Source: Rhodanobacteraceae bacterium
GTDB lineage: Bacteria > Pseudomonadota > Gammaproteobacteria > Xanthomonadales > Rhodanobacteraceae
NCBI GenBank assembly: GCA_036379495.1
Contig: DASVGO010000040.1
Coordinates: forward strand, 6,399-70,398
Reading direction: 5' to 3'
DNA length: 64,000 nt
Positions 1 through 64,000 of the stretch are shown here, piece by piece (position 1 is the stretch's first letter; the number at the start of each line of letters is the position of its first letter). The notes below the pieces were generated by a model, which was not told the DNA's origin, did no database searches, and was given only the letters and a program-made list of their open reading frames with translations. Both the position numbers and the translations under genes were made by a program.

Positions 1-544
1 CGAGCTGATGCGTCTGCTGCCACCGGCCGGGCGTGGCATGCAGAAACTGCTCAAGCAATTCATCAAGCCATCCGAACGCGTGAACTGGTCGCACCACATC
101 TACGCCTCCAAACGCAACGTGCGCTTCAACGAGATGGAATACCAGGTGCCGGCCGCGCAAGGCGCGCCATGCCTGGACGAAATCTGCCACACGTTTGCAC
201 GTGACAAATCCAGAGTGTTCATCCCGGTGGAATTCCGCTTCGTGGCCGCCGACGATCTGTGGCTCAGCCCGTTCCACGGACAAGCCGATGATGCACGTTG
301 CGCCATTTCCATCCACCAGTATCACAAGCAGGATTACCGACCACTGTTTGCCCTGGCCGAGCCGATCCTGCAGCGTCACGACGGTCGCCCGCACTGGGGC
401 AAGTTGCATGCACTCAAGGCCGATCGCCTGCGCGCACTGTATCCGCATTTTGACGACTTCCTTGCCCTGCGCCGCAAACTGGATCCACATGGCAAGTTCC
501 TCAATCGACACCTGTGCGATCTGTTTGGGGTGACCGCCGCATGA
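1..544 (+). CDS. FAD-linked oxidase, D-arabinono-1,4-lactone oxidase (ALO) family, 5'-partial
   Basis: C-terminal ALO-type motifs RFNEMEY, PVEFRF, GRPHWGKLH, LDPHGKFLN; stop overlaps next start (ATGA). Confidence 0.85.
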   Translation, partial: ELMRLLPPAGRGMQKLLKQFIKPSERVNWSHHIYASKRNVRFNEMEYQVPAAQGAPCLDEICHTFARDKSRVFIPVEFRFVAADDLWLSPFHGQADDARCAISIHQYHKQDYRPLFALAEPILQRHDGRPHWGKLHALKADRLRALYPHFDDFLALRRKLDPHGKFLNRHLCDLFGVTAA

Positions 545-1758
545 GTCAGTCCGACCTAGCAACCCACCACGGCCCGCACGACGCTTATTTCGCAGGCCTG
601 CAAGCCGCACTCACGCAAGCCGGCATCGCCTGGCCGTGCGTGGTGGTTGATCGCGCGCGGCTGCATCGCAACGCGGCACGATTGAAGGCATTCATCGCCC
701 CGCAAGCGCAGTTGCGATTGGTGGAGAAATCCCTGCCGGTACCAGCACTGCTCGACTTGGCCATGGAACTCACCGGCACGCGGCGTTTGATGGTGTTCCA
801 CGAACCGCAATTGCGTCAGGTAGTGGAACGATTTCCCGACGCGGACATGCTGATGGGCAAGCCCATGCCGGTACTGGCCGCACGGCATTTTTACCAGCAC
901 GCCAAACCGGGTGCCTTCGATGCCGCGCATCAACTGCAATGGCTGATCGACACACCGCAGCGCCTGCACGAATACGCGCAACTGGCCGGAACGCTGGGCA
1001 TCCCGTTGCGCGTCAACATCGAAATCGATGTCGGCCTGCATCGCGGCGGCGTGACTCATCCGCGTGACTTGCGCGCGTTGCTGCAGCTGCTGAAGGCCAC
1101 CGATGGCAAACTCGTGTTTTCCGGCCTCATGGGCTATGACGCCCACGTGGGCAAGCTGCCCGGCATCGTGGAAAAGCGCACGGCCAGTTTTGCACGCTCG
1201 GTCGCGGCCTACCGTGCCTTTCAAGAAGAAGCCACGGCACAATTCCCGGAGATTGCCGAGAGTGCATGCTGGAACGGCGCCGGCAGTCCGACCGTGGCCC
1301 TGCACCGTCACGGTTCGCCGCTCAATGACGTCGCGGCTGGCTCTCTGTTGCTCAAGCCTGCCGAATTCGACATCGACCTTCTGACCGATTTCGAACCAGC
1401 CATCTTCATTGTCACGCCGGTGCTCAAGGTGCTCGAAGGCACCCGTCTGCCCGGCCCGGGCTGGTTGTCCACACTGCTGTACGCGGGCCACGCGACGCGT
1501 GCGCGCAGCTACTTCATCTACGGCGGCGGCTGGCCCGCCGATCCGGCTTCACCACCGGGTTTGAAAGCCAACCAGCACTTCGGCGTGAGTTTCAACCAGG
1601 CGATCTGGAACGGCCCGGCGCAACCGGCACTGGCTGTCAACGACAGCGTGTTCTTCCGCCCTTGGCAGTCCGAAGGCACGCTGCTGCATTACGGCCCCGT
1701 GCGCGTGGTCGAGGACGGCGTCGTGATCGATGAATGGATGCCGTTCGCCGAGGGCTGA
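541..1758 (+). CDS. PLP-dependent fold-type III enzyme (DSD1/alanine racemase-like)
   Basis: LRLVEKSLP (PLP lysine), NIEIDVGLHRGG, GLMGYDAHV, GAGSPT; ATG 541 coupled to upstream stop. Confidence 0.8.
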   Translation: MSQSDLATHHGPHDAYFAGLQAALTQAGIAWPCVVVDRARLHRNAARLKAFIAPQAQLRLVEKSLPVPALLDLAMELTGTRRLMVFHEPQLRQVVERFPDADMLMGKPMPVLAARHFYQHAKPGAFDAAHQLQWLIDTPQRLHEYAQLAGTLGIPLRVNIEIDVGLHRGGVTHPRDLRALLQLLKATDGKLVFSGLMGYDAHVGKLPGIVEKRTASFARSVAAYRAFQEEATAQFPEIAESACWNGAGSPTVALHRHGSPLNDVAAGSLLLKPAEFDIDLLTDFEPAIFIVTPVLKVLEGTRLPGPGWLSTLLYAGHATRARSYFIYGGGWPADPASPPGLKANQHFGVSFNQAIWNGPAQPALAVNDSVFFRPWQSEGTLLHYGPVRVVEDGVVIDEWMPFAEG

Positions 1759-1941
1759 GGCTCCGTCACGACACCATTGTCGCACCATGCACCCGACTTC
1801 AGGCGAGCCATGCAACGGTGCGTCAGGCCCCTGTCTCGGCGGCTCCGGACTCGTCCGTGAGCTGGCTATTTTTTGCCCAATGCGTCGACGGTGACGCAGC
1901 CACGCGCCCTGCGCGCAGCCGTCCCGCACCCGTCCACAAAA

Positions 1942-1964
1942 TTATCCACAGCTTTTGTGGATAA
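1942..1964. promoter_or_regulatory. Inverted pair of perfect DnaA boxes
   Basis: TTATCCACA (1942-1950), 5-bp spacer, TGTGGATAA (1956-1964). Confidence 0.75.
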
Positions 1965-1994
1965 CGGTCGAAGGCACGTCGCCGCACACCACCC

Positions 1995-2027
1995 AAACAA
2001 AAGGCCGGCGCTGCGCACGCCGGCCTT
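1995..2027 (-). terminator. Rho-independent terminator of the yccA-like gene
   Basis: Perfect 10-bp stem AAGGCCGGCG/CGCCGGCCTT (2001-2027) with a T-rich tail on the minus strand. Confidence 0.7.
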
Positions 2028-2051
2028 GCGTTCATCAGAATGATCGAACGT

Positions 2052-2849
2052 TCAGCGTCGCGTCTTGGCCAGCAAACGCAGGATTTCCAGATACAGCCAC
2101 ACCAGCGTGACCATCAATGCGAACGCGCCATACCACTCCATGTACTTGGGCGCACCGCGCGCCACGCCCTGCTCGATCATGTCGAAATCGAGTGCCAGGT
2201 TCATCGCGGCCAGGCCCACCACCAGCAGACTGAAGGCAATGCCGATCACGCCCGAGTCATTGATGAACGGGATGCTGACGCTGGTGAAGGCGTGCAGGCC
2301 GATTTCCACCAGATACAACAACGCGATCGCGCAGGTGCCGACGATCACGCAGGTGCGGAACCTGTCGGTCACCCGAATCCAGCCGGCGCGGTAGGCCACC
2401 AGCATCACCGCCAGCACCCCCGCCGTCAGCATGACGGCCTGCAGTACGATGTTCGGGTAACGCAACTCCATGAAGGCGGAGATGCCGCCCAGCGCGCAAC
2501 CCTCGGCCAGCGCATACACCGGTGCGAGAATGCCGCACCAGCGTGGCTTGAACATTGACACCACGGCCAGCGCGAAGCCCACAAGCAGGCCGCCCCACAA
2601 GTACGGCGACACTGCGCCCATGGCCTGCGAAGCCACCAATGCCTGCGCATGCTCGGTGCCGAAGGGCACATGCTGCATGGCCTCGGCATAGGCCGCGGCA
2701 AAGTGATGCCAGGTCCAGGCACCCGTGATGATGGCCAATACCAGCAACAGCCCCGTCTTGGTGACGGTGCCGTTCATGGTCATGCGTTCGCCGGTGGCCG
2801 TCTGGTCCTGAAAGACCTGACGCTTGAGGACAGGATTGTTGGATCGCAT
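2052..2849 (-). CDS. Bax inhibitor-1/YccA-like membrane protein
   Basis: MRSNNPVL start with GGAG RBS; ~7 TM; LDFDMIEQG..GAPKYMEWYGAFALMVTLVWLYLEILRLL. Confidence 0.85.
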   Translation of the reverse strand: MRSNNPVLKRQVFQDQTATGERMTMNGTVTKTGLLLVLAIITGAWTWHHFAAAYAEAMQHVPFGTEHAQALVASQAMGAVSPYLWGGLLVGFALAVVSMFKPRWCGILAPVYALAEGCALGGISAFMELRYPNIVLQAVMLTAGVLAVMLVAYRAGWIRVTDRFRTCVIVGTCAIALLYLVEIGLHAFTSVSIPFINDSGVIGIAFSLLVVGLAAMNLALDFDMIEQGVARGAPKYMEWYGAFALMVTLVWLYLEILRLLAKTRR

Positions 2850-2916
2850 GTACAGCTCCAGGGTGTATCGCAAGGTGACCCATGATAACGGCACGGGGTG
2901 ACCGGTGCACGACGCG

Positions 2917-3666
2917 TCAGGGTTTCACGCCGAGCAGCTGGATTTCGAAAACCAGCGCCTCGTTGGGGCCGATGCGCGGCAACTGGCCGCGCTCGCCATA
3001 GGCCTGTCGCGGTGGGATGAAAACCTGCCAGTGCGCGCCCACGTGCATCAGAGGCAACACGTCACGCCAACCCGGCAGCATGTCGCGGACCGCGAAGGTG
3101 ACCGGCTTGCCGCGCACCCAGGTGCTGTCGAACTGCATGCCGTTGATCAGCGAACCGCGATAATTCATGACCACCGTGCTGGCCAGGGTCGGTGCCGCGC
3201 CATGCCCGACCTTGAGCACCCTGTACTGTACGCCCGATGGCAGCGACACCACGCCGGGCTTGTCGCCATTGGCTCGCATGAAGGCGACACTGGCCTGCGC
3301 ATTTTCCCGGGCCATGCGGCGAAAGGCCGCCATGTCCTGCCGGTGCATGCGTCGTTCGAGCGCATCGATTTGCTGCTGCATCACCAGCATCGGCACCGCC
3401 GGCGGATGCCGCGCATACGCATCCCGGATCGCCCGCATCAGCACTGGCAAATCCACGTCCGGCCGACCGTGCGCAAACTCGCTGCCGATGCGGTACCCGA
3501 TGGCGTAGGACACGTCATGCCGATTCAGTGTCGATGTCGGCACGGGCACGGGTTTGGCCACGCTGCCGGTCGACGCCGGCACGCCAGCCGCCGCCCACGT
3601 CGCGACCGGCAACCAGCCACCCAGCACCATCAGCAACACGCCTCGCATCGAACGATCCTGCTTCAT
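2917..3666 (-). CDS. FKBP-type peptidyl-prolyl isomerase (Mip/FklB-like) with signal peptide
   Basis: SYAIG N-domain; LPSGVQYRVL, YRGSLING, FDS, IPPRQAYG, IGPNEALVFEIQLL. Confidence 0.9.
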   Translation of the reverse strand: MKQDRSMRGVLLMVLGGWLPVATWAAAGVPASTGSVAKPVPVPTSTLNRHDVSYAIGYRIGSEFAHGRPDVDLPVLMRAIRDAYARHPPAVPMLVMQQQIDALERRMHRQDMAAFRRMARENAQASVAFMRANGDKPGVVSLPSGVQYRVLKVGHGAAPTLASTVVMNYRGSLINGMQFDSTWVRGKPVTFAVRDMLPGWRDVLPLMHVGAHWQVFIPPRQAYGERGQLPRIGPNEALVFEIQLLGVKP

Positions 3667-3745
3667 AACTGCTGATTGAGAACTGCCCTTCGGCCAAAAG
3701 GTTCCCGGCTGCTACCATCACGGACCGGTTCCACGAGCTTCCACC

Positions 3746-4528
3746 ATGGCCTATCGCAACCTTGACATCTCCAACCGCGGCGCCGTCCGCACCATCATCG
3801 TCAACCGCCCGGACAAGCTGAACGCGCTCAATCGCGAAACCATCAACGAGCTTGACATCGCCTTCACGCAAGTCATGCAGGATGATGCCGTGCGTGCGAT
3901 CGTGCTCACCGGCGCCGGCGACAAGGCCTTCGTGGCGGGCGCCGACATTGCCGAAATGCGCGGTTACACGCCGGTGCAGGCGCAGGGTTTCTCGCATGCC
4001 GGACAGCAACTCATGCTGTCGATCGAGCGTCTCGGCAAGCCGGTCATCGCGCGCATCCAGGGCTTTGCCCTGGGCGGTGGCATGGAGTTGGCCATGGCAT
4101 GTCACCTGCGCATCGCCAGCGAAAAGGCCCGATTGGGTCAGCCGGAAATCAACCTCGGACTGATCCCGGGCTTTGGTGGCACCCAACGGTTGAGCCGTCT
4201 GGCAGGGCGTGCCGCCGCGCTGGAAATGTGCCTCACCGGCACGCCTGTCAAGGCCGAGCGCGCCGCCGCCTTGGGCCTGGTCAACCAAGTGGTCGCCCAC
4301 GAAATTTTGGACGACACCGTCAATGCCCTTGCCGATCAACTGGCAGCTGCCGCGCCGCTGGCTGCCACCGGCATCCTCGATGCCATACTCAATGGCAACG
4401 AATGCGGCATCGACCAGGGGCTGGCTTATGAAACCCGGCTGTTCGCACTGGCTTTCGCCACCGACGACATGCACGAAGGCACCACGGCCTTCCTCGAAAA
4501 ACGCCAGCCGACGTTCACCGGCGCATGA
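3746..4528 (+). CDS. Enoyl-CoA hydratase/crotonase family
   Basis: NRPDKLNALN, AFVAGADI, ALGGGMELAMAC, GQPEINLGLIPGFGGTQRL. Confidence 0.93.
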   Translation: MAYRNLDISNRGAVRTIIVNRPDKLNALNRETINELDIAFTQVMQDDAVRAIVLTGAGDKAFVAGADIAEMRGYTPVQAQGFSHAGQQLMLSIERLGKPVIARIQGFALGGGMELAMACHLRIASEKARLGQPEINLGLIPGFGGTQRLSRLAGRAAALEMCLTGTPVKAERAAALGLVNQVVAHEILDDTVNALADQLAAAAPLAATGILDAILNGNECGIDQGLAYETRLFALAFATDDMHEGTTAFLEKRQPTFTGA

Positions 4529-4581
4529 TTTTCGCCCCGCGCGGGTCCGGCAACCCGGATCCGTGCGGTTTGCAGCAAGGG

Positions 4582-5409
4582 TCAATGCGAGTTGCCGCGA
4601 TAGTTTTTTTCGCCCGCGGTCACGCGTGCTGCCAAGCGGTTTTCTGGTGGCGCCATCGGGCAAGTCGCGAACGCCGTGAACACGCACGGCGGGTTGTAGG
4701 CCTTGTTGAAATCGAGCACCACGCGGCCGTCGCGCGGCGGTTCGGTGTACAGGAAACGTGCGGCGCCGTAGGTCTCCTTGCCCGACGTCTGATCGGCGAA
4801 CACCAGGAAATACGCTTCGTCACCAGGTGACTCGATGACGGGCAACAGCTCGAAGCGCTGCCCGTCGCGCTCGAATACCGCCACCCCCGCCACCGGGTGG
4901 CGTTCAATGGTGCCGATGGCGGTCCCCATGTCGAGCGTCTGACCCGGTGCGGCGGGTAGCCAGTCGGCCTCGATACGCCAGGACAGATCGATCGGGAAAT
5001 GATCCAGCCCCAGAAAATGTTCGCGCGTGGCAGCGTGCACGTTCTTGATGCGCAAGCCGACCAGATCGCCACGTCGCACCAGAAAAAAACTGATGTCACC
5101 GACACTGACCACGGTCGGTCGCGCATGGCTGTCGTCGAGCAACACGGCGGCGTCACGGTCTTCACCATCGATGCGTCCACCGCTACCGACCAACAGGGCC
5201 ACATGCACCTGGCCATCGGCGGCAAGCGTCACTCTGCCCAAGTGCGGCGGCAACCCGGCCACGACGATGCCGTTGTCGGCGGCACTGCCGATGCGATTCT
5301 CGCCCGCATCCAGCCATGGCAATCCGATCAGCGTCAGCCAGCCATCCGGCGCGGTCAGGCGATCCAGTCGCGCCTTTCGCCAACGTTCCACCTGCTCGAC
5401 ATGTGTCAT
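4582..5409 (-). CDS. DUF1684 family protein
   Basis: GWLTLIGL, FADQTSGKETYGAARFL, LDFNKAYNPPCVFTAFATCPMAP. Confidence 0.85.
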   Translation of the reverse strand: MTHVEQVERWRKARLDRLTAPDGWLTLIGLPWLDAGENRIGSAADNGIVVAGLPPHLGRVTLAADGQVHVALLVGSGGRIDGEDRDAAVLLDDSHARPTVVSVGDISFFLVRRGDLVGLRIKNVHAATREHFLGLDHFPIDLSWRIEADWLPAAPGQTLDMGTAIGTIERHPVAGVAVFERDGQRFELLPVIESPGDEAYFLVFADQTSGKETYGAARFLYTEPPRDGRVVLDFNKAYNPPCVFTAFATCPMAPPENRLAARVTAGEKNYRGNSH

Positions 5410-5630
5410 GGGCCGACCTTGCCGCGCGCGCGGCGAATGCGGGTCCACCAGGCCCCCTGGTTGGCACCCATGGCGAGCACCACGACCAGCATCACGATCG
5501 CGGCCAGTACGCCGTCGATGGCATGACCGACCATCAAGGCCAGCACGATGATCAGGCACGCCAGCAGAAGCGTGTTGATGGCAAGAAAGCTGGCCACACG
5601 GGTGTTCGATGTTGCATGGGTCATGACCAC
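5406..5630 (-). CDS. Small two-TM membrane protein
   Basis: Two hydrophobic helices and a basic tail; 12 bp after mutL stop, ATGA overlap with DUF1684. Confidence 0.6.
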   Translation of the reverse strand: MVMTHATSNTRVASFLAINTLLLACLIIVLALMVGHAIDGVLAAIVMLVVVLAMGANQGAWWTRIRRARGKVGP

Positions 5631-5642
5631 TCCCGAGGTGCT

Positions 5643-7493
5643 TCAGCGACCACGCAGGAACAGGCGGTCCAGTTCATCCAAGCGCAATTGTACCCATGTG
5701 GGGCGACCGTGATTGCACTGGCCGGAACGCTCGGTAGCTTCCATGTCGCGCAACAAGGCATTCATCTCCGGAATTGTCAGATGCCGTCCGGCGCGAACCG
5801 AACCATGGCAGGCCATGGTCGACAGCAGTTCGTTTTCGAGCTCTTCCAGGCGCCGCGAACGCCCGTGTTCGGCGAGTTCGCCCAGCACGTCGCGCACCAG
5901 CTGGGTGACGTCGGCGCCTTCCAGCAACGCGGGAATGCGCCGCGCCAGCACCGCCGACGGGCCGGTGCGCGAGAGCTCCAGGCCCCACTCGGCCAACGCT
6001 TCGGCGTATTCCTCGGCAGCCGCCGCTTCCTTGCTGGACACGGCAATAGACAAAGGCACCAGCAACTGCTGCGAACGCAGGTTGCAAGTACTGCGACCAG
6101 CCTTGAGACGTTCGTAAGTGATGCGCTCGTGGGCGGCATGCATGTCCACGAGAATCAGGCCATGGGCATTCTCGGCCAGGATGTAGATGCTTTTGAGTTG
6201 CGCCAGCGCATAACCCAGCGGCGGGACTTCGGCCGCATCGGTAGTCGGGTCAAACGTGGTGGATGCCGTGTTGTACGTCGGCATGTTGTCCGTCAGCGCT
6301 GCATGATCGGCCAAGGGCTGGTCGCGGACCACCTGCGCCAACGCCAACGGCGCCTGCCCGCGCCAGACCCTGCCATGGATTGCACCACCGCCGGTGAAAT
6401 GGGCCGGCATGCCGGGCGGTGCGACTTGCCCCATGGCGGGCGCACGCAAACCTTCGGGCAAGGCCCCTGCCGGCAGCGAAGTGACGGAGCCTGCGCGCGT
6501 GTCGGCAAGCGCTTCACTGAGATTGCGGAACAGGAAATCATGCACCAGGCGCTGCTCACGGAAACGCACCTCGTGCTTTGCCGGATGCACGTTGACATCG
6601 ACCCCGGCCGGGTCCAGTTGCAGAAACAGCACGAACACCGGATGGCGGCCGTGAAACAGCACATCGGCATACGCCTGGCGCACGGCATGTGCGACCACGC
6701 GGTCACGCACCATGCGCCCGTTCACGAAAAAGTATTGCTGATCGGCCTGCGCGCGCGAGGCTGTCGGCAAACCGACCCAACCCGACAGCCGCATGCCCGC
6801 GCCGGCCTGCTCGATCCGCAGGCTGCGTTCCGGGAACTCCGGCCCCAGCACTTCGGCGACCCGTGCCAATGCGGCGGCGTGGTCACGCGCCGGTTTGAAC
6901 AGGCGCAAAGGCTTGCCGTTGTGGGTCAGACGAAACTCGATGCCGGGATGCGCCAGCGCCAGGGTCTTGACGAGATCGTCGATATGCCCCAGCTCGGTAC
7001 GCTCGGCACGCAAAAACTTGCGCCGCGCCGGCACGTTGTGGAACAGGTCGCGCACTTCGATGCTGGTACCCGGCGGATGCTGCGCGGGGCCCGCCTCGCG
7101 TGCCTGCCCGGCAACCACCTCCACGCGCATGGCGATCTCGGTGTCGATGGGCCGCGAAGTCATCACGAAACGCGACACCGAGGCCACCGACGCCAGCGCC
7201 TCGCCTCGAAAACCCATGGTGGCAACGTGTTCGAGGTCATCGAAACTGGCGATCTTGCTGGTGGCATGCGAGGCGAGCGCCAGCGGCAGCTCGTCGGCGG
7301 CAATGCCGCAACCATCATCACGCACGCGGATCAAACGTGCGCCACCGGCCTCGATGTCCACCTCGATGCGCGTGGCTCCGGCATCCAGGCTGTTCTCGAC
7401 CAACTCCTTGACCACGGAAGCCGGACGCTCGATGACCTCACCGGCGGCGATCTGGTTGACGAGGTTGGGAGGCAGGGCGCGAATCGAAGGCAT
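5643..7493 (-). CDS. mutL: DNA mismatch repair protein MutL
   Basis: [54 protein letters not shown]. Confidence 0.98.
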
Positions 7494-7559
7494 GCGGCCT
7501 AGGATAAGGCCAATCAGCCACCGCACAACCGTGCGCGCGAAACCGCCAAATAGCGCGGA

Positions 7560-8939
7560 TCAACTGGCCGGGATAACCAGCACCGCACCGGCCTGGACCA
7601 TGTTGTCGGTCATGTCGTTGGCCGATTTGATCGCGCCGATGGTCACGCCATAACGCTGCGCGATGCCGGACAACGTGTCGCCGCGACCCACTTTGTAGTG
7701 GCGGGTGCCATGATGACGACTGCCTGTCACGGCCAGCTCGCCGCGACGCCGCTGCGCCTGCAGGGCAAACCATGTGCCGGGCGGTGGTGTGGTCCCGAAA
7801 TACTGCTTGACGCCCGCAAGAATGGCCTTGGCCAGTTTTTCGCGATAGGCCGGACGCTGCAGCTTGCGCTCACCGACCGGATTGGTGATGAAGGCCGTCT
7901 CCACCAGGATCGACGGAATGTCCGGCGAGCGCAGCACCACGAAATTGGCGCGCTCGATGTGGTCGCGATGGGTCGGGCCGATCTTCGCCAGATCGTGCAA
8001 CACGTTGTCGGCGATCAACGAGCTGGCGTGGATGGCGTAACGTTGCTGCAGGTCCAGCAACACCGAGGCCAGCTGATCACTCTTGTCGTCCAGCGTCACG
8101 CCGCCGATCAGCCCCGAGCGGTTCTGGGTGTCGGCCAACCAACGCGCCGCCTCGCTGACACGCCCGTGCGTGGACAGCACCCACACCGACGAACCACGGG
8201 CATCGGTGCTGCGGTAAGCATCGGCATGGATCGAGATGAACAGATCGGCATTGTGCCGACGTGCGATCAAACGACGCTGCTTGAGGCCGACGTAATAATC
8301 GCCCTTGCGCGTCAGCACGGCGGTCATGCCGGGCTGCGCATCGATCAACTTGGCCAGATCCTTGGCCACTTCCAAGGTGATGGTTTTTTCGTGCGTGCCA
8401 TCCGGACCCGTCGCACCCGGGTCGACACCGCCGTGACCGGCGTCCACGGCGACCACGATCTTGCGCGCGCCGTGCAGAAGCTCGGCCATGCGCGTGGCGG
8501 CCTGGCGCTCGTTGAGCGTGCGCGGCGCCGCGTGGCCAGCGGGATAAAGATCAACCACGAGCCGGTAACCGTGACCATCGCTCGGCTTGAGCAGAAAGCT
8601 CTTGGGGTGCGCCAGCGCGGCCAGGTCCAGCACCACGCGCATTCCGTGCTTGCCGTGGCGCCCCATGCGCACATCCTTGATGAGACCACGGTTGCGCGGG
8701 GTGGCAAGCGCATGTCCGATGCTCGCGTCGCTGAAATCGAGCACCACGCGACCGGGATGTGCCAACTGGAAAAGCCGGTAGGTGACCGGCCCCGACACTT
8801 CGATGACGGCGCGTGTGCGGGCGGCCGTGACGGAGACCTGCAGGTGCCGGATCTGCGTCGCCTGCGCCGGGCACACGACGGCCAGCGCCACCAGCACCGC
8901 GAGGAACAGCCGGACAATGGTTGGGTAATGGCCCCTCAT
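7560..8939 (-). CDS. amiC: N-acetylmuramoyl-L-alanine amidase (AMIN, Amidase_3, LysM)
   Basis: DAGHGGVDPGA, FISIHADA, SILVETAFITN, C-terminal LysM; position between tsaE and mutL. Confidence 0.9.
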   Translation of the reverse strand: MRGHYPTIVRLFLAVLVALAVVCPAQATQIRHLQVSVTAARTRAVIEVSGPVTYRLFQLAHPGRVVLDFSDASIGHALATPRNRGLIKDVRMGRHGKHGMRVVLDLAALAHPKSFLLKPSDGHGYRLVVDLYPAGHAAPRTLNERQAATRMAELLHGARKIVVAVDAGHGGVDPGATGPDGTHEKTITLEVAKDLAKLIDAQPGMTAVLTRKGDYYVGLKQRRLIARRHNADLFISIHADAYRSTDARGSSVWVLSTHGRVSEAARWLADTQNRSGLIGGVTLDDKSDQLASVLLDLQQRYAIHASSLIADNVLHDLAKIGPTHRDHIERANFVVLRSPDIPSILVETAFITNPVGERKLQRPAYREKLAKAILAGVKQYFGTTPPPGTWFALQAQRRRGELAVTGSRHHGTRHYKVGRGDTLSGIAQRYGVTIGAIKSANDMTDNMVQAGAVLVIPAS

Positions 8940-9101
8940 GGAGCGGATTGATAACGCAATCCGCTCCCGATTGCAAGTCTAAAACCTTTTGTTATCCGTC
9001 ACCTGCGATTTTTTTATCAGCAGAATGTCAGAAACCTTCGGCAAGCATCCGATTAAACAGGGCAACACCATCCTTCACATGTAGATGTTTTTAATCCGTT
9101 T

Positions 9102-9557
9102 TCAGACGGAGAGGCGCGCCAGCACGGCCTCGCCACGTGGACTCGCGGCAACCAGGCTGGCCTTGCGCCCTGCCTCGGCGTGCGCCAGTCGCAGCGTCAG
9201 ATCGGCCTCCGGCAAGGCGCCGGCCCCGTGCTGCGGCCATTCGACCAGCACCAGCGCGCCGGGCTCGGCCAGCGTATCCAGGCCCAGCCATTCCAGTTCA
9301 CCCGGATCGGCAATGCGATACAAGTCCAGATGCCAGGCGCGACCGGCTGGCAAGGGGTAAGACTCGACCAGCGTGTAGGTCGGGCTTTTGACGCGTTCGC
9401 CCACGCCCAGATGCCGCAGCAGTGCGCGCGTGAACGTGGTTTTGCCCACGCCAAGATCGCCATCCAGGTACACCACCAGCGAACCATCCAGCGCATCGGC
9501 AACGCGCGCGGCCAAGGTACAGGTGGCCGATTCATCCGGCAAATCGAAATCACGCAT
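9102..9557 (-). CDS. tsaE: tRNA t6A biosynthesis ATPase TsaE
   Basis: LDGDLGVGKTT, VKSPTYTLVESY, HLDLYRI, LVEWP; start could be 9557-9566. Confidence 0.95.
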   Translation of the reverse strand: MRDFDLPDESATCTLAARVADALDGSLVVYLDGDLGVGKTTFTRALLRHLGVGERVKSPTYTLVESYPLPAGRAWHLDLYRIADPGELEWLGLDTLAEPGALVLVEWPQHGAGALPEADLTLRLAHAEAGRKASLVAASPRGEAVLARLSV

Positions 9558-11046
9558 GTCCATCATCCAGACCGTTGACGAGGCGGCGCAGCGGCGCAAA
9601 CAAGTCGCTGGCAGACAAGCCACGTTCACCGCCCATGGCGGCGATGTCGCCAGCCCGCGCATGCACGCAAGTGCCCAGGCATGCGGCCTGCCATGCCGGC
9701 AGGTGCTGCGCCAGCAAACCGGCGATGATACCGCCAAGCACATCGCCCATGCCGCCGCTGGCCATGCCGGGATTGCCGAAGCGGCAAACGGCAACGCGGC
9801 CGTCCGGCGCGGCCACGAGGCTGCCAGCCCCCTTCAGCACGACCACGGCATGAAAGCGTTGCGCCAGCATGCGTGCCGCCGCGAATCGATCGGCCTGCAC
9901 GCTCGCCGTGGTGCATTCGAGCAGGCGTGCGGCCTCGCCCGGATGCGGCGTCAACACCACCGGGCGATCACCGAAGACACGCGGCGATGCGGCCAGCAGG
10001 TTCAGGCCATCGGCATCCAGCACCAGCGGCACACGGCTGGCCATGCCGGCATGCCACAAGGCGCGACCCCAGTCGCCCCGCCCCAAACCCGGACCGAGCA
10101 CCAGCACACTGGCGCGCTCCAGCAACGCCGCCAGGTCGGTCGCCGATGACACGGCCCGCGTCATGACCTCCGGCCGCGCCGCCAGCAACGCCGTCACATG
10201 CTCGCTCCGGGTCGCCACGCTGACCAGTCCGGCGCCCGTGTGCAACGCCGCTTCGGCAGCCAGGCGGATCGCGCCACCCATGCCGTGGTCGCCACCCACG
10301 GCCAGCACATGGCCATACAAGCCCTTGTGCCCCACCCGTTCGCGCGGAGGCAATCCGGTGACACGCCACAACCGGGCATCCGGCACCTGCGACACCCGCA
10401 ATGCATCGGGCAAACCCAGGGTGTGCAAGCTCAAGACCCCGCAATGGTTGCCCGCATCCCCGGTGAACAGGCCGCGCTTCCAGGCCACGAAACTGGCCGT
10501 GGCCTGCGCGCGCACCGCGGCGCCGGCAGCATGGCCGGTATCGGCGTCCAATCCCGATGGCACATCCAGCGCCAGCACCGGACGATCGGCGGCATTGATG
10601 GCGCCAACCGCATCCGCCGCCGCACCTTGCAACGGCCGCGCCAGACCACTGCCAAACAGCGCATCGACGATGATGTCGGCCTGCGCAAAAACCTCAGCGG
10701 CCACGTCCATGCCGTCCACCGGCACACCGGCGTCCATGCACACTTCACGTGCCTTGGCCGCATCGTCGCGCGAGACAGGCGTCAACGCCAATGCGCGCGC
10801 ATCCATGCCCACCGCACGCGCGCCCGCAGCCAGCAAGAAACCGTCGCCCCCGTTGTTGCCCGGCCCGCAAACCACCGCCACGCGATGCGCTTGCGGCCAG
10901 CGTCGACGCAGCACGTCCAGCGCGGCATGCGCGGCGCGGCGCATCAAATCCTCACCGCCGATGCCAAGCACCTCGATGGCATGAGCATCGAAGGCCCGCA
11001 CCTGGGCCGTGGTGTAAAGCGCATCGGTCACGGAATCGGCAGTCAT
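9550..11046 (-). CDS. nnr: Bifunctional NAD(P)HX epimerase/dehydratase Nnr (YjeF)
   Basis: CGPGNNGGDG, DVPSGL, GPGLG, LTPHPGEAARL, GNPGMASGGMGDVL. Confidence 0.95.
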   Translation of the reverse strand: MTADSVTDALYTTAQVRAFDAHAIEVLGIGGEDLMRRAAHAALDVLRRRWPQAHRVAVVCGPGNNGGDGFLLAAGARAVGMDARALALTPVSRDDAAKAREVCMDAGVPVDGMDVAAEVFAQADIIVDALFGSGLARPLQGAAADAVGAINAADRPVLALDVPSGLDADTGHAAGAAVRAQATASFVAWKRGLFTGDAGNHCGVLSLHTLGLPDALRVSQVPDARLWRVTGLPPRERVGHKGLYGHVLAVGGDHGMGGAIRLAAEAALHTGAGLVSVATRSEHVTALLAARPEVMTRAVSSATDLAALLERASVLVLGPGLGRGDWGRALWHAGMASRVPLVLDADGLNLLAASPRVFGDRPVVLTPHPGEAARLLECTTASVQADRFAAARMLAQRFHAVVVLKGAGSLVAAPDGRVAVCRFGNPGMASGGMGDVLGGIIAGLLAQHLPAWQAACLGTCVHARAGDIAAMGGERGLSASDLFAPLRRLVNGLDDGHA

Positions 11047-11094
11047 GCGCAGAGCATAGCCCGACACCCTCGCGCCGGCATCTACAATGGCGGC

Positions 11095-12186
11095 ATGCCC
11101 GACACTGCTTCCGCCATCGATTACGCCGCACTCGCCCTCGACATCAAGCAATGGGCGCGCGCGCTGGGCTTCGCCGAAACCGGCATCAGCGATACGGACC
11201 TCACTGCCGACGAGGCGCACCTGGATGCCTGGCTTGAAGCCGGCATGCACGGGCAAATGGATTACATGGCGCAACATGGCCACATGCGCTCACGCCCGAC
11301 CGAACTGCACCCGGGCACCTTGCGCGTGATCTCGGTGCGCATGAATTACCTGGCGCCAGACACGCACGAGGCATGGTCGGTACTCGAAGACGACACGCGC
11401 GCCTACATCTCGCGCTATGCGCTGGGCCGCGATTACCACAAGCTGATCCGCAAGCGTCTGCAAAAACTTGCCAGCCGCATCGGCGAACGTGTCGGCACTT
11501 TCGGTTACCGCGCCTTTGTCGATTCGGCGCCCGTGCTGGAAAAGGCGCTGGCCAGCAAGTCCGGGCTGGGTTGGGTCGGCAAGCACACGTTGCTGATCAA
11601 TCGCGAAGCCGGTTCGTATTTTTTTCTCGGCGAGTTGTACACCGACCTGCCGCTGCCGATCGACCCACCCACCAGCGCCCACTGCGGCAGTTGCCGACGC
11701 TGCATCGATGTGTGCCCGACTGGCGCCATCGTCGCGCCATACACGGTCGATGCGCGCCGCTGCATATCCTACCTGACCATCGAGCTGAAGGGCTCCATTC
11801 CCGAGGATCTGCGCGCGCCGATGGGCAACCGCATCTTCGGCTGCGACGATTGCCAATTGATCTGTCCGTGGAACAAATTCGCCCGCGCCACCGAAGAGCC
11901 CGACTTCGCGCCACGCCACGCGCTCGACGGCGCCAAGCTGACCGAACTGTTCGCGTGGGACGAAGCCACTTTTCTCGCACGCACCGAGGGCATGGCGATC
12001 CGCCGCACAGGCTACGAAGGCTGGCTGCGCAACATCGCCGTGGCCTTGGGCAATGCCGTGCCATCGACTGAAGTGATTGCCGCACTCAACGCACGCGCCG
12101 AAGATCCCTCAGCCGTGGTGCGCGAGCACGTGGCCTGGGCATTGCGACAACAAGCCGACAAGGCGCAGCGTACCGGCAGCGCCTGA
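11095..12186 (+). CDS. queG: tRNA epoxyqueuosine reductase QueG
   Basis: ISRYALGRDYH, CGSCRRCIDVCPT, RCISYLTIE, GCDDCQLICPWN; divergent from nnr. Confidence 0.96.
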   Translation: MPDTASAIDYAALALDIKQWARALGFAETGISDTDLTADEAHLDAWLEAGMHGQMDYMAQHGHMRSRPTELHPGTLRVISVRMNYLAPDTHEAWSVLEDDTRAYISRYALGRDYHKLIRKRLQKLASRIGERVGTFGYRAFVDSAPVLEKALASKSGLGWVGKHTLLINREAGSYFFLGELYTDLPLPIDPPTSAHCGSCRRCIDVCPTGAIVAPYTVDARRCISYLTIELKGSIPEDLRAPMGNRIFGCDDCQLICPWNKFARATEEPDFAPRHALDGAKLTELFAWDEATFLARTEGMAIRRTGYEGWLRNIAVALGNAVPSTEVIAALNARAEDPSAVVREHVAWALRQQADKAQRTGSA

Positions 12187-12198
12187 TCGCGCCAGCCA

Positions 12199-12735
12199 TC
12201 ACATGTCCGCAGGGGCACGCTTGTCGCACCGGGCCAGCGCCTGGCGCGCTGCGTGCACCCCCGCGGAATCCCTGGCGATGCGACGCATCTCCAGAACCGT
12301 TTGCCAATTGCGTGCGCACAAGGCACCCAGCTTCGGCCCGGAGGCAAACGACTGTCGCGCCAGTGCCTCGGCCTTGGTGTCCTCGCCCATCAGCACGGCC
12401 AGCTCGGCCTGATCCTGCAGGATGTCGGGTGCGCCTGTCGACAATCGCAGAGCCTGATTCAGCGTCACCATGGCTGCCTGATAACGATGGTTCATCTCTT
12501 GCGCATGAGCCTGGACAAGCAAATGGGCGACACCCGGCGCACGCAAAGGCGTCACGCGAATCACCGAATCATTCTTCGCACCGGCGGCACGAATGGCCGC
12601 TACCAGCTCGACACGCGAAGGCTCGACCACCTGCGGCATTGCCGGAGCCGGCGGCTTTGGCTGTGCGCAGGCCACAAGGGTGGTGGCAACAAGTACGGTC
12701 AACAAGGAAATGCCGATGTGTCTTGACGTGATCAT
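12199..12735 (-). CDS. TPR lipoprotein, putative LpoP-like PBP1B activator
   Basis: Lipobox LVAC, Pro-rich linker, TPR-like helices; ATGA overlap with mrcB stop. Confidence 0.65.
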   Translation of the reverse strand: MITSRHIGISLLTVLVATTLVACAQPKPPAPAMPQVVEPSRVELVAAIRAAGAKNDSVIRVTPLRAPGVAHLLVQAHAQEMNHRYQAAMVTLNQALRLSTGAPDILQDQAELAVLMGEDTKAEALARQSFASGPKLGALCARNWQTVLEMRRIARDSAGVHAARQALARCDKRAPADM

Positions 12736-15053
12736 GGCTTGCTTGAAGATGGGGTGGATGACGATTTGCCGCCACCGAACAGGTCGCGAAATTGCTGCCA
12801 GAAACAACCATGCATCTGCTTCGGTGCCGTGCCCGCGATGAATGGCATGTGGCGAGCACCGTTGCATTCGGGTTTGGTCAGCTCGCCGGTTTGCGGATCG
12901 ATCCATGCGTACTCGATGCCCGCGCCCAGATCCGACGGCGGTGACAACGGCTGCGTGGGCATGCGTGCAAACAGGTAGCGCCATGCCACGAGCGCACCGG
13001 TACGTCCCCATAAACGGGTCGGCTTGTCGTCGTCACGTCCCATCCAGAACACGCCCAGACGATTGCCGGTAAAACCGGCAAACCAGCTGTCGCGCTGCTT
13101 GTCACTGGTGCCGGTTTTGCCTGCCGCATGCAGCCAACCCAGTCCCCCCGTGGCGATGTCGCTGGCCGTACCACGCAACACCACTTGCTGCATGGCATAG
13201 GTGATGAGCTTGATCGGCAACGCGTATTGCGCCGGCCCCTGGCGTACGGCATAGCGACGCAAGGTCTTGCCGTGCGAATTGGTCACGCCACGCACTGCAA
13301 TCAGCGGCAAGGCATGCCCGCCCGAAGCAATGAATTGATACAGGTACGCAAGCTGCGCCGGCGACAGGTCGATCGCACCAAGCACCAGCGACGGGTTCGG
13401 ATTGACGTGCTTTAGGCCGAATGATTCCAGGAACTGCTGGATGTGCGGCAAGCCCACGGCCAGCGCCAGGTGTACGGTGGCAAGGTTCCACGAATTGACC
13501 AGCGCATCGACCATGAACACGTTGCCGTGCGATTGATGATCGTCATTTTGCGGCGACCACACGCGACCATCGGGCTGGCGCAGATGCACCGGCGCATCAC
13601 TGATGAGGCTGGCCAGTGACCAGCGTTGCGGCTGCGCCAGCGCCACCAGGTACACCAGCGGCTTGATCGTCGAACCCACCGATCGATAGGCATCCAGCGC
13701 ACGATTGAATCCGGGCGTGCGCGGGTCACGGCTGCCGACCATGGCCAGCACCTGCCCCGTGTGCGGATCGGTGACCACGCCGGCAGCCTGCAGCCTGTCG
13801 CCGCGCTTGCCCATGTGTGCAAGTGTGGTGGTGATCGCCTGCTCGGCATAAAGCTGCGCCGCCGGGTCCAGCGTGGTGAAGATCGACAGCCCATCACTGC
13901 GCAGCTGCTGTTCACTGAAATCGTGCATGACCTGCGCGCGCACCAGATCCATGAACGCCGGGAAACGGTCATGCGGCAATCGCGCATTAGCGGCCACGCC
14001 CAACGGGGCTGCCTCGGCCTTTTGCGCCGCCGCGGCACTCAACAAACCAGTCTTCAGAAACTCGGCCAGCACGTGATTGCGGCGCGCGAGCGCACGTGCA
14101 GGATGCTGGCGCGGATCGTAATAGCTCGGCCCTCGGACCAAGCCGACCAGCAAGGCAATGTCCGCCGGTCCCAACTCCTGCACGCGCCGACCGAAATAGA
14201 ACTCGGCGGCCGCGCCAAACCCATGCACGGCTTGTTGTCCCTGCTGCCCCAGGAACACCTCGTTGACATAGGCATCGAGAATGCGCTGCTTGCTGTAATG
14301 CGTCTTGATGAGAATCGCCAGCAACGCCTCGTTGAACTTGCGCACCAGGGTCTGATTGCGATCCAGAAACAAGTTGCGCACCAGCTGCTGGGTCAGGGTC
14401 GAACCACCCTGCACGATGTGACCGGCGCGCAAATCCGCCCACGCCGCACGTGCGATGGCGGAAAAATCGATGCCGATGTTGGAGTTGAAATCGCGATCCT
14501 CGACCGCCTGCAACCCCTTGACCAACAGCGGCGGCAACTGTGCCAGCGTGACCATGCGCCGCTCTTCCTGCTTGGCGCCGTACAAGGTGGCGATGCGCGC
14601 CGGATCCAGATGCGTCAGGGCAATCGATTGGCCCTGCAGCGTTTGCACGGACGCAATGTCGTTGCCACCCAGCGTCACCGCGATGCGTCGCGGCAACTCG
14701 CCGCCATACGGCCCCGCGTAGCCACGCGAGGAAATCACGAACGTGCTGCCGCTGTTGGTCCATGTACCCGGAACGCGGCCATGGCTGTCATGCGTATAAC
14801 CGGCAAATGTCAGCTCAAGTTTCAGCGCCGCCGGCGTCATCGGCTCGCCGGCGCGCAGCGGCAACGGCCGCGCAAACACGCGCGTCGGCACCGAAAACAC
14901 CAGATCATTGAAACGTGCCTGCACGCGCGCATTGAGCACCATCGTGTACGGCACCATGAAGCCGACCACGAAGCCCAGGCCCAGCCAGAACGGATAGCGC
15001 AGCCAAACCCATGACGCGCGGGCGATGGCGCAAGTACGGTGGAAAAAAGACAA
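12732..15053 (-). CDS. mrcB: Penicillin-binding protein 1B
   Basis: UB2H-like region; GT motifs EDRDF, QGGSTLTQQLVRN, RKFNE; TP motifs STIK, SWN, KTGT. Confidence 0.93.
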   Translation of the reverse strand: MSFFHRTCAIARASWVWLRYPFWLGLGFVVGFMVPYTMVLNARVQARFNDLVFSVPTRVFARPLPLRAGEPMTPAALKLELTFAGYTHDSHGRVPGTWTNSGSTFVISSRGYAGPYGGELPRRIAVTLGGNDIASVQTLQGQSIALTHLDPARIATLYGAKQEERRMVTLAQLPPLLVKGLQAVEDRDFNSNIGIDFSAIARAAWADLRAGHIVQGGSTLTQQLVRNLFLDRNQTLVRKFNEALLAILIKTHYSKQRILDAYVNEVFLGQQGQQAVHGFGAAAEFYFGRRVQELGPADIALLVGLVRGPSYYDPRQHPARALARRNHVLAEFLKTGLLSAAAAQKAEAAPLGVAANARLPHDRFPAFMDLVRAQVMHDFSEQQLRSDGLSIFTTLDPAAQLYAEQAITTTLAHMGKRGDRLQAAGVVTDPHTGQVLAMVGSRDPRTPGFNRALDAYRSVGSTIKPLVYLVALAQPQRWSLASLISDAPVHLRQPDGRVWSPQNDDHQSHGNVFMVDALVNSWNLATVHLALAVGLPHIQQFLESFGLKHVNPNPSLVLGAIDLSPAQLAYLYQFIASGGHALPLIAVRGVTNSHGKTLRRYAVRQGPAQYALPIKLITYAMQQVVLRGTASDIATGGLGWLHAAGKTGTSDKQRDSWFAGFTGNRLGVFWMGRDDDKPTRLWGRTGALVAWRYLFARMPTQPLSPPSDLGAGIEYAWIDPQTGELTKPECNGARHMPFIAGTAPKQMHGCFWQQFRDLFGGGKSSSTPSSSKP

Positions 15054-15268
15054 ACAGCATCATCCCGAATCGAAGAGCACGAACATAGCGGTGCCGTGCT
15101 GTACCGTCGCAAACCGCAAGCGTAATGCATGACCGTGTCCGAGCCAGCGCATGGACATGCCAATGACCACGCATGCAGCAACACGTCGGCAAGCGCCATG
15201 ACCTGCATCCACGACGTTGCCCGCATGCCTTATGCCATTCGACGCATGGCCTCATGTCGAAATAACGC

Positions 15269-15301
15269 TTGACAGCCCCCCCCCCCCACGGAATATATCG
15301 T
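15269..15301 (+). promoter_or_regulatory. Sigma70-like promoter with a C12 homopolymer in the spacer
   Basis: TTGACA (15269-15274), G, C12 (15276-15287), then GAATATATCGT with -10 candidates GAATAT or TATCGT; ~45 bp upstream of the HlyD start. Confidence 0.65.
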
Positions 15302-15346
15302 CAGCACCCTGAGGTTCGTTAGACGTTGTTCCCACGGAGTGGTGAC

Positions 15347-16615
15347 GTGAGCGATCTGTTTCGAGAGGAAGTCGTGCAGGCCCAACGCCCCCGCCTGTTG
15401 GGGACGATTCGCTTGGCCACGCCCATCTCGCACCAGCTTTGGGGCCTGTTCGCCGCGGTGTTCACCGCCGCCATCGCGCTGTGGCTGTACTTCGGCCATT
15501 ACACCCAACGCCAGCACGTCACCGGCACACTGGTGCCGCAAGCCGGCCTCTTGAACATCACCGCCCGCGCCTCCGGCACGGTGACGAAACTCGATGTGAT
15601 CCAAGGCGCGCATGTACGTGCAGGACAAGTGCTGCTGACTGTCAGCAGCGACCGCAGCAGTGCGGCCATGGGCAACACCTATGCCACCGTCGGCGCGCAA
15701 ATCAAGGCGCAGGAAACCCAAATCCGCGCGACACTGGCCGGGCTGGCGCCGCAAACGGCATCCCAGGCACGTGACCTGCGCCACCGTCTTGCCATGCTGC
15801 GCACCCAGCTGACACAAATCGATGCCCAGCAAACCCTGCAACGCAAGCAAGCCGCCACCGCCACGGACTTGTGGCACCAGGCCTTGCCGCTGCACCAGCG
15901 TGGCATCGTCTCCACTCTCGAATTCGACCAGTACAAGGATCAGGCCCTGACCCAGCGCGAGCAGGTCAAGGCGCTGGCCCGGCAGCGCTTGGACATCACC
16001 CAGCAACAGAGCAGTCTTGCGGCGCAACTGGCACAGTTGCCCATCGCCACCGCCGCCAAGGCCCATCAACTGCGCGGTCAGCTGGCCCAACTGGATGCCC
16101 AGCTGGCCCAAAACGATGTCGAACGACAATCGGTACTGCGCGCGCCGCAAGCCGGCACGGTGTCGGCTGTACTGATCCAGCCCGGCCAGACCGTCAACCC
16201 CGGACAGACCCTGGTGACGGTGATGCCCAAGGGTTCGGCGCTGCAAGCGCAATTGCTGGTGCCCAGCAGCGCCATCGGCTTCGTACATGCCGGCACCCAG
16301 GTCATCCTGCACTATCAGGCGTTTCCCTACCAAAAGTTCGGCGTGCAACATGGCACCGTCGCCAACGTCTCGCGCAGTGCGCTGACGCCGGCCGAGATCA
16401 CCCAGCTGCTGGGCCGCAGTCCGCCACCCGAGGCGCTGTACCGCGTCAAGGTGACCTTGGCCGCACAGAGCATCGAGGCCTACGGCAAGCGCCGCACCCT
16501 GCTGCCCGGCATGGCCCTGACCGCCGACCTGCTGCTCGATCGTCGCCGCATGATCGAATGGATTTTCGAACCGCTGTACGGCATGGCCAAGCGTGGTGAA
16601 GGGAAAGCGTCATGA
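15347..16615 (+). CDS. HlyD-family membrane fusion protein (CvaA/RaxA-like)
   Basis: GTG start with GGAG RBS; LFREEV, TM helix, coiled coil, LRAPQAGTV, YQAFPYQKFG, LLPGMALTAD..RRMIEWIFEPL. Confidence 0.93.
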   Translation: MSDLFREEVVQAQRPRLLGTIRLATPISHQLWGLFAAVFTAAIALWLYFGHYTQRQHVTGTLVPQAGLLNITARASGTVTKLDVIQGAHVRAGQVLLTVSSDRSSAAMGNTYATVGAQIKAQETQIRATLAGLAPQTASQARDLRHRLAMLRTQLTQIDAQQTLQRKQAATATDLWHQALPLHQRGIVSTLEFDQYKDQALTQREQVKALARQRLDITQQQSSLAAQLAQLPIATAAKAHQLRGQLAQLDAQLAQNDVERQSVLRAPQAGTVSAVLIQPGQTVNPGQTLVTVMPKGSALQAQLLVPSSAIGFVHAGTQVILHYQAFPYQKFGVQHGTVANVSRSALTPAEITQLLGRSPPPEALYRVKVTLAAQSIEAYGKRRTLLPGMALTADLLLDRRRMIEWIFEPLYGMAKRGEGKAS

Positions 16616-18861
16616 GTGCCTTCACCGAAGATGCCCCCATGGACGACGTCATCGCCGGCGGTCGCGGCGAAGTACCCGATGCCATCGCCGATGCACCCGA
16701 GCCTCGCCTGCATTTCGGCTGGGGCAAACGCCTGCCGATGATCCGCCAGAGCGAATCCGGTGAATGCGCGCTGGCGTGTCTGGCCATGATCGCGGGCTAC
16801 CACGGCCAGCATGTGGACCTGCCCAGCTTGCGCCGACGCTTTTCCACCTCGCTCAAGGGCACCACGCTCAACCGTCTGATCACCATCGCGCAAACGTTGG
16901 GTCTGGCTTGTCGCCCGTTGCGGCTGGAGATGGACGAACTGGCGCGCCTGCAAACACCCTGCATTTTGCACTGGGACCTCGACCACTTCGTGGTGTTGCG
17001 GCAAATACGCAAAGGTCATGCCATCGTGCATGACCCCGCGGTCGGCGCGCGCCGCCTGCGCCTTGCCGACGTCAGCCCGCACTGGACCGGTGTCGCCATC
17101 GAGCTCAGCCAAGGCCCGACCTTCAAGCGCAAGGCACCGCCACCGCCTGTGTCGTTGCGCACCTTGGCCGGCTCCATCGAAGGCTTGCCCAAGGCACTGA
17201 CCATCATCTTCAGTCTGGCCCTGCTGCTGGAATTGATCGAACTGCTGTGGCCGCAATTCCTGCAGATGACCATCGACCAGGTGCTGGCCGATGGCGATCA
17301 CAGTCTGCTGACCTTCCTGGGTTTGAGCTTTCTGGTGCTGCTGGCCATGCGCACCGTGGTGTCGGCGCTGCGCACGTGGACTGTGATGTGGCTGGGCACC
17401 CACTTCAACTTGAGCTGGACCGGCAACGTGTTCCAGCACCTGCTGAAATTGCCGCAGGATTATTTTCTCAAGCGTCACCTGGGTGACATCGTGTCGAAAT
17501 TCGGCGCGGTATCGGCCATTCAGCAAACCGTCACCACCCAGTTCGTCAGCGTCATCGTGGATGGCGTCATGGCCACCTTGACCCTGGCCGTGATGCTGAT
17601 CTACAGCATGACGCTGACCGGCATCGTGGCGTTGGCCGTGGCGATCTACGCCGTGACGCGCATCCTTTACTACCGCGCCTACTTCGCGTCGAATCTCAGC
17701 CAGATCACGGTACGCGCCAAGCAGCAGAGCGTGTTCATGGAAGCCGTGCGTGGCGTGCAAACCTTGCGCCTGCACAACCGCGGGCCGGCGCACACCTCGC
17801 GCTATCTCAATGCCGTGACCGACACGCTCAACATGTCGATCAAGGTGCAAAAGCTCAACCTGCTGTTCAGCTCGATCAGCGGTCTGACCAACGGCGCCCA
17901 GCGCATCGGCGTGTTGTGGTTGGGCGCGTACCTTGCCCTGGGTGGACACTTCAGTGCCGGCATGCTGATGGCCTACGTGGCCTATGCCGACCAATTCAGC
18001 AGCCGCGCCAACAGCTTGGTTGAATATCTGGTGCAGTTGAAACTGCTGCGCCTGCAGGGCGAACGCCTGGCCGACATCGTGCTGACCAACCCCGAAGCGC
18101 ACACCGAGGGCAATCGCGCCGGCCCGTTGCCGGAGCCTTCAGTCCGCTTCCACAATGTCAGCTTCCGCTATGCCCCGGGCGAACCGTACGTCATCAAGGA
18201 TGCCAGCTTCGCCGTCAAAGCCGGTGAGTCGGTCGTCATCACCGGTCCGTCCGGCGGTGGCAAAAGCACCTTGGTGCGTTTGCTGCTGGGCCTGCTTGAT
18301 CCGCAACAAGGCGACATCTTCATCGGCGATGTCAACCTCAAGCAACTGGGCAAACACACTTGGCGCGGCATGGTCGGTGCCGTGATGCAGGACGACACCC
18401 TGTTTGCCGGCTCCATTGCCGACAACATCAGCTTTCATGACGAAGCGGCAACGCAGGACAAGATCGAAGCCGCCGCCAAACTGGCGCAAATCCACGACGA
18501 CATCCTGGCCATGCCGATGGCCTATCACACGCTGGTCGGTGACATGGGCTCGGCACTGTCCGGCGGCCAGAAACAGCGTCTGTTTCTGGCGCGAGCGCTG
18601 TACAAGCAACCGCAGGTGTTGGTGCTGGACGAGGCCACCAGTCATCTGGATGTCGAGTGCGAACGGAAGATCAACGACACACTCAAGGCGCTGGACATCA
18701 CACGCATCGTGATTGCGCATCGACCACAGACGATACAGGCGGCCGAGCGCGTACTGGTTTGTTTCAAGGGAGTAGTGAAGGCAGTAACGCTGAAGGATGA
18801 TGAGCAGGAGTCGCAGGCCCGTCAGGCCATGGATGGAGCAATCGAGGTGGTAACTGACTGA
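16612..18861 (+). CDS. Peptidase-containing ABC transporter (C39, TMD, NBD; CvaB/RaxB-like)
   Basis: QSESGECALAC (catalytic Cys), HWDLDHFVVL, HDPA; GPSGGGKST, LSGGQKQR, LDEATSHLD. Confidence 0.95.
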   Translation: MSAFTEDAPMDDVIAGGRGEVPDAIADAPEPRLHFGWGKRLPMIRQSESGECALACLAMIAGYHGQHVDLPSLRRRFSTSLKGTTLNRLITIAQTLGLACRPLRLEMDELARLQTPCILHWDLDHFVVLRQIRKGHAIVHDPAVGARRLRLADVSPHWTGVAIELSQGPTFKRKAPPPPVSLRTLAGSIEGLPKALTIIFSLALLLELIELLWPQFLQMTIDQVLADGDHSLLTFLGLSFLVLLAMRTVVSALRTWTVMWLGTHFNLSWTGNVFQHLLKLPQDYFLKRHLGDIVSKFGAVSAIQQTVTTQFVSVIVDGVMATLTLAVMLIYSMTLTGIVALAVAIYAVTRILYYRAYFASNLSQITVRAKQQSVFMEAVRGVQTLRLHNRGPAHTSRYLNAVTDTLNMSIKVQKLNLLFSSISGLTNGAQRIGVLWLGAYLALGGHFSAGMLMAYVAYADQFSSRANSLVEYLVQLKLLRLQGERLADIVLTNPEAHTEGNRAGPLPEPSVRFHNVSFRYAPGEPYVIKDASFAVKAGESVVITGPSGGGKSTLVRLLLGLLDPQQGDIFIGDVNLKQLGKHTWRGMVGAVMQDDTLFAGSIADNISFHDEAATQDKIEAAAKLAQIHDDILAMPMAYHTLVGDMGSALSGGQKQRLFLARALYKQPQVLVLDEATSHLDVECERKINDTLKALDITRIVIAHRPQTIQAAERVLVCFKGVVKAVTLKDDEQESQARQAMDGAIEVVTD

Positions 18862-18915
18862 CAATCGCGCAACAAATGCCGTGTCGATTTTATTCATGCA
18901 CAGAAGGAGAACGTC

Positions 18916-19446
18916 ATGCGAGCGATAACCTTGGAAGAGATGTCAAAAGTAGCTGGTGGACTTCAAGTTAACGGTAGCGGTGGAATGCATGCTAATTTAA
19001 TCAAAGGCCCGAGTTCGCCCTATGATGGTCCGTCACCTCCTGGCACCAGTACACCATCAACGACCACAACGGAGGTCACGGGCATTGGCACCTCCTTGCT
19101 CGAAGAGCTTGATGCACGCATGGGTGACGGATTGCTTGGCGACGCTTTGTATATTACCGATGCCGCCCAAATAAGCGCAGGTATGGCAAGCGACACATAT
19201 GCATTCATGATTCATGGCTGCGAATTATGGGAGGCTAATGGGAATATGGATGGTTCACCAGTTGTGGAGCAAATGGGTACTGCATTTGACGTGAACATGA
19301 TAAATTGGTCGGCATACGATGATGGCGGTGCCGACAGTTGTGCAACAGCAATTGGCAACCTCTACCATTCCGTTTTTGCTGATCATCAGGCCATGTCCAT
19401 AAATCCTGCATGGGCCGCATCCCATAGCAAAAAAAATGGCACGTGA
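18916..19446 (+). CDS. Double-glycine-leader secreted precursor (large microcin/bacteriocin-like cargo)
   Basis: AAGGAG RBS; leader MRAITLEEMSKVAGG fits the class II microcin leader pattern; directly after the PCAT. Confidence 0.85.
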   Translation: MRAITLEEMSKVAGGLQVNGSGGMHANLIKGPSSPYDGPSPPGTSTPSTTTTEVTGIGTSLLEELDARMGDGLLGDALYITDAAQISAGMASDTYAFMIHGCELWEANGNMDGSPVVEQMGTAFDVNMINWSAYDDGGADSCATAIGNLYHSVFADHQAMSINPAWAASHSKKNGT

Positions 19447-19635
19447 TGGTAAAACAGGACTGCCTGCGCTCCCGCTTTGACCGTCCGAATCAGAGGTTGT
19501 GTCCATGGCGTGGCCAAGGAAAGCACGCTGCGCCATGTATCCACGAAATCGACCGGTGCAGGCAGGCATTCTTCGGTTGAGTTGGGGAATTCCCATATTT
19601 GTCTAAATCAAGCAATGCCTTGAAAGGAAGACATC

Positions 19636-20382
19636 ATGACACCTAGAAAACATATCTGTTTCGATATTTTGTCAGCCGTCGCTGGCAGTATATGTGCAGT
19701 TGTACTTGTTAACTCCATTTCACCATTGGTCCAGGCACATACTGTAGTTTCTAGTAACAGGTCTGCCAGTGTGAATTGCGCATCGTCACTGCAAGCAATG
19801 AAAGCATTCACTCTTGGCAACAAACGCATCACCGCATTTTCGAGTATGCGGCATGCATTGCTTGTTGATATCGCTAAAAATGATGTATCAAACGTGGCAA
19901 CATTGGTGAATCAATGGAAGCGTACCGAGTCGCCACTGGATATTCAGGAAGCGCTTCAATCAGGCCTGTCGATGGCATCTTCATTTGGTCACGTACAGAT
20001 GGTAAAAACACTTATCCGTCTTGGCGCTAAACCTGATACATGGACGAATCGGACCAACCGGAGCACAGCCATAGCCGACGCTGCGGCATGCGGTCATCTC
20101 AACGTGATCAAAGCAATACTTGCTGGCGGTGGTCATATCGACGCAAAAGGTGCAGTGTACGGTTCAATCGGGACATCCAATGCATTCGACGCGGCACTGG
20201 ACGGATTGCATCCCATAATCGCAATTTGGTTAGTACACCATGGATTTGATGTCTGCAAGAACGTTGCACCAAAAAAGCTTATAATGCTACAAAAACTTGT
20301 AAAATCACACCACATGCCCGACGAACTCCAGACAATGCTTGAATGTAGGCGGTTAGATGCAAGCATACATACTAACAAATAG
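19636..20382 (+). CDS. Exported ankyrin-repeat protein, putative immunity/accessory
   Basis: Hydrophobic N-terminus ending VQA; ankyrin-like units ASSFGHVQMVKTLIRLGAKPD, AAACGHLNVIKAILAGGGHID, AALDGLHPIIAIWLVHHGFDV. Confidence 0.75.
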   Translation: MTPRKHICFDILSAVAGSICAVVLVNSISPLVQAHTVVSSNRSASVNCASSLQAMKAFTLGNKRITAFSSMRHALLVDIAKNDVSNVATLVNQWKRTESPLDIQEALQSGLSMASSFGHVQMVKTLIRLGAKPDTWTNRTNRSTAIADAAACGHLNVIKAILAGGGHIDAKGAVYGSIGTSNAFDAALDGLHPIIAIWLVHHGFDVCKNVAPKKLIMLQKLVKSHHMPDELQTMLECRRLDASIHTNK

Positions 20383-20530
20383 AGCGACCTCTCTGCGAGG
20401 CAGTTCAGCCCGGCGTGGACTGTCTTTCTTCCCGGCGATCCCGGCCATCAGCCGCAGGCAACACTTACATGCCAAACCACGTTCATGGTCAATTAGGAAG
20501 GCCAGCCCCTGCTGTGACCATACAGGTAAT

Positions 20531-20824
20531 ATGTCACAAACTGGAATATCTCGTTCAGTTTCGATCATGTCGTTATTAGCAATGTGCGTGGCATCGCCCG
20601 CCGTTGCGCAACAGTATGTGGTGCCCACGCTACAGCAGCTGAAAAACTACAGGCCTGAGCACTTGAGTCCGGCCATCAGGCAATCATTGGCCACCCATTT
20701 CAGGCAAAGCTGCCTGAAACAGGCAATGGTTTGTGACCATGTCACCATCGATTTCACTAGCAATAATTCCGGTCGCAGGCATGATGTTCTCTACATCACG
20801 TTGTCAGACAGGAGAATTTTCTGA
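20531..20824 (+). pseudogene. Truncated 5' copy of the transglutaminase-like gene at 21958
   Basis: 97 aa; mature part nearly identical to the N-terminus of 21958-23244; stops just after the homology ends. Confidence 0.8.
20595..20810 (+). repeat. Direct repeat copy 1 (216 bp)
   Basis: Aligns without gaps to 22019-22234 (offset 1424); 9 mismatches by manual comparison. Confidence 0.92.
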
Positions 20825-21146
20825 AAAATTCAAGGGAGCAACCGAGTCGTCAACCTCGACGAGTTCTGGAACTCTGGCTCAATTCCCCACAGAGCAAGAA
20901 GGTCTCGATGCATTGGCTGATCTATTGGATCACAATTATGCAAATCAGTCCATATCGAACATCTTCACATCGCCTTCGCATCATTATACATCAACAGACC
21001 CTAATACTGAAACATCCAACGTCGAGGCTTACATGAACGCACACGGTTACTCGGACACCACAACGCCTGTCAGCCAAATGAGTGGCGCCGAGTTCAATAC
21101 ATTATTGAATGCCATATCCAAAGCCGAGGGCAACACTAACATTTAG
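20811..21146 (+). pseudogene. Headless C-terminal domain resembling a lysozyme-like toxin/virion domain
   Basis: GEFSEKFKGAT..LAQFPTEQEGLDALADLL..Y..SISNIF..NTETSNV..LLNAISKAEG; no credible own start. Confidence 0.55.
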
Positions 21147-21242
21147 AACTAACATCTTGTTACTTTAGATATATAGCAGAGCAGGCCGCATGCATAGTGC
21201 AGGCGGGCTGCGCAACGGCAATTATCGCATTGCGAGGTTGAC

Positions 21243-21719
21243 ATGAAAAACGTACGCTTTTGCCTTTCTGTCTTACTTGTACTGTCAGGCGCCTGCTGCG
21301 CAAATACTTCTTTGGCAAGTGATCCCAATGCCATAATGGTAGTTGGAAATCTTGTACCGAACATCAAAATCAGTGGATGGGTCAAATCATATACTTACAC
21401 GACACCCAAAGGAAATTCCATTTCCGTAACCTACATACATTCGATTACGCCTGTCGATTGGTACCCAGGAAAGGATCAACCAAACGTCAATATAGGATTG
21501 TATTTCTTTCCGCGGTTTCACGTATACGACATTCAGATTGACGCATTTCGCAAGGTCATGAATCATGTCAAATCGTTATCGCGTGGCGGCAAATGTATAA
21601 CGATCACAGGAACATTGAGCACCAACGAATTGCATGCGGCTCCAGCTGTAGGTCCTGAGTCTCTAAAAATCGCACCGTCAAAAATAACCGCATGCAATCA
21701 TTTAGTAATTCGCAAATAA
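21243..21719 (+). CDS. Hypothetical exported protein, putative immunity protein
   Basis: GAGG RBS; signal peptide MKNVRFCLSVLLVLSGACCANTSLA; AT-rich; follows the orphan toxin-like domain. Confidence 0.65.
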   Translation: MKNVRFCLSVLLVLSGACCANTSLASDPNAIMVVGNLVPNIKISGWVKSYTYTTPKGNSISVTYIHSITPVDWYPGKDQPNVNIGLYFFPRFHVYDIQIDAFRKVMNHVKSLSRGGKCITITGTLSTNELHAAPAVGPESLKIAPSKITACNHLVIRK

Positions 21720-21957
21720 TAATTATAAAGCGTTCCGCAGTACATAATCCACGCACATAGGCATTATCACAACCTCTCATGGATGATATTCAGTTTGTCG
21801 AGCCATGTCTCGGCATGCATGCGCGCTTCATCCGCATCATTGATATGTGACATTTTGTGCATGGATCCAATCACCAACGTTCTCCATGCATTATTCTGTA
21901 CGGCCGTCCAGCTGGTGCTTGGACGGATCCATGCCTTGTATCGAAATAGAGAACGAT

Positions 21958-23244
21958 ATGTCACACATTCGAACAATCCGCTCAGTGTCGATCGTGTTGT
22001 TATTGATGTGCGCGGCGGCGCCCGCCGTTGCGCAACAGTATGTGGTGCCCACGCTACAGCAGCTGAAAAACTACAGGCCTGAGCACTTGAGTCCGGCCAT
22101 CAGGCAATCATTGGCTACCCATTTCAGGCAAAGCTGCCTGAAACAGGCAATGGTTTGTGACCATATCACCATCGATTTCACGAGCAAGGATTTCGGTCGC
22201 AAGCATGATGTCGTCTACATCACGTTGTCAGACAAGAGTGCCGTCGACGCCTGGAACAAGTATCGAATGGAGATGATAAAACACCATCACAGCCGCGCTG
22301 ACATGTTGCATTTCAGCGCGAGCATTCGTGTCCGCGGGGAATCCGCGTGGAAAACGATTAACACGAACGCAAAATGTCCCTATTGCTTGCCAGCGGATGC
22401 GCTGAAATTCGATGATGGCCACCAATACCAAGTGAAATTCGATGCGCTGTATCGAATCAATCCGCATCCGAAGCATTCATTTTGGGGGCTTGCCGTACTG
22501 GTTGCAAGGCACAATCCAAGACGCCATGAGCCGGAACGCTATTTCATTGATGTCGAAAGCAAACATGGTCCTACCGTCTATGCATCAGTACGCACGCTTG
22601 GCAGCCACTACTTGCGATCAACTGCCGCGACGGGCCATTTCATCGTCATGCTGAACAGCAAATATGTGCAGACATATCGCCCTTCGTACGCCGTACTTTC
22701 ACTTTTGCCTTCGTGGCGCGCATTTGGTCACATGTATACGGATGCCGAACACTTGGCCAGCGCAGGATCACAGAATTTGCCAACGTTTCACGGCACACCT
22801 GAACAGATTGTGGGGGCAGCCGTGAACTACATGAAGTCGCTGCATATCAAATCCATTTGCCCTGATATTCGTGATGGGGGTGACATGCCGCATGATACAG
22901 TGTTCGAAATACTGTCAAGCCGCACCACAAGCTGCGCTGGTTCCATGACACTTTTGCGCGCATTGTTGCACAAATCAGGCGTCAATTCGGATCCAGTCCT
23001 GCTGAACTTCAACGGAATGCCGCCATTGAGTTTCAGCGTACCCGGTCCATTATTCGCCCGTCACGTCATCCTTTACATACCAGTCATGGAAAAATTTGTT
23101 GACCCACTGTTTGCGGGATCCAATCGCGATATCAGACTCCCACTCTCGCAGATCAAACTGACGTGGAAGAACGGTGCACGTTTGGCTTTCCCAGGATACG
23201 TGGGCTTCAACACCGTTACCGACAGTTTCATGGCGGTGCATTGA
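21958..23244 (+). CDS. Exported transglutaminase-like protein
   Basis: Signal peptide ending AVA; TSCAGSMTLLRALL (Cys), ARHVILYIP (His), FVDP (Asp) arrangement of TGase-like cores. Confidence 0.7.
   Translation: MSHIRTIRSVSIVLLLMCAAAPAVAQQYVVPTLQQLKNYRPEHLSPAIRQSLATHFRQSCLKQAMVCDHITIDFTSKDFGRKHDVVYITLSDKSAVDAWNKYRMEMIKHHHSRADMLHFSASIRVRGESAWKTINTNAKCPYCLPADALKFDDGHQYQVKFDALYRINPHPKHSFWGLAVLVARHNPRRHEPERYFIDVESKHGPTVYASVRTLGSHYLRSTAATGHFIVMLNSKYVQTYRPSYAVLSLLPSWRAFGHMYTDAEHLASAGSQNLPTFHGTPEQIVGAAVNYMKSLHIKSICPDIRDGGDMPHDTVFEILSSRTTSCAGSMTLLRALLHKSGVNSDPVLLNFNGMPPLSFSVPGPLFARHVILYIPVMEKFVDPLFAGSNRDIRLPLSQIKLTWKNGARLAFPGYVGFNTVTDSFMAVH
22019..22234 (+). repeat. Direct repeat copy 2 (216 bp)
   Basis: Matches 20595-20810. 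Confidence 0.92.
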
Positions 23245-23449
23245 GCGTAGCTGCTGCCCCGCGTGGTTACCTCGAACAGCGAGTCTGGCGCTTGCGCATG
23301 ATGCAAGGCACATCGTGCGCAACGTCATGTTCCATGGTTGCACCCATGACCAAGTTGACCAACGTTCACTCGCCTCAACGCCTGCCTTGACCATGCAGGC
23401 ATAATCACCCCCTTCCGTGGTCGCATGGGGGTGACCGCATACTGACGGC

Positions 23450-25576
23450 ATGGAACAGATGATGGGCAAGCGATCACGTGGCGACGCGGGGACAACCGGG
23501 TTGGGCTGGCGCCTCAAGCGCTGGCGCTACCTGTGGCGCCGCGTGTCCGGTTCGATGGCTCAACGTGGCCTGCGTGGCACGTTGCGACGCATTCGCCAGC
23601 AGTGGCAGCACCGGCCCATAGCCGACATGTCACTTGATCTGCTGCCGCTGGATGCATCCTTCACCTCCTTTGCCCTGCCCGTCAGCGATGCGCCGCGCGT
23701 GTCGGTCATCATTCCGACGTACGGCAAACTGGCCTGGACGCTGACCTGTTTGCACTCGATCGCCCGCGCGGGAACCGATGTGCCGTTCGAAGTAATTGTG
23801 GTGGACGATGCCGCGCCCGATGCCGGCGTCGACACCTTGCGCAAGGTCACCGGCCTGCGCCTGCTGCAAAACCCGCGCAATCTCGGCTTCAGCGGCAGCT
23901 GCAATGTCGGCGCGGCGGCGGCACGTGGCGAGGTGTTGCTGTTTCTCAACAACGACACGCAGGTCATGCCGGGTTGGCTGGACACGTTGCACGACTGCCT
24001 GCTGCACGAACCTGATTGCGGCATCGCCGGCAGCCGTCTGGCGTATCCCGACGGTCGCCTGCAGGAAGCCGGCGGCATCGTGTTTGCCGATGGCTCGTGC
24101 TGGAACGTCGGCCGCTTCGAGGATCGCAATGACCCGCGCTACCGCTGTCGCCGCGAAGTGGATTACGTCTCGGGTGCGTCGCTGATGATCCGACGCCGAT
24201 TGTTCGACAGCGTCGGCGGTTTCGACACGCGCTATGCACCGGCGTATTACGAGGACACCGATCTGGCTTTTTCCGTGCGCGCCGCCGGCCAGCGCGTGAT
24301 CTACGAACCGCGCAGCCTGGTGGTGCACATGGAAGGCACCACCTCCGGTACCGATGTGTTCGCCGGCGTCAAGCAGCATCAACAGATCAACCAGCAGCGA
24401 TTTGCCGACACCTGGCGCAAGGCGCTTGTGCAGCAACCCGCTGCCGGCACGCCGGTGGAAGCCATTCTGCGCGGCTCGCGCCCGCATCTGCTCGTGATCG
24501 ACACGGCCACGCCGGAACCATCGCGCGACTCGGGCTCGCTGCGCCTGGTCGCCCTGTGCAAGTTGCTGGGCGATCTTGGCTGGCGCGTGAGTTTTCTGCC
24601 CGACGATGGCCACGCCGACGAAGCCCAGGTGGACACGCTGGGCACGCTTGGCGTGCAGGTGCTGCGCCGGCCATGGGTACGCGATGCCGCCAGCTGGCTT
24701 GGCCGCCATGGCAACGATCTGGACGTCGTGATGCTGTGTCGCAGTTCGATCGCCGACCAGTACCTGCCGCTGGCACGTCGGCACGCACCGCGGGCACGCG
24801 TCATTTTCGACACCGTGGACCTGCATTTCCTGCGCGAGCAGCGCGCCGCGGACCTGTCGGGCAATGCGGCGCTCGCGCGTCAGGCCGAAGCCTCGCGCCA
24901 GCGCGAAATGGCATTGGTGGCAGCCTGCGACGTCACCTTCGTGGTCAGCCCGGTCGAGCGCGACCTGCTCACGGTCGAGGCACCGGATGCGCGCATCGAG
25001 CTGGTGTCCAACGTGCATGCCGTACACGGTCGCAAGGCCGGGTTCGATGGTCGCCATGACCTGGTTTTCATCGGCGGTTACAACCATCCGCCCAATGCCG
25101 ATGCCCTGCGCTGGATGGTGCAGGACATCCTGCCGCGCATTCGGCAACAACTTCCCGACATGGCCTTGCACGTGCTGGGCGACGTGCCGGCGGAAGCCCG
25201 ACGCTCGCTGGAAGGACCCGGCGTCACCCTGCATGGCCGCGTTGCGGATCTTGCGCCATGGATGAACCGCTGTCTGATTTCGGTGGCACCGTTGCGTTAC
25301 GGCGCCGGAGTCAAGGGCAAGGTCAACATGGCCATGAGCCACGGTTTGCCGGTGGTGGCCACGCCGATTGCCGCCGAAGGCATGCACTTGGTCGACGGCA
25401 CCGACGTGCTGGTGGCCGCCGATGCTGATGATTTTGCCGCCTCCGTGTTGCGCCTGCATCACGATCCGGCATTGTGGCTGCGCTTGTCCGACGGCGGCCT
25501 CGCCAATGTGCGCCGCTATTTTTCCTTCGCCGCGGCACGCGACACGTTGGAACGGGTGTTGAACGCCGAGCACTGA
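23450..25576 (+). CDS. Bifunctional glycosyltransferase (GT2 + GT4-like)
   Basis: VSVIIPTY, VVDDA, FLNND, YYEDTDL; C-terminal FIGGYNHPPN, APLRYGAGVKGKV. Confidence 0.88.
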   Translation: MEQMMGKRSRGDAGTTGLGWRLKRWRYLWRRVSGSMAQRGLRGTLRRIRQQWQHRPIADMSLDLLPLDASFTSFALPVSDAPRVSVIIPTYGKLAWTLTCLHSIARAGTDVPFEVIVVDDAAPDAGVDTLRKVTGLRLLQNPRNLGFSGSCNVGAAAARGEVLLFLNNDTQVMPGWLDTLHDCLLHEPDCGIAGSRLAYPDGRLQEAGGIVFADGSCWNVGRFEDRNDPRYRCRREVDYVSGASLMIRRRLFDSVGGFDTRYAPAYYEDTDLAFSVRAAGQRVIYEPRSLVVHMEGTTSGTDVFAGVKQHQQINQQRFADTWRKALVQQPAAGTPVEAILRGSRPHLLVIDTATPEPSRDSGSLRLVALCKLLGDLGWRVSFLPDDGHADEAQVDTLGTLGVQVLRRPWVRDAASWLGRHGNDLDVVMLCRSSIADQYLPLARRHAPRARVIFDTVDLHFLREQRAADLSGNAALARQAEASRQREMALVAACDVTFVVSPVERDLLTVEAPDARIELVSNVHAVHGRKAGFDGRHDLVFIGGYNHPPNADALRWMVQDILPRIRQQLPDMALHVLGDVPAEARRSLEGPGVTLHGRVADLAPWMNRCLISVAPLRYGAGVKGKVNMAMSHGLPVVATPIAAEGMHLVDGTDVLVAADADDFAASVLRLHHDPALWLRLSDGGLANVRRYFSFAAARDTLERVLNAEH

Positions 25577-25610
25577 CGTGCTCAGGTGATGCGCTGCCCG
25601 ATGCGACTCG

Positions 25611-27521
25611 TCACTTCTGCTGCAGACGCTGACGCAAGGCCGCAAGGCGTGTCGGGTCGGGCTTGAACCCGCTGGCCACCTTCAGCGCCTTGAGTGCGGC
25701 CGCATGCTGGCCATGACTCGCATCCTGCTCGGCCCGATCGAGCCACGCATTGCCCAGCCGCTGAGCCAGCGTGGTCGCACGCAGACTGCCCGGTTCAAGG
25801 CTCTGCATGGTGACCAGATAGTTGCCGGCCTGATCCAGACGATGTGCTGCCATGGCCTGATTGAACAGCGTGATGACCTTGCCGGCAAGGGATTTCAGCC
25901 CCGCCTGCGCCACGGCATTGCCGGCGTCGATGGTCAGCACCTGCCGGTACAGATCGTACGCGCTGTCGCCCGGCGGCAACATGATGCGCCCCGCGTCGAC
26001 AGCCGTCTGCGCCCGCCGCAACAGATGCCCGACCTCCACCTTCTGCAGGGGCGTCAGCGCAGGTGCCGGCGCACCCGTCACCGACGTCGTCGCGGCACCG
26101 GGCTGCGGCATCGCCTGCAAACGCGCCTGCGCACTGGCAAGTTCCGAGGACTGCGGGTCAAGCCTGGCCGCGCGAGCCAGCAGCGCACGAGCTTGCCCCG
26201 CGTCGTCTTCATCCATGGCCGCGTTGGCACGCAGCACCAGTGCCAAAGCCACCTGCCGCAGACCGGCCCTGGCTTGTGCATTGTCCGGATCGAGCTTGAG
26301 CACGGCCTTGAACTGATCGAGCGCATTGTCGCCGCCCTTGCCGGTGAAGCGGCCCTGATGCAGGTCCGCTTCACCCCGTGTCAGATGGGTTACCACGGCA
26401 GCCTGCACGATTGCGGCTGCCGATGATGTCGAAATGGCCGGCTGTATTCGTGTGACCACTGGCAGTCCCTGTTCGACCGACGTTGCCGACGATGCGGACG
26501 GGACAGATGCAGCCTGCGCCACCACGGCAGCCGGGCGTGCCACTGGTACCGGCGGCACCGAAGTCGCTGGCCGCACCGATGCGGCTGGTTGTACCGAGGC
26601 GGCCGACTGCACCGAAGCGGCGGTCGCAGCTTGTCTGGCCTGCAGCAATTGCGCACGCAAGGCCGGCAATTCACCATCCTGCGGCAGCCAGGTGCCCAGC
26701 TTGTCCACCAGCGATCCGGCCGTGGCCAGGTCGCCGTGCTGGATCGCCGTGCGTGCCCGCGTGGCCAGCAGGTCGCCGGCGCGATCCAGTCCATGTCGGG
26801 CCACCGCATTGTGCGAATCGGTCGCCAGTGCCTTCCGGAACAACGCCGCGGCCCCGTCGGCGCCGGCCACGCGGCCTTGTGCCAGAGCCTGCTGCGCCTT
26901 GCCGATCACGGCATTGACCTGCCATGTCGGGTGTTGTGCCTTCTGCAATGCCGTCGCCACTTGCTCGACATCGGTACCACCTCCCAGCAGGCCGCGCGCA
27001 TTGGCCAGCGACACGGCAGCCAACTGGAACTTGCCCGCACGGATGGCCGAGCTGGCGCGCGCCAGCTCGGCCTTGCCGACCGCACGCAAACCCTTCAGCG
27101 CCTGATTGTTGTCAGGCTCTTCCTGCAACACCTTCGTGTACAGCTCCTGTGCGCTTGCTCCATTGGCGCCTTCCAGATCCCCGGCCGCCAGCGCCTGCCC
27201 GGCCTGGATCAGCATGCTGTTGAGCTGGGTGCGTGGCAGCATCGCGCGCAATTCGTTCTGGTTGAGCCATGCCCACGCCAGCACGGCCGCCAGCAAAATG
27301 GCCAGCAATGGCCACAACCACGAGCGCCAGGGCGATGGCGATCGATGCGACGGATGACGTGAAGGCCGTGGCGGCGCGGGAGGATGCGCACGGCGACTGT
27401 CGGTCTCGACCCTGACCCGCGGCAAGCCATCATCCGCGGGCGTCGGTGCCGGTGGTACCGGGTCCTCGAGATGGCCCAGCGACGGCTCCCGACGATCGTG
27501 CTTGTTGTCGTGTTTGCTCAT
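25611..27521 (-). CDS. Membrane-anchored TPR-like protein
   Basis: RREPSLG N-terminus, one TM, repeated A..LY..VL..DP.N..A..GL units, Ala/Pro linker. Confidence 0.75.
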   Translation of the reverse strand: MSKHDNKHDRREPSLGHLEDPVPPAPTPADDGLPRVRVETDSRRAHPPAPPRPSRHPSHRSPSPWRSWLWPLLAILLAAVLAWAWLNQNELRAMLPRTQLNSMLIQAGQALAAGDLEGANGASAQELYTKVLQEEPDNNQALKGLRAVGKAELARASSAIRAGKFQLAAVSLANARGLLGGGTDVEQVATALQKAQHPTWQVNAVIGKAQQALAQGRVAGADGAAALFRKALATDSHNAVARHGLDRAGDLLATRARTAIQHGDLATAGSLVDKLGTWLPQDGELPALRAQLLQARQAATAASVQSAASVQPAASVRPATSVPPVPVARPAAVVAQAASVPSASSATSVEQGLPVVTRIQPAISTSSAAAIVQAAVVTHLTRGEADLHQGRFTGKGGDNALDQFKAVLKLDPDNAQARAGLRQVALALVLRANAAMDEDDAGQARALLARAARLDPQSSELASAQARLQAMPQPGAATTSVTGAPAPALTPLQKVEVGHLLRRAQTAVDAGRIMLPPGDSAYDLYRQVLTIDAGNAVAQAGLKSLAGKVITLFNQAMAAHRLDQAGNYLVTMQSLEPGSLRATTLAQRLGNAWLDRAEQDASHGQHAAALKALKVASGFKPDPTRLAALRQRLQQK

Positions 27522-27676
27522 GCAGCTGCGTCCGGTCAAATCGTCGCGTCGCGAAAAGCGGCAGAGTAGCATCCGGGCCCCGGTCCGCGATGTCCGTGAC
27601 GCGGCGCATTCAGCCTGCTGCCAGCGTCAGACCATGGCGCACTGCCGGTGTTCCCGCACGCGCTGCACCCGGGTCA

Positions 27677-29794
27677 TTACGCCGTCAGCCGTTCGACATC
27701 GACCACATTGGGCAGTGCCGACAACTTCGCCATCAACACGGCCAGCTGCTCGAAGTCGCGCACGCGCAGGGTCAGGCGCATGTCCATGGTGCCGTGCTTC
27801 GGGTCGGTGCGGCTGGTCGAGGCGACGATCGGCGTGTTGGCGGTGGTGACCACGGCCGCGATGTCCTTGTGGATGCCCTTGCGATCGTAGCCACGCACGA
27901 GGATGTCGACCTGATAGACCGCATCACTGGCATGGCCCCAGCTGACATCGATGATGCGGTCGGGATCACGGCGCGCCAAGTGCGCCAGGCTGGCGCAATC
28001 GGCGCGATGCACCGAGATGCCGCGGCCGCGCGTGATGAATCCGCGCACGACATCACCCGGTACCGGTTGGCAGCATCGCGCCAGCGTGGTCAGAAGATTG
28101 CCGACGCCTTCGATGCGAAGACTGTCGCTGCTGCCTTCGGGTCGCGGCGGCGGTTGCGACGGCAAGGTGCGTGGCCGGGCTTCCGGTTCCTGCAGGATGC
28201 GTGCGATTTGACCCGGCGTCACCTCGCCCAGTGCCAACGCTTCGAACAATTCATCCGGTTGCTTGAGTCCGAAGCGGGCCGGCAGCGCATCGGGTACCGT
28301 CGATTCCAGCCCCAGGCGCCGCATCTCGCGTTCAAACATGACACGCCCGGCGGCCAGATTCGTGTCGCGTTCGCCGCGCCGGAACCAGGCCCGCACCTTT
28401 TCGCGCGATCGGCTGGAGTTGAGGTAGCCGTGATGCGGCGACAACCAGTCGCGACTGGGCTCGGACGCTTTGCCGGTGATGACCTCCACGCGATCGCCGC
28501 TCGCTGGCTGGAACGTCAATGGCACGATGCGGCCGTTGACCTTGGCGCCCCGACAACGATGCCCCACTTCGGTGTGCACGCGGTAAGCAAAATCCAGCAC
28601 CGTGGCGCCGCGCGGCAGATCCAGCACGTCACCCTTCGGCGTCAACAGATAGACACGGTCCTCGATCAACTCCGTGCGAAAGGCCAACGACAGACTGTCG
28701 CCACTTTCGGTTCGCGCATCGAGCAAGCGCCGCATCCACGCGATGCGCTCCTCGAACGCCGCATCACCGCTGCCGCCTTCCTTGTAACGCCAATGCGCGG
28801 CCACACCCAGTTCGTTGGCATGATGCATCGCGTGCGTGCGGATCTGCACTTCCAGCGTGCGCCCCTCGGGGCCGAACACCGCGGTGTGCAGCGACTGGTA
28901 ACCGTTGCCCTTGGGTCGGGCGATGTAATCGTCGAATTCACGCGGCAGATGCGGCCACAAACCATGCACCACGCCCAGCACGGCGTAGCAGGTGGCCACA
29001 TCGTCAACCAGCACGCGCACGGCGCGAATGTCGTACAGGTCGGAAAAATCCACGTGCTTGCGCTGCATCTTTTTCCAGATGGAATAGATGTGCTTGGGAC
29101 GACCGGCAACATCGGCGCGGATGCCGGCTGCCGCGAGCGTGGCGGACAGCTCGTCGATGCAGCGGGCGATGAAATGCTCGCGGTCGCTGCGACGCTCGTC
29201 GAGCAGGTGCGCGATGCGCTTGTAGGTGTCCGGCTCAAGCTGACGAAAGGCAAGATCCTCCAGCTCCCACTTCAACTGCCAGATGCCCAGACGATTGGCC
29301 AATGGCGCATGGATGTCGGTGGCCAGCAGCGCAAGATCCCGCGCCTGCGCAGCAGGCAACGCGTCGGCATGCCGCAGGCGTACCAGATGCCGGCACAGCA
29401 ACACCAGCACCACGCGCAAATCACGGACCATGGCCAGCAGCATGCGCCGCAGGCCCTCGCTGGCATCACCGTGATGAGCATGCAGCGACCACACCTGCTC
29501 GGCCGCCAGCTGCCCGTCCACCAGGCGCGACAAAGTCTCGGGCAGGCTCTTGCCAGCCTTGGCCCAGTCCAATGGGTGCTTCTGCGCCACGTAAAACCAC
29601 AGCGCCGCGGCCAGCGTTTCCTCGTCGCAACCGAGCGTTTCAAGCAAGCCGAGCACCTCGCCGCATTCGCGCACGTCACGCGAATCGACCGCCGCAAACG
29701 CGTCCATGGCCGCCAACAGCAACGGCGACAGCGTCGCCCGTCGCGCCGTCAGGCCAACCAGCACATCATCGGCAGGAGCAGTGGACGAAACCAT
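27677..29794 (-). CDS. relA: (p)ppGpp synthetase RelA
   Basis: APLANRLGIWQLKWELEDL, GRPKHIYSIWKKM, YQSLHT, EVQIRT, TGS and ACT domains; degenerate hydrolase domain. Confidence 0.95.
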   Translation of the reverse strand: MVSSTAPADDVLVGLTARRATLSPLLLAAMDAFAAVDSRDVRECGEVLGLLETLGCDEETLAAALWFYVAQKHPLDWAKAGKSLPETLSRLVDGQLAAEQVWSLHAHHGDASEGLRRMLLAMVRDLRVVLVLLCRHLVRLRHADALPAAQARDLALLATDIHAPLANRLGIWQLKWELEDLAFRQLEPDTYKRIAHLLDERRSDREHFIARCIDELSATLAAAGIRADVAGRPKHIYSIWKKMQRKHVDFSDLYDIRAVRVLVDDVATCYAVLGVVHGLWPHLPREFDDYIARPKGNGYQSLHTAVFGPEGRTLEVQIRTHAMHHANELGVAAHWRYKEGGSGDAAFEERIAWMRRLLDARTESGDSLSLAFRTELIEDRVYLLTPKGDVLDLPRGATVLDFAYRVHTEVGHRCRGAKVNGRIVPLTFQPASGDRVEVITGKASEPSRDWLSPHHGYLNSSRSREKVRAWFRRGERDTNLAAGRVMFEREMRRLGLESTVPDALPARFGLKQPDELFEALALGEVTPGQIARILQEPEARPRTLPSQPPPRPEGSSDSLRIEGVGNLLTTLARCCQPVPGDVVRGFITRGRGISVHRADCASLAHLARRDPDRIIDVSWGHASDAVYQVDILVRGYDRKGIHKDIAAVVTTANTPIVASTSRTDPKHGTMDMRLTLRVRDFEQLAVLMAKLSALPNVVDVERLTA

Positions 29795-30030
29795 CGAATG
29801 ACACGGTCATGTAACAAGGACTCCATGATGACAGAGGAGGTAATCACGACACCAGCAAACAAGACAAATCACCCCCCGTTCTCCATAAGGTCTTGTCATT
29901 CGACAAGCATGGATGCCATGTGAAGAATCCTCGGCATTCAGCAAAACCCCATGCGAGTGACATGTGTCACTGGTGCGATATTCCGAGGCATGACACAGTG
30001 CCACCGTTGACGCTTGGTCGGAGGTAGCCC

Positions 30031-30642
30031 ATGGATACCGATCCGCAAATGGCAATCCGCTTGATGTCACCTGAACACCCCGTGGCCAGATACATGCATG
30101 GCATGGGCGCCACCTTGCTGACGGTATCGGGCTTTCTCTGGCTGGGTTGGGGCTACGCCCGCGTCCTCCCCGCCGTGTGGGAAGGCTGGTTGGCGCTGTA
30201 TGTCGTCACGGCGGTATTGCTGTGGGTTTCGATACACGCGCTGCTTGTCGGCAAGCGTGCCATGCACGGTGCGGCCATCCACGTCGGCGCGGACATGTGG
30301 CGTGCCAAGGCTGCGCCATTCAAGCGTGTGCTCAAAGCAGAAGCGATCGGCTGCGGGCTGGTCGTGATGGCTTGCCTGATGGCTGAACGATGGGATCTGC
30401 TGGCCGTCGGCATCAGCCTGGTCGTCGGCTTGCACTTCATGCCATTGGCCCGCGTGCTTCACTTTCCTGCTTATGCCATCACGGGTTTCATCGTCGTTGT
30501 GGGTGCCCTTGTCAGCCTCATGTACTTTTCGGGCAATGCACTGACGGGAGCTGTCGGCGCAATCACTGGGGCAACCGTCTGGGCCACCGCCATCTTCATG
30601 TTGTTTCGACTGCAGAGACTGAAGACCGCCGCGTTGACCTGA
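30031..30642 (+). CDS. Hypothetical multi-TM membrane protein
   Basis: GGAGG RBS; ~6 TM; VVGLHFMPLA motif. Confidence 0.7.
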   Translation: MDTDPQMAIRLMSPEHPVARYMHGMGATLLTVSGFLWLGWGYARVLPAVWEGWLALYVVTAVLLWVSIHALLVGKRAMHGAAIHVGADMWRAKAAPFKRVLKAEAIGCGLVVMACLMAERWDLLAVGISLVVGLHFMPLARVLHFPAYAITGFIVVVGALVSLMYFSGNALTGAVGAITGATVWATAIFMLFRLQRLKTAALT

Positions 30643-30713
30643 GCCGGCACAACCCTGCAACGTGTGGTTACGGGTGTTCCCAGTCCCAGAATTCATGCAT
30701 CTTCATATCGGAT

Positions 30714-30740
30714 TGTCGAAACACACTCCGCCGGGACGAC
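30714..30740 (+). promoter_or_regulatory. ECF42-type promoter
   Basis: TGTCGA-N17-CGAC upstream of the DGPF gene in an ECF42 operon. Confidence 0.65.
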
Positions 30741-30789
30741 ATGAGGATGGACGGGCATCCGCCCGCCTCATCCAACGAGGGCACATACC

Positions 30790-31155
30790 ATGAATTTCTC
30801 AATCCTGATTTACGAAACCGCGGACGACTTTGCCGCGCGCAACCACGCCGAAGCCACCACGCGTGAAGCCTACTTGTCGTCATGGCCGCCGTATATTGAC
30901 GCATTGATGAAGGCGGGCGTGTTTGTCGGCGGTGCCGGCTTGCAGCAACCCGATCATGCGACCACCTTGCGCTTCGAGGGCGACCAGCAGTACGTGCAAG
31001 ACGGTCCCTACGCGGACACCAAGGAGCAGCTTGGCGGCTTTGTCATCATCGACGTGCCCGACCTCGACACGGCCCTCGAATGGGCGGCGCGCGTACCACG
31101 CTCAGCCGGCCGCGTATTCGAGGTTCGCCCGAACCTGATCCCCGTCGATCACTGA
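30790..31155 (+). CDS. YciI/DGPF family protein
   Basis: VQDGPYADTKEQLGGFVIIDVPDLDTALEWA. Confidence 0.9.
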   Translation: MNFSILIYETADDFAARNHAEATTREAYLSSWPPYIDALMKAGVFVGGAGLQQPDHATTLRFEGDQQYVQDGPYADTKEQLGGFVIIDVPDLDTALEWAARVPRSAGRVFEVRPNLIPVDH

Positions 31156-31210
31156 ACTCGCATGTCGGCTGCATCCGCAACCGGCTTGTTAGGCTACACA
31201 GGAGACAACA

Positions 31211-31525
31211 ATGGCTCATATGCTTGTGATCTACCGTACACCGAAAGACCCGAAGGCTTTTGACGAGCATTACTACAAAGTGCATGTTCCATTAGCCAAG
31301 CAACTACCTGGCCTCATACGGTATGACGCTAGTTTTGGACCTGTAGTTCACTTGGCAGGTGCCAAAGAGGCTTACCTCATCGGAACACTGCATTTCGAGT
31401 CCATGGATGCTATTAAAGCTGCATTCGCCTCTGAATGCGGGCGAGCTTGCGCGGAAGACAGGCGTGTGTTTGCACCGAACGATAACGATGTGCAGATGTT
31501 CTTGTTCGATGATCGAGCCGTGTAG
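31211..31525 (+). CDS. EthD family protein
   Basis: AGGAG RBS; YRTPKDPKAFDEHYYKVHVPLAKQLPGL, FESMDA. Confidence 0.85.
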   Translation: MAHMLVIYRTPKDPKAFDEHYYKVHVPLAKQLPGLIRYDASFGPVVHLAGAKEAYLIGTLHFESMDAIKAAFASECGRACAEDRRVFAPNDNDVQMFLFDDRAV

Positions 31526-31547
31526 TGTGTAACCCAAGGGCACCCTG

Positions 31548-31907
31548 ATGAACTTCACCATCCTGATTCATGAAACGGCCGACATTTTCGCCATGCGCGA
31601 TATCCCCGAACGACGCGCCGAATTGTTCGTGCCGGTCGGCGCCTATCTCGACACCTTGCGTGCGGCCGGCGTGTTCGTCGGCGGTGCCGGTCTGACGGCA
31701 CCAGCCACCGCCAGCGTGCTCGACCATGGCCATGACAACTGGACGGTACAAGACGGACCGTTTGCCGATACCAAGGAACAACTCGCCGGCATCATCATCA
31801 TCGATGTACCCGACCGAGCCCAGGCATTGGACTGGGCTCGCCGTTTTCCCACACTGCCCGGACGCAAGCTTGAATTGCGCGCCAATCTGGCGCCGATACA
31901 CGCATGA
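31548..31907 (+). CDS. YciI/DGPF family protein (second paralog)
   Basis: VQDGPFADTKEQLAGIIIIDV. Confidence 0.9.
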   Translation: MNFTILIHETADIFAMRDIPERRAELFVPVGAYLDTLRAAGVFVGGAGLTAPATASVLDHGHDNWTVQDGPFADTKEQLAGIIIIDVPDRAQALDWARRFPTLPGRKLELRANLAPIHA

Positions 31908-33133
31908 CGGACGCGGCACGGCAAACCATCGAACAGGTCGCACGTGATTCGCGCACACGGCTGGTGGCGTTCCTTGCGGCACGCTGCCACGATCTTGCGG
32001 CTGCCGAGGATGCCCTTTCCGAGGCGTTCGGTTCCGCGCTCGTGGATTGGCCTCGCGACGGTATCCCGGACAGCCCCGAGGCCTGGCTGTTGACCGTGGC
32101 GCGCAGACGCCTGATCGATACCGTGCGACATGAAAAGGTCTGTGCCGAAGCAACCCCCAAAATTCTGGCGACTTTGGAGGATGCGCAATCGGCGGCACAT
32201 GATGACGCACGCACCTTTCCGGATGAGCGGCTCAAATTGCTGTTTGTTTGCGCACACCCGGCGATTGCGGCCAATGCACGTACGCCCCTGATGTTGCAAG
32301 TCGTATTGGGCCTGGATGCCGCGCGCATCGCCTCGGCATTTTTGGTGAAACCGGCAGCCATGGGGCAGCGGCTGTCACGTGTCAAAGCCAAGATCCGTGA
32401 TGCCGGCATTGCCTTTGCCGTGCCTTCCGGAAAGGACTTGCCCGCACGACTCGATGCCGTTCTGGAAACCATCTATGCCGCCTACGGCAGTGGCTGGGAC
32501 GACATTGCCGGCGCCGATTCACGGCGCAAAGGATTGGCGGCAGAGGCCATCGAACTGGGGGCTTTGCTCATGCGCCTGCTGCCGAACGAGGCGGAAACAT
32601 TGGGCCTGTGTGCCTTGATGCTGTATTGCGAATCGCGCCGTCAGGCACGCCGAGGGCCGCACGGCGAATACATTCCATTGAGCGAGCAGGATGTGACACG
32701 CTGGAGCGCGCCGATGATCGAGCAAGCCAATCATTTGCTGCGCATTGCCGAACGCCGGCAATGCATCGGCCGCTTCCAACTCGAAGCCGCCATCCAGTCG
32801 GAGCATGCGTGCCGGGTCCGCGGTGTCAACACGAACTGGGAGTCCATCGCCTTGCTGTACGAGGGGCTGGTTCGCATCGCTCCCACCACGGGCGCACGGG
32901 TCGGACGCGCCGCCGCCGTGGCACGGGCACGCGGCGCGTCATCCGGATGGGATCTGCTGCAGCAAATACCAGCCAGCTCGGTAGCAAGCTATCAACCCTA
33001 CTGGGCGGTGGCGGCGGATCTGCTGGAGCAATTGCATCGGTTTGACGAGGCCGATGCCGCACGAGTGCGTGCCATCGGCTTGTGCCAGGACGAGGCCATG
33101 CGCGCGTTTTTGGCAAAGACGAAACCCGCTTGA
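31904..33133 (+). CDS. ECF42 sigma factor with C-terminal TPR-like extension
   Basis: AAAEDALSEAF, WLLTVARRRLID, DERLKLLFVCAHP, RFQLEAAIQ; DGPF neighbours. Confidence 0.88.
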   Translation: MTDAARQTIEQVARDSRTRLVAFLAARCHDLAAAEDALSEAFGSALVDWPRDGIPDSPEAWLLTVARRRLIDTVRHEKVCAEATPKILATLEDAQSAAHDDARTFPDERLKLLFVCAHPAIAANARTPLMLQVVLGLDAARIASAFLVKPAAMGQRLSRVKAKIRDAGIAFAVPSGKDLPARLDAVLETIYAAYGSGWDDIAGADSRRKGLAAEAIELGALLMRLLPNEAETLGLCALMLYCESRRQARRGPHGEYIPLSEQDVTRWSAPMIEQANHLLRIAERRQCIGRFQLEAAIQSEHACRVRGVNTNWESIALLYEGLVRIAPTTGARVGRAAAVARARGASSGWDLLQQIPASSVASYQPYWAVAADLLEQLHRFDEADAARVRAIGLCQDEAMRAFLAKTKPA

Positions 33134-33171
33134 GCGACACGCTTGACAGCAGTCGACCACACTCGTGACTT

Positions 33172-36100
33172 TCAGGTTTTTGGCAAAGCCTCGATCGCCT
33201 GCTGCAGGCGTTTGACCGACACCGGTTCGGCGGTCTTCAGTTCCTGCGCGAACAGCGACACGCGCCATTCCTCGATCAACCAGTGCAGGCGGTCAAGCTC
33301 GGGCGTCGACTCGCCGCCTGCATGCCGTTCCAGCCAGACGCGCCAGAACGGCAACAACTGCTGCAGGTGGCGATAATCCTTGCCCGGATCGCGCATGAGG
33401 CGTTCGGCACGCAAACCGATGGCCTTGAGGTAACGCGGGTAATGCGCCAGGCGGGCCGCCGGCAAATCGCGCAGGAACCCGGGTTCGAGCAAGTGTTGCA
33501 GTTGTCCGGCCATGTCGGCGTAACCGGCCGGCACATGGCCGCCGCGTGGTGGTTGCAGCGCGCGCTGCATGTCGGCCTGACTGACGATGACGGGTTCGGC
33601 CAATTTCAAACGCGCCATGGCCGCGCCGAACAACTGCCGCGCCACGTCCTCGTGCAGGGCATCGAAGGTGGCGCGCGTGCGCACCTGCAGATCGCGTTCG
33701 CGCAAGAGATCGGCGAAACCGCCTTCGACCAGGTCCTCACGCAGGCCATCGAGCGTGCCCAGCGGCGCATATTGCAAGGCCATGGATTTGCCGATCGGCA
33801 ATTGCTTGCGCGCGCGCTTGAACGCCGCGTCCAGTCCCAGCCGCAACAAGCGTTCGATACCGCGCGCATGTTCATGGCGTGCTTCATCGCCACGTTCGAA
33901 CACGCGCAAGGCCACGCTACCGCCCTGATCGACCAGCGCCGGCCAGGCTTCGGGTTTGCCGGGCGCCACGATGCACGCCGGGATGTCGTCGAAATCCCAG
34001 CTTTGCGTGGTCTTGTGGTCCAGCTCGACATGCGCTTTGCGGGTAAAGGCGACACGCGCCTGTCCACCCCACTGCGCACGCAAGGCGGCCAGATCGCGGC
34101 TGGCCGCCAGCGGCTTGCCCTGCTCGTCTTCCAGCGCGAAACGCATGCACAGATGCGCCGGCAGTTCGATACCGGCGAACGCATCGGCATCCAGCACCAC
34201 GCCGGTGGTACGCGTCAAAAACCGCGCCAGCACCTGTGCCAACGGCGCATCCACGGCGGATTCGGCCTCGACGAAAGCCTGCGCGAAATCCGGTGCCGGC
34301 ACGAAGTTGCGGCGCAAGACTTTGGGCAGACCGCGAATCAGCTCGGCCACTTTGTCGGTGAGCACGCCCGGCACCAGCCACTGACAACGTTCGGCTGGCA
34401 AGGCGTTGAGCAACGACAATGGCAAATGCAGCGTGATGCCGTCGGCCTCATCACCCGGCACGAAACGGTAACCCAGCCGATAGCGCTGCCCGGCCAGTTC
34501 CAGCACCGACGGAAAGGCACCCGCCGCCAGACCGCTGGACGTGGTCAGCACGTCATCGACGGACCAAAGCAACGCGGCCTGCGTGGCGGCATCGGCCTTG
34601 CGATACCACGCCTCCAGCGCGCGCGTGTCGCAGATGTCTTCGGGCAACTTGCCCACAAAAAACCGCGCCAGTGCCTCATCGCTTTTGAGCAGGCCCTGGC
34701 GGCGCTGGCGCGCCTCGATGTCGCGCGCCTCGTCGAGCACGCGCGTGTTGGCACGCACGAAATCCGCCCGCGCCTCGATATCGCAGCGCGCCAGGGCTTC
34801 GCGCACGAACACCTGATGCGCGAGCGCCGGATCCTGGCGGCGAAAGGTCACGGCACGGCGTTCGACCAGCACCAGCCCGAACAAGCTGACCTGCTCGAAA
34901 GCGACCACCGCACCGCGCTTGCGCGACCAATGCACGTCGCGACAGCTGCTGCGCGTCAGATGCGCGGCCTGACGTTCGATCCAGGCAGGCTCCACGCGCG
35001 CGCACTGCATGCCCCAGACCTTGCCGCCGATGTCCAGGATCTGCGCCGAAAACATCCAGTTCGGCGGTGCCTTGGCCAGACCCGAGCCGGGGAACACCTG
35101 AAACTTGCGCTCGCGCGTGCCGCGAAAAATGCCGTACTCATCCTTGCGCGCCACTTGCGTGGGCAGGCCCGCGAGCAGGCTGCCATGCAGGGCTTCGTAG
35201 CGGCGCTGCGCGTCCTTGTCATCGGCGACGGTCGCCGCCCGCAGCGCCTTTTCCCGGCGCGCCGGTACCGGTTTCACCGGCTGACTTGCTGGCACGGCCA
35301 CCGGCTTCATCATCAGCATCAGTTGCCGGTGCACCTCGCGCCATTCGCGCATGCGCAGGTAACCCAGGAAGTGCCACGCACACCAGTCACGCAATTTGGC
35401 CTGACTGAGTTCGTCATGCGCCGCGGCAAACGCCCGCCACAGGTTGAGCACGGTCACGAAATCGGACTTGGGATCGAGCCATTCGCGATGCGCGGCATCG
35501 GCTTGCTGACGCGCCTCCGGCGGGCGCTCGCGTGGGTCCTGCACGCTCAAAAACGCGACCACGACCAGGGCCTCGCCCAGCACATCCAGCCGACGTGCCT
35601 CAAGCAGCATGCGCGCCAGTTGCACGTCAATGGGCAGATGCGCCAGCTCGCGACCCATGGCGGTCAGGTGGCGCGCATCATCGATCGCCGACACTTCGGC
35701 CAGACGCCGGTAGCCATCGGCGATGGCGCTGGCTTCGGGTGCATCCAGAAACGGAAAACGTTCAACCTCGCCCAGTTTCAGGCTGAGCATGCGCAGGATG
35801 ACGTTGGCCAGCGAGGCGCGCAGCAATTCGGGGTCGGTGAAACGCGGGCGCGCGGCGTAATCATCTTCGCCGTACAGGCGAATGCAGATGCCGGGGCCGA
35901 CACGACCGCAACGACCCTTGCGCTGGTCGGCCGCCGCCTGCGACACCGGCTCCACATGCAGGCGCTCGATCTGGCTGCGCCGGCTGTAACGCATCACGCG
36001 CGCGCTGCCGGTGTCGATCACGGCGCGAATGCGCGGCACTGTCAACGAAGTTTCGGCCACGTTGGTGGCCAGCACGATGCGCCGCAACGGCCCGGGTTTG

Positions 36101-37122
36101 AACACGCGATCCTGATCCTTGGCCGACAAGCGCGCGTACAGCGGCAGGATCTCGGTATGCCGATATTGGCGCCGCGACAAGGCCAGATGCGTGTCGCGGA
36201 TTTCGCGCTCGCCGGGCAAAAACACCAGCATGTCGCCACGCGGATCCTCGGCGCTCAATTCGTCGACGGCACGTGCGATGTGCTCGGGACTGCCCTGTTG
36301 CACGCGCTCATCGACGCTGCCCGCGTCGACCGGGCGCCAGCGCACCTCGACCGGATACGTGCGTCCTTCCACCGCCACCACCGGTGCGCCGTCGAAGTGT
36401 TCGGCAAAACGCGCCGTGTCGATGGTGGCCGAGGTGATGATGAGCTTGAGGTTGTGCCGCCGCGCGATCAGTTGCTTGAGATAGCCGAGCAGGAAGTCGA
36501 TGTTGAGGCTGCGCTCGTGCGCCTCGTCGATGATCAGCGTGTCATACGCCGACAGCCACGGGTCGGACTGGGTTTCGGCCAGCAGGATGCCGTCGGTCAT
36601 GAACTTGACCAGGGTGTCGGCGCCGACCTGCTCGGTAAAACGCACCTGAAAACCGACCTTGGCGCCCACCTCGGTGCCCATCTCCTCCGCCACGCGCCGT
36701 GCCACCGAGCGTGCCGCCAGTCGGCGTGGCTGGGTGCAGCCGATCAAGCCGGCCTCGCCACGGCCGGCGGCCAGGCACAGCTTGGGCAATTGCGTGGTCT
36801 TGCCCGAACCGGTCTCGCCGGCAATCACCACGACCGGGTGCGCGCGGATCAGCTGGACGATGTCATCGGCGCGCGCACTAATCGGTAGCTCGGCATCCAG
36901 TGTCAGCGGCGGTTTGGCGGCGGCGCGCGCCGCGCGCACGGCGACGGAATCAGCGATGGCCGCACGCAAGGCTTCCTGTGCCGCGACATCCGCTTCGCGT
37001 TCGCGCGCCAGCTTGCGCCAGCGTCCGGACAGCCGCCCGACATCGCGCGTGCACACGTCATCGAGCTGCCGGCGCAACGCCGCCAGGGTGGTTTCGGAAT
37101 GGTCGGGCTTTGTCTGGCTCAT
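33172..37122 (-). CDS. hrpA: ATP-dependent RNA helicase HrpA
   Basis: GETGSGKTTQLPK, DEAH, SAT, QRKGRCGR, C-terminal EEWRVSLFAQEL. Confidence 0.95.
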   Translation of the reverse strand: MSQTKPDHSETTLAALRRQLDDVCTRDVGRLSGRWRKLAREREADVAAQEALRAAIADSVAVRAARAAAKPPLTLDAELPISARADDIVQLIRAHPVVVIAGETGSGKTTQLPKLCLAAGRGEAGLIGCTQPRRLAARSVARRVAEEMGTEVGAKVGFQVRFTEQVGADTLVKFMTDGILLAETQSDPWLSAYDTLIIDEAHERSLNIDFLLGYLKQLIARRHNLKLIITSATIDTARFAEHFDGAPVVAVEGRTYPVEVRWRPVDAGSVDERVQQGSPEHIARAVDELSAEDPRGDMLVFLPGEREIRDTHLALSRRQYRHTEILPLYARLSAKDQDRVFKPGPLRRIVLATNVAETSLTVPRIRAVIDTGSARVMRYSRRSQIERLHVEPVSQAAADQRKGRCGRVGPGICIRLYGEDDYAARPRFTDPELLRASLANVILRMLSLKLGEVERFPFLDAPEASAIADGYRRLAEVSAIDDARHLTAMGRELAHLPIDVQLARMLLEARRLDVLGEALVVVAFLSVQDPRERPPEARQQADAAHREWLDPKSDFVTVLNLWRAFAAAHDELSQAKLRDWCAWHFLGYLRMREWREVHRQLMLMMKPVAVPASQPVKPVPARREKALRAATVADDKDAQRRYEALHGSLLAGLPTQVARKDEYGIFRGTRERKFQVFPGSGLAKAPPNWMFSAQILDIGGKVWGMQCARVEPAWIERQAAHLTRSSCRDVHWSRKRGAVVAFEQVSLFGLVLVERRAVTFRRQDPALAHQVFVREALARCDIEARADFVRANTRVLDEARDIEARQRRQGLLKSDEALARFFVGKLPEDICDTRALEAWYRKADAATQAALLWSVDDVLTTSSGLAAGAFPSVLELAGQRYRLGYRFVPGDEADGITLHLPLSLLNALPAERCQWLVPGVLTDKVAELIRGLPKVLRRNFVPAPDFAQAFVEAESAVDAPLAQVLARFLTRTTGVVLDADAFAGIELPAHLCMRFALEDEQGKPLAASRDLAALRAQWGGQARVAFTRKAHVELDHKTTQSWDFDDIPACIVAPGKPEAWPALVDQGGSVALRVFERGDEARHEHARGIERLLRLGLDAAFKRARKQLPIGKSMALQYAPLGTLDGLREDLVEGGFADLLRERDLQVRTRATFDALHEDVARQLFGAAMARLKLAEPVIVSQADMQRALQPPRGGHVPAGYADMAGQLQHLLEPGFLRDLPAARLAHYPRYLKAIGLRAERLMRDPGKDYRHLQQLLPFWRVWLERHAGGESTPELDRLHWLIEEWRVSLFAQELKTAEPVSVKRLQQAIEALPKT

Positions 37123-37168
37123 CGAACCGGGCATGATAACGGCACACCCGCATCGATTGGACGCAGCC

Positions 37169-38254
37169 ATGGCGACAGCACGGACTTTCAGCCGCTCCGA
37201 CATCATCATCCTCGCCGGCAGCGCCGTCGGCATGGTGATCGCCGGCCTCACGCGCTACGTGGGCGGTGGCGCCGTGCTGGCCTTCCTGTTCGCGGCACTG
37301 GCGGTGGCCATGCTGGCCTCGCTGGTGGGGCGTTCGGTCGAACAGCTGGGCGACCGCTTCGGACCAGGCGCCACCGGCGTGTTGCAGTCGGCGTTGGGCA
37401 ACCTGCCCGAATTGTTCATTGCCCTGTTCGCGCTCAAGGCCGGCCTGGTCGAAGTGGTGCAGGCCGCGCTGATCGGCTCGATCCTGGCCAACCTGCTGAT
37501 GGTGCTGGGCCTGTGCTTCGTGGTCGGCGGTCTCAAGCACGGCACGCAATCGCTCAATTCCGAACGCGCCCACGGCATCAACGTGATGATGCTGCTGGCG
37601 GTCGGTGCGCTGGTACTGCCGTCGCTGGCCAGCTACGTGCACACGCCGGCCGCGCCGCACGAGCGCACGCTGTCGATGGTGGTGTCGATCATCTTGCTGG
37701 TGCTGTTCGTGCTGACCCTGCCGGCCTCGCTCAAGCGCGGTTCCACGCGCCTGGCCGGTGATGGCGAGGTGGCCGTCGAACAGGAGCCGCCGCGCTGGCC
37801 GGCCGCGCTGGCGGTGGGCATGCTCGCCATCGCGGCCGTCGGCGCGGCCTTCGTGTCGGACTGGTTCGTGCACGCGCTGGAACCGGCCATGCACGCCATC
37901 GGCATCTCCGAGGCGTTCGCGGGCCTGGTGGTGGTGGCCATTGCCGGCAACGCCATCGAGAACGTGGTCGGCATTCAGCTCGCCGCACGCAATCAATCCG
38001 AATATGCGTTCTCGGTGGTGCTCAATTCACCACTGCAAATTGCGCTGGTGCTGGCGCCGCTGTTGGTGATCCTGTCGCAACTGTTCGGCTTTGCGCCACT
38101 CACCCTGGTGTTTCCGCCGATGCTGGTGGTGTCAGTGGCCGTGGCTGTGCTGATCACCGCGTTCATCACCGTGGATGGCAAGTCCAACTGGATCGAAGGC
38201 GCGGCGTTGCTGGCCGTGTACGCCATCATCGCCACCGCATTCTGGTGGGGATGA
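37169..38254 (+). CDS. cax: Calcium/proton exchanger (CAX family)
   Basis: GNLPEL, GSILANLL, AGNAIEN alpha-repeats; ~10 TM. Confidence 0.85.
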   Translation: MATARTFSRSDIIILAGSAVGMVIAGLTRYVGGGAVLAFLFAALAVAMLASLVGRSVEQLGDRFGPGATGVLQSALGNLPELFIALFALKAGLVEVVQAALIGSILANLLMVLGLCFVVGGLKHGTQSLNSERAHGINVMMLLAVGALVLPSLASYVHTPAAPHERTLSMVVSIILLVLFVLTLPASLKRGSTRLAGDGEVAVEQEPPRWPAALAVGMLAIAAVGAAFVSDWFVHALEPAMHAIGISEAFAGLVVVAIAGNAIENVVGIQLAARNQSEYAFSVVLNSPLQIALVLAPLLVILSQLFGFAPLTLVFPPMLVVSVAVAVLITAFITVDGKSNWIEGAALLAVYAIIATAFWWG

Positions 38255-38371
38255 CAGCTCCGGCCTGAGCCGACGCTGACCGGGATCATGCCGTCGCATT
38301 GAGCCGTGCCGGGTGCATGGCTAAGCTCGCAAGGTTTTCCTGCCCTGCGGCCAGCCGGCCCGAGGACCGAT

Positions 38372-41023
38372 TTGAGCGCCGCGGTTGCATCCCCGTCCGA
38401 CCCTCGCCATCCGCTCCTGGCGGCTGTGGTCTTGGCCCTGATCGTGGCCGCGCTGAACGTGGGCCTGTGGTGGTGGAGCAACCTGCCGCGCGGACCGGCC
38501 GACTGGCATGGCCCGGTCAAGGGCTTTGCCGTGAACTTTTTCCGACGCCACCAAAGCCCGCTCATCAACAATCCTCCGGGCATGTCGCATGCGTTTCCCA
38601 GTGACAAGCAGATCGCCTCGGACCTGAACCTGCTGTCGCACTACACGCACAACATCCGCACCTATTCGGCGCTGCAGAATCCCGTGGTCTACCGCCTGGC
38701 CAAGGCCCGAGGCCTGAAGGTGCTGGCCGGTGCCTGGCTGGACTCGCGCCGGCGCAATAACGATCGCGAATTGGACGCGCTGATCCACTTCGCGCGGCGT
38801 TACCCGAAAACCATCACCCGCGTGGAAGTCGGCAACGAGGTGTTGCTGCGCGGCGACATGTCGCCCACGCGATTGATGGCCTACCTCGACCGTGCACGCG
38901 CCGCAATCCGTCAGCCGGTGTCAACCGCCGAGCCTTGGCACATCTGGGAAAAATATCCCGAGTTGGTGCAACACGTGGATTTCATCACGGTGCATTTGCT
39001 GCCCTATTGGGAAGGCGTGCCACGCAAGGATGCCATTACCGACGTGTTGATGCGCTACCACCACCTGCAGCAGCTGTATCCCGACAAACCCATCGTGGTG
39101 GGTGAAATCGGCTGGCCATCCAACGGCAACCGTTTCCAAAACGCGAAACCCTCGTTGTCCAACGAAGCCATCTTTCTGCGCGACTGGTTCCAGGTGGCAC
39201 GCCGGCAGGGCATCGACTATTACGTCATGGAAGCCTTCGATCAGCCGTGGAAGAAGGGCCTCGGCGAAGGCCGCACAGGTGCGTATTGGGGCATGTTCAA
39301 CGCCAGCCGGCATCTCAAGTTTCCACTCACGGGACCGATCACCGCAGACACCGCCTGGCCGTGGAAGGCGCTGGCGTCGGTGCTGCTGGCGCTGGGGCCC
39401 ATGCTGTGGTTTGCCTGGCGCTTTGCACGCTTCAAGCTTGTCGGCCGCTTCTTTTTCATGGCATTGATCGAACTGTCGGCCGGGCTGGTAGTGTGGTCGG
39501 CCACGCTGCCTTTCAATTTTTATCTGAGTCCGTTCGATTGGGCCATGTTGATCCTGCTGTTTCCGGCGCAGATCGCGATCCTGGCCATCCTGCTGATCAA
39601 CGGCTTCGAGTTCACCGAGGTGTTGTGGCGTCGATGCTGGCTGCGCCACAGCGGCCTGCTCGATCCCGAACCGGCGGCAACGCAGCCCTTCGTGTCCATC
39701 CATCTGGCCTGCCACAACGAACCGCCCGAGATGGTGCAGGTGACGCTCGATTCGCTGGCCGCGCTCGACTACGCGAACTACGAAGTGCTGGTGATCGACA
39801 ACAACACCAAAGACCCGGCGGTATGGGAGCCGGTGCGCGATTACTGCGAAAAACTCGGTCCACGCTTCCGCTTTTTCCACCTCGACCCGTGGCCCGGATT
39901 CAAGGCCGGCGCACTCAATTTCGGCTTGTCCGAAACCGCGCCCGAGGCCGACGTGGTCGCCGTCGTCGATGCCGACTACGTGGTGCGCGCGGACTGGCTG
40001 TCGCGTCTGACCGGCCACTTTCACGACGCGGACATCGCCGTGGTGCAGTGCCCGCAAGCGCATCGCGATTTCACCCGCAACACGTTCCGGCGCTGGACGG
40101 CGTGGGAATACGACGGCTTTTTCCGCATTGGCATGCACCACCGCAACGAGCGCAACGCCATCATCCAGCACGGCACCATGACCATGGTGCGGCGCAGCGC
40201 GCTGGAAGGCACCGGCGGCTGGTCGGAATGGACGATCTGCGAGGACGCCGAGCTGGGGCTGCGCCTGATGCACGCAGGTTACCAGCTGGTCTACGTCGAC
40301 GAGCTGATGGGCAAAGGACTCACGCCCGCCGACTTCAAGGCCTACAAGAGCCAGCGCTACCGCTGGGCGTTCGGAGCCATGCAGATCCTCAAGGGCCGCT
40401 GGACCTGGATGACGAAACGCGGGCCGCTTACCGTCGGCCAACGCTTCCACTTTTTGACCGGATGGTTCAGCTGGTTCGCCGATGCGCTGCATCTGGTGTT
40501 CACCCTGATGGCGCTGGCCTGGACCGCCGGCATGATCGGTCTGCCGCAGGATTTCAGCTTGCCGATGAAACTGTTCCTGATCCCGGTAATCGGTTTCTTC
40601 ACCGCCAAGGCCGTGTTCGGCATCGTGCTGTACCGCGCACGCGTACCCTGTGGCTGGCGCGACACGTTGACCGCCGCCATCGCCAGCATGGGCCTGTCGC
40701 ACGCCATTGCACGCGGCATCTGGCACGGTTTGACGCGCAAGAAAACGGCCTTCGTGGTCACCGCCAAATCGCGACGCATGGGCGGCTCCAGCTTCGCCGC
40801 CTTCGCACCGGTGCGTGAAGAATTGCTGATGGCGCTCGCGCTGGGGCTGGCCGTTTACGGCATGACCCGCACCTTCGGCAGCACCTATGCCGAAGGCAAA
40901 TTGTGGATCGCCATCCTGTGCGCACAGTCGATCCCCTACGTGTCAGCCCTGATCGGTGCCTGGGTTGCCCACCATGCCGGCGCAGACGACGCTACCGATC
41001 CTGCCACGACCGTCTGTGTCTGA
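38372..41023 (+). CDS. ndvB: GH17-GT2 fusion, NdvB-like cyclic beta-1,3-glucan synthase
   Basis: VGNEVL, GEIGWPS, EAFDQPWK (GH17); KAGALN, DADY, ICED, QRYRW (GT2); TTG start after GAGGA. Confidence 0.8.
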   Translation: MSAAVASPSDPRHPLLAAVVLALIVAALNVGLWWWSNLPRGPADWHGPVKGFAVNFFRRHQSPLINNPPGMSHAFPSDKQIASDLNLLSHYTHNIRTYSALQNPVVYRLAKARGLKVLAGAWLDSRRRNNDRELDALIHFARRYPKTITRVEVGNEVLLRGDMSPTRLMAYLDRARAAIRQPVSTAEPWHIWEKYPELVQHVDFITVHLLPYWEGVPRKDAITDVLMRYHHLQQLYPDKPIVVGEIGWPSNGNRFQNAKPSLSNEAIFLRDWFQVARRQGIDYYVMEAFDQPWKKGLGEGRTGAYWGMFNASRHLKFPLTGPITADTAWPWKALASVLLALGPMLWFAWRFARFKLVGRFFFMALIELSAGLVVWSATLPFNFYLSPFDWAMLILLFPAQIAILAILLINGFEFTEVLWRRCWLRHSGLLDPEPAATQPFVSIHLACHNEPPEMVQVTLDSLAALDYANYEVLVIDNNTKDPAVWEPVRDYCEKLGPRFRFFHLDPWPGFKAGALNFGLSETAPEADVVAVVDADYVVRADWLSRLTGHFHDADIAVVQCPQAHRDFTRNTFRRWTAWEYDGFFRIGMHHRNERNAIIQHGTMTMVRRSALEGTGGWSEWTICEDAELGLRLMHAGYQLVYVDELMGKGLTPADFKAYKSQRYRWAFGAMQILKGRWTWMTKRGPLTVGQRFHFLTGWFSWFADALHLVFTLMALAWTAGMIGLPQDFSLPMKLFLIPVIGFFTAKAVFGIVLYRARVPCGWRDTLTAAIASMGLSHAIARGIWHGLTRKKTAFVVTAKSRRMGGSSFAAFAPVREELLMALALGLAVYGMTRTFGSTYAEGKLWIAILCAQSIPYVSALIGAWVAHHAGADDATDPATTVCV

Positions 41024-41089
41024 GTTGGCATGCAGCACGCTTGCGTTGTCTTTTATGCTGGGCACCATGGCCCGACTGATTTCCTGCGC

Positions 41090-42859
41090 ATGCGCCCGGC
41101 AACCCTTCGTCTTTTCCTGATCTGCCTGACGCTGGCCACGCTGACCCCGCTCGCGCACGCCGGTGTCACCCTGCACATCAAGGGACTGGACAAGACGCTC
41201 GCGGCGGCGGTGGCTTCCAGCCTGCAGCTAAGCCAGTACAAGGACCACGCAGCCACCGCCGCACAGATACGCCGCCTGTACGCTCGGGCGCCCGCCGAAG
41301 TGCAGGCGGCACTGCGTCCCTACGGTTATTTCGATGCCCACGTGACCGGCCACATCAAGCAGGCCGGCAAGCACTGGGACGTGACGCTCGATATCGATCC
41401 CGGCCCGCCGATCAAGGTCACGCAAATCCACATCGACGTGCCCGCCGCCGCCGCCCACCTGCCGGCGGTTCGTCATGCCATTCGTCGCTTCAAGCCGCGC
41501 GTCGGGCAGATCCTCGACCAGGCCGAATACACCGCCTCGCGCGACGCCATAAATGCGGCGCTGGTCGCCGACGGCTATCTCGATGCCAGCATGACCACGC
41601 ACCGCGTCGCCGTCACCCTCGCCAACCACAGCGCCGTGGTCAACCTGGCTTGGAACACCGGCCCGCGCTACCACTTCGGCAAGGTGCACTTCAAAGGCTC
41701 GCAGTTCCGCACCGGGTTCCTGCAGCGATTCATCCCATGGAAGCCAGGCGCCAACTACAGCCAGGACAAGCTGCTGGACCTGCAGCAACAACTCAACGGC
41801 GCCGATTACTTCAGCGTCGTCAATGTCCAGCCCGACCTGACGCACAAGCATGGCGACACGGTGGACATCGATGTCGGCCTCACGCCAGCCAAGCGCAGTG
41901 TCTACACCGGCGGGCCGTTCATCGGTACCGACACCGGCGTCGGCGCCCAGTTCGGGCTGGAACGCCGCTGGGTCAACGACCGCGGTCACAAGTGGAAGAA
42001 CCAGCTGGTGCTGGCCCAGCGGCTGAAAACCCTGTCGACGCTGTACACGATCCCCCTGCCCGGCAGCGTGCAGCGGGCCTGGAACCTGGGCGCCAAGTTC
42101 CGCGATGCCGACACCGATTCGTCGCATTCGCGCACGCTGGAACTGGTCGGCAACCAGACACGGCTGTGGCACGGCTGGCTGGTGACGGCCGGCATGCATG
42201 TGTTGTCGGGCACGTTCACCGTCGGCCAGCGCGGCGACGAACCCGACACCGATCCCGGCATCGAACGCGGTACCAGCACGCTGGTGTATCCGGAAATTTC
42301 GCTGGTCAGAAAACAGGGTGACAACCCCACCTTCGTGCGTCACGGATGGTCACTGACCATTGCCGCGCGCAGCACGATCGGCAAGCTGCTGTCGGGCACC
42401 GATTTCTCGCAGGTCGTGGTCAACGCCAAATGGATCAGCATGTTCGCCGGCCACAACCGGCTGATCCTGCGTGCCGATGCCGGTGCGACCCGCGTCGGGG
42501 ATTTTGCGGAACTGCCGCCGCAACTGCGCTTTTTCGCCGGCGGCAGCCGATCCAATCGCGGTTATGGTTATCAGGCATTGGGGCCACGCAACAGCTTCGA
42601 CCGCGTGATCGGCGGCAGCCGCCTGCTCGATGCCGGCGTGACGCTGGAGCACTACTTTGCGCCGCACTGGGGTATTGCCACCTTCGTCGATGCCGGCAAC
42701 GCGTTCGATGGCACCACCCTCGAGCCACGCATCGGCGCCGGCATCGGCCTGCGCTGGGTGTCGCCGGTGGGCATGATCCGTCTGGATCTGGGCACGCCCG
42801 TCCATAACGCCCGTCACCACGGGGTGCAGCTCAACATCGTGATAGGGCCGGACTTGTGA
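41090..42859 (+). CDS. tamA: Autotransporter assembly factor TamA
   Basis: ALRPYGYF POTRA, RFFAGG..RGY, FVDAGNAF, SPVGMIRLD. Confidence 0.9.
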   Translation: MRPATLRLFLICLTLATLTPLAHAGVTLHIKGLDKTLAAAVASSLQLSQYKDHAATAAQIRRLYARAPAEVQAALRPYGYFDAHVTGHIKQAGKHWDVTLDIDPGPPIKVTQIHIDVPAAAAHLPAVRHAIRRFKPRVGQILDQAEYTASRDAINAALVADGYLDASMTTHRVAVTLANHSAVVNLAWNTGPRYHFGKVHFKGSQFRTGFLQRFIPWKPGANYSQDKLLDLQQQLNGADYFSVVNVQPDLTHKHGDTVDIDVGLTPAKRSVYTGGPFIGTDTGVGAQFGLERRWVNDRGHKWKNQLVLAQRLKTLSTLYTIPLPGSVQRAWNLGAKFRDADTDSSHSRTLELVGNQTRLWHGWLVTAGMHVLSGTFTVGQRGDEPDTDPGIERGTSTLVYPEISLVRKQGDNPTFVRHGWSLTIAARSTIGKLLSGTDFSQVVVNAKWISMFAGHNRLILRADAGATRVGDFAELPPQLRFFAGGSRSNRGYGYQALGPRNSFDRVIGGSRLLDAGVTLEHYFAPHWGIATFVDAGNAFDGTTLEPRIGAGIGLRWVSPVGMIRLDLGTPVHNARHHGVQLNIVIGPDL

Positions 42860-45800
42860 TGCGTGCGAGCACTCGTCGCTGGCTGCGTCGCCTTGGCATT
42901 GCCGTGGGCCTGCTGGTAGTGCTGCTGGTCATCGGCCTGTGGTGGTTGCTCGGCACGGGGTCCGGCCTGCACTTTGCTCTTGCCCGCGCGACGGCGGCCA
43001 CGAACGGTACGCTGGTGATCGGCTCGGCACACGGCGATCTCGCGGGATCCGTGCAACTGGATGGCGTCGACTATCGCGACACCGTGTCCGGCATTCATGT
43101 CCATGTCGACCAACTCAAGGTCGACGCAGCCCTGTGGTCGTTGCTGGCCGGCCGCGTGCATCTGGCAGATCTTGCCGCCCGTGGCATCACGGTCAATCTC
43201 GCCACGCCTGGCAAGCCCTCGCTGGCAACATCGTCGCCGTTTTCCCTCAAACCACCCGTCGACGTGGTGCTCGATCATGTGGACATCCGCAACATCCACA
43301 TCATCGATGACGGCAAGCCCGCATTCACCGCCAATGCACTGACCATGGCCGGCAGCTGGACCGGCGCCGGCCTGTCCATCAGGCAACTCGCGTTGCACTC
43401 ACCGAACGGGACGGCCGACATCAGCGGACAGCTGGCGCTGGCCGGCCACATTCACGGCAAGGGTCAGGGACGTTTCCGCTGGACACTGAACGGCACCACC
43501 TGGGCCGGCACGCTGGATGCCACCAGTGACGGTCGCGCGGCCACGCTTGCGCTGGCGCTCAGTCAGCCCATGGCAGCCACCGCGCATGTCTCGCTGCAAC
43601 AAAGCGGCACCTTCCCCTGGACGGCCAGACTCGATGCGCCGGCCTTCGCGGCCAAACCCGTTCTCGGCGACACCTCGATCAAGACTCTGGCGCTGGCCCT
43701 CGTCGGTCACGGCGATCGCGACGGCGGCACGCTCAATGGCCGCGTCAGCATCGACCACACCCGCCTCGATCTCGAACCGCTCGAAGTCCGCTACAACCCG
43801 CACACACAAAAAATCACCCTCGACCGTCTGGCCATGACGTCACCCGACATGCCCGGCCAACTCGACGCTCACGGCACCGTCGATCTGGCCGGCCAACCAG
43901 TCCGTGCCAACCTTGCGCTGAACTGGCATGGTCTCGTGTTGCCGGCGCAATTGGCGGGACAGAAACTGGCCAGTGCCGGCGCCGTCACGCTGACCGGCAG
44001 CATCCAGCGCTACCGTCTGCAGGGCGAAATCACGGCGGGACCACCCGGACAGATGGCGCATCTGCACGTCGACCTGACGGGCACGCCCAAACTCGTCACG
44101 TTTGATGAACTGACCATGCAACAGCCCAAGGGCAAGCTCGCCGCCACCGGTACGGTGACGCTGCAGCCCGAGCTGGCATGGCAGCTCGAGCTCACCGGCC
44201 AGCACGTCAATCCGGGCCTGCTGCTGGCCGGCTGGAACGGCGCCCTCGACATCCGCCTGGCCACCCGCGGCCGGATCACGCGCAAGGGTCCGGATGCAAG
44301 CATCGAGCTCGACCAGTTGCGTGGCAACCTGCGCCAACGCAACCTGTCCGGCCATGGCAAGCTGCACATCTCGCCCGATCGCGTGCTCGATGGCACGCTG
44401 GCGCTCACCTCCGGACACAGCCGCATCCGACTCGCCGCATCCGGCAAGCAAAGCAACCAGGTCCGGCTCGACCTCACCATCATTTCGCTCAACGACTGGT
44501 TGCCCAAGGCCTCCGGCGCGTTGCACGGCGAGGTCGACCTGCGTGGCCTGTGGCCGCACCTGGCGATCAAGACCCACCTGCGCGGGCGCAAACTCGTGGT
44601 CGATGAACGCCGCGTGGGCGCGCTTGACCTTGCCGCCAACCTGCCAGATCTGAGACATCCCGGCGGCACGTTCAAGTTGAACATGGATGATCTCGACCTC
44701 GGCCAGCTGGCATTCCAGTCGGTCAACCTGACCGGCAGGGGCAATGCAGCCAGCCATTCGCTCGAGCTCGTTGCGAAGGGCCAACCGCTGTCGCTGCGCC
44801 TGGACCTCACCGGCAGCCTGCACGGCAAAACCTGGAACGGCACCTTGTCCACGCTCGATCTGGACCTGCATGGCCTGCCGCCGTGGCATCTGCAACAACC
44901 CGCGCAACTGGCCTGGGCCAAGGGACTGGCCAGCTTGTCCAGCACTTGCCTGACGGCCGGCACGCCGGTGCTGTGCGTGTCGGCGCAACAGACCCGCAGC
45001 GGCGCACTTGTGGCCGGTTATCAGCTTCAGCAGATCCCGTTGGCACTCATCACCACCGCCATCGGCAACGGCCTGCCGTTCAGCAGTGTCGGCATCCTCG
45101 ACGGCCATGGGCAGCTGACACGCACCCCCGCCGGCAGCTGGACCGGCCAGGCCGAGCTGAGCTCGCCCACCGGCCAGATCCATTACGTCGACCATCCCGA
45201 GCAACCATTGCTGGCGTACAAGGATTTCAGCGTCAACGCGACGCTGACGCCTCAGGACAGCCAGGTCGCGCTTGCCGCCACGTTCGATCAGGGCGGTGGA
45301 GTGCGCGGCAACATCCACCTGCACGGCGCCGACCAGGCCTTGTCGGGGCACATCGCGCTGCACATGGACAGCCTCAAGCCCGTCGAACTGTTCACCAGCA
45401 TGCTGGCCAATGTTGGTGGGCGTCTGGATGCCGACATCAACCTGGGCGGCAGCCTCGCGCAGCCCACGCTGCAAGGTCGGGCCTCGCTCGAACAGTTTGC
45501 CGCCGAGGTGCCAGCCGTCGGCCTGAAGTTGCATGACGGCACGATCCACATGACCACCGCCAATGCACGCCAGCTGCGCATCGACGGCCAAATCGCCTCG
45601 GGCGGCGGCACCCTCAAGCTCGCCGGTACGCTGGGGCTCGGCGCCGATGCGCCGACCCGATTGAGCATCCGCGGCGCCAAGGTGCTGGCCGCCGACATTC
45701 CCGCCGCCACGGTCACGGTGTCGCCCGACCTCACGATCGACCGCGACGCCAGGGGGCTGGCCATCGGCGGTACGCTCACGATCGATCGGGCCGACGTGAA

Positions 45801-46617
45801 GCTGGAAAAACTGCCCGGTGCCGGTGCCGCCCAGGCCTCGCCCGACGTGGTCGTCGTGGATGCGAAAAAACCACTGCAATCCAGCGCGCCATTGCCGATC
45901 CGCGCCAACCTCACCGTCGATCTGGGCCATCACACGCACCTGACAGGTTACGGATTGAATGGCCGCGTCAGCGGCCAGCTCAATGTCAGCCAATTGCCCG
46001 GCAAGGTCACCATCGGGCGCGGCCACATCGTCATCAATGGCACCTTCAAAGCCTACGGCCAGAACCTCGTCATCAAGCAGGGCCGCCTGTTGTTTGCCAG
46101 CACTCCCGTGGACAACCCGGGACTGGACATTCGCGCCGTGCGCCTGCTGCACCCCAACGCCACGATCAGCGACGGGCAAGAAGTAGGCCTGCAGATTTCG
46201 GGCACGGCCCAGCGCCCGGTGATGACCGTGTTCTCCAATCCGGCGATGGATCAATCCGACGCGCTGTCCTACCTCATCACCGGCAAACCGCTGTCAGCCG
46301 TGCAAGGTGGCCAGGGCGACATGGTCGACGCCGCCGCGCAGGCGCTGGGCTCGGCCGCCGGCGACCTGCTCGCCAAGGGCATCGGTGCCAAGCTCGGCAT
46401 CGATGCCAGCGTGTCCAACAGCGAAGCGCTTGGCACCGCCGCGTTCACGGTCGGCAAATACCTGTCGCCAAGGTTGTACCTGAGCTACGGCGTCGGCCTG
46501 TTCGACCCGGGCCAGGTGATCACACTGCGCTACATCCTCAGCAGCCGCTGGAACTTCGAGGCCGAACAAGCCACCACTTTCAGTCGCGCCAGCTTCAATT
46601 ACCGCATTGAACGGTGA
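42856..46617 (+). CDS. tamB: Translocation and assembly module TamB
   Basis: N-terminal TM, long beta-rich body, C-terminal AYGQNL, GKYLSPRLYLSYG. Confidence 0.9.
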   Translation: MMRASTRRWLRRLGIAVGLLVVLLVIGLWWLLGTGSGLHFALARATAATNGTLVIGSAHGDLAGSVQLDGVDYRDTVSGIHVHVDQLKVDAALWSLLAGRVHLADLAARGITVNLATPGKPSLATSSPFSLKPPVDVVLDHVDIRNIHIIDDGKPAFTANALTMAGSWTGAGLSIRQLALHSPNGTADISGQLALAGHIHGKGQGRFRWTLNGTTWAGTLDATSDGRAATLALALSQPMAATAHVSLQQSGTFPWTARLDAPAFAAKPVLGDTSIKTLALALVGHGDRDGGTLNGRVSIDHTRLDLEPLEVRYNPHTQKITLDRLAMTSPDMPGQLDAHGTVDLAGQPVRANLALNWHGLVLPAQLAGQKLASAGAVTLTGSIQRYRLQGEITAGPPGQMAHLHVDLTGTPKLVTFDELTMQQPKGKLAATGTVTLQPELAWQLELTGQHVNPGLLLAGWNGALDIRLATRGRITRKGPDASIELDQLRGNLRQRNLSGHGKLHISPDRVLDGTLALTSGHSRIRLAASGKQSNQVRLDLTIISLNDWLPKASGALHGEVDLRGLWPHLAIKTHLRGRKLVVDERRVGALDLAANLPDLRHPGGTFKLNMDDLDLGQLAFQSVNLTGRGNAASHSLELVAKGQPLSLRLDLTGSLHGKTWNGTLSTLDLDLHGLPPWHLQQPAQLAWAKGLASLSSTCLTAGTPVLCVSAQQTRSGALVAGYQLQQIPLALITTAIGNGLPFSSVGILDGHGQLTRTPAGSWTGQAELSSPTGQIHYVDHPEQPLLAYKDFSVNATLTPQDSQVALAATFDQGGGVRGNIHLHGADQALSGHIALHMDSLKPVELFTSMLANVGGRLDADINLGGSLAQPTLQGRASLEQFAAEVPAVGLKLHDGTIHMTTANARQLRIDGQIASGGGTLKLAGTLGLGADAPTRLSIRGAKVLAADIPAATVTVSPDLTIDRDARGLAIGGTLTIDRADVKLEKLPGAGAAQASPDVVVVDAKKPLQSSAPLPIRANLTVDLGHHTHLTGYGLNGRVSGQLNVSQLPGKVTIGRGHIVINGTFKAYGQNLVIKQGRLLFASTPVDNPGLDIRAVRLLHPNATISDGQEVGLQISGTAQRPVMTVFSNPAMDQSDALSYLITGKPLSAVQGGQGDMVDAAAQALGSAAGDLLAKGIGAKLGIDASVSNSEALGTAAFTVGKYLSPRLYLSYGVGLFDPGQVITLRYILSSRWNFEAEQATTFSRASFNYRIER

Positions 46618-46919
46618 CACGTTGGCGATGCCGCCGGCTTGCCAACGGCGCCAGACACGCATGACGCCGGCCACGCATGCGCCGATCATGCGCGACGTTC
46701 GCCTTGCCGATGCAATGATGCCGATGGGTCGCCACAGTCAGACAACCCGTACGCATGCGGCAAGCCCGGCGGACTGAACCGGCGCGTCTCCCGTCACGAT
46801 GCCCGCAAGGGTTCTCCCGCCACTGGCACTGTCGCCCCCTGCGGGCCACAATCGCGTCACATGCATCGCTCCGGGCAAGCCGCCGACCGCTCCCGCGCGC
46901 CCACTCGAAGGACACACTC

Positions 46920-48806
46920 ATGCGTAGCCATTCGAAGATTTTCACGCTGGCCGTCGTTTCGTTGCTGCCATTCGGTGTGGCGGCTCAGTCCACGCACCCG
47001 ACCATCCAGCAGGCCCTGCGGCATGCCAACACCAGCTTGGCCAGGTCCTACGCGAGCAGCGTTGCGGTCAAGGGGTTCCCGCCACCGTTGCCGCCGGCCG
47101 ACCTGGTGCTGCGCGACGCAGTGGTGGCCACCCTCATTCCAGGCCGCCCGCATGCGCAGGCGATCGCGATCCGCGACGGCCGGATCGAGGCACTGGGCAG
47201 CGATGCCGGGATCGCGCATTACATCGGCCCGGCGACCAAGGTCATCGACCTGCATGGCGCCTTCGTCACCCCGGGCTTCATCGACGGCCATGCCCACCTG
47301 ATGCAGACCGGCCAGTCGCTGATGCGCGTGAACGTCGGCAAGGCGGCCAACTGGCAAGGCATCCTCAAGATGATCCAGGCACGGGTCGCGAAATCGAAAC
47401 CCGGACAGTGGATCGTCGGCTACGGTTGGCTGCAGAACAAGTGGAACAAGCTGCCAAAACCCAATTACAAAGGGCTGCCGTTGCAGGCGAGCCTCGACGC
47501 GGTGTCGCCGCACAATCCGGTGATGCTCATCACGGCCGCCTTCCACGGCGTGTATGCCAACGCCATGGCCTTCAAGCTGGCAGGCATCACGACCGCGACA
47601 GCGAACCCGCAAGGCGGCACCATCGTGCGCGACCATGGCCGGATCGTCGGCATGTTGCGGGACACCGCGGCCGATCCGGTGCATGCGGCGTTCGCGCGCT
47701 ACTTGAAAGGCCTGCCGCCCGCGCAGAAAGCCACGCGGCGCGAAAAGGCATTCCGTCTGGCCGTGCAACACGAGATCAGCCAGGGCATCACGACCGTCGT
47801 CGACATGAGCAGCGCATTCGGACAGATCCGCTTTTTCAGGCAGCAGGCCCGCAAGGGCCGGTTGCCCATGCGCATTTACGCCAACATCAGCGTCGATTCG
47901 ATGCCCTATCTCGAAAAGCACGTGAACGACTTCCACCAGTCGTATGACCACGACCACATCATCGTCGGCGGGCTGGGCGAGGACGTGTCCGACGGTGCGC
48001 TGGGCACACGCAGTGCGTGGTTTCTCGAACCCTACAGCGACGATCCCGGCAACCATGGCAAGAACGTGACGCCGATGCGCGTGGAAGCCGCGCTGGCGAA
48101 GTTTGCCGCGGCGCACCGGTTGCAGTTGTCGATCCACGCGATCGGCGACCGTGCCAATCACGAGTTGCTCGACCTGTACCAGAAGATTTTCTCACTCGAT
48201 CCGTCGGCGCGGACGCTGCGCTGGCGCATCGAGCACGCTCAACACCTGAACCCGGTCGATATCCCGCGCTTTGCGAAACTCGGCGTCATCGCGTCGATGC
48301 AGTCGATTCACGCCTGCTCGGACGCACCAATGGTGGTCGCGCGGATCGGGCACAAGCGTGCGCAAGAAGGCGCCTATGTCTGGCACAAGCTGATCCAAAG
48401 TGGCGCGATGGTTCTGGACGGCACCGACACGCCGGTGGAAGACACTAATCCGATTCCGAATTTCTATTGCGCCGTGACGCGCGTGACCCACTACAGCAAT
48501 GGTGCGCAAAAGGCATTTTTCCCGCAGGAAGCCAAGACGCGCATGCAGGAGCTTCGCGATTACACATGGAACAACGCGTACGCCATCTTCCAGGAGCACC
48601 ACCTCGGCTCGCTGGCGCCGGGAAAATTCGCGGACATCGACGTGTTCTCGGGCAACTTGTTGACCATGCCTGCCAGGGACATCCTGCGCACGCGGGTTCT
48701 CTACACGATCGTCGCCGGGAAAGTGGTTTACAAACGCCCTGGCGCCGGGAAGTGGCGCAACGGCCAACGGTTCAAGCCCATGCCCGAGTTCGACCATGTG
48801 GAATGA
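46920..48806 (+). CDS. Exported amidohydrolase (Amidohydro_3/YtcJ-like)
   Basis: PGFIDGHAH, HAIGDRAN, RIEHAQ, GTDTPVE, GSLAPGKFAD; signal peptide. Confidence 0.88.
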   Translation: MRSHSKIFTLAVVSLLPFGVAAQSTHPTIQQALRHANTSLARSYASSVAVKGFPPPLPPADLVLRDAVVATLIPGRPHAQAIAIRDGRIEALGSDAGIAHYIGPATKVIDLHGAFVTPGFIDGHAHLMQTGQSLMRVNVGKAANWQGILKMIQARVAKSKPGQWIVGYGWLQNKWNKLPKPNYKGLPLQASLDAVSPHNPVMLITAAFHGVYANAMAFKLAGITTATANPQGGTIVRDHGRIVGMLRDTAADPVHAAFARYLKGLPPAQKATRREKAFRLAVQHEISQGITTVVDMSSAFGQIRFFRQQARKGRLPMRIYANISVDSMPYLEKHVNDFHQSYDHDHIIVGGLGEDVSDGALGTRSAWFLEPYSDDPGNHGKNVTPMRVEAALAKFAAAHRLQLSIHAIGDRANHELLDLYQKIFSLDPSARTLRWRIEHAQHLNPVDIPRFAKLGVIASMQSIHACSDAPMVVARIGHKRAQEGAYVWHKLIQSGAMVLDGTDTPVEDTNPIPNFYCAVTRVTHYSNGAQKAFFPQEAKTRMQELRDYTWNNAYAIFQEHHLGSLAPGKFADIDVFSGNLLTMPARDILRTRVLYTIVAGKVVYKRPGAGKWRNGQRFKPMPEFDHVE

Positions 48807-48833
48807 AGTCTGCCGCGCCGGTCAGGCCCCGCA

Positions 48834-49265
48834 TCAATCCAGATGCGCGAGCGCCTCAACAAGGCGCGCGGCCAGGGCGTGTTGGCGCTGTTCGCTGATC
48901 TGCTCGGGCTCGCGACCGAATGCCTCCGTGTCACCGGTGTAGCGCGGGATCACGTGCAGGTGGAAATGCATCAGATGCTGATCACTGGCGGCGCCATTGT
49001 TCTGCCGCAAAGTGACGCCTTCGGCTTGAAATGCCACTTGCTGCGCCCGCGCCACGCGTGCGGCCATGGCCAGCACCGGGCCGGCAAGCCCGGCCGGCAT
49101 GTCGAAAATGTTCGGCACGTGCTGGCGCGGCATCACCAGTACATGGCCGTCGACCAATGGAAACGGATTGATCGCCACCACGACATCGGCCATCGCGACG
49201 ACCACGCCACCTTGTATCTCGCCGCGCATGAGGCGGCAGGCCCAGCAAGGATCCCAGAAACCCAT
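48834..49265 (-). CDS. HIT family protein
   Basis: CxxC, GHVLVMP, NNG..SDQHLMHFHLHVIPRY. Confidence 0.88.
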   Translation of the reverse strand: MGFWDPCWACRLMRGEIQGGVVVAMADVVVAINPFPLVDGHVLVMPRQHVPNIFDMPAGLAGPVLAMAARVARAQQVAFQAEGVTLRQNNGAASDQHLMHFHLHVIPRYTGDTEAFGREPEQISEQRQHALAARLVEALAHLD

Positions 49266-49730
49266 CAGTCACCCTCCACAGACACGTTTGTTGCCAACCA
49301 TCAGATTCCGGCTATCGACAGCCAGCGTACAGGCAAGATTCCGCAACTGGCGGACAATCGTTCCAGCAGGCTGCCGAAAAGCGTCTGACCTTCTTTGTTT
49401 GCGGCCCTGTCCGGGCACTTTTCGCCGCAATGGCGGGCAGGTCTTGTGCGTTTGTTGCAACGGTTGCGGCACCATTGCGGCGCGGTACCGCCGCTGCAGC
49501 CATTCACAGGGCACGTTCGGCCAACACATTGCCTGCTTGACCTCGATGGGGATGCGGCTGTGGTACGCCACCTCCGGCACCTGCCACCTCGGCAACGGCT
49601 TCCTGCTCCACATCACCGACCTCGTCACCGTGCTGTACCACGCGATGATCGCCACTGGCCGCGATGCCGTTGTGGCGAACAGGTCAGCTCCGACTACGTG
49701 CTGCAGCGCGTGTTCCAGCAGCGTGACGAA

Positions 49731-50162
49731 TCAACCACGAGCGGTGCCGGCACGCCGGCTTGATGCCGAGCCTTGCCGGGTGCTCGCTACTGTTGTCGTT
49801 TTGGCAGCGCCAGCCACCGCAAGTTGCACCTGAGTCACAAGATTCGAGCGCAACTTGCCACTCATCACCATGGAATTTTGCGTGCGATCGTGCACGATCA
49901 CGAGGCGCTGCCCCACACGCTGCAAGTTGTCCTGCCAGGACAGGCTGACCTTGAATGATCCGCTGCCCTTGTCGCCCTTGTACGTGCCGGTGGCTACTTG
50001 CGAGCCGACCACGGCCACGGGCAAGCCATCCGTTCCCAGCCACAACGTCAACGTCCCCGTTTTGTGCTTCACCTTGGCGCTCATGTCTGGATCAAACGAC
50101 GGATTCAACTGCCCCGGCACCGTGTATACCCACTGCGTCACCGGCTTGTGGCGCTGCTTCAA
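49731..50162 (-). pseudogene. Probable 3' fragment of a beta-rich exported protein
   Basis: Protein-like sequence TLTLWLGTDGLPV..QRVGQRLVIVH; in-frame stop shortly upstream, no clear RBS or signal peptide. Confidence 0.4.
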
Positions 50163-50391
50163 CGTCGGCTTCGGCCTCGGCGCTGGCTCTGGCTTTTCTC
50201 ATCAATGCACAACGCCGGCGCCGATCCGGTCGCGGACAGGGAGCCTGTCAGACCGACGGGGTCGCACCCGGCGATGCCAATCCCGCCTTGCTGAACGCCA
50301 ACCGACCACAGGTATCCGGCCTCGCCCGGCCTATACACAAGTCAAGGCTCTCGCGTTATGGTGGAAAGTCGTCTTCCATTGGAGCCATGCC

Positions 50392-52515
50392 ATGCAAGCC
50401 AGTCGCTGGATTCTCGCCACCGCCATCGTGTGCGCGCTGGGCGCCTGCTCATCGCACCCGAACGCGCCAGCCAAGCAGGCCGCGCCGAACAAGGCCCCGG
50501 CTGCCGCTGCCAGCGCCCACAAGACCGGCGCCGCTGCCCCGGTCAGTGGGGTGGACATGGTCGCCATCGACCACGCGGTCAAGCCCGGCGACAACTTCTT
50601 CATGTACGCCAATGGCACCTGGTACAACAAGGCCAAGATCCCGGCCGATCGCTCCGGCATCGGCACCTTCCTGACCGTCTACAAGCGCACCCAGAAGCGC
50701 ATCACCGACATCATCCAGAACGCTGCCGCCAGCCATCCGGCGCCGGGCAGCAATGCCGCCAGGATCGCCAATTACTACGCCGCGTTCATGGATACCGCCG
50801 CCATCGAAAAACTGGGCCTGACACCGATCAAGCCCGAACTGTCGGCCATCGACGGCATCCATTCGCGCGCCGATCTGGCCAAGGTCCTCGGTAGCCGCCT
50901 GCGCCAGGATGTGGACCCGGTCAACGCCACCAACTTTCACACCCAGCACCTGTTCGGCCTGTTCGTGGCGCAGGGACTGACCGACCCGTCGCACAACATC
51001 GCCTACCTGCTGCAGGGCGGCCTGACTCTGCCCAGCCGCGATTACTACCTGTCGTCGGACAAGACCATGGCCGGCTACCGTACGGCCTACAAAACCTACA
51101 TCGCCGCCATCTTCAAGCAGGCGGGCATCAAGCATGCCGATGCTGCCGCAAAGCGCGTGTTCGATCTGGAAACGCGCATCGCCAAGGCGCAGGAAAGCCT
51201 GATCGACAGCCAGGACGTGCACAAGGCGAACAACCTGTGGTCGATGGCCGATTTCAGCAAGAAGGCCCCCGGCATGGACTGGACGGCCTATTTCAAGTCC
51301 GCCGGCCTGTCGGGCCAGAAAGTGATCGATGCCTGGCAGCCAGCCGCCATCACGCGCCTGTCGCATCTGGTCGCGCACGCGCCGCTGCAATCGTGGAAAG
51401 ATCTGCTGACCTTCCACACGCTCGACAGCGCCGCGCCACTGCTGCCCAAGCCGTTTGCCGACCTTTCCTTCGGTTTCCACAGCCACACCCTCAACGGCAT
51501 CCCCCAACAGCAACCGCGGACCAAGCGTGCGGTGGCGGCCACCAGCACCGCGCTGGGCATGGCGGTCGGCCAAGTCTATGTACAGAAATATTTCCCGCCG
51601 GCGGCGAAGAAGAAGGTCGAGGACCTGGTGCACAACCTGATCGGCGCCTTCCATGCACGTCTGAAGACGCTGGCATGGATGACGCCGGCCACGCGCGCCA
51701 AGGCCCAGGCCAAGCTCGACACCCTGAAAGTCGAAGTGGGCTATCCCGATCACTGGCCATCGTACGCGGGCCTGTCGATCAGCAACGACAACCCGCTGCA
51801 GAATGCCCTCAATGTGTCCAAGTTCCACTATCAACAGCGCCTGGCCGTGCTGGGCAAGCCGGTCAATCGCGATCATTGGTGGATGACGCCGCAGCTGGTC
51901 AACGCGATCAATCTGCCGCTCGAAAACGAGCTGCAATTCCCGGCCGGCATCCTGCAAGCGCCGTTCTTCGATCCCGAGGCCGATGCCGCGCACAACTACG
52001 GCGCCATCGGTGCCGTGATCGGGCACGAAATCAGCCACAGCTTCGACAACATGGGCTCGCAGTTCAACGCCAAGGGCGAGCTGCACGACTGGTGGACGCC
52101 GGCCGACGCCAAGCACTTCCATGACGCCACCCAAGCGCTGGCCAAGCAATGCAGCACCTACGAGGCGTTGCCCGGTCTGTACGTCAATGGCGAACAGACC
52201 TTGGGCGAAGACATCGCCGACATCTCCGGCCTGACCATCTCGTATCTGGCCTACCACAACTCGCTGGATGGCAAGCCGGCCCCGGTGATCGACGGACTGA
52301 CCGGCGACCAGCGCTTCTTCCTGTCGTTTGCGCAAACCTGGCAAACCAAGATGCGTCCGGCCGCCCTGCGCCAGCGCGTCAAGACCGATGTGCACGCGCC
52401 GGGCCAGTTCCGCGCCGAAACCGTGCGCAACCTGGATGCCTGGTACAAGGCCTTCAACATCCAGCCGACGGCCAAGCTGTATCTGAAGCCCGACCAGCGC
52501 GTGAAGATCTGGTAA
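50392..52515 (+). CDS. M13 family metallopeptidase lipoprotein
   Basis: Lipobox LGAC; PGDNFFMYANG, VNA, GHEISHSFD, GEDIAD, DVHAP. Confidence 0.93.
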   Translation: MQASRWILATAIVCALGACSSHPNAPAKQAAPNKAPAAAASAHKTGAAAPVSGVDMVAIDHAVKPGDNFFMYANGTWYNKAKIPADRSGIGTFLTVYKRTQKRITDIIQNAAASHPAPGSNAARIANYYAAFMDTAAIEKLGLTPIKPELSAIDGIHSRADLAKVLGSRLRQDVDPVNATNFHTQHLFGLFVAQGLTDPSHNIAYLLQGGLTLPSRDYYLSSDKTMAGYRTAYKTYIAAIFKQAGIKHADAAAKRVFDLETRIAKAQESLIDSQDVHKANNLWSMADFSKKAPGMDWTAYFKSAGLSGQKVIDAWQPAAITRLSHLVAHAPLQSWKDLLTFHTLDSAAPLLPKPFADLSFGFHSHTLNGIPQQQPRTKRAVAATSTALGMAVGQVYVQKYFPPAAKKKVEDLVHNLIGAFHARLKTLAWMTPATRAKAQAKLDTLKVEVGYPDHWPSYAGLSISNDNPLQNALNVSKFHYQQRLAVLGKPVNRDHWWMTPQLVNAINLPLENELQFPAGILQAPFFDPEADAAHNYGAIGAVIGHEISHSFDNMGSQFNAKGELHDWWTPADAKHFHDATQALAKQCSTYEALPGLYVNGEQTLGEDIADISGLTISYLAYHNSLDGKPAPVIDGLTGDQRFFLSFAQTWQTKMRPAALRQRVKTDVHAPGQFRAETVRNLDAWYKAFNIQPTAKLYLKPDQRVKIW

Positions 52516-52543
52516 GCCGCACGCGCCGGGCTGTCAGTTGCGG

Positions 52544-52580
52544 CGCGCGGCGGTTGCTTCAACGTGCAAACCGCCGCGCG
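52544..52580. terminator. GC-rich hairpin after the M13 gene
   Basis: Perfect 12-bp inverted repeat CGCGCGGCGGTT/AACCGCCGCGCG; weak U-tail. Confidence 0.4.
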
Positions 52581-52707
52581 TTGTGCAGCTTGTGTCCGGT
52601 GATGTCGACGTCGCGATCAGCCGGGTATCCACTTGTCACTGCCGAACCCGGTTTGGCCACTCGAACACGAGGGATTGCCTGTTGCCCAACTGGCGAGGAA
52701 ATCCGTG

Positions 52708-53256
52708 ATGACAACAACCAGCACATCCACATTCACGACCACACTGTTGCGCCCGGCAGAGCATGGTGAGGGCGAGCCATGGACCTTCCTGATTCTGCCG
52801 AAAACCATCAGCGACACGTTGCCAAGACGTGGCAGGACATCCGTGGAAGGCACGCTCAACGGCAAATCATTCCAGGCCACGTTGGAACCGGATGGCCATT
52901 TGAGCCACTGGCTCAAAGTGGGTGAGGCATTACGCCGTGCCGCCAAGGCAGACTTCGGCGGCACGGTCAGCGTGCAGATGACCCCGGCAGACCCGGAGCC
53001 CGAGCCGTCACTCCCGGATGACCTGCGTGAAGCCCTCGCTGCCAATCCAAAAGCCATGGCCACCTGGGACAACACGACCACGCTTGCACGCATCGACTGG
53101 ATTCACTGGATCGAATCGGCCAAACAGGTCCAGACCCGGCAACGTCGTGTCGACAATGCCTGCGACATGCTGGCTTCGGGCAAGAAGCGCGTCTGCTGTT
53201 TCGATCCCTCGGGCTACTACAGCAAAAGCTTCAGCGCACCTCGGGCAGCCGATTGA
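52708..53256 (+). CDS. DUF1905/YdeI-OmpD-associated family protein
   Basis: LPRRGRTSVEGTLNG, LPDDLREAL, WIHWIESAKQVQTRQRR. Confidence 0.8.
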   Translation: MTTTSTSTFTTTLLRPAEHGEGEPWTFLILPKTISDTLPRRGRTSVEGTLNGKSFQATLEPDGHLSHWLKVGEALRRAAKADFGGTVSVQMTPADPEPEPSLPDDLREALAANPKAMATWDNTTTLARIDWIHWIESAKQVQTRQRRVDNACDMLASGKKRVCCFDPSGYYSKSFSAPRAAD

Positions 53257-53275
53257 CCAACGCTCCGCACTTGTC

Positions 53276-54655
53276 TCAGTGAATGCCGAGTCCGGCGATG
53301 TTGCCCAGTGTCCGGCCATCGAAGCCCGCCAGTTCGGCAAAATGACAACCCCGCGCCGCGTAGTCGTGGAACTGGTCGAAGCTGGGTGCGCCAGGCGACA
53401 ACAGCACCACGTCTCCGGCCTGTGCCGTGCGCACGGCGCAAATGACGGCCTCGTCCAGCGTGTGCACTTCATCAAGCTCGATGCGTGCCTGCGCTGCTCT
53501 CAATTGCCGGGCGATGCGCGGCCCGTTGGCGCCTTGCGTAATGATGCGCAAGGCCAGCGGCCAGCTCGCCATGCGGCGGGCAAAATCCGACCAATCCAGC
53601 CCGCGGTCGTGGCCGCCGAGGATCAGGTTGATGCGACGCTCGCCCAGGCTTTCCAGTGCGGCCAGCGCCGCCTGCGGCGTGGTACTGATGGAGTCGTTGA
53701 CCCACTCAAGCCCTTGCGCCCGCCCGAGTGCCTGCAAACGGTGTGGCAGGGGCCGGAAGTCGGCCAATGCCGGCAGGGCTGCATGCGCATCGAACCCCAG
53801 CAAATCCAGCGCCGTCAACGCGGCACAGGCATTGAGCGCGTTGTGCCGACCATGCAAGGGCAAGCCGGCCAACAGCACGCTGGAGGTGGCCGCGAAGGCC
53901 AGCGCAGACGCGCCCGCATCACCCTCTGGCGGCTCCACATGCCAGCCATCGGCCAGACCAAACAGATGCCGCGCCGCATGCGTTGCGGTACGTCCGAGCA
54001 GCGTCGGCTGCAAGGCATTGACCAGCAACTGGCGCGAGACGTCGGCCAGTTTCAACTTGTCCGCCTGATAACGCTCGACCGAACCGTGCCAGTCGAGATG
54101 TTCCGCGTACAGGCTGGTGACGATGCCCAAAGCCAGCGGCCCGGCTTCGCCGGTCTGAAAACTCGACAGCTCGACCACCCACAGGTCGGCATGCTGACCG
54201 TCCAACTCCAGCAGGGGCAAGCCGATGTTGCCGGCCAGCGCCGTGCGCACACCCAGCGCGCGCGCCAGATGTGCCAGCAAGGCACTGGTCGTGCTTTTGC
54301 CCTTGGTGCCGGTGATGCCGACGACGCGCGCCTGCGGGTGCTCGCCAAACCACAGCGCGGTGCCCGAGGTGAACATGGTGCCGGCCGCCCGCGCCGCGAC
54401 AATCTCGGGTTTGTAGAGGGAGATGCCGGGCGATTTGATGACGATGTCGAACGCGGACAGTACGTCGGCATCGGGCGCCACGGTGCACAGCTCGACGCCA
54501 TCGATCGAACCGATGTCGGCCGTTTCCGCCGCACTGCAAAACAGCGTGACTGACTGATGCGGCAAGTGCCGACGCAGCGCCGTCAGCGCCGCCCGCCCCT
54601 CGCGACCGTAGCCCCAGACCGCGACACGGCGACCCTCAAGCGTGGCGAATTTCAT
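53276..54655 (-). CDS. murD2: MurD2-type UDP-MurNAc-L-Ala:L-Glu ligase
   Basis: ITGTKGKSTT, AGNIG, ELSSFQ, PHRL, NDSIST, LLSPGAPSFDQF; coupled to murL. Confidence 0.85.
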   Translation of the reverse strand: MKFATLEGRRVAVWGYGREGRAALTALRRHLPHQSVTLFCSAAETADIGSIDGVELCTVAPDADVLSAFDIVIKSPGISLYKPEIVAARAAGTMFTSGTALWFGEHPQARVVGITGTKGKSTTSALLAHLARALGVRTALAGNIGLPLLELDGQHADLWVVELSSFQTGEAGPLALGIVTSLYAEHLDWHGSVERYQADKLKLADVSRQLLVNALQPTLLGRTATHAARHLFGLADGWHVEPPEGDAGASALAFAATSSVLLAGLPLHGRHNALNACAALTALDLLGFDAHAALPALADFRPLPHRLQALGRAQGLEWVNDSISTTPQAALAALESLGERRINLILGGHDRGLDWSDFARRMASWPLALRIITQGANGPRIARQLRAAQARIELDEVHTLDEAVICAVRTAQAGDVVLLSPGAPSFDQFHDYAARGCHFAELAGFDGRTLGNIAGLGIH

Positions 54656-55991
54656 CGATCGCCTTGAGCAGCTGCGCGGGGATGCGATGTTCCGGTGCGG
54701 GCGCAAGCCAAGGGCCAAGATCGCACTCGGCCGCAGAAAGCTGTGGACGGATCTGCCGATTGAAGCGCTTCACCAGTGCATCCTCGGCCCATTCCGGTCG
54801 CGCGCCCAAGGTTGCCATGGCCGCGCGCGCCTCGGCGCCCTCGCCCACACATTCGAACGGCTTGTGGTCGTGGTATTCCATCAGCGCATCGAAGCCACCG
54901 GCGAGGGATTCATCGTCGAGCAGGTTGCGGCCAAAGATCGACAGCAGTTTGGGCTTGGGCAGGAACGGCGCCAGCGCCAGAAACACGAAATGGCACTTGG
55001 GACATTGTCCGCACCAGCGATCGGCCGGCTTGGGGCCGAGGATGCGGAAATTGCGATTGCAGCTGGAAAACACGTCGGTGTAGACGCCACCCAGACGTGC
55101 AAACGCAGCGGTGACTGCCAGCTCCGAGAACGGTCGCAGCAGCGAGCAGTAATCGAGATCGCTGGCCACACGAGCATGCAGGCAATCGCCCAGTGCACGC
55201 TCGAAATCCAGGCTCTTGCTCCACTGGTGGTTGACCTTCCGGCCTTCGTATTCGAGCGTGGCCGCGGAGGCCGAACGCTCGTTGGCAAAGGCAATGGTGT
55301 CGTGCCCGTACAGCAACGCAGCCAGCACCAGAATGGCCGAATTGATGGCCGTCACCGGGATGTGACCGTTGTACGCGCCCATGCGGTTGTAGTCGAACAG
55401 CAATGGCGAGAGTTCGCGACCGATGTTGAGCATCGGCAGGCCGGTGCGCTCGGCACAAGCGGCAATCAACGGCGAATGTCCGACCCAGACCACGCTGGCC
55501 GTACCACCGGCACGCTTGACCGCTTCGATGGCGACGATGGAATCCTTGCCACCACCGACGGGCAACAAGGTGCTTTGCGGCAACCCCAGCGCGGGCGCCG
55601 GCGCGGGGGCTTCGCCGCCGCGCGGAAAGCGGATGCGGCCCTCCAGATCGAGACCATTTCGGTAGGCAAACTCGGCCAGGCCGTGGAAGTAAAGCGCGTC
55701 CAGAAAATCGGCTTCGACATCATCCAGCGGACCGTCGGCCACCTCGATGCGCGCCGGCACACCGGCCTTGTAATAACTCACGCCGGCTATGCGGTGCAGC
55801 AGCGCCAGCGCCGCCGCGAAGGCATTGGCGCGCGCCGCGGGCGCGTCAGGCGCGCCAGGAAAGCGGATGCGTTCGATGAGCTCGGGACCATCATCGAAGG
55901 CGTACACCAGCTCGGCCACGCCGCCGGCATAGGCATGGCGGACAAAGCGGAAACGTTCGGCCTTGCGGGGGTCGGTCAGGATGGCGGTCAT
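54636..55991 (-). CDS. murL: UDP-MurNAc-L-Ala-L-Glu epimerase MurL
   Basis: AGVSYYKA, GGGKDS PP-loop, YNGHIP, NHQWSKS, FSSCNRNF, WCGQCPKC, KPFECVG. Confidence 0.88.
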   Translation of the reverse strand: MTAILTDPRKAERFRFVRHAYAGGVAELVYAFDDGPELIERIRFPGAPDAPAARANAFAAALALLHRIAGVSYYKAGVPARIEVADGPLDDVEADFLDALYFHGLAEFAYRNGLDLEGRIRFPRGGEAPAPAPALGLPQSTLLPVGGGKDSIVAIEAVKRAGGTASVVWVGHSPLIAACAERTGLPMLNIGRELSPLLFDYNRMGAYNGHIPVTAINSAILVLAALLYGHDTIAFANERSASAATLEYEGRKVNHQWSKSLDFERALGDCLHARVASDLDYCSLLRPFSELAVTAAFARLGGVYTDVFSSCNRNFRILGPKPADRWCGQCPKCHFVFLALAPFLPKPKLLSIFGRNLLDDESLAGGFDALMEYHDHKPFECVGEGAEARAAMATLGARPEWAEDALVKRFNRQIRPQLSAAECDLGPWLAPAPEHRIPAQLLKAIDEIRHA

Positions 55992-58600
55992 TCGATCACG
56001 ATTTCGTCGGCGTCATCGCGCAGATTGTAATGCGAAGCCATGGTCGCGCCGTAGGCGCCGGCCTCGGCCACGAGGATGACGTCGCCCTCGTGCGAGGCTG
56101 GCAGGCGTCGATCCGAGCCAAGCACGTCGCCGGTTTCGCAAATCGGGCCAACCACCTGGTACAGCGTATCGGGCGCGGCACCCAGTCGGCTCAGGTTCAC
56201 GATGTCGTGCCAGGCGTCGTACAAAGTCGGGCGGATGAGGTTGTGCATGCCCGCATCCACGCCCAGATAATCATGTTGCGCGCCCTTGCGCTTGGTCTGC
56301 GTCACCCGCGCCAGCAGCACGCCGGCTTCGGCCACGAGAAAGCGGCCCGGCTCCATCCACAGACGATATTGCGGATAAGCCGCACGAACTTCGGCCAGCG
56401 CCGCATCCAGCGCGGACAGATCCAGCGGCTGCTCGCCCGGATGCATGGGCACACCCAACCCGCCGCCGATGTTGAGCACCTCGATGCTGCCGATGCGTTC
56501 GGCCAGCGCGGCCAGCTGGCTGGCCACCTCGCCCCAATGGCCGGCATCGAGCACGCCCGAGCCAAGATGCGCGTGCAGTCCGATGACGCGCGCGTGATGG
56601 CGCGCGGCCAGGTCCAGCGCCTGATCGAGCTGATCCAGCGGCAAGCCGAATTTGCTGGCGTTGCCGCCGGTCTTGACCTTGTCGTGATGGCCCAAACCCC
56701 GGCCCAAGTCCACACGCAACACGATGGCGTGGCCGTCGAACAGCTCGCCCCAGTGTTCCAACGGATGCAGGGCATCGACCGTCACCGTGGCATCGGTGGC
56801 CAGGGCCACGGCAAAATCTTCGCGCCGCGCGAAGTTGGGCGTGAACAGGCGCGACGCGCCCGGCGCGATGGCGGCCACGGCAGTCAGCTCGCCCGGCGAC
56901 ACGCATTCCAGACCAAAGCCTTCTTCGACCAGCGCCTTGATGATGGCCGGATGGGTGTTGGCCTTGACCGCATACCAGCGCCGATCGATGGCACTCAACC
57001 CGGCCAGTTGGCGCGCCCGCGCGCGCACCGTCGGCAAGTGATAGACATAGCGCGGCGTGTGCTCTGCGGCCAGCGCCAGCAGCTGTTCGCGCGCGGCAGG
57101 CTCGCGCCACCATGCCGCATGGATCGGTGCCTCGCCACTGCCGTACAAGGCCTTCCAGGTCGGCCCGAACAGCTCGGCATCATCGCCGCGCAGGCTGCCG
57201 CCACGCACCAGCAACTCGTGCAGGCGCGGCAGCAAATCATCGACCACGCCCTCGTCGATCACGAAGGTCAGATTGAGATTGTTGGACGACTGCGAAATCA
57301 GGTGCACGCGCAACTGGCCAAACTCGGCCAGCACGGAAGACAGCTGATGCAGCATCGAGCGCATGCCACGGCCGACCAGGGTCACGGCCGCACACGGCGC
57401 GATCACCTTGACCCGACACACCTTGGCCAGATCGGCCGCGAGCGCCGCCACGGCATCGGAGTCGAGCAGATTTTCGGTGGGGTCGAGCGACACGGTCACA
57501 TTGGTCTCGGCCGAACCGATCAAGTCGACCGACAGCCCGTGGCACTTGAACGCATCGAACACGTCGGACAGAAAGCCCACCTCCTGCCACATGCCGACCG
57601 ACTCCATCGACACCAGGGTGATGCCCTTGCGCGTGGAAATGGCCTTGACGCTCGGTGCCGCGTCACGCTCGCGTGGACCGATCACGGTACCATCGAGCTC
57701 GGGCCGTTGCGTGTCCTTGATGAGCAGTGGCACACGCGGCTCGCGCAAGGGCGACAGGCAACGCGGATGCAGCACCTTGGCGCCGGTGGAGGCGATTTCC
57801 TGCGCTTCTTCGTAATCGAGCTGCTTGAGCAGGCGCGCGGTCGGCACCTGGCGCGGATTGGCGCTGAACATGCCGGCCACGTCGGTCCAGATTTCCACAC
57901 GCAGCGCCTTCAGCAAGGCACCGAAATACGCCGCCGAGGTATCCGAACCGCCACGCCCCAGCAACACCGTGTGGCCATCTTCGGCACGCGCGATGAAGCC
58001 CTGCGCGATGCACACTTCCCCGGCCGCCGCCAGACGCACCATGGCCTGTGCATCGGGATGCACATCGACCATGGCCGAGAGCGTGCGCGTGCGCGCGTTC
58101 TGGTTGGGTGATGCCGCCGCTTGCAGATACTCGCGCGAATCGATCCATGCCGTCGGCAAGCCATCGGCGCCAAGAAAAACCGCACCCAGCGCGCTGGACA
58201 TCAGTTCGCCATGCGCCTGCACGGCGGCGCGCCAGGCGATCGGCTCGGCGCCGGGACCGGCCTCGGCCAGTTCGCGCAGACGCTCAAAGTGTGTTTCGAG
58301 CACCGCCGGCACGGCCATCTTCATGTGTGCCAGCAAGGTGTGATGGCGCGTGATGATGGCCTCGGCCTGCTCCATGCGCGCCGCTTTGGCGTCCGTGTCC
58401 GCCAGGGCTTTGAGCATGTCGGTCACGCCCGAGAGCGCCGAGACGACAATCAGCACATGCACGCCCTCGGCACGGCGCGAGGCGGCCAAGCGGCGAATGG
58501 TCTGCCAGCGTTCGAACGTGGCGACACTGGTGCCACCGAACTTCATCACGACCCAGGGGGCATCGGCGGCAAGCGGCAAAACGGAAACGTTGTGATTCAC
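55988..58600 (-). CDS. lysAC: Bifunctional aspartate kinase/diaminopimelate decarboxylase
   Basis: MKFGGTSV, LGRGGSDTSA; YAVKAN, HLGSG, EPGRFLVA, VGPICETGD; start 58600 or 58618. Confidence 0.93.
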   Translation of the reverse strand: MNHNVSVLPLAADAPWVVMKFGGTSVATFERWQTIRRLAASRRAEGVHVLIVVSALSGVTDMLKALADTDAKAARMEQAEAIITRHHTLLAHMKMAVPAVLETHFERLRELAEAGPGAEPIAWRAAVQAHGELMSSALGAVFLGADGLPTAWIDSREYLQAAASPNQNARTRTLSAMVDVHPDAQAMVRLAAAGEVCIAQGFIARAEDGHTVLLGRGGSDTSAAYFGALLKALRVEIWTDVAGMFSANPRQVPTARLLKQLDYEEAQEIASTGAKVLHPRCLSPLREPRVPLLIKDTQRPELDGTVIGPRERDAAPSVKAISTRKGITLVSMESVGMWQEVGFLSDVFDAFKCHGLSVDLIGSAETNVTVSLDPTENLLDSDAVAALAADLAKVCRVKVIAPCAAVTLVGRGMRSMLHQLSSVLAEFGQLRVHLISQSSNNLNLTFVIDEGVVDDLLPRLHELLVRGGSLRGDDAELFGPTWKALYGSGEAPIHAAWWREPAAREQLLALAAEHTPRYVYHLPTVRARARQLAGLSAIDRRWYAVKANTHPAIIKALVEEGFGLECVSPGELTAVAAIAPGASRLFTPNFARREDFAVALATDATVTVDALHPLEHWGELFDGHAIVLRVDLGRGLGHHDKVKTGGNASKFGLPLDQLDQALDLAARHHARVIGLHAHLGSGVLDAGHWGEVASQLAALAERIGSIEVLNIGGGLGVPMHPGEQPLDLSALDAALAEVRAAYPQYRLWMEPGRFLVAEAGVLLARVTQTKRKGAQHDYLGVDAGMHNLIRPTLYDAWHDIVNLSRLGAAPDTLYQVVGPICETGDVLGSDRRLPASHEGDVILVAEAGAYGATMASHYNLRDDADEIVIE

Positions 58601-58759
58601 GGCGCAGGAGGCGGTCAAAACAGGGATAGCGCGCCAGTCTCACGCGCCCCCGGACAAAACGCAATTCACGCGGTTATGGCATTTGGCCATGGCATTCAGC
58701 CGCCAGCCGATCTTGTCGGGCCGGGCTTTGCGAAAATGGAGCCGTCGTCCGGAGGTCAC

Positions 58760-59287
58760 ATGCCGCAGGCTCAGCAGATACCACCCGCATCCATCACGCC
58801 ATTGACTCCGCGCGAAGGCGTGCGGCTGCAGGTCAACAACGAATCCTACGTGCACACCGGCGACGCCCGGATGCCGTTGCTGTGGTATCTGCGCGACGTG
58901 CTGCGCCTGACCGGTTGCAAATACGGTTGCGACAAGGGCGAATGCGGCGCCTGCACGGTGCTCGTCGACGGTCGTCGCGCCCTGGCCTGTCAGCGGCCGA
59001 TGCACACGCTCGAAGGTCGCCATGTCACCACGGTCGAAGGACTTGCCGAGAGCGTGGATGCACTGCATCCGTTGCAGCAGGCATGGATCGCCGAGGATGC
59101 GGTGTTGTGCGGCTATTGCCAGCCCGGCTGGCTGATGGCCGCGGCAGATCTGATCGCGCGCAAGCCGCACCCGTCGGATGCCGATATCGATGCCCTGCCC
59201 AACCTGTGCCGCTGCGGCAGCCAACCACGCGTGCGCGCCGCGATCCATCGCGCTGCTGCGGCCATGCGCAAGGACAAGCATCGATGA
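58760..59287 (+). CDS. (2Fe-2S) small subunit, isoquinoline 1-oxidoreductase alpha-like
   Basis: GGAGG RBS; GCKYGCDKGECGACTV, CGYCQPG, NLCRCG. Confidence 0.9.
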   Translation: MPQAQQIPPASITPLTPREGVRLQVNNESYVHTGDARMPLLWYLRDVLRLTGCKYGCDKGECGACTVLVDGRRALACQRPMHTLEGRHVTTVEGLAESVDALHPLQQAWIAEDAVLCGYCQPGWLMAAADLIARKPHPSDADIDALPNLCRCGSQPRVRAAIHRAAAAMRKDKHR

Positions 59288-61530
59288 CCGGCAGCGTGCG
59301 TCTGTCGCGACGGCGTTTTCTCAAGATCGTGGCCGGTGCCGCCGGCGCCCTGGTGATCGGCGTGGTGCATGCTCAGGATGCCGAGGTGCCACTGGCGCTG
59401 CTGGGCGATCAGTTCACGCAACTTGGTCCGTATCTGCGCATCGAGCCGGATGGACGCACGGTGATCGGCGCGCGTGATCCGGACTGTGGCGAAGGCACGC
59501 ACACCGCGCTGCCGCGCATCATCGCCGATGAACTGGATGCGGACTGGTCGAAAGTGGTCGTGCTGGGGCTCGGCCCCGAGGTGACCCGCGCCAACAACGT
59601 GGTGCACTGGCGCTATGGCCACCAGCGCAGCGGCAACGCCACCAGCATTCCATCTGCCTGGCAGGATCTGCGCCAGGCCGGCGCACTCGCACGCTGGCTG
59701 CTGGTGCAAACCGCAGCACGACGCAGCGGCGTGGCCGCGGGCCGCCTGCAATGCGCCAACGGTGCTGTGATCACCCCCAACGGCCGTCGCTACACCTACG
59801 GTGAACTGGTGGGCGATGCCACGCGACAAGCCCCGCCGCCCACTCCGCCGCCGCTGAAAACACCCGACCAATACCGGCTGATCGGTCGCGGCGCCGGCGA
59901 TGTCGATGCCCGCGCCATGGTGCAAGGTCATGCGCACTATGCGATCGACCACTATCCGGGCGACGCCCTGGTCGCGGTCATCGTGCATTGTCCGTGGCCG
60001 AGTGGATCGCTGGCCGCCATCGACACGCGCGCCGCACTCGCGGTGCCCGGCGTGGAACGGGTGCTGCAGATCCGACCCGAAGCAGGCCAGCCACCGGGTC
60101 ACACGCCGATTGCCGCCGGCGTGGCCGTGCTGGCGAAGGACACCTGGGCGGCATTGCGCGGTCGCGACAAACTCAAGCTGACGTGGAAGCCCGGCGCCCA
60201 TGCCGATGCATCCAGCTCAAAGCTGTGCGACGACGCCATCAAGCTGCTTGGCGGCGACGCCCAACCCACCATGCTGGTGCGCAACGACGGCAACATCGAC
60301 ACGGCCGAAAAGCACGCCCGGCGCCGCATCGAAGCCATCTACACCCAACCGTTCACGGCCCATGCAACGCCCGAGCCGATCAATTGCACGGCCCGCATCG
60401 ACGCCGACGGCGCGCACCTGGTGGTGCCCACGCAGGCGCCGCAGCAGGCGCTGGCGCTGGTGCAACGCCTGACCGGTCTCGGTCCGCAACAAATCGTCAT
60501 CGACGTGCCGCGCGTCGGCGGTGGTTTCGGCCGGCGCGTGGAACAGGATTTCGTCGCCGAAGCCGTGCTGCTGGCCAAGGCCTCCGGCAAGACCGTCAAG
60601 CTGATGTGGACCCGCGATGATGATATTGCCCACGATTATTACCGCCCCATGGCCATGCATCACATGCAGGCCGCGCTGGACCGCCACGGGCACGTCACCG
60701 GCTGGCGCCAGCGCCGAGCCAGCCCGTCGGCGCTGGCCGGACGCGACACATCGGCCAACCAGCGGTGGACGTCCGAAGTCGATCCCGATGCCCTGCCCGC
60801 CGGACTCGTCGACAACTACGCATCCACCTGGTACGAACTGGACAGCCCGTTGCCACGCGGCCCCATGCGCGGCGGCAGTGATGTCACCAACACGTTCGCC
60901 GTCGAAGGATTCATCGACGAAATCGCGAAAGCCGCGCACCGTGACCCGCTGGACTTTCGTCACGAGTTGCTTGGCAAGCCGCGCCAGATGCCGCTCACGC
61001 ATGGCGGCGTAATGGACATGCGTCGACTGCTGGCCGTGCTCGACTTGGCCGCCACGCGCATCGAATGGATACGCCGCCGGCATGATGGCCACGGCCTCGG
61101 CATTGCCTGCCACGCCAGTCATGGCGGCTATTGCGCGCACGCTTTCGAGGTCTCGGTGCAAGGCAGCCGACTGGTCCTGCATCGCGTCGTGTGCGCCATC
61201 GACGTCGGTCGCGTGGTCAATCCCACGGGTCTGGAAGCCCAGACCATGGGCGGCACCCTGTTTGGCATCGGCACGGCGCTGGGTCAGGCCATCACCGTTG
61301 CGGATGGTCAGGTGCAACAGCACGACTTCAAGACCTACCCTCTGGCACGCATGCTGCAACTGCCGCATCAGGTCGAGGTGTATGCCGTGCCATCCACTGC
61401 GCCACCCGGCGGCGCCAGCCCGGTAGCGGTGCCATCGGCCGCGCCCGCACTGGCCAATGCCGTGTTCGCGGCCACCACCGTGCGCATCCGCAATTTGCCA
61501 TTGCTGCCGGAGCTGATGCGCCTGTTGTAA
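59284..61530 (+). CDS. Molybdopterin-binding large subunit (IorB/xanthine dehydrogenase family), Tat-exported
   Basis: SRRRFL Tat motif; IADELDADW, VGGGFGRR, APALANAVFAAT..RIRNLPL. Confidence 0.88.
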   Translation: MTGSVRLSRRRFLKIVAGAAGALVIGVVHAQDAEVPLALLGDQFTQLGPYLRIEPDGRTVIGARDPDCGEGTHTALPRIIADELDADWSKVVVLGLGPEVTRANNVVHWRYGHQRSGNATSIPSAWQDLRQAGALARWLLVQTAARRSGVAAGRLQCANGAVITPNGRRYTYGELVGDATRQAPPPTPPPLKTPDQYRLIGRGAGDVDARAMVQGHAHYAIDHYPGDALVAVIVHCPWPSGSLAAIDTRAALAVPGVERVLQIRPEAGQPPGHTPIAAGVAVLAKDTWAALRGRDKLKLTWKPGAHADASSSKLCDDAIKLLGGDAQPTMLVRNDGNIDTAEKHARRRIEAIYTQPFTAHATPEPINCTARIDADGAHLVVPTQAPQQALALVQRLTGLGPQQIVIDVPRVGGGFGRRVEQDFVAEAVLLAKASGKTVKLMWTRDDDIAHDYYRPMAMHHMQAALDRHGHVTGWRQRRASPSALAGRDTSANQRWTSEVDPDALPAGLVDNYASTWYELDSPLPRGPMRGGSDVTNTFAVEGFIDEIAKAAHRDPLDFRHELLGKPRQMPLTHGGVMDMRRLLAVLDLAATRIEWIRRRHDGHGLGIACHASHGGYCAHAFEVSVQGSRLVLHRVVCAIDVGRVVNPTGLEAQTMGGTLFGIGTALGQAITVADGQVQQHDFKTYPLARMLQLPHQVEVYAVPSTAPPGGASPVAVPSAAPALANAVFAATTVRIRNLPLLPELMRLL

Positions 61531-61695
61531 CCCGCGCGCGACCCACGCGACACGTCATCTTTTCAACCGTGATCGAAAGCACCTGCGCCTGACCACGTGG
61601 ATTTGCGCCGCAAACGTGCGGTCAGGCATCAGGAAAATGCGGACGGGGTCCATGACAGGCAGGTGCATGGAAACAACGCTCGCCTGGCCACAGCC

Positions 61696-63402
61696 TCAAC
61701 CGCCGCCCGAAGCCGACGTGCCTGCATGGGCATGCCACTGGTCGGACTGTGACGGTGGCGTGGGCGCACCGGGACACCCCGGGGGAGGAGGGCTGCCGGC
61801 TACTCGGGCCACGGTGCATTCCACGCTGTTGTCCAAACGAACCGTCGGCGCACTCGTGGTTGGTGCCGGCGCACCCAGCCCCGGCACCAACGGGCGCGCC
61901 GGAGCCATGTCCAGGCGACGGTCGTTGCTGTCGGCCGACTTGGGTCGTGGCGGATCGCCACCACAGGCAAAGAACACCAGCATCGGCCCCAGTGCACAAT
62001 GCACGCGAATGCCGGGTGCCACGTGGAAGGTGTGCGTGACCGTCAGCTTGTCGATGAGGTGGCGCAGGAAGGAGTCCAGGATGCTTTCGTTGGCCGGTGC
62101 CCAGTACTGGCTGAAGATGGTCGGTTTGTAGCCGAGGTGATCGCTGTTGCGGACCATCACGTTGGAATTGCCGCGCGGCATCAGCTCCACCACGCCTTCT
62201 GGCTGCGATGACGGATTGTGCGATGCGCCGAGCTGACCCTGCCGACCGGTGACCGGCTTGAAACGGTCATTGGCCGGAGCCCATGACGTCGTCGCCGGCG
62301 CCTTGACCGATGGAACCTTGGCCAGCGCCGGTTTGATTGCCGACACCGCATGCGCCGGCTGCACCCTGGCGGTGATCGTGATGGTCGGCGTCCGCACCAC
62401 GCTGGGCGCTTGCACGCGCATGGACGGTGTCTGCATCGGCGGGGCCTGGGGCACCGGCACCTTTGCCACCGGCAGATCAAGTGCAGGCATGACCGGCAGA
62501 CTCGACGTCACATGCACGGATGGTGTCAGCGTCACCTGCACCTTCGCCACGTCGGCGGTGACGTTCGTCGGCGTGATCTGCACCGGCGTCGTCGCCGGCT
62601 TGACCGTGGGCAGCGACGGCAGAATCACCTGCACCCGGGTCGGTGCCTGTACCTGCACGGGCAACGCCGCGGTGATCTGCATCTTCACCCGGGTCTTGCC
62701 CAGAGTCACCTGCGGCGCCACCTGCGCGGCCGGAATCGGCTGCAACGCCGGCGATGGCACCGTGGCCGCAACCAGCTGGACTTTCTGCACCTTGGGCGGG
62801 GCCAGAGCCTGACTGGAAACCTCCAGCACCACCTTGGGCGGCGTCGGCATCGCGATCGGCGGCATGGTTCTGGCTGGCGGGCTGGCCTTGACGCGCGGGG
62901 GCACGGTGACCACAGGCACGCGCGTCAGATGCAGCTTGTCCGCTGTCACGGCCAGCTTGGGCACGGCCAGCGCCGGTGTGGGCACCGGAGGCATCGCTGC
63001 AACCGGCGCGCGCTTGATGTTCGGTGACAGGCGTCCGTGTGCAGGCCGGACCTTGAGCCGCAGCAATTTGATCGGCGGCGGCGGTGGCGGCGGTTTGGTC
63101 TGCTCGATCAAACGCACATTCATGGTCAGCAGCTGCGACTGACTGCCCTGCGGTGGATAGCCGGCCGGCTGCACCAACGCCATCAACGCCAGCATCAACA
63201 GATGCAGCAGCAGCGTCAGCACCATGGCTGAGATGCGCAACGCCCACTCGCGCGGCGGATCGCGCCAGCGCATCTCGTGCAGCATCACGCGCGCCAGGCG
63301 ACTGCCGTAGCCGCTGCCGAGCACCAGCGGATGCCGCGAATGCGGCTGCCACCGGTGAAGGCCCAGGCTGGGGGTGCCTACGGCGCCATAAAAATGCGGC
63401 AT
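61696..63402 (-). CDS. Single-TM Pro/Val-rich repetitive protein
   Basis: TM LLLHLLML, poly-Pro, long Pro/Val/Gln linker, C-terminal YKPTIFSQYWAP domain with Cys residues. Confidence 0.7.
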   Translation of the reverse strand: MPHFYGAVGTPSLGLHRWQPHSRHPLVLGSGYGSRLARVMLHEMRWRDPPREWALRISAMVLTLLLHLLMLALMALVQPAGYPPQGSQSQLLTMNVRLIEQTKPPPPPPPIKLLRLKVRPAHGRLSPNIKRAPVAAMPPVPTPALAVPKLAVTADKLHLTRVPVVTVPPRVKASPPARTMPPIAMPTPPKVVLEVSSQALAPPKVQKVQLVAATVPSPALQPIPAAQVAPQVTLGKTRVKMQITAALPVQVQAPTRVQVILPSLPTVKPATTPVQITPTNVTADVAKVQVTLTPSVHVTSSLPVMPALDLPVAKVPVPQAPPMQTPSMRVQAPSVVRTPTITITARVQPAHAVSAIKPALAKVPSVKAPATTSWAPANDRFKPVTGRQGQLGASHNPSSQPEGVVELMPRGNSNVMVRNSDHLGYKPTIFSQYWAPANESILDSFLRHLIDKLTVTHTFHVAPGIRVHCALGPMLVFFACGGDPPRPKSADSNDRRLDMAPARPLVPGLGAPAPTTSAPTVRLDNSVECTVARVAGSPPPPGCPGAPTPPSQSDQWHAHAGTSASGGG

Positions 63403-63678
63403 GAGTCTGACGATATCCTGCTTGCAATAAAGTGGCGCGGCCGTCCGCTGCCGGCCCAACTGTAACGGGATTCGGACATGCCATGAGCATCCAACCCGCT
63501 GACCGGATATCGACCATCCGGCCCGGCCCAAGGTTCCGGGTCTTGACCATCGCCATCAAAACGACAAGGCTATGACCAACGTTTCGCCATGACCGCCCGC
63601 CCGGGCGTACCACCCGGCGGCCGTGACCGGCTTTGCCGCGGACGACCATGACATCGCATCCCGTTCGAGGAGGCATGC

Positions 63679-64000
63679 ATGACTCGTGTCGACCGATTCC
63701 GCAACATTGCCCTGGCTGGTCACTCCGGCGCCGGCAAGACCACCTTGTTCGAGGCCTTGCTGCATGCCGGAGGCAGCGTGCCTACGGCTGGCGACATCGA
63801 ACACGGCACCACCGTGTCGGATTTCGACCCGCAGGAAAAACAGCGCGGCCATTCGATTGATACCGCCATCGCCGCGATCGACCGCCCGAACTGCCACATC
63901 AACCTGATCGATACCGCCGGCTATGCCGATTTCCGTGGTCCGACGCTGGCCGCGCTCAATGCCGTGGAAACCGTGGCCGTGGTGGTCAATGTCGCCAACG
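63679..64000 (+). CDS. Elongation factor G paralog (EF-G2-like), 3'-partial
   Basis: Read by hand (absent from the ORF track): GAGGAGG RBS; MTRVDRFRNIALAGHSGAGKTT..EKQRGHSI..INLIDTAGYADF. Confidence 0.88.
   Translation, partial: MTRVDRFRNIALAGHSGAGKTTLFEALLHAGGSVPTAGDIEHGTTVSDFDPQEKQRGHSIDTAIAAIDRPNCHINLIDTAGYADFRGPTLAALNAVETVAVVVNVAN

Follow-up and report, generated by a model that had tools for sequence, protein, structure and literature searches.

The window analysed here, a stretch of 64,000 nucleotides from contig DASVGO010000040.1 of a soil bacterium in the Rhodanobacteraceae, contains an insertion of about 8 kb between mrcB (PBP1B) and a glycosyltransferase gene. In all 18 further genomes of the genus that were searched, the site was empty. 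The GC content of the insertion was 61-65% in the transporter part and 45-53% in the cargo part. The inventory of the original prediction, from a homopolymer promoter tract to exported proteins, was borne out: every part was located at its expected position on the + strand. Signal peptides of the window proteins were judged by eye and from hydropathy. The features are as follows:

15054..23449 (no strand): whole insertion
15269..15301 (+): sigma-70 promoter predicted by sequence inspection, its spacer containing a C12 tract
15347..16615 (+): HlyD-family periplasmic adaptor, 422 aa (PF13437, E 4.6e-17; 79% identical to its C24 paralog)
16612..18861 (+): PCAT (peptidase-containing ABC transporter), 749 aa (Peptidase_C39, E 2.8e-37, ABC_membrane and ABC_tran; 86% identical to its C24 paralog)
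18916..19446 (+): GG-leader cargo, 176 aa, with a 15-aa leader, a Gly/Pro/Ser/Thr linker and a predicted helical domain of about 110 aa from an unnamed family
19636..20382 (+): ankyrin-repeat protein (Ank_2, E 3.6e-12) with a hydrophobic N-terminus and conserved cysteines
20531..20824 (+): 97-codon 5′ fragment of another copy of the transglutaminase-like gene, cut by a deletion
about 20812..21146 (+): headless ORF, what is left of the 3′ end of another GG cargo, from the NNPG family; likely a pseudogene
21243..21719 (+): 158-aa protein with a hydrophobic N-terminus, a homolog of the protein encoded next after intact NNPG-type cargos
21958..23244 (+): transglutaminase-like protein, 428 aa (Cys326/His369/Asp382), with a hydrophobic N-terminus

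The HlyD and PCAT paralogs form a second operon on contig C24 of the same genome. The catalytic residues of the window PCAT are intact (Q46, C52, H125 and D141), and their spacing equals that of Q22, C28, H101 and D117 of RaxB, as given in the available text on that protein (10.1101/442517). Together with the membrane-fusion protein, this provides the intact C39 exporter that characterises class II microcins. No TolC gene was seen among the ORFs examined in the island region, and the expectation that one would be needed in trans agreed with the presence of a TolC gene on contig C56 (TIGR01844, 339 bits, above the cut-off). The pump would cut the leader after the double glycine and export the cargo via HlyD and the unlinked TolC. 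The promoter upstream consists of TTGACA (15269-15274), a G, the C12 tract (15276-15287) and either TATATC (15294-15299) or TATCGT (15296-15301), at spacer lengths of 19 and 21 nt, respectively; a consensus promoter scan with spacers of 16-18 nt did not list it. C12 is the sole C/G run of at least 10 in the 2.15-Mb genome and one of four runs of at least 9. The promoter of the C24 operon carries a C9 tract (spacer of 16 or 18 nt), and tracts of C7 to C10 were present in three other genomes. Among 160 regions upstream of HlyD, only 5 have TTGAC-poly-C, and 2 of these 5 are from outside the long-cargo clade described below. Contigs of run X1, possibly the origin of this DNA, crossed the tract with 0 differences, which gives no evidence on slippage because contigs lose rare length variants. 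The poly-C spacer would likely tune or switch the operon, with C12 as the predicted low-expression state.

The leader of the cargo was modelled with an HMM seeded from the loci collected in this analysis, the window leader included. This HMM matched only two of the 47,255 ATG starts in the genome, both immediately 3′ of a PCAT; NCBIfam models gave no match to the leader. By our own HMM, the double-glycine leader expected of a class II microcin is therefore present. The two GG cargos of this genome are 176 and 218 aa long, and single-sequence homolog searches with both returned only self-matches. For the window cargo domain, which has few conserved catalytic-type residues, Pfam gave nothing below E 0.02, NCBIfam, PHROG and PADLOC gave no match, and PDB gave no clear one; sequence searches of the PDB came back empty, and ESM Atlas had no usable match for this domain. 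AlphaFold models were poor (pLDDT 50 for the window domain and 55 for the NNPG domain), and Foldseek and VIA-align found no credible match with them. The best VIA-align rows, helical subdomains of ABC ATPases (Z up to 8.7), were discarded because such an arrangement is common. The ankyrin gene adjoins the window-type cargo at all five distinct loci with context, and the cargo domain shifts relative to the linker yet keeps this partner; judging from gene order, the ankyrin protein is the cognate partner of the 18916 cargo. At the window-type cargo loci of genus g12, nucleotidyltransferase-like and 2OG-Fe oxygenase genes adjoin as well, which would fit modification of a precursor. PADLOC returned a single match, a generic ankyrin.

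Further downstream, positions 20529-20814 repeat positions 21956-22238 (243 nt at 93%), the start of the transglutaminase-like gene, and this second copy runs out of frame into the headless ORF. The latter had been taken for a toxin-like C-terminus and the small protein behind it for the cognate partner, and NNPG-family homology of both upheld this assignment. The remnant lacks the leader and the NNPG motif but keeps the conserved C-terminal Glu. The 158-aa protein aligned with the NNPG-cargo partners (hhalign 94%, E 1e-7), was the sole match to the NNPG-partner profile among 19,355 ORFs of the genome and is predicted to be a periplasmic inhibitor. In contrast, the proposal that the headless ORF is an orphan cassette of the CDI/Rhs type failed, since the fusion is out of frame, the NNPG motif is gone and no sequence is common to the remnant and the expressed cargo; orphan C-terminal cassettes with recombination homology, as in polymorphic toxin loci, were not found. 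An assembly error at the junction was rejected, as run X1 contigs cross it with 0 differences. A deletion destroyed the second cargo and left its predicted immunity gene. The 428-aa transglutaminase-like protein had no Pfam, NCBIfam or PDB match of its own; a 26%-identical homolog, in which Cys326, His369 and Asp382 align, matched Transglut_core weakly (E 0.004, below the cut-off). Its gene has no cargo of its own in the window, and at locus L055 a homolog lies directly 3′ of a different GG cargo.

The window PCAT fell within a well-supported PCAT clade of 41 rows, in which 28 of 32 GG cargos were 160-284 aa long; outside the clade, 129 of 130 had at most 126 aa. The clade cargos are built from a leader, a low-complexity linker and a variable domain. 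The two cargos of L119 shared 50 of 55 N-terminal residues and no similarity above background in the last 100 aa (z -0.3), and the same was seen for L119 versus L129 (37/53; last 100 aa, z -0.8), L053 versus L055 (18/22; C-terminus, z -0.2) and L126 versus L127 (14/22; C-terminus, z 0.1). Similarly, window-type C-termini occurred on separate PCAT branches (window, L073-L075 and L131), as did NNPG C-termini (C24, L113, L197, L199 and L076/L118/L119). What the original prediction had named as support for polymorphism, conserved GG leaders joined to C-termini that vary and followed by variable genes, was thus seen at homologous loci across the clade. Within one sister-family lineage, all five loci sampled carried the same two cargos, so that swapping must be slow there; the conserved N-terminal module with variable C-termini is a property of the clade and not of that lineage. 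Partner families mostly follow the type of C-terminal domain. In a table of 30 cargos and partners, 8 rows of which were corrected by hand, 29 cargos adjoined a gene whose product has membrane helices or a hydrophobic N-terminus, and the remaining cargo stops 250 nt short of a contig end. A cognate partner gene lies beside each C-terminal type, two types having more than one partner family: the M15-like cargos have two unrelated partners (L076 versus L118/L119), and the partners of the two HELGH cargos are likewise unrelated. The SLT-like and M15-like cargos are putative members of these families, labelled by their motifs; Pfam, PHROG and phage records gave the labels no support. After the beta-rich clade cargos, the next genes in order encode exported aspartyl proteases.

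NNP-type C-termini matched phrog_873 'endolysin' (E 1.5e-16 to 2e-3) and 161 phage records, and by this homology the NNPG family is related to a phage virion endolysin domain. The similarity between the relic subfamily of the window and the endolysin-like subfamily was modest (hhalign 59%, E 9e-5), and the NNPG alignment, run against longer proteins as a weak test, found nothing. For the intact NNPG cargo-partner pair of L199, complex prediction gave 0.75 versus 0.00 for the best control, with runs agreeing in at least 90% of contacts and a partner pLDDT of at least 82; for comparison, 116 of 157 solved complexes and 2 of 215 mismatched pairs attain the mark used, figures that apply here only roughly. 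The predicted interface takes in residues 18-25, at the end of the NNPGN motif. As regards uptake, a TonB-box core pattern derived from the receptors of this genome was enriched in clade cargos, being found in 6 of 30 (mean of shuffled sequences 1.3, with 6 attained in 2 of 1000 shuffles), and was absent from both cargos of this genome. A first TonB-like pattern, written after seeing the cargos and not treated as a test, occurred in 8 of 32 clade cargos (shuffle mean 0.2) and in 0 of 124 outside. The linker may serve the role that the unstructured translocation segment has in pesticin or colicin M, some cargos carrying a TonB-box-like motif.

Altogether, the microcin-type type I exporter of the island (HlyD and PCAT), with the GG-leader cargo and the partner gene beside it, likely works as a modular bacteriocin system with periplasmic immunity. 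Several clade C-termini would attack peptidoglycan (NNPG by endolysin homology, SLT-like and M15-like by motif) and others the membrane, and the partners would act as immunity proteins that protect the producer from the periplasm. The intact pair of the window would be the 18916 cargo and the ankyrin protein as its predicted immunity.

The hydrolase-like nature of several C-termini, the stable cargo sets within one lineage and the restriction of the TonB-like motif to a minority of cargos could also be explained if the cargos were secreted lytic or nutritional exoenzymes for predation or cell-wall scavenging, with periplasmic self-inhibitors and a variety due to slow enzyme gain, rather than receptor-imported, kin-directed bacteriocins. 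However, glycine-zipper or membrane-type cargos with membrane partners occupy the same slot at L021, L053 and L129, as in class II microcins, and partner genes are one-to-one, an orphan partner having been retained. Such partners, including retained orphans, are typical of conflict systems, and we regard exoenzymes as an unlikely explanation. We give equally little weight to the window cargo being a modified-peptide precursor, a signal or a surface protein, with the ankyrin protein as chaperone or receptor and only some clade members as toxins. No catalytic family or fold could be recognised for the cargo, putative modifying enzymes are encoded at related loci and the aspartyl proteases could be processing enzymes; yet the window island contains no modifying enzymes, it also holds the NNPG cargo relic and its predicted inhibitor, and the cargo domain moves relative to the linker with its partner retained. 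More improbable still, the cargos might be too large for one-step export and be released into the periplasm of the producer, forming an envelope toxin-antitoxin or remodelling pair with the partner. The absence of TolC from the island ORFs would suit this, as would the length limit of the E. coli MccV exporter, which handles a 116-aa cargo poorly according to the text available (PMC10231218); the long-cargo PCAT clade must therefore differ from that exporter. Against periplasmic release, an intact HlyD gene lies 5′ of the PCAT in both the window and the paralogous operon, the genome has a TolC, and long cargos go with a single well-supported clade of PCATs, as would suit a transporter adapted to them.

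Beyond the bacteriocin reading of the island itself, we propose more tentatively, as a serious possibility, an undescribed class of polymorphic-toxin delivery. In this class, a PCAT clade would be adapted to cleave and export modular bacteriocins of 15-28 kDa (GG leader, unstructured import linker and an exchangeable domain that is a cell-wall hydrolase, a peptidase or membrane-active), with immunity proteins in the periplasm, uptake through TonB-dependent receptors and, in some hosts, poly-C switching. It would be represented in Rhodanobacteraceae, Xanthomonas and Pantoea records and have been missed by microcin screens limited to 150 aa. The system was not found in the literature searched; longer GG proteins may be listed in supplements to the papers cited here. 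The first 300,000 characters of the main text of the polymorphic-toxin survey of Zhang et al. (2012) do not contain 'type I secretion', 'T1SS' or 'double-glycine'. If this proposal holds, a middle class would be added to the accepted division of type I exporters, described in the available part of PMC10231218 as large cargos with C-terminal signals versus leader-cleaved peptides below 10 kDa, and microcin-type export would join the known routes of polymorphic toxins. It would also offer a natural transporter for probing the cargo-size limits of PCATs and, in cultured soil bacteria, a collection of antibacterial domains and inhibitors that have yet to be studied; for a DUF4431-like protein family it would give the first hint of a function.

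Among known systems, Caulobacter CdzABCDI is a small two-peptide system, and we know of no enzyme-like domains in it. It resembles the present clade as a type I-secreted glycine-zipper bacteriocin (PMC5380434). Xanthomonas RaxSTAB/RaxX and PctAB likewise combine PCAT and HlyD in Xanthomonadales, with equal catalytic spacing, but RaxX is a small sulfated peptide and the PctAB candidates in the available text have 92 and 75 aa (10.1101/442517). Class II microcins of the colicin V CvaAB-TolC type share the HlyD and C39-ABC exporter, the 15-aa GG leader, the unlinked TolC, the adjacent partner gene and, for some clade cargos, the glycine-zipper type with membrane partners. In the accessible text, their precursors are verified at 75-120 aa and screens were cut at 150 aa (PMC9746304, PMC12219008). 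The window cargo exceeds this precursor size (mature product under about 10 kDa), clade cargos being mostly 160-284 aa and often with enzyme-like C-termini. Clade partners often have signal-peptide-like N-termini rather than membrane helices; those of the window combine a single N-terminal hydrophobic stretch with soluble domains, and the inner-membrane immunity protein of class II microcins was found only at L021, L024, L053 and L129. Pesticin and colicin M, bacteriocins of group B that act in the periplasm and are likened here by features, have a Gly/Pro/Ser-rich N-terminal segment, a lysozyme-like activity domain and the periplasmic immunity protein Pim (PMC3390615, text available in part), and cargo L127 begins with DTIVV, close to the pesticin TonB box DTMVV. 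In contrast, pesticin has a separate receptor-binding domain and no dedicated exporter, and most clade cargos have no clear TonB box. With the CDI, Rhs and MafB polymorphic toxins, the clade shares a common N-terminal module, exchangeable C-termini, a cognate downstream partner, tandem toxin-partner units and a relic C-terminus with a surviving partner, although the relic here is a deletion remnant instead of a cassette ready for recombination.

All ORFs and motifs named in the original prediction were found in the window sequence, and the island they form is a real feature. It is rather probably a modular bacteriocin-immunity system, of a kind not yet described, that uses a microcin-type exporter. 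It is flanked by mrcB and a glycosyltransferase gene. These lie 8.4 kb apart in the window and less than 400 bp apart, on a single contig, in 17 out of the 18 congeneric genomes that were searched for comparison; the partial match in the 18th agrees with the short spacing. The GC content of the transporter genes is host-like (61-65%) and that of the cargo part is 45-53%. TolC, predicted to be needed in trans, is encoded on another contig of the host genome, which is 80% complete. The sole sequencing run containing the window DNA was a soil metagenome. Judged by its named relatives and kinship labels, the host probably belongs to Rhodanobacteraceae or close to it.

HlyD homologs (E 1e-75 or better) were present in 93 out of 401 family genomes. 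The loci fetched covered about 60 top matches, 31 loci from metagenomes, the 80 best among 579 matches in genome collections and additional loci, so that the sample is biased towards the window transporter. In trees built on PCAT residues 41-480, the group containing the window transporter (the clade) comprised 20 of 100 rows (SH-aLRT 99) and, in a larger tree, 41 of 178 rows (SH-like 99). Named members include Luteibacter, Rhodanobacter, Dyella, Frateuria, two Xanthomonas records and one Pantoea record, and within one sister-family genus a clade PCAT occurs in 10 out of 22 genomes. Double-glycine (GG) cargos were called using a leader HMM seeded from the sampled loci, with two added by hand. 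Among the 32 clade cargos, 28 measured 160-284 aa; outside the clade, 130 cargos were called in 90 of 137 rows, 129 of them of 39-126 aa and one of 149 aa. Nine clade rows had no called cargo: some run out at the end of a contig, and in at least three the HMM missed the leader. Since kin are not independent, the link between clade and size counts as a single evolutionary association and not as a statistical test. In L002 (G009:C106), a close PCAT ortholog, an element that looks IS3-like by eye fills the cargo slot, and an aspartyl-protease gene lies upstream.

The usual clade cargo runs from the leader through a Gly/Ser/Pro/Asp-rich linker to a C-terminal domain.

C-terminal types of the clade cargos, by locus, and the paralogous operon of the host genome
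NNPG type: contig C24, L113, L197, L199
NNP form, related to NNPG: L076, L118, L119, L211-L213
Window type: window, L073-L075, L131
HELGH zinc-peptidase-like type: L022, L194 (DUF6782, E 5e-4, below cut-off)
Beta-rich type: L052, L068, L077, L096, L127 and others
Glycine-zipper or membrane types: L021, L053, L129
G000:C24:249-4560 (L001), minus strand: paralogous operon; C9 tract in the promoter; 218-aa NNPG cargo intact

By motif resemblance, the L126 and L200 C-termini are putatively SLT-like and those of L076, L118 and L119 putatively M15-like. The proposal that conserved N-termini carry variable C-termini held for the two L119 cargos (N-termini 50/55 identical), for L119 and the Pantoea cargo (37/53) and for the neighbouring loci L053 and L055 (18/22), all with unrelated ends; the last 100 residues of such cargos gave z values of -0.8 to 1.2, compared with 8.6 and 29.7 for same-type controls. 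The five loci L118, L119 and L211-L213 all have the same two cargos, which speaks against fast turnover.

The cargos of L076, L118, L119, L129 and L211-L213 have in common, downstream of the leader, a His/Lys/Ala-rich segment and GGE/GGD repeats of varying copy number, and their loci carry genes labelled by eye as PRTase-plus-beta-propeller-like and 2OG-Fe oxygenase-like. A conserved TVTVG-type motif at or near the end, preceded by a Gly-rich tail, occurs in the cargos of L073-L075, L131, L194 and the protein hits P0003, P0004, P0007, P0009 and P0011; this ending may act as an uptake signal at the C-terminus, the counterpart of the N-terminal linker in other members. The clade PCAT of L024 and L025 is followed by putative acyltransferase-like and MchC-like genes, by a GG cargo of 118 aa and by a distant transglutaminase-like gene.

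The second operon, on C24, has the same promoter layout, and its HlyD and PCAT are 79% and 86% identical to the window copies. Because the C-terminal domain of its 218-aa GG cargo resembles the window headless ORF (50% identity), the latter is the 3′ remnant of an earlier second cargo. The headless ORF begins where the duplicated transglutaminase-like gene start ceases matching, in a different frame, and is without the NNPG motif kept in 4/4 intact family members. The simplest history would be a deletion in an ancestral pair of units, each made up of a cargo, a partner and a transglutaminase-like gene. An X1 contig covers the relic junction with 0 differences, X1 possibly being the source of the assembly itself. 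Thus, the predicted headless toxin-like C-terminus stands as a cargo remnant and not as an orphan cassette of the CDI/Rhs kind. No partner gene was seen on C24 within the 250 nt up to the contig end, so the window 158-aa gene could protect against the C24 cargo.

For 29 out of 30 tabulated cargos (8 rows hand-corrected), an adjoining gene encodes a protein whose N-terminus is hydrophobic or which has membrane helices, and two cargo types had more than one partner family. In 3/3 intact NNPG cargos with flanking DNA, a homolog of the window 158-aa protein comes next; one member of this family has a weak DUF4431 match. Complex prediction for the L199 NNPG cargo and its partner scored 0.75 (best control 0.00), with at least 90% of contacts reproducible and partner pLDDT of at least 82. 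Among solved pairs, 116 of 157 passed the mark used, as did 2 of 215 mismatched ones; with these alignments the counts hold only roughly. This model, made for the L199 pair, supports binding within that pair, short of proof. At 5/5 distinct loci for which context was available, the window-type cargo domain occurred with the same ankyrin family; the ankyrin gene precedes the cargo gene in four of them and follows it in the window. These ankyrin partners also keep cysteines outside the repeats. Searching 1.84 billion representatives with the window cargo-domain profile gave 16 matches. Apart from the window protein and an artefact due to a repeat protein, 14 remain; 10 of these have a clear GG leader, and all 14 are 240 aa or shorter. 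Beta-rich cargos are followed by an exported aspartyl protease gene (L052, L068, L070, L077, L096, L127, L128, L133). These proteases, which may serve in processing or protection, are two-domain and retropepsin-like, with three in tandem in L068, and several beta-rich cargos end with an aromatic residue, as outer-membrane proteins do.

NNP-type ends matched phrog_873, annotated endolysin (E about 1e-16). They also matched 161 phage records, and in many of these the annotation reads peptidoglycan transglycosylase or endolysin domain of an internal virion protein; such labels are annotations, not assays. The domain of the window cargo itself had no match in NCBIfam or PHROG, no clear one in the PDB and none in Pfam below E 0.02. 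Two closer relatives of the relic matched phrog_873 at E about 1e-3, and its subfamily aligned to the NNP-type and phage domains with modest support, a terminal Glu being common to both. A TonB-box core pattern derived from the host's four TonB-dependent receptors occurred in 6/30 clade cargos (1.3 expected) and 15/124 outside the clade (20 expected), and in neither of the host genome's two cargos. Receptor-mediated import of clade cargos is a lead only.

Of the four C/G runs of at least 9 in the genome, two sit in PCAT promoter spacers, one in each promoter, and another likewise comes after a TTGACA. Measured to the shared downstream hexamer, the spacer is 19 or 21 nt in the window and 16 or 18 nt on C24. 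The window promoter is accordingly predicted to be in a low state. Three further poly-C spacer arrangements occurred among 160 upstream regions. A further candidate slippage tract is the G9 run at G000:C28:15693, where it lies in the spacer of a different promoter-like site with TTGACA.

No description of the combination turned up in full-text searches of main texts outside subscription journals. Two microcin screens leave out proteins above 150 aa (PMC9746304, PMC12219008) and the MccV exporter performed poorly at 116 aa (PMC10231218). In L021, L053 and L055, a sulfotransferase-like gene downstream of cargo and partner, together with Tyr-Gly-rich cargo linkers, recalls RaxST/RaxX sulfation. 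The window system differs from class II microcins in size and in membrane immunity, and from CDI/Rhs loci in the orphan cassette. The clade linker is similar to the translocation segment of pesticin, which is described as unstructured (PMC3390615), and the system would work like a class II microcin exporter with pesticin-like modular cargo.
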